Shown: positions 1-16,841, counted from the stretch's first letter. The stretch is DNA of 16,841 nucleotides from Promethearchaeia archaeon (GCA_029856045.1 JAHQWG010000051.1:1-16841); one strand, 5' to 3'. Made by a program: numbers and translations. The notes: generated by a model from the letters alone, not told the origin.

Positions 1-411
1 ATCTATAGCATCCTTTATAAATTGATGGGCAGGAAGAAAACGATGATTTTCTGCAATCATGAATTTCACGTTTGCTTTTTTAGTTGCTGCTATCATTTCA
101 TCGCATTCTTCAAGCGTCGTTGCCATCGGTTTTTCGCAAATTACGTGTTTCCCTGATTCAGCTGCAGCAACAACCATATCTTTATGAAGATAATGAGGGA
201 CCATGATGAGTACAGCATCAATATCGCTCTTAAAAAAATTATCTAAACTTAAATAAGTCTCTAGTTTAGAATATTTGGCAACCCTGTTTAGTTTTTTCTC
301 GTCGATATCATATGCAGAAACGAACTTTATTTTCGGATTATTTTTGGAGCCAAGCTTATGAAAACGCCATACTGCCCCCGTCCCAATTATACCAAATTTA
401 ATAAAATCCAT
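1..411 (-). CDS. Gfo/Idh/MocA family NAD(P)-dependent oxidoreductase (N-terminal 137 aa; runs off the left edge)
   Basis: Not in the ORF track; translated by hand from ATG at 411: MDFIKFGIIGTGAVWRFH...DIDAVLIMVPHYLHKDMVVAAAESGKHVICEKPMATTLEECDEMIAA...ENHRF. It has a GxGxxA-type Rossmann motif and the family hallmark GKHVxCEKP. SD-like AGAGGT lies just upstream. Confidence 0.93.
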   Translation of the reverse strand, partial: MDFIKFGIIGTGAVWRFHKLGSKNNPKIKFVSAYDIDEKKLNRVAKYSKLETYLSLDNFFKSDIDAVLIMVPHYLHKDMVVAAAESGKHVICEKPMATTLEECDEMIAATKKANVKFMIAENHRFLPAHQFIKDAID

Positions 412-513
412 AAAATCATACCTCTAACATTTTATAATTTCGTGAATGAATTTCTTAAGTTTTTGCACGAATATTAGAAATAAATAAATATTATTCTCAT
501 TTTTTATTCGACT

Positions 514-1638
514 TTATTTAACAAAAATGTTTTTATCTAAACTTGAAAGCCTTTCACAACCAGATTTGGTAATCCTATAGCAATCTTCTACCCCAATCAA
601 ACCCTGATTTTTAAAATTTTGCCAAATTTCAATATCAAGAACCATATTCTCTTCAAACGGAATATCAAGGGTCTTCATTGGACTGAACAAATGAGTTTCC
701 TCACATTCTAATCCAATGCTATGACCTGTAATGAAACAACTTCCTCGCCTTGCAAGAGATTTATGATACTTTTTAGCATTGTTGTATAATTCTTTCATGT
801 TTAAGCCAGGTTTAATGTTCTCTACGCAATATTCTTGTACCATAATTATTCGATCCATAACTTCTTCAGCACTATCTGGTATTTGTCCTATCACGAGTTC
901 CCTACTAACATCTGATACATATCCTTTCCAAATGGTTCCAATATCAAATCTATTAAGATCTCCGGATTTCAGGGTGGTTCCTATTCCTGGTGCTTCGGGA
1001 TCAGAGGGTCCCAAGTTCATTGTAAGGTGATCCCATCCTTCTGCACCCTCATCAATTATAGTTCTTCTAGCTATTTGTAATAATTCATTATCGGTTATTC
1101 CTTCATGAGCCGCATCAATCATGGCTTTTATTGCCTTTTCAGAAATTTCCGTAGACTTTCTTATGCGTTTCACTTCCTCTTCTGATTTAATTAACCGCAT
1201 GTCCAAAAAAGCTTGATCACCATTAACAAAGGTCGCATTCGGAAATTTATTTCTTAAATATTCAGATTGATAAGAGGGCATTAGAGATTCATATCCTATA
1301 TTTTTTTCTGATAACCCCCATTTTTCAATTCTATCTGATACTTCTACCATTGCTGCTTTAGGAGACCCAATTCCACTTACATCCTTAACCCAAGAAAATT
1401 TATCTACACTACTGTACATAATCCAAGTTATTAAACTTTCTTCCCCATCCCTCCTTACTAAAGATAAACTTGGATATTGATTATATAAGACATATAAAAT
1501 AGGATTGGGAGCCACATGTAACGTTGGTAAGCCAGTTGTATAAAATACATTTACCGGAATAGAAGCAATCAACACATCAATATCATATTTTTCCAAACTA
1601 TTGCGCGCTTTTTCTTTACTAAAACCAATTGGTTCCAT
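514..1638 (-). CDS. M24 family (Xaa-Pro peptidase/creatinase-like fold) metallohydrolase
   Basis: Creatinase-like N-terminal domain, linker MRLIKSEEE, and pita-bread metal ligands D (RFDIG), D (YVSDVSR), H (GHSIGL), E (LDIEIW), E (GVEDC). Confidence 0.88.
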   Translation of the reverse strand: MEPIGFSKEKARNSLEKYDIDVLIASIPVNVFYTTGLPTLHVAPNPILYVLYNQYPSLSLVRRDGEESLITWIMYSSVDKFSWVKDVSGIGSPKAAMVEVSDRIEKWGLSEKNIGYESLMPSYQSEYLRNKFPNATFVNGDQAFLDMRLIKSEEEVKRIRKSTEISEKAIKAMIDAAHEGITDNELLQIARRTIIDEGAEGWDHLTMNLGPSDPEAPGIGTTLKSGDLNRFDIGTIWKGYVSDVSRELVIGQIPDSAEEVMDRIIMVQEYCVENIKPGLNMKELYNNAKKYHKSLARRGSCFITGHSIGLECEETHLFSPMKTLDIPFEENMVLDIEIWQNFKNQGLIGVEDCYRITKSGCERLSSLDKNIFVK

Positions 1639-1727
1639 TTTATTTCAAATCATTAATTATTAATTTAGTTGTAATTTTCAAAATCTTTTTCAATTAAATA
1701 AAAAAAATAAATAACAGCTTAAAATTT

Positions 1728-2069
1728 CTAATCTATATCCATAAATATCTCTAATTTTTGTAGACTTCCCATATCTCCTTTGGTTTTAAGTTTTCCCTCC
1801 ATAAATGCCTCCATTGGATCTTCTTCTCCAGTAGAAATACCAATAAAGACATCTGAGTTAACTTCCAAACCCATTTCCGCATTTTCGTCAGAGCCATCCT
1901 CTAATCTTGCTGTTTTATTCTCAATAATCATTTTTAGTTTGTAATCAATATCTGGAAAGTCGAATTGCATTGTTTTATTAAATCCTTCAAATTCATCTGC
2001 AATTTCTGGATCGTCTAATAATTTGACCCATCTATTTAGAGCATCCTTAATTTCTTCAGCAGTAGCCAT
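1728..2069 (-). CDS. SCP2 sterol/lipid-binding domain protein (113 aa)
   Basis: C-terminal signature DPMEAFMEGKLKTKGDM is typical of SCP2. The start was moved from the track's GTG (2078) to ATG 2069 because that GTG is part of the SD (AAGGTG-tattta-ATG). Confidence 0.85.
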   Translation of the reverse strand: MATAEEIKDALNRWVKLLDDPEIADEFEGFNKTMQFDFPDIDYKLKMIIENKTARLEDGSDENAEMGLEVNSDVFIGISTGEEDPMEAFMEGKLKTKGDMGSLQKLEIFMDID

Positions 2070-2116
2070 TAAATACACCTTTCAATTACTTTATTAATTA
2101 TCTATTTTCCTTTTTT

Positions 2117-2129
2117 TATTAAAGCTTTT
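2117..2129 (-). promoter_or_regulatory. Putative archaeal BRE/TATA promoter of the SCP2 gene
   Basis: Minus strand AAAAGCTTTAATA about 50 nt upstream of the ATG; the same pattern precedes other genes in the window. Confidence 0.4.
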
Positions 2130-2250
2130 ATTTTTAATTAAGAAATGTTTTGTTTTTGTAATTTATATAATTTTTTATATATCTTTTGTTGATTTAGCAA
2201 TTTTCAAACGATATTTTCAAATTTTCTTGCATCTATTAGATTTTCCCCTA

Positions 2251-3144
2251 TTATTTTATTGCTTCTAATTGCGCTTGCCTTTTTGATAGTAAAAACGAAC
2301 TTATTAAGATAATAATCACACCGACACTCATGTAGATAATAGAAAGGAAGCTAGGAGGTGCTAACATGAATACTATAAAGTAAAATAATACTGGCGTCAC
2401 TTGAATGGGAACTTGTTGAATAGGAATCATATTTGATGCCTGAGCAACTTGAAAAGCTTGCGTAATTTTCATGATTCCAATAATACTACCTACAATTAAA
2501 ATTGCTACGCAACAAAGAAATAAAATAAATTCTCCTAAACTAGAAGTTCCTCCGAAGATATGAGCGATGACGCCCATCAATGGTGCAATCCAGAAGTTCG
2601 TGAGTGAAAATTGGAATCCTGAAGAAATTGCTAATAAAATCCCTTTAAACTTTTTACTTTTTCTTTGAAGAATTTCACATAAAACAGATCCTAAAAATAA
2701 AGTTACAGTAAAAATAGCCATTCTAAAAACAAGACCTATTTCTAATAAATCTATATTAGTGATATCAATTGACAATTCACTAATACCGAGTAAGAAAATC
2801 GCAATTATCATTAATAATATTCCTGTTATTTCTTCTTTTTTTAAGGTTTCACTAACAATTTTGACAGATCCGATAGCAAGAAAAATTAAACCAAAAGCCA
2901 TTAATCCCGGAATTAAAGCTGGACCAATATATACCTGAGCTAACATGAAAAATATTGATCCTATTGCTAGTTCCATCAATAAACCCGTTATCCAAAGCGG
3001 TTTTTTCACTAAATTACGGAAAAATTTCTCCTCCTCTGCAACAACTTCATTAACTACTTTTTTCTGGAAAACTAACCCGATATTATTCACGCATCCCGAA
3101 GTAATTGCTAGGAAGACCCCAAGCCAATATAAAGAAGCATCCAT
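2251..3144 (-). CDS. DMT-superfamily membrane transporter, NIPA (Mg2+ transporter)-like
   Basis: About 9 hydrophobic segments. The pattern GVFLAITS..NNIGLVFQKK / KPLWITGLL / PALIPGL / VSETL...GILL / QAFQ..QASNMIPI parallels NIPA-family DMT proteins. Confidence 0.7.
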   Translation of the reverse strand: MDASLYWLGVFLAITSGCVNNIGLVFQKKVVNEVVAEEEKFFRNLVKKPLWITGLLMELAIGSIFFMLAQVYIGPALIPGLMAFGLIFLAIGSVKIVSETLKKEEITGILLMIIAIFLLGISELSIDITNIDLLEIGLVFRMAIFTVTLFLGSVLCEILQRKSKKFKGILLAISSGFQFSLTNFWIAPLMGVIAHIFGGTSSLGEFILFLCCVAILIVGSIIGIMKITQAFQVAQASNMIPIQQVPIQVTPVLFYFIVFMLAPPSFLSIIYMSVGVIIILISSFLLSKRQAQLEAIK

Positions 3145-3191
3145 TTCTTTCAGCTCATCTATTTTCTCTTTTTTATAAAATATATAATCAC

Positions 3192-3222
3192 TAATTGATT
3201 TAATCAGTTAATAAATCTTTTC
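3192..3222 (-). promoter_or_regulatory. Putative BRE/TATA (GAAAAG-ATTTATTAA) with an abutting imperfect palindrome TAATTGATT-T-AATCAGTTA, upstream of the DMT gene
   Basis: Seen directly: 9-bp arms with 1 mismatch at 3192-3210, overlapping the 3' end of the TATA-like box at 3208-3216. Confidence 0.4.
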
Positions 3223-3248
3223 TCGAAAAAGTTGTGTATTATATTTAT

Positions 3249-3995
3249 TTAGACCGTCATGCCACCATCAATAGACAAGCTTATTCCGGTGCAAAATTCA
3301 TTGAGAGCGAGAAATAGCACACCTTCTGCAATTTCTTCGGGTGATCCTAACCTTCCCAAAAGTTGGCGTGCAATAAATTGACGTCTTGCTTCCTCAGGGT
3401 GTTCAAATTTTGCTAATCGTTTAGCTAGAGAAGGTGTATCAGTTGTACCTGGGCAAATACAGTTTACTCTTATTCGATCTTCGATATAATCAATAGCCAT
3501 GGCTCTCGTCATAGATAACACTGCACCTTTAGATGCAGTATACGCAGCTCTTTCCTTAACTCCTTTAAATGCAACAGATGATGCATTATTTATTATTGTT
3601 CCTTTAGTTTTTTTCAAATAAGGAATAGAATATTTTGATACTAAATAAACCCCCCGTACATTTACAGCCATTGTTCTGTCCCAATCCTTGGTAGAAATAT
3701 TATCTATTCTTCCTGGGAGAACAACACCCGCATTATTAAAAAGAATATCAATTTTTCCATATTTTTCAATCGTTTTCTCAATAATTCTTTTAGTATCTTC
3801 TTCTTTCGAAATATCACCTTGGACGAATATAGCATCACCACCTGAGCTTTTAATGGCATTTACAACTTTTAATGCAGATTCAGATATTGAGTTGCAACAA
3901 ACTTTAGATCCTTCCTTAGCAAATAGAATAGCTGTTGCCTCTCCAATACCAGCTCCGGCTCCAGTGATGACAGATACTTTTCCTTCTAATTTCAT
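3249..3995 (-). CDS. SDR oxidoreductase, BDH2/DHRS6 / 2-keto-3-deoxy-L-fuconate dehydrogenase-like subfamily
   Basis: TGAGAGIG, NNAG and catalytic YTASK. The C-terminal NCICPGTTDTPSL..R....PEEAR..F..RQ..GR closely matches the BDH2-type subfamily signature. Confidence 0.9.
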   Translation of the reverse strand: MKLEGKVSVITGAGAGIGEATAILFAKEGSKVCCNSISESALKVVNAIKSSGGDAIFVQGDISKEEDTKRIIEKTIEKYGKIDILFNNAGVVLPGRIDNISTKDWDRTMAVNVRGVYLVSKYSIPYLKKTKGTIINNASSVAFKGVKERAAYTASKGAVLSMTRAMAIDYIEDRIRVNCICPGTTDTPSLAKRLAKFEHPEEARRQFIARQLLGRLGSPEEIAEGVLFLALNEFCTGISLSIDGGMTV

Positions 3996-4028
3996 TTTTT
4001 TTCCCTCTTATTGTTAAACATGGATTAA

Positions 4029-4826
4029 TTATAACATAATAATTTTTCGCGCTTCAGAAGGATCAGCTGCATCACGGCCCATTTCTTTACAAATTCTCAC
4101 CATTCGACCTACTAATTCCGCATTATTTTTTGCGGGAACTTCTTGCCTTATGAAAGGATAATCTTCAGTTCCAACACGAACATTGCCACCATGTGCAATA
4201 GCTAAGGTAGCGATTTTTGTTTGTTTTTCTCCCATAACACTAATAGTATGTAAGCAATTTTCTGGCATATATTTTATCCGATGCAAATATTCATCAGCTG
4301 TGGGAGGAGACCATGTGCCACCAGGCCAGTTAAAAAATAATGTTAAGACATGAGGACTTTCAATCAAACCTTTCTTTATTAAATAGTTCAAATTCCAATA
4401 TGATCCCGTGTGCCATACCTCCCACTCAGGTTTAATGTTAAACTCTCTACATTTTATACAATATTCTTCCAATTCTTCTAGAGAGTGAATTCGATTTAAG
4501 TTCAATTGGGTAAAATGTTCATCATGGTGATTCAAGATAATAGAAAGCATATCTGGTCTTGCTTCAAAATCTCCTTTTCTATCAGGGATAATATCACTAG
4601 ACATACCTCCTTGAATTATTACATCACATTTTTCTCTAATCTTATTAACAATTTCAACCTCTTCTCCTCTAGGAAGATGTACATGAGCTATAGCTGCACC
4701 TGCCTCATAGCATTCTACTACATCTTTGATTAACGCATCAGTTGTTTCAGCCCAATTTTTAACGTTTGGATAAATCCAAGAATTTGCAGTTGTTGCAGTT
4801 ATAATTGTTTTTTCATATCCTTTCAT
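4029..4826 (-). CDS. DUF849 / beta-keto acid cleavage enzyme (BKACE, 3-keto-5-aminohexanoate cleavage family)
   Basis: AGAAIAHVH (Zn-binding HxH), KPEWE, GGNVRVGTED, NAELV, A.PSEAR. The start was set to ATG 4826, with SD GGTGAG overlapping the eda stop, rather than the track's TTG 4841. Confidence 0.9.
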   Translation of the reverse strand: MKGYEKTIITATTANSWIYPNVKNWAETTDALIKDVVECYEAGAAIAHVHLPRGEEVEIVNKIREKCDVIIQGGMSSDIIPDRKGDFEARPDMLSIILNHHDEHFTQLNLNRIHSLEELEEYCIKCREFNIKPEWEVWHTGSYWNLNYLIKKGLIESPHVLTLFFNWPGGTWSPPTADEYLHRIKYMPENCLHTISVMGEKQTKIATLAIAHGGNVRVGTEDYPFIRQEVPAKNNAELVGRMVRICKEMGRDAADPSEARKIIML

Positions 4827-4833
4827 TATATTC

Positions 4834-5517
4834 TCACCCAATTTTTTGATTTTTGAATTTTTTAATTAATTTTAGTGTTCTAGCTATATTTTCTTCTATT
4901 TTTCCCCAATTTTCAGATTCAATATACTCTTTCGTTATTAATTTTGATCCAATACCAAGTGCAATAACTCCTGCATCAAACCATGCATTAATATTTTCTT
5001 CGGTTATATTAACTCCTCCAGTTGGCATTAATTTTACCCAAGGCATTGGTGCTAATATGGCTTTAGCAAATTTTGGGCCACCTAATTCACCAGCTGGAAA
5101 AATTTTTATTATTTCACATCCCAACTCCTCTGCTTTTGATATTTCAGAAGGTGTTCCGCAACCCGGACAATAGGGAATTCTTCTTCTATTACATAGTTTG
5201 GCGATAGATGGATTTAATAATGGACCTACTACAAAGCTGGCTCCGTTATTAATATAAAGAGCAGCAGTATAAGGGTCAATAACCGATCCAACTCCAAAAA
5301 TTAACTGTGGTTTTTCTTTTTCAAAATATTTAACAAGTTTAGTGAAAACATCATAAGCAAAATCACCTCTATTTGTAAATTCAACAATTTTCCCACCACC
5401 TTTTGCAATACACTCGACAATTTTTCGAGCAATGTCAAAATTATTATTATAAAAAACTGGTATAAGACCTTGCTCAAGAATTGTGTTATATACTTCCAAA
5501 CTTGAAAATCTTGCCAA
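4834..5517 (-). CDS. eda: Bacterial-type KDPG/KHG aldolase (2-dehydro-3-deoxy-phosphogluconate aldolase)
   Basis: VEFTNR, GVGSV, PGCGTPSEI, Schiff-base lysine motif IKIFPA, MPTGGV. TTG start with SD AAGGTG 7 nt upstream. Confidence 0.92.
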   Translation of the reverse strand: MARFSSLEVYNTILEQGLIPVFYNNNFDIARKIVECIAKGGGKIVEFTNRGDFAYDVFTKLVKYFEKEKPQLIFGVGSVIDPYTAALYINNGASFVVGPLLNPSIAKLCNRRRIPYCPGCGTPSEISKAEELGCEIIKIFPAGELGGPKFAKAILAPMPWVKLMPTGGVNITEENINAWFDAGVIALGIGSKLITKEYIESENWGKIEENIARTLKLIKKFKNQKIG

Positions 5518-5540
5518 AATTAATCACCTTTTTTAATTAA

Positions 5541-6578
5541 TTATCTAGAAACACGCCCAGAAGTGTCTCCTCCCATCAATTTAAGAACTTCATCGATAGA
5601 CACTAAATTAAAATCTCCATATATTGTATGTTTTAAACATGACGCTGATACTGCAAAATTTAATATTTTTTGGTAATCATCTTTATACCTTAGAAATCCA
5701 AAGATTATACCTGCAGCGAAGGAATCGCCTCCACCAACTCGGTCTACTATTTGAGTTATATCATAATTTGGTCCAATATATAATTTGTCTCCATTAAAAA
5801 GAACACCTGACCAAGTATTATGACTCGCAGATATTGAACCTCGCAAAGTTATAGCAATATTTTTTAAATTTGGAAATTTTTTCATCAATTGTTCTCCTAC
5901 AAATTTATATTTTTGTGCATTTATTTTCCCAGAGGATATGTCAGTTTCTGGTGCTTTAATGCTAAAGACTTTATCTGCATCCTCTTCATTCCCAATTGCA
6001 AGATCGCAGTAATTAACAAGTTCTGACATAATATCAGATGGTTTTTTTCCATATTTCCATAATTTACTTCTATAATTTAAATCACAAGAAATAAAAACTC
6101 CTTTATTTTTTGCTACTTTTACTGCTTCGAGACAAATATCTGCTAAATCTTGTGAAATTGCTGGAGTAATCCCTGTCCAATGAAACCAATTTATTTCTTC
6201 AAAAATTTTATCCCATTCAAACATACCAATTTTAGCAGTTGAAATAGATGAATTTGCTCGATCATAAATTACCTTACTTCCTCGGGTTGAGGCTCCTTTC
6301 TCAAGATAATATATACCAAGCCGATCTCCACCCCTTATAATTTTATTAGTTTTAACACCATACTGACGTAAAAATTGAATACATGCATCTCCAATTTCAT
6401 TTTGGGGCAATCTTGTCACATAATATACGGGGATGCCAAAATTCGCCAATGATACAGCTACATTAGCCTCTCCTCCTCCATAAATTACTTCAAATGTTCT
6501 AGCTTGTATAAAACGCAAATAACTTGGAGGTGAAAGTCTAAGCATTATTTCTCCAAAAGTAACAACTTTTTCACTCAC
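5541..6578 (-). CDS. kdgK: 2-dehydro-3-deoxygluconokinase (PfkB sugar kinase, KdgK type)
   Basis: FGEIMLRLSP, GGGEANVA, V.YDR, GITPA, DLNYR.KLW, NEED and the PfkB anion hole DRVGGGDSF. It lies 23 nt upstream of eda. Confidence 0.92.
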   Translation of the reverse strand: MSEKVVTFGEIMLRLSPPSYLRFIQARTFEVIYGGGEANVAVSLANFGIPVYYVTRLPQNEIGDACIQFLRQYGVKTNKIIRGGDRLGIYYLEKGASTRGSKVIYDRANSSISTAKIGMFEWDKIFEEINWFHWTGITPAISQDLADICLEAVKVAKNKGVFISCDLNYRSKLWKYGKKPSDIMSELVNYCDLAIGNEEDADKVFSIKAPETDISSGKINAQKYKFVGEQLMKKFPNLKNIAITLRGSISASHNTWSGVLFNGDKLYIGPNYDITQIVDRVGGGDSFAAGIIFGFLRYKDDYQKILNFAVSASCLKHTIYGDFNLVSIDEVLKLMGGDTSGRVSR

Positions 6579-6660
6579 ATTAATTCTCTCTTTGATGGGT
6601 TGATCTTTAAATTAATGGGTTTTTTAAATTTCTTTAATATATTTTAATGATATTTTGAAA

Positions 6661-6674
6661 TATTAAATCCTTTT
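6661..6674 (-). promoter_or_regulatory. Putative BRE/TATA promoter of the kdgK-eda-BKACE-SDR operon
   Basis: Minus strand AAAAGGATTTAATA about 83 nt upstream of the kdgK GTG. A second near copy (AAAAGGATTTAAG) lies at about 6738-6750. Confidence 0.4.
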
Positions 6675-6828
6675 ATTTAAATTTTTAATAAAAGATAAAG
6701 AAAGTAATGAAAGTAAAAATTTTCTTATTTTATCTTCCTTAAATCCTTTTTATAAATAATATTTGAATCTAAAAAGAACACGGAAAAAGAATTTAATTAT
6801 TTTTAGATTATATTTTATTGAGTTAAAA

Positions 6829-7212
6829 TTGATTTGTGAAAATTGCGGGATTTGCTGCTATAAAACTGAAATGTTAATAACAGATGATGATATTAAAACA
6901 ATTCTTACTAATTACAATGCACCTTTAAAAGTCGATGTTTTTACGTTTAAAAATGAAGATGGGTACTGGCAATTAAAAAATGTGAATAAACATTGCTACT
7001 TTTTTGATGAAAAAACCAAATTGTGCAGTATTTATGAGTTTAGACCCGAGGGATGTCGGTATTATCCTTTGATTTATCTTGAAGATATAAATATATGCTC
7101 GCTTGATACAGATTGCCCAAGGCGCAATGAATTTTATCTGGATTGGAAACAACGTGAGGAAGCATCTGAAAAATTATTATATTACTTAAAAAAATATAAT
7201 TTTATCGAATGA
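6829..7212 (+). CDS. YkgJ family cysteine-cluster (CxxCxxCC) protein, putative Zn/Fe-chelating
   Basis: CENCGICC...CYFFD....CSIYEFRPEGCRYYP is the YkgJ pattern. The in-frame TTG at 6829 is preferred over the track's 6763 because the motif is normally N-terminal; the start is uncertain. Confidence 0.85.
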   Translation: MICENCGICCYKTEMLITDDDIKTILTNYNAPLKVDVFTFKNEDGYWQLKNVNKHCYFFDEKTKLCSIYEFRPEGCRYYPLIYLEDINICSLDTDCPRRNEFYLDWKQREEASEKLLYYLKKYNFIE

Positions 7213-7277
7213 AATAAAATAAAAAAATTTTTTTAAAAGAAATTTTTATATTTAATTACTCCAGAATTGGTGAAACA

Positions 7278-8042
7278 TTGATGTTAAAAAATATTACAAA
7301 GCAGAAAATTTTCTTTCTGATTTTAGGTATAATTTTTTTCCTTTATGGTAGTTTTGTAACACTAGACTGGACTCTTTTCTTTTTCGATATAGCCCCAGTG
7401 GTACAACCAGAGATTCCTTATACGCGCATTGCTAAAGTTTCTTCTGCATTTTTATGTGCCACTTTAGCGTGGATTACAGGGATTGATGGTTTTAATAAAA
7501 GTGATACAAAAAAAATTCGAATTGTTTTTATTTCAATTGCAGTGGGAGAAATAATCTTCTTACTTGACATATATATTATGGGTGTAATAATATTTGCATT
7601 AACTCAAATTTTACTCATATGGCGGAATGGACAGGGCTTTCGAAATTACAATCAAACAGAGACCTTGAAAGATCGTTTAAGATGGGGGATTCTCTTGGCT
7701 GCTATAATTTCTCTTATCACCATTTTAATATTCATTTTTATAATTTACCCTAATTTAGTGGGAAGTGATCTATTTGTAGTTATTATAATTTACGCTATTT
7801 TAGTTTCAATATCTTTATGGACAGGTTGGATGACATTTCGAATAGGATTTTTTTCAAAGAAAAATGCCTTGATGATTTCAATCGGAATGATTTGTTTTTA
7901 TATTGCTGATTTTCTCGTAGGATTAAATATATCTCTAGATCCTGGAACATTAAGAATTATTACGCATTATTTTACATGGGTTTTTTATGAACCTGCACTT
8001 TTACTTTTAGCGTTAAGCGGGTATCGATGGAAAGAAAAATAA
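7278..8042 (+). CDS. YhhN / lysoplasmalogenase-like integral membrane protein
   Basis: 7-8 TM segments. AVGEII...GVIIFALTQI, IIYAILVSISLW, GMICFYIADFLVG and WVFYEPALLLLALS parallel the YhhN motifs. SD GGTGA upstream; start is TTG 7278 or ATG 7281. Confidence 0.65.
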   Translation: MMLKNITKQKIFFLILGIIFFLYGSFVTLDWTLFFFDIAPVVQPEIPYTRIAKVSSAFLCATLAWITGIDGFNKSDTKKIRIVFISIAVGEIIFLLDIYIMGVIIFALTQILLIWRNGQGFRNYNQTETLKDRLRWGILLAAIISLITILIFIFIIYPNLVGSDLFVVIIIYAILVSISLWTGWMTFRIGFFSKKNALMISIGMICFYIADFLVGLNISLDPGTLRIITHYFTWVFYEPALLLLALSGYRWKEK

Positions 8043-8156
8043 AAGCAGAATAATGATTTAATATTTGAGATTATACCGAATGGATATATGTATAAATTCG
8101 ATTAAATTTTAAAAAATTTTTACAATAATACTATAAAAGTAAAAAATAAAAGGAAA

Positions 8157-8303
8157 ATGTGGCTCTGCAGCGCATGTCTTCTAGGAATAAAATGTGCTTG
8201 GGATAGTAAGGATAAGAAAAATGAAGCTGCTATTCATCTATTAAAAATAGAATTTTATCAAATAAGAAAAAAAAATATTGTGCATTTCTTTCCCATCAGA
8301 TAA
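8157..8303 (+). pseudogene. Truncated DUF523 (TudS/YbbK-like) gene relic, 48 codons
   Basis: Hand translation MWLCSACLLGIKCAWDSKDKKNEAAIHLLK... matches the DUF523 N-terminal SACLLGxxCxYDG motif. The sequence then degenerates and stops at TAA 8301-8303 with no CPE motif. Confidence 0.6.
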
Positions 8304-8362
8304 TGTTTAAAGCAAAAATAAATACCTTCTGTTTATAAGTAAAAATGTTATTTTAATTCGAT

Positions 8363-8381
8363 GAAAAAAAAGATTTAAATA
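8363..8381 (+). promoter_or_regulatory. Putative BRE/TATA promoter of the surface-protein gene
   Basis: GAAAAAAAAG-ATTTAAATA: a purine-rich BRE-like run followed by TTTAAATA. Confidence 0.45.
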
Positions 8382-8469
8382 CAACATATATATTTAAGTT
8401 TTACATACATTCATATAATTTAACATAAATGTGAAGTAAAGGAATCTAATATAATTAGGTGTAAAAAAC

Positions 8470-10260
8470 ATTAAAAATTTAGAAAAGAAATATATAATCT
8501 TAGGATTTTTCTTCCTATTTTGCATAAGCAATTTTATGCAATTTAATCAAATTGAAATTAATTTCATTGAAGCTGATATTAAAGAAGAAATTTTACCAAA
8601 ACTGAGTGATCAAAATATCAATATAACCACACCGGAAAATAAAACCTACACAGAACCGATGAGTGGCTATTATTTAGCGACATTTGGGTTTGAACATGAT
8701 ATTGATGGAAATGTACCTTTTGGTTGGGCTGATACTTCAGATGCTGTGTGCGGTGCTAACGTTATTTCTGGGCTTGATGGATATAAGAAGGTTTTGGAGT
8801 GTTGGGATCAATCTGGGACTGGATGGTCAAATATACGTAATGATTTTACTCCGCAGGCAAATGGGACAGTTGAATGGTGGTGGCGTCAATCAAAATCTGG
8901 TGTTGCAGGACATATAAAAATTGGGGGTGGTCCAACTTTAAGATGGGCAATCACTGATCAATTACAGTATTATGATTCTGGGGGATTCCATAATGTTAAA
9001 TCAGTAAGTCCAGACCAATGGTACCATCATAAAATTGTTTTTAATTGTGATTTTGATACTTATGATTGGTATATTGATGGTGTTTTAGAAGCAGATGATT
9101 CAGAATTTGAAAATAGCAGATCAACTCTTGATTATTTTAGATTTTATACATGGACAACTCATCAAGATTACTCTTTTTATTTCGACGCTGTAAGTTATTC
9201 TTGGGATCCCAATTATAATATTGGAGAAAATACTCAAGAAGGTTTATTGCTTAACTTTGAAACTAATGAAACCTTAAGCTGGATGGGATATTCATTAGAT
9301 GAACTGAATAACAAAACAATTTTTGGTAATACAACTATTCCGGTACCATATGATGGATCACATTCGATTCAAGTGTTTGGAAACGACTCATTTGGAACTA
9401 TGTATCAATCTGATGTAAGATATTTTTCTGTGGATTTTAATCCTCCCGAAATTACAATAAATTCACCGAATCAAAACGGATCTTGTGGAATAACGGCTCC
9501 AAATTTTGATATTTCCATAATTGAACCAAATTTAAACAGTACTTGGTATTCAATAGATGATGGAATAACAAATACTACATTTAGTGGATTATCAGGGACA
9601 ATTAATCAAACAGAATGGGATAAGAAGGGAGAGGGTTTAGTGACCATTTTGTTCTATGCAGATGATACTTTAGGCCATATAGGATCTGCTAACGTTACTA
9701 TCTTAAAAGATACTATTTCGCCAATTTCATCGATATCATTTATACCACATGAAGGAAATAATGTAGTGAATAAATCAACAACTTTTAAAATTACCACCGA
9801 TGATGGTTTGGGCTCTGGAGTTTCTTTGATAAGGTATAAAATCAATGATTCTGATTGGATTGAATATAATGCCCCTTTTGCCTTATCTACATATAATGTT
9901 GGTGATTATAATATATCGTATCAAGCAATCGATGCGGCAGGTAATGCTGAAGAAATAAAATCAATTTTAGTGAAATTAGTGGAAATAGATAGTTTCAATG
10001 AAGAACTTCTTTTCATAATCATAATTATTGGATCAATTGCAGGATTAATTTTTAGCACATTAATGTTTTTAAAAGCTAAAAGCAAACCAAAAAAAGGACA
10101 AATAACTCCAGAAATACCTCGAGAGAGAGTACCCCCTGAAAAAACATTCCATGAAGTTCAAAAAACAGATATTATGCCTTCTTTTTGTCCTATGTGTGGA
10201 GAAAAAATAATGGGCGAAGAAAAATTTTGTAGTCATTGCGGGGCTGGTCTTGAGGATTAA
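8470..10260 (+). CDS. Large single-pass cell-surface protein: signal peptide, LamG/ConA-like and Ig-like domains, TM helix, cytoplasmic C-terminal zinc ribbon
   Basis: The track ORF 8536..10260 stays open upstream to TAA 8452, encoding IKNLEKKYIILGFFFLFCISNF (signal-peptide-like) after SD AGGTG. Other elements: WYHHKIVF..YDWYIDG (LamG-like), PEITINSP/WYSID/FYADD and SGV..I.YKIN/YQAIDAAGN (Ig-like), TM LLFIIIIIGSIAGLIFSTLMFL, and CPMC-x10-CSHC. Confidence 0.8.
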   Translation: MKNLEKKYIILGFFFLFCISNFMQFNQIEINFIEADIKEEILPKLSDQNINITTPENKTYTEPMSGYYLATFGFEHDIDGNVPFGWADTSDAVCGANVISGLDGYKKVLECWDQSGTGWSNIRNDFTPQANGTVEWWWRQSKSGVAGHIKIGGGPTLRWAITDQLQYYDSGGFHNVKSVSPDQWYHHKIVFNCDFDTYDWYIDGVLEADDSEFENSRSTLDYFRFYTWTTHQDYSFYFDAVSYSWDPNYNIGENTQEGLLLNFETNETLSWMGYSLDELNNKTIFGNTTIPVPYDGSHSIQVFGNDSFGTMYQSDVRYFSVDFNPPEITINSPNQNGSCGITAPNFDISIIEPNLNSTWYSIDDGITNTTFSGLSGTINQTEWDKKGEGLVTILFYADDTLGHIGSANVTILKDTISPISSISFIPHEGNNVVNKSTTFKITTDDGLGSGVSLIRYKINDSDWIEYNAPFALSTYNVGDYNISYQAIDAAGNAEEIKSILVKLVEIDSFNEELLFIIIIIGSIAGLIFSTLMFLKAKSKPKKGQITPEIPRERVPPEKTFHEVQKTDIMPSFCPMCGEKIMGEEKFCSHCGAGLED

Positions 10261-10346
10261 AAAAAAATATTTTTTTATTCTTTCTCTTAAATTCTATAAA
10301 AAAACAATAAAAATAAGAAATATAAAAATTAAATTTTTCCTAAAAA

Positions 10347-10625
10347 TTAAGAATCTAATTGCTTTTGGAGATCGATATAAATCGGAATTTCTTTCCCTTT
10401 CTCTTCTACAACTACTTTTAATAGTCCATCCTCAATGGTTGTACTAATTGGAAGAATAGGGGTTCTCTTCTCTTCAGATTTCGTTCCCGTTGTGAGCATT
10501 CCCTTATTAGCTAAACATGTATGCTCTTCATCATAAAGGTAACATTTTGAACAACAGAATCCAACAGGCATATGTCCTACAATTGAACATTTATCGTAGT
10601 TATCACAATTACAATTATTACACAT
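10347..10625 (-). CDS. Small Cys-rich protein (92 aa): 8-Cys N-terminal domain plus an uncharacterised C-terminal extension
   Basis: MCNNCNCDNYDKCSIVGHMPVGFCCSKCYLYDEEHTC; strong SD GAGGAG before the ATG; a paralog lies immediately upstream. Confidence 0.85.
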   Translation of the reverse strand: MCNNCNCDNYDKCSIVGHMPVGFCCSKCYLYDEEHTCLANKGMLTTGTKSEEKRTPILPISTTIEDGLLKVVVEEKGKEIPIYIDLQKQLDS

Positions 10626-10711
10626 TTTTTTTACTCCTCTTTCAATTATGATGAATTTCTATGATTTTTTCTGTTCCTTTAGTATTTAATTCCCTACTCA
10701 AGATTGACTAT

Positions 10712-10882
10712 TTAAGACTCTAAAATATCTTGAAATTGATCTATTGTTTGTTCGATTCCTCTTGAACATTTCGAAGGAAGTGTTGCATCGTAATAAACAC
10801 ATAAGTTGCAACAAAATCCATAAGGTTGGTAACCGACTACGGAACACTTTTCTTGATTTTCACAATAACAATTATTACACAT
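10712..10882 (-). CDS. Cys-rich microprotein (56 aa), paralog of 10347..10625
   Basis: Not in the ORF track; hand translation MCNNCYCENQEKCSVVGYQPYGFCCNLCVYYDATLPSKCSRGIEQTIDQFQDILES*. 20 of the first 32 residues, including 7 Cys, are identical to the neighbour. Confidence 0.85.
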   Translation of the reverse strand: MCNNCYCENQEKCSVVGYQPYGFCCNLCVYYDATLPSKCSRGIEQTIDQFQDILES

Positions 10883-10909
10883 TTTTACATCATTTTCAAA
10901 ATTTTTTTT

Positions 10910-10969
10910 ATTGCGATATTAAATCGCAATTTTTCACTAATGATATATTACGATAAATGAGTATTTAAA
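10910..10969 (-). promoter_or_regulatory. Putative TATA box (TTTAAATA, 10962-10969) and perfect inverted repeat ATTGCGAT-N5-ATCGCAAT (10910-10930) upstream of the Cys-rich pair
   Basis: Both elements are read directly from the sequence; the palindrome lies between the TATA box and ATG 10882. Confidence 0.5.
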
Positions 10970-11442
10970 TGTGATCATTTTCCACAATTTCTTTAAATAG
11001 AGATTTCATTTTCCTACTTTTTGTCACTTCTTATTATTATCTAAGATCAAAATAAAATATTTCGTATTTATATCTAAATTTAATATTCTGGATCACAAAC
11101 TTTTAAGAATTCTGATTAATAAATTAATCATTTCTTGTTAAATTAAGAGATCTTCATAATAAAATGATCGAAATAGATCAAATATTAAACATGAATTAAA
11201 ATAAATCATAATAAAAATGGAAATTGGCTGTAAGACAATATAAAATTTAATGAAAAAATTATAAGGAAATTAAATAAGAGAGAAATGAATACGCAATAAA
11301 TGGAATATTAATTTTGCAATTCCCTCTATCGGTGATCAAATTTAAAATTTCTCCTTAGTATAATAGTCTTTAATGAAGTAATTGTGAATAAAGTAGAAAA
11401 TAAATATCAATTAATATGAAAAAAAGTTAAAAAATCGAGATT

Positions 11443-12027
11443 TTAATAAATTTTTTTTAATAACCAAGCCATATTTTTCCCTAAATTCTCAAAAGTTCTT
11501 ATACCTTCTTCATCATCTTCTACTTCTCCCGGTTCTAATCCGAAACCCATGTTCCAATAGCTTGAACCAGGTATTATCATTTGGTTTATTAAAAAGAAGT
11601 AATTAATAGCGCTCATAACAGTTGTAGCACCTGCTCTTCTTACGGCAATAACAGCTGCACCTACTTTTCTTTTAAACATATCACCGTTTACCTTAGATAC
11701 TAGTCCTGCTCTGTCAATCAAAGCTTTTACAGTAGTTGATACATTACTAAAAAATGTTGGAGACCCTATAATAATTCCATCTGCATCAAGCATCTTAGCA
11801 ATATATTCGTTCATTTTATCGTCCTTAATACTGCACTTTTTATTTTGATTTTCTTTGCAAAGATAACACTCTCTACATTGGCTCAATTTCTCCATACCAA
11901 TCCAAATCAATTCACATTTAATTTGTTCTTGTTCGAGCTCGTTCATTACCATTCGAAGGCAGTGATACGTGTTTCCCTTTTCTCGAGGACTTCCATTAAA
12001 CAATACTACCTTTATTGGCTTTTCCAT
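11443..12027 (-). CDS. Iron-sulfur flavoprotein (Isf) / flavodoxin-family NAD(P)H-dependent FMN reductase
   Basis: FMN loop NGSPREKGNT, the Isf Cys motif CxxCxxCx7C (CRECYLCKENQNKKC), IIGSPTFF, and PGSSYWN. SD AAGGTGA. Confidence 0.9.
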   Translation of the reverse strand: MEKPIKVVLFNGSPREKGNTYHCLRMVMNELEQEQIKCELIWIGMEKLSQCRECYLCKENQNKKCSIKDDKMNEYIAKMLDADGIIIGSPTFFSNVSTTVKALIDRAGLVSKVNGDMFKRKVGAAVIAVRRAGATTVMSAINYFFLINQMIIPGSSYWNMGFGLEPGEVEDDEEGIRTFENLGKNMAWLLKKIY

Positions 12028-12216
12028 ATAATCACCTTTTTCAATTACTTTATTCTATCATCGATAATTAAATTATATTTCGGTTTAAATTTTAAGACAA
12101 ATTTATTTTATAATTTAAAAAAAGAATATTTTAATAATAAATAATATCAAATCTTATTCTATCTTAATATTTTGAAATCTAAATCTAAATAAAATTTATT
12201 AAAAAGGAAAATAAAT

Positions 12217-14781
12217 ATGAGAAATCTAGAAAAAAAGTTGACTATTAAACTTACGGCTGTAATCGTGATTACAATTGTCTCAATGTCTCTTTTCTCTCTG
12301 GACTTAGGAATAATTCCCCCACTTGGAAGCCTTTTATTTCCAGGTAATGGATTGTGGAAGGTACCAGGGGAAGTCCCAGCAGTAGAAACACATACAATTC
12401 CTGGTTTGTCCGCTGATGTCACTGTTATTCGAGATGAATGGGGAGTACCACATATTTATGCTTCTAATGAAACTGATATGAATTTTGCTCTTGGATATTG
12501 TCATGCACAGGATAGATTTTTCCAGATGGATTTAGCAAGGAGATCTGTCCGTGGGAGGTTATCAGAGATTATTGGTCCCTCTGCTTTAAGTATGGATAAA
12601 TTTAATCTTGCAACTGGAAAAGAATATTGGGCGAATAAATCACTCCAAGCATTAATTCAAATGGATGAATCTGGAGAGATTGATATTATAGATAGGTTGT
12701 ATAGTTATGTTGAAGGAGTAAATTATTATCTAGAACAACAAAGATTAAGAAATGAAAAACCATTGGAATACTATCTTTTAGGTTTCGAACCAACTAAATG
12801 GACTGCCTTGGATTCTATGATTTATTCGAAATATATGGCTGAAATGCTAACATGGCAATATAGTGATTTATATAGAGCAATAAATTTCGAAGCTTTTGGT
12901 GCTATTAATTATACTGAGATTTTCGGCTTACCTACACCTTATCAAATCCCAATTTGTCCTGATTATGGCGAGTACGATGCTCCTCCTGGTGGTTTTTGGA
13001 CAGGATATACTCCAAATCCTTCGATGAGCTCTGTATATTCGAACTTTTTAACTGAAATAAAAAAAATTGATTCACAAAGAGAATTAATTGAATTACAAAA
13101 TGAAAATCTAATAGGTTCAAATAATTGGGTTGTAGATGGGACACTAAGTAATACTGGGAAACCAATACTCTGCAATGATATGCATTTAGCATGGAATATG
13201 CCAGGTATTTGGTATGAGGCTCATTTAGTCTCCTCCGATACCGATTTGAATATTTACTGTTTCACTCTGGCCGGTGTAAATGTACCCATTGTAGGACATA
13301 ACGAACATGTTGCATGGGGATTTACGAATGTTGCGTATGATGTTATGGACTGGTATTATTATAATTCAATCGATGAAGATCATTATATTTACGACGGTAC
13401 ATCGACTGCTTATACAACAAGAAGTTATTCCATCAACGTTAAAGGGCAAGATCCAGAAGAATTTACAGTTAAAGAAACAGTCCATGGACCTGTTTTAAAT
13501 GATTTCCTTGGTAGTAGTATTACAGAAGCTTTTGGAGATGTTGTATTAGCGCCTAGATGGACTTCAAATAATGTGACTCTTGAGTTTTTAGCTCTTTATG
13601 GTTTTAGTCATGCACATAATAGAACTGAATTTGATGAAGCATCAGAATATTTTCATAATCCTGCTCAAAATATGGTCTACGCGGATGTTGATGGCCACAT
13701 AGCGATCCGTCCAACAGGTTTAGTTCCTATTAGAGTAGGAAATGGAACCTTCCCTTACAATGGTTCCGCGGGTGAGGGAGAATGGACTGGGTATATTCCA
13801 TTCGAAAAATTACCGAATACATTAGACCCTTCTCAGCATTATTTAGCAAGTGCAAATCAAATAGCTACTGGTCCTGATTATATTGAATATTTCTTGCAAA
13901 ATTCATATTCTGATGGTTACAGAGCCAGAAGAATTAACGAATTGCTAAGTAAAGCTCCTGATGGGACTGTTAGTGTAGAGAAAATGATTGAAATTCAAAT
14001 GGATTTTAATTCAAGCTCTGCTCAAGCATTTACTCCTTATCTAATAAATGCAATTGAGACTAAATATGGTTCTAATCCATCTGACACTCAAATTAATGGG
14101 GTTCTAACGATTTTAAAAGATTGGAAATATGTTATGGATAAAGATTTGGCTGCACCCACCATTTATAGAAAATGGAGAGACTATTTCGATGATTATACTT
14201 TTGATGATGAAATTGAAGCATATAAAGCTGCCAGTGGACCAGGTTTAAATATCTTAGAGTATTTAATGAGAGAAGTTCCAAATTCTCATTGGTTTGATGA
14301 TATAAGCACATCAGCTGTTGAAAAACGGGATGATATCATTCTAACTGCCTTAGATGACACAATTGACTGGCTCGAAAACTTCTATGATTCAAGCGATCCT
14401 ACATCATGGAGGTGGGGAGATATCCATACAGTTTACTATGGTCATTTAACTGGATTAGAAGCGTTAAGTGTAGGTCCTTTTGAATGGTCTGGAAGTGGAC
14501 ACTGTATAACTCCCTCTGGAGTAAACATTAGAACTGGAGTTGGAAGAGCAAGAGGTGGATCATCAGAGAGATTAATTGTGGACTTCAGTAATTTAAATAA
14601 TACAATTAGTGTAATTCCATCGGGACAAAGTGGTCATTCTAATAGTAAACATTATTCGGATCAAGTGGAGAATTTGTTTCTTCTTGGAAAGTATCACGTA
14701 CAATATTTTACAAACACTCCCACTAACTTTCCAACGAGTTCTATAGAATCAAGAATATATTTTACAGCAGGAGGTGCTTAA
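12217..14781 (+). CDS. Penicillin acylase family (peptidase S45) Ntn hydrolase with an N-terminal membrane anchor
   Basis: RDEWGVPHIYA, GYCHAQDRFFQM, autoproteolytic G|SNNW (Ser codon 13117-13119), NDMHL, TVHGP, QNMVYAD, SANQ, GQSG; hydrophobic N-terminus. Confidence 0.93.
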   Translation: MRNLEKKLTIKLTAVIVITIVSMSLFSLDLGIIPPLGSLLFPGNGLWKVPGEVPAVETHTIPGLSADVTVIRDEWGVPHIYASNETDMNFALGYCHAQDRFFQMDLARRSVRGRLSEIIGPSALSMDKFNLATGKEYWANKSLQALIQMDESGEIDIIDRLYSYVEGVNYYLEQQRLRNEKPLEYYLLGFEPTKWTALDSMIYSKYMAEMLTWQYSDLYRAINFEAFGAINYTEIFGLPTPYQIPICPDYGEYDAPPGGFWTGYTPNPSMSSVYSNFLTEIKKIDSQRELIELQNENLIGSNNWVVDGTLSNTGKPILCNDMHLAWNMPGIWYEAHLVSSDTDLNIYCFTLAGVNVPIVGHNEHVAWGFTNVAYDVMDWYYYNSIDEDHYIYDGTSTAYTTRSYSINVKGQDPEEFTVKETVHGPVLNDFLGSSITEAFGDVVLAPRWTSNNVTLEFLALYGFSHAHNRTEFDEASEYFHNPAQNMVYADVDGHIAIRPTGLVPIRVGNGTFPYNGSAGEGEWTGYIPFEKLPNTLDPSQHYLASANQIATGPDYIEYFLQNSYSDGYRARRINELLSKAPDGTVSVEKMIEIQMDFNSSSAQAFTPYLINAIETKYGSNPSDTQINGVLTILKDWKYVMDKDLAAPTIYRKWRDYFDDYTFDDEIEAYKAASGPGLNILEYLMREVPNSHWFDDISTSAVEKRDDIILTALDDTIDWLENFYDSSDPTSWRWGDIHTVYYGHLTGLEALSVGPFEWSGSGHCITPSGVNIRTGVGRARGGSSERLIVDFSNLNNTISVIPSGQSGHSNSKHYSDQVENLFLLGKYHVQYFTNTPTNFPTSSIESRIYFTAGGA

Positions 14782-14783
14782 AT

Positions 14784-15176
14784 TTGGAAATAATTGAAAA
14801 AGAAAAATACTTTTTATTAAGTATCTTAGTTGGTGCAGTTCTTGCTGGAATTTTAAGCTTAATTCCATTGTGGCACTTGGTTCTTATTGCTGGAATAGTA
14901 GCTGGATTATTGAATCGAACAATGAAGAAGGGAACTTTAAGCGGTGCTGCAGGTGTATGTGTTTGTTGGCTAATAATTATGATCTACGGCATGGTAGTAA
15001 TTAATGCTTACACGTTGATGGATCAATTTGGAGCGCTTCTTATTGGACCCGGGTTTGGCTGGTTGATTTTTATTATTATTTTGCTGGTTGGAACTTTGTT
15101 TGGTGCATTAGGTGGGGCAATTGGAAGTGCAGTGATGATTATAATAAAAGGATATGAAACGTCTGAAAGTTCTTAA
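14784..15176 (+). CDS. Small Gly-rich 4-TM membrane protein (DUF5518-like), coupled to the acylase
   Basis: About four hydrophobic helices with GxxxG motifs (GIVAG, GTLFGALGGAIG). It starts at TTG 2 nt after the acylase stop, with SD GGAGGTG inside the acylase 3' end. The family name is tentative. Confidence 0.75.
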   Translation: MEIIEKEKYFLLSILVGAVLAGILSLIPLWHLVLIAGIVAGLLNRTMKKGTLSGAAGVCVCWLIIMIYGMVVINAYTLMDQFGALLIGPGFGWLIFIIILLVGTLFGALGGAIGSAVMIIIKGYETSESS

Positions 15177-15311
15177 AAAAAACTACTGAAGTCGAAATAA
15201 ATATAACATAAAAATATAAAATTTCACTCTCTTTTTTTTATTTCTGTTTCTTATTTAAAATTAATCATATCAGAAATCAAGCTAAATTAATATAATAATT
15301 ATTGACTTATT

Positions 15312-16106
15312 ATGAAAAAAAACAATAAGGAACTTGATTTTGTCAAGGGAATATTAACAGATATAGATGGAACACTATATTTTAAAGGAGCCCCAATTCC
15401 AGGAGCAATAGAAACCGTCTCCAGACTTCGTGATGCTGGCATTAAACTTATTTTTTTAACGAATACAGACAGTAAATCACCACGAACAGTAATAAAAACC
15501 CTTCAAGAATATGGGTTTAATATTAAAGATGAAGAAGTTTTTACGCCCATTATTGCTTTAAAGGAATTTTTGTCAAATTTTCCCAATAAAAAATCTTATT
15601 TGGTGACTACAAAAGAAGTTGAAATGGAATTTCATGATATTACTCAGGTTAAAGGGTCTGAAAAAGCTGATTTTGTTATCATAAGTGATTTTCATGATGA
15701 TTGGAGTGTTGATCGGCTCAATGAAGCATTTAAATATGTATTAAAGGGTGCAAAACTTCTGGGAACACAGGGAAATCGATATTATCTTGATCGTAATGGT
15801 GAGCCGGTTATTGATACAGGTTCTTTCGTGCAAATGATCGCCAATGCAACCAATGTTACTCCAAGAATATTTGGGAAACCCTCGGCAGACTATTTCAATA
15901 ATGCTTTAAAAAAAATTAATCTTACTGCAAATAAAACTATTGTCATTGGTGATGACCTTGAATCTGATATCCAAGGAGCAAACAATGCTGGTATTAAAGG
16001 TGTGTTAGTAAAAACTGGGAAAAGCCAATCTATAACACCCTCAGAAATGTTAATAAAACCCTATAAGATCATTAATTCCTTTAGTTCTATTTTAGAATTT
16101 CTTTGA
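15312..16106 (+). CDS. HAD-IIA hydrolase, LHPP/HDHD2-like phosphatase
   Basis: Motif I DIDGTL, motif II LTN, motif III GKPS, motif IV IGDDLESDIQGA, and LVKTGK. Confidence 0.9.
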   Translation: MKKNNKELDFVKGILTDIDGTLYFKGAPIPGAIETVSRLRDAGIKLIFLTNTDSKSPRTVIKTLQEYGFNIKDEEVFTPIIALKEFLSNFPNKKSYLVTTKEVEMEFHDITQVKGSEKADFVIISDFHDDWSVDRLNEAFKYVLKGAKLLGTQGNRYYLDRNGEPVIDTGSFVQMIANATNVTPRIFGKPSADYFNNALKKINLTANKTIVIGDDLESDIQGANNAGIKGVLVKTGKSQSITPSEMLIKPYKIINSFSSILEFL

Positions 16107-16167
16107 AATTTATCTATCTCTCTTTTTATCAGATTATATTATATGTTATTGATTGAAAAATCAAATT

Positions 16168-16841
16168 CTAAAATTTTATTTTTCCTTCCTTTATTTTTTG
16201 ATATACAGAATTGTTGAGTGTCATATATTGCTTCTTCTTTGAATCCCAGAAAAAAAGTGGATCTTTAATTATTTCAATATTATATGCTTCTTTTCGGAGA
16301 TCTGTTTTTTTTATTTTTTCTGGTCCAGTAGTTTCAAGTTCATCACAAAACCTAAAAAATCTGGGGATAGAATAACTTGGTAATACTTCGACAACGAATC
16401 GAGAAAATTCATCAATTTCAAAATTAATTGACTGATTTAATTTGATAGCTGCCATGCCTGCCTTCCCTTCCATATTAGAAATTCCTACACCATAAACTGC
16501 AGACATATATATTGCTTTATAGGAGTTTAAAATTGCTTCAATCTCTAAAGTGGAAACATTTTCCCCTTTCCATCGAAATGCGTCTCCAAATCTATCAGCG
16601 AAAGATACCCAGAGATCTTCATGCAGCTTTAACATATCACTTGTATTGAAATACTTATCATTCTTTTTAAAAACGTTATGTAATATTCTCTTTTGAGTTT
16701 TTTCTATATCTTTGTATCCTGTAAAAAATGTTTTTTTATCTATTTTAATCAGAGCCATTCCAATATCTCCAAGTTTGCATTTTACACAAAAACCCCTTTC
16801 ATTTTTATAGAGTTCGCCTGTTTCTGGGTTAACTTTCGCTA
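16168..16841 (-). CDS. FATP/SLC27-like (very-)long-chain acyl-CoA synthetase, C-terminal part (starts beyond the right edge)
   Basis: The frame is open to the window end (AKVNPETGELYKNERGFCVKCKLGDIGMAL...). FATP hallmark F.DR.GD.FRWKGENVST.E, plus VYGV, EGKAGMA and LPSYSIPRF. Confidence 0.9.
   Translation of the reverse strand, partial: AKVNPETGELYKNERGFCVKCKLGDIGMALIKIDKKTFFTGYKDIEKTQKRILHNVFKKNDKYFNTSDMLKLHEDLWVSFADRFGDAFRWKGENVSTLEIEAILNSYKAIYMSAVYGVGISNMEGKAGMAAIKLNQSINFEIDEFSRFVVEVLPSYSIPRFFRFCDELETTGPEKIKKTDLRKEAYNIEIIKDPLFFWDSKKKQYMTLNNSVYQKIKEGKIKF

Follow-up and report, generated by a model that had tools for sequence, protein, structure and literature searches.

Why does a Lokiarchaeial (Asgard) genome, termed G000 here, encode a KdgK-like kinase and an Eda aldolase in one tight run with a BKACE/DUF849-fold enzyme and a short-chain dehydrogenase (SDR), and what might the BKACE-fold enzyme do there? 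The window, which is the whole 16,841-nt stretch of DNA that was analysed, contains the following features in and around this run:

1-411, minus strand, Gfo/Idh/MocA dehydrogenase, N-terminal 137 aa, gene truncated by the contig end (PF01408)
514-1638, minus strand, M24 (creatinase/prolidase-fold) metallohydrolase, 374 aa (PF00557 and PF01321)
1728-2078, minus strand, SCP2 lipid/acyl-CoA-binding domain protein, 116 aa (PF02036)
2251-3144, minus strand, NIPA/DMT-like membrane protein, probable carrier, 297 aa (weak match of a relative)
3249-3995, minus strand, SDR1, short-chain dehydrogenase of the L-KDF 4-dehydrogenase/BDH2 type, 248 aa (PF13561/PF00106)
4029-4826, minus strand, divergent BKACE/DUF849-fold Zn enzyme, 265 aa from ATG 4826 (PF05853)
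4834-5517, minus strand, Eda-type KDPG/KHG aldolase, 227 aa (PF01081, NF005499)
5541-6578, minus strand, KdgK-like PfkB sugar-acid kinase, 345 aa, GTG start (PF00294, 2AFB)
6579-6762, no strand, AT-rich intergenic region upstream of the kinase, presumed to be the promoter region
6763-7212, divergent from the kinase, CxxCxxCC gene sharing this upstream intergenic region

The four genes correspond to co-directional minus-strand ORFs (5541-6578, 4834-5517, 4029-4841, and 3249-3995) that encode, in this order, the kinase, Eda, BKACE, and SDR1. The kinase stop and the eda start are 23 nt apart, the eda TGA (4836-4834) is followed after 7 nt by the BKACE ATG at 4826, and 33 nt separate the BKACE stop from the SDR1 ATG. 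The ORF listing and the reading of the junctions thus agree with the spacing given in the original prediction, and an SD-like GGGTGAG of the BKACE gene overlaps the eda stop, as had been claimed. The ATG at 4826 is the likely start of BKACE, rather than the TTG at 4841 upstream. The gaps downstream of SDR1 are wider (104, 172, 89, and 102 nt), and a T5 run follows the SDR1 stop, which suggests that the four genes may form one transcription unit within a longer co-directional run. They head this run, which continues with the genes for the NIPA-like carrier, SCP2, M24, and Gfo, is broken off at the contig end, and resumes on contig C22 of G000. The remainder of the Gfo gene is located there (4579-5202, minus strand); in an alignment with the L001 orthologue, the two pieces cover its residues 1-137 and 171-377. 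The original prediction overlooked the SCP2, M24, and Gfo genes, which make up the downstream half of the cluster.

The kinase belongs to the PfkB family (PF00294, 116 bits), and its nearest solved relative is KdgK of T. maritima (2AFB, E 1e-107, residues 4-345 aligned). It scores 527 bits against the kinase half of NF041633, a fusion-protein model with a cut-off of 700, and falls under every NCBIfam KDG-kinase equivalog cut-off (best NF041332, 213 versus 440 bits). The aldolase exceeds the cut-offs of both NCBIfam PRK07114/NF005499 (320.9 versus 275 bits) and PF01081 (132.8 versus 27.8 bits), and is the sole Eda of G000. It represents a divergent type (123-136 Pfam bits) that is encoded in the cluster only in the window's genus and G258; other relatives have a canonical Eda (220-240 bits) on a separate contig. 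Eda is present in 36 of the 40 kinase-positive genomes of the Lokiarchaeial family. Since the kinase is close to KdgK and tracks Eda across the family, its product is probably the substrate of a KDPG-type aldolase. This homology and coupling suggest that the pathway ends with KdgK and Eda.

The BKACE protein matches PF05853 with 160 bits (cut-off 24.8) and is placed under all NCBIfam equivalog cut-offs, including those for Kce (137 versus 382 bits), the 3,5-dioxohexanoate enzyme (97 versus 430), and the 3-oxoadipate enzyme (91 versus 350). Its AF2 model has a pLDDT of 95.5 and superimposes in Foldseek onto the DUF849 structures 3C6C, 3LOT, 2Y7D, and 8RIP with TM scores of 0.85-0.91; the sequence shares 20-25% identity with each of the solved BKACE-fold structures, including those of uncharacterised proteins. 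The Zn ligands of Kce (2Y7D), His46, His48, and Glu230 (His-x-His, Glu), are conserved, as are the catalytic Glu143, Arg226, and Asp231 (Kce numbering), and the segments AHVH, PEWEVW, and RVGTED align with the Kce active-site residues. Among 40 subfamily sequences, E136, R217, and G219 are invariant, and H48, H50, E221, and D222 occur in at least 90%. Tyr145 of Kce (Tyr173 of PdKce), which is thought to touch the CoA sulfur, is replaced by Trp138, invariant in a 10-sequence alignment of the subfamily; the comparison is weak, as RaKce and one canonical paralogue of G000 have Phe at the same position. G000 encodes four further, more canonical BKACE paralogues. The S/T-T-G-G and LNxGSxNF substrate loops of the canonical paralogues correspond to GGMSS and LNHHDEHF in the subfamily. 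The TIM-barrel, the His-x-His/Glu Zn site, and the catalytic Glu/Arg/Asp are shared with Kce, PdKce (8RIP), BsfD (9ZSC), and cis-epoxysuccinate hydrolase (5ZMU), whereas the identity to these four lies in the same 20-25% range and their STGG and LNxGSxNF loops are replaced. In Foldseek, cis-epoxysuccinate hydrolase matches BKACE as closely as Kce does, and BsfD transfers an acetyl group without cleavage (bioRxiv 10.64898/2026.01.15.699783).

SDR1 is a classical SDR with 4DQX as the top PDB match (6.9e-62, 212 bits); it also matches human DHRS6/BDH2 (2e-50), 2AG5 (174 bits), and the L-KDFDH structures 8XWK and 8Y4J (144 bits). 4DQX is grouped with the type-2 L-KDF 4-dehydrogenases, and SDR1 keeps equivalents of their substrate-binding Arg170 and Arg231, which contact the C1 carboxylate and ring oxygen (PMC11199699). 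Judged by its sequence, SDR1 is a member of the L-KDF 4-dehydrogenase/BDH2 group, as originally proposed; the identities of all four genes are likewise upheld by Pfam, NCBIfam, and PDB matches. KduD is absent from the best 25 NCBIfam matches of SDR1. A second dehydrogenase, SDR2, is encoded on a different contig of G000, lacks the two Arg ligands of the KDF dehydrogenases, and reaches 230 bits with the 3-hydroxybutyrate dehydrogenase model, whose cut-off is 258. In agreement with the original prediction, a profile search of the whole window found no FAH-family gene; one short FAH is present elsewhere in G000 (C51:60388-61068). In two other Asgard families, an FAH directly follows the BKACE orthologue and is nearest to 2,4-didehydro-3-deoxy-L-rhamnonate hydrolase.

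The precise kdgK-eda-BKACE-SDR order is rare, being limited to 3 of 80 species-level loci from the window's genus and one other lineage, and the four genes do not hold together as the unit that had been envisaged. The association of DUF849 with KdgK and Eda is real, and a neighbourhood check bore out this part of the prediction. The kinase is directly upstream of BKACE in 38 of 70 Asgard loci, and separated from it by one gene in 4 more (42/70 adjacent). In the Lokiarchaeial family, 36 genomes have both genes, 4 the kinase only, and 3 BKACE only, so that gains and losses of the two coincide. The invariant core consists of BKACE, SDR2, M24, and Gfo, which are clustered in most loci, and occurs in some genomes without the kinase, Eda, or SDR1. 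SDR1 directly follows BKACE in 38 of 75 loci, and is missing from about one-third of the Asgard loci with BKACE and from an entire bacteria-like sister clade (45-50% identity). The constant partners of BKACE are SDR2, M24, and Gfo, and not SDR1, with which it had been paired. BKACE-SDR2 adjacency is invariant across domains, and the two genes often overlap. In the sister clade, SCP2, Gfo, and M24 form a single fused protein, the order (SCP2-)Gfo-M24 > BKACE > SDR2 > extended SDR is near-universal, and three different arrangements place kdgK and eda next to the module in 10 of 43 long loci.

M24 and Gfo are also fused in L179 and L181-L184. The M24 protein is encoded in 59 of 80 loci and retains 5/5 metal ligands of P. 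furiosus prolidase; to our knowledge, M24 is not a lactonase family. SCP2 is present in 30 of 80 Asgard loci, and the NIPA-like gene in 31 of 80. The NIPA/DMT-like protein itself has no Pfam match, and its assignment comes from a weak Mg_trans_NIPA match of a relative's ORF, which may be two genes run together and has a URO-D-like domain as well.

We propose, with a probability of roughly 0.35, that the BKACE-fold enzyme generates the 2-keto-3-deoxy acid used by KdgK and Eda. The four genes would be the promoter-proximal portion of a catabolic cluster that is conserved and comprises at least 11 genes. Its substrate would be a glycoconjugate-derived sugar, most likely an N-acetylhexosamine or a hexose, which would be oxidised to a 2-keto-3-deoxy-hexonate and then converted to pyruvate and glyceraldehyde-3-phosphate. 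The Gfo/Idh/MocA enzyme would oxidise C1 of the sugar, M24, its fusion partner in other lineages, would hydrolyse the lactone or N-acyl group, and the SDRs would adjust oxidation state or stereochemistry, with SDR1 acting at C4 of 2-keto-3-deoxy acids. The BKACE Zn enzyme would then use the ability of its family to deprotonate C2 of the metal-bound acid, and would eliminate the C3 hydroxyl to yield the 2-keto-3-deoxy acid; from a 2-amino acid, ammonia would also be set free. Finally, KdgK would phosphorylate the 2-keto-3-deoxy acid and Eda would cleave the product. Gene identities, clustering, fusions, and phyletic coupling rest on sequence and comparative evidence; all substrates, and the roles proposed for BKACE, M24, and the SDRs, are read from genomic context only.

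The formation of a 2-keto-3-deoxy acid by BKACE is suggested by the adjacency of kinase and BKACE genes (38/70 plus 4) and their joint gain and loss, as well as by the flanking of the sister-clade module by kdgK and eda. Recognised dehydratase families are scarce nearby: tblastn with the genome's own copies as queries found enolase-superfamily or IlvD/EDD homologues in only 11 of 212 neighbourhoods (2.7 Mb). Two recognised families of sugar-acid dehydratases, the enolase type and the UxaA type, show no more than a loose co-distribution with the kinase. BKACE relatives adjoin other consumers of 2-keto-3-deoxy acids, namely FAH, an HpcH aldolase, and an RraA-like protein. The remodelled pocket with its invariant His/Glu residues, and the non-canonical chemistry that the fold already hosts in cis-epoxysuccinate hydrolase and BsfD, would also be consistent with this role. 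In the ong chitin pathway of Pseudoalteromonas, GlcNAc1A is converted through GlcN1A and KDG to KDG-6-P, with the participation of a GH20, an N-deacetylase acting on the amino-sugar acid, a KDG-forming deaminase with RidA, and KdgK (PMC9537276). Genes for GH20, PIG-L, M24 amidohydrolase-type enzymes, and an Asp/Glu-type racemase occur in some loci related to the Asgard cluster, and RidA directly follows BKACE in L180, which may parallel the pairing of RidA with the ong deaminase; BKACE would be the counterpart of that deaminase. However, OngB and OngC belong to the D-aminoacylases and the PLP enzymes, respectively, two families missing from the Asgard cluster, and the ong pathway oxidises by an LPMO instead of the NAD-dependent Gfo enzyme proposed here. 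The routes from L-glucose and L-galactose to KDG in Luteolibacter LG18 employ a sugar 1-dehydrogenase, aldonate oxidation and re-reduction, a dehydratase, KDG kinase, and KDPG aldolase (PMC12632266). The seven clustered Asgard enzymes map one-to-one onto such published routes (PMC12632266; PMC9537276), seven steps in LG18. LG18 uses an altronate dehydratase and an epimerase of known families, whereas the non-redox steps of the Asgard cluster would go to M24 and the BKACE-fold protein.

Several observations argue against this assignment. BKACE keeps every residue required by the canonical acetyl-CoA reaction, the invariant and often overlapping pairing with SDR2 is classically that of a dehydrogenase making the beta-keto acid, SCP2 is left without a role, and the core occurs without the kinase, Eda, or SDR1 in some genomes. 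An IlvD-family dehydratase lies ~1 kb off in the FAH-type clusters, and contig C25 of G000 encodes possible alternative KDG sources (a UxaA-like dehydratase, a D-serine-dehydratase-like PLP enzyme with RidA, and IlvD). We know of neither a dehydratase nor an ammonia-lyase activity in the BKACE fold. A canonical branch, in which BKACE splits a 3-keto acid with acetyl-CoA into acetoacetate and a shorter acyl-CoA, is nearly as likely. Gfo would oxidise a 2-deoxy, 2-amino-2-deoxy, or N-(3-hydroxyacyl) sugar, M24 would open a lactone or remove an acyl group, SDR2 would convert the 3-hydroxy acid to the 3-keto acid, and KdgK, Eda, and SDR1 would serve a second product or a second sugar of the same glycoconjugate. 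The Pfam family and complete catalytic residues of BKACE, its invariant adjacency to SDR2, the score of SDR2 against 3-hydroxybutyrate dehydrogenase, and the acyl/lipid binder SCP2 in the core, even as a fusion, all fit such a branch, and an FGGY/2-Hacid_dh/class-II-aldolase trio nearby in two bacteria could take the C4 acid product. The oxidative 2-deoxyribose/2-deoxyribonate pathway of Pseudomonas, Paraburkholderia, and Burkholderia provides a parallel (Price et al., PMC6365646): it is a sugar-acid route employing the BKACE family, with a clustered sugar dehydrogenase, ring-opening hydrolase, SDR, and DUF849/BKACE, to whose four steps Gfo, hydrolase, SDR, and BKACE may correspond. In that pathway, however, the BKACE substrate is a genuine 2-deoxy-3-keto acid, and KdgK/Eda, M24, SCP2, and a Gfo-M24 fusion are lacking. 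The identity and substrate-loop differences given above for the Asgard enzyme refer to solved BKACE-fold structures and canonical paralogues. The canonical reaction would also leave the tight, repeatedly re-invented KdgK/Eda linkage unexplained, and is opposed by the replaced carboxylate/substrate loops, the equivalog scores far under cut-off, and the GH20, GH5, PIG-L, and GPH carrier genes, which imply sugars that yield no C2-methylene beta-keto acid.

On the lines of the original prediction, SDR1 would oxidise C4 of a 2-keto-3-deoxy acid, and cleavage of the resulting 2,4-diketo acid by BKACE, using CoA or acetyl-CoA, would give acyl-CoA and pyruvate or acetylpyruvate, conserving a thioester instead of the hydrolysis by FAH. 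We consider this doubtful. Since 2,4-diketo acids do not count among the beta-keto acids, the cleavage would be unprecedented, new chemistry for the BKACE family, although C3 of the former equals C2 of the latter in acidity. The proposal gains from the bona fide L-KDF-dehydrogenase/BDH2 membership of SDR1 and its frequent position directly after BKACE, and in FAH-type clusters the order SDR > BKACE > FAH would fit dehydrogenation, acyl exchange, and acetylpyruvate hydrolysis. The non-phosphorylative L-fucose/L-rhamnose pathway combines an L-KDF 4-dehydrogenase with an FAH-type hydrolase (PMC11199699), likenesses being the Arg ligands of SDR1 and the FAH after BKACE in two Asgard families; the window, in contrast, lacks FAH, an enolase-type fuconate dehydratase, and a known lactonase, and has a kinase and aldolase in place of the non-phosphorylative enzymes. 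The claim that BKACE replaces FAH is unsupported, because BKACE occurs without SDR1 and adjoins FAH in other Asgard lineages. Moreover, SDR2 lacks the two Arg ligands, and the source of the 2-keto-3-deoxy acid would still be missing. It is improbable that BKACE isomerises or epimerises a keto sugar acid, for example as a KduI/DhuI-like 5-keto-4-deoxyuronate isomerase or as a 2-oxo/3-oxo acid isomerase. An SDR would reduce its product to KDG, so that kdgK-eda-X-SDR would be an analogue of kdgK-kdgA-kduI-kduD. The four-gene layout mirrors such kdg/kdu modules, small cupins of KdgF-like size precede BKACE relatives in L086-L088 and L180, related loci contain GPH (hexuronide-type) carriers and sulfatases, and enediol chemistry suits a Zn ion with a Glu base; yet no polysaccharide lyase or GH88/GH105 was found among the annotated neighbours, SDR1 is not KduD-like, and Gfo and M24 would have no role. 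The mosaic, variable content of the cluster might indicate chance neighbours or genome-island packing, with KdgK-Eda and BKACE-SDR independent and without a common pathway, but this is disfavoured and very improbable given gaps of only 7-33 nt, adjacency in 42/70 loci, coupled gain and loss (36 versus 4 and 3), and the sister clade, where the genes have come together again independently and in three different orders.

We found no account of this cluster in our literature searches. The linkage of KdgK/Eda and BKACE recurs across the Asgard archaea and in many bacteria, which points to a route of sugar breakdown that is widespread and uncharacterised.

The window is contig C50 in full, from a Lokiarchaeial genome, G000 (3.34 Mb, 30% GC), an assignment consistent with the public relatives of its proteins. 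The genes under study and those that continue the cluster are located as follows:

5541-6578, minus strand, PfkB kinase, KdgK-like (nearest solved structure T. maritima 2-keto-3-deoxygluconate (KDG) kinase 2AFB, E 1e-107)
4834-5517, minus strand, Eda aldolase (PRK07114 score 320.9 against a cut-off of 275)
4029-4826, minus strand, BKACE/DUF849 protein
3249-3995, minus strand, classical SDR (SDR1)
1-411, minus strand, first 137 residues of a Gfo/Idh/MocA dehydrogenase, the gene being interrupted by the contig end
Contig C22, 4579-5202, minus strand, remainder of the same Gfo gene (about 33 residues are absent between C50 and C22)
Contig C22, 2561-4483, GH5 protein with an endoglycoceramidase-type C-terminal domain, adjoining the Gfo remainder within C22:1-5203
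Contig C22, 1666-2463, PIG-L deacetylase
Contig C22, 680-1585, second NIPA-like gene

The original prediction of a co-directional four-gene run with gaps of 23, 7, and 33 nt is confirmed by the junction sequences, and the SD-like motif GGGTGAG is seen across the eda stop. The cluster is longer than was described, as a NIPA/DMT-like membrane protein, SCP2, an M24 metallohydrolase, and the partial Gfo/Idh/MocA dehydrogenase, all on the minus strand beyond SDR1, had been missed. The Gfo gene continues on another contig of the genome; therefore, the cluster is split by the assembly between the window and C22. The M24 protein (514-1638) keeps five of five metal ligands, and has GHSIGLECEE in place of the prolidase motif GHGVGLEVHE. 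The loss of one histidine from this motif suggests that its substrate is not a peptide.

Elsewhere, the window encodes an 854-residue penicillin amidase (Ntn hydrolase; 12217-14781) directly followed by a small DUF5518-like membrane protein (14784-15176), an FMN reductase (11443-12027), a HAD hydrolase (15312-16106), a 574-residue protein with a zinc ribbon at the C-terminus only (8536-10260), and an AMP-binding enzyme that is represented at the contig end by its C-terminal part. An Rfam scan of the whole window gave no match.

The SDRs at these loci and those of relatives form two orthogroups. The best structure match of SDR1 is 4DQX, followed by human BDH2, and both arginine ligands are conserved. 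4DQX has been grouped with the type-2 L-KDF dehydrogenases (PMC11199699), and the structure matches together with the two arginines place SDR1 in the L-KDF 4-dehydrogenase/BDH2 group, as had been anticipated. SDR2, the second orthogroup, has 258 residues; the models nearest to it are those of 3-hydroxybutyrate dehydrogenase, with a score of 230 bits where the cut-off is 258. A role for SDR2 as another KDF-type 4-dehydrogenase, forming a C4-epimerase pair, was rejected because His and Glu replace the arginine ligands. SDR2, M24, and Gfo are the constant partners of BKACE. In G000, SDR2 is encoded on contig C36 (locus C36:121527-129949), next to a second copy of BKACE that has decayed to its last approximately 58 residues, with 72% identity. 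After the remnant come genes for a FucI/AraA-like protein and three GPH-type MFS carriers, as well as two SDR2 genes. The second copy is intact in the sister genome G125 and carries an internal stop codon in G177.

Open reading frames were called, clustered, and labelled in 80 species-level loci from GTDB genomes and 40 hand-fetched loci. The complete kdgK-eda-BKACE-SDR order, on whose conservation elsewhere the original prediction depended, is rare but not unique, with 3 of 80 loci carrying it, two from the window's genus and one from another lineage. Parts of the order are much more common: the kinase lies immediately upstream of BKACE at 38 of the 70 loci with enough flank (and at four more with one intervening gene), and SDR1 immediately downstream at 38 of 75. 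A typical Lokiarchaeial locus, where KIN is the KdgK-like kinase, reads GH20< GH5> KIN> BKACE> [URO-D-like>] SDR1> Gfo> Asp/Glu-type racemase> SDR2< Gfo> M24< SCP2< PIG-L< NIPA-like<. Three Loki-type clusters, with BKACEs 70-79% identical to that of the window, are filed under Ignavibacteria, Nanopelagicaceae, and Dehalococcoidia MAG names (L103, L132, and L174), and are probably mis-binned Asgard contigs.

Orthologues of BKACE (at least 58% identity) occur in 59 of the 301 sampled Asgard genomes. In the window's family, whose genomes are related and thus not independent data points, 36 genomes contain the kinase (at least 67% identity) together with BKACE, four the kinase alone, and three BKACE alone. 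Both genes are patchy inside single genera, yet they track each other. Eda is present in 36 of the 40 kinase-bearing genomes, mostly as a canonical form on a separate contig. In the window's genus and in genome G258, a divergent Eda, the sole copy, stands between the kinase and BKACE. This looks like recruitment of the aldolase into the cluster, which argues that the kinase and aldolase serve it. Two other Asgard families, f15 and f21, have a variant cluster, Gfo< M24> SDR2-like> BKACE> FAH> (L069-L072), followed in f15 (L069-L071) by a xylose-isomerase-like TIM-barrel gene, an IlvD paralogue, and another Gfo; neither the kinase nor Eda was found in the searched genomes of f15 and f21.

More than 1000 proteins, from Spirochaetota- and Acidimicrobiia-labelled MAGs and many unlabelled contigs, share 45-50% identity with the BKACE of the window and constitute a bacteria-like sister clade. 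The gene order [SCP2-]Gfo-M24 > BKACE > SDR2 > extended-SDR 'epimerase' is nearly universal there, and Gfo and M24 are frequently one polypeptide:

L179:6699-8969, Gfo-M24 fusion of 756 residues, immediately upstream of a sister-clade BKACE
L181-L184 (L181:6141-8954; L183:6180-8969), SCP2-Gfo-M24 fusions of 929-937 residues with SCP2 N-terminal, immediately upstream of sister-clade BKACEs

The Gfo and M24 portions of the fusions share 49-57% identity with their Asgard counterparts. The fusions represent a Rosetta-stone link among three genes that are separate in the window. They are also ready-made constructs for assays. A gene-neighbourhood search for DUF849 near kdgK and eda, proposed with the original prediction, was positive: the two genes flank the sister-clade module in L181-L184 and in 10 of the 43 metagenome loci of at least 8 kb. 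Three arrangements are seen, and therefore the link of KdgK/Eda to this BKACE subfamily was kept or re-made independently. At one sister-clade locus (L180), a gene for RidA, an enamine/imine deaminase, lies 34 nt past BKACE (9826-10236). Near it are three genes that also occur together in L089, namely those for an FGGY kinase, a 2-hydroxyacid dehydrogenase, and a class II aldolase.

BKACE is a true member of the DUF849 fold (AlphaFold2 model with pLDDT 95.5; TM 0.85-0.91 to DUF849 structures). The Zn ligands and the catalytic Glu, Arg, and Asp are retained. Identity to every solved member is just 20-25%, and the score is far under all NCBIfam functional cut-offs. In the structure search, cis-epoxysuccinate hydrolase and the lysine-fermentation enzyme Kce (2Y7D) are equally close, a result that does not separate canonical from non-canonical chemistry. 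The protein is the most divergent of the five intact BKACE paralogues of G000. Where canonical paralogues have STGG and LNxGSxNF loops, it has GGMSS and LNHHDEHF, with invariant His and Glu. Tyr145 of Kce is replaced by Trp, a weak marker, since a canonical paralogue has Phe there. The BKACE family spans three chemistries, namely retro-Claisen cleavage, epoxide hydrolysis, and acetyl transfer without cleavage, the last performed by BsfD (bioRxiv 10.64898/2026.01.15.699783). Function is therefore not transferable at 20-25% identity. Identity with Kce was rejected, given a score of 137 against a cut-off of 382 and four better Kce-like paralogues in the genome.

Homology and phyletic coupling suggest that a 2-keto-3-deoxy-hexonate exits through the kinase/aldolase pair. 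Our preferred reading, to which we assign a probability of roughly 35%, is that the BKACE-fold enzyme forms the 2-keto-3-deoxy acid used by KdgK and Eda; we infer all substrates and the roles of the other proteins. The BKACE-fold Zn enzyme would catalyse the eliminating step that gives 2-keto-3-deoxy-hexonate, which would be consumed by KdgK and then Eda. M24 would be a ring-opening or deacylating hydrolase, and Gfo and M24 may perform consecutive steps, because the Gfo-M24 fusion fits such a sequence. When the enolase-superfamily and IlvD proteins of G000 served as tblastn queries, a homologue of either was present in just 11 of 212 neighbourhoods, which cover 2.7 Mb. BKACE is tightly co-distributed with the kinase, whereas enolase-type and UxaA-type dehydratases at other sites in the genomes are only loosely so, and neither was accepted as the kinase's obligatory partner. 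Other consumers of 2-keto-3-deoxy acids stand beside BKACE relatives: an FAH protein nearest to 2,4-didehydro-3-deoxy-rhamnonate hydrolase in two Asgard families, HpcH aldolase, and an RraA-like protein.

The GH20, PIG-L, and amino-acid racemase genes of the Asgard loci point to amino sugars. Oxidised amino sugars are alpha-amino acids. Provided that M24 is a hydrolase that opens the ring or deacylates and BKACE performs the elimination, published routes from sugars to KDG correspond one-to-one with the seven proteins of the cluster (PMC12632266, PMC9537276). In the oxidative chitin (ong) pathway, RidA assists the KDG-forming deaminase (PMC9537276); RidA follows BKACE at one locus, L180. Tentatively, a BKACE-fold Zn enzyme turned sugar-acid or amino-sugar-acid dehydratase/ammonia-lyase might work with an M24 lactonase or N-deacylase, fused in some lineages to Gfo and SCP2, as the upper half of a semi-phosphorylative route of the Entner-Doudoroff type that has so far gone unrecognised. 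Such a route would be widespread among Asgard archaea and in the large bacteria-like sister clade, and may serve anaerobic N-acetylhexosamine oxidation; we consider this full scheme less likely than not.

Several observations run counter to the preferred reading. BKACE retains the full canonical catalytic set; its pairing with SDR2 is the classic mark of a dehydrogenase that produces the beta-keto acid; SCP2, an acyl/lipid binder, belongs to the core; and an IlvD paralogue lies about 1 kb away in the FAH-type clusters. Furthermore, a separate locus of G000 is a possible KDG supplier:

Contig C25, 80000-90000 (L265), IlvD, Gfo, UxaA-like altronate/galactarate dehydratase (no SAF domain within the same ORF), RidA, and a D-serine-dehydratase-like PLP enzyme

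RidA and the PLP enzyme resemble the OngC/OngD pair of the ong pathway, and the locus could be another feed to the genome's only KdgK/Eda. A canonical acetyl-CoA-dependent BKACE branch, following the plan of the oxidative deoxyribose pathway (PMC6365646), is therefore nearly as likely as the preferred reading, but leaves the coupling to KdgK/Eda unexplained. The original prediction, in which BKACE cleaves a 2,4-diketo acid made by SDR1 and stands in for FAH, is chemically conceivable and now appears improbable: BKACE is widely found without SDR1, an unseen dehydratase would still be required, and FAH co-occurs with BKACE in two Asgard families, at odds with a replacement. A KduI-like isomerase role for BKACE and mere juxtaposition of the genes are minor alternatives.

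Known pathways with similar components were discarded. The ring hydrolase of the anaerobic phloroglucinol pathway (SDR, ring hydrolase, and BKACE) is of the 'cyclase' family and not M24. No matching partner genes were seen for the carnitine and ectoine routes. For a T. maritima-type inositol route, Gfo is weakly IolG-like (about 150 bits against a cut-off of 355) and supporting partner genes were not found.

No description of the cluster was found in the full-text literature on BKACE/DUF849, on the cleavage enzyme with sugar acids, or on Asgard archaea with ED/KDG. We rate it as an oxidative sugar-acid catabolic cluster, with a fair chance that it conceals a type of reaction new to two well-known folds. 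If the preferred reading is true, that reaction type would belong to the BKACE and M24 folds; if the acetyl-CoA-dependent branch is true, the cluster would let anaerobes split a C-C bond of a sugar-derived acid in a CoA-dependent way. The core of SCP2, Gfo, M24, BKACE, and SDR is represented in metagenomes and MAGs by the more than 1000 sister-clade proteins. In these Lokiarchaeia, serving this cluster appears to be the main purpose of KdgK and Eda, so that the cluster would define the entry of glycoconjugate sugars into central metabolism in a major group of sediment Asgard archaea.
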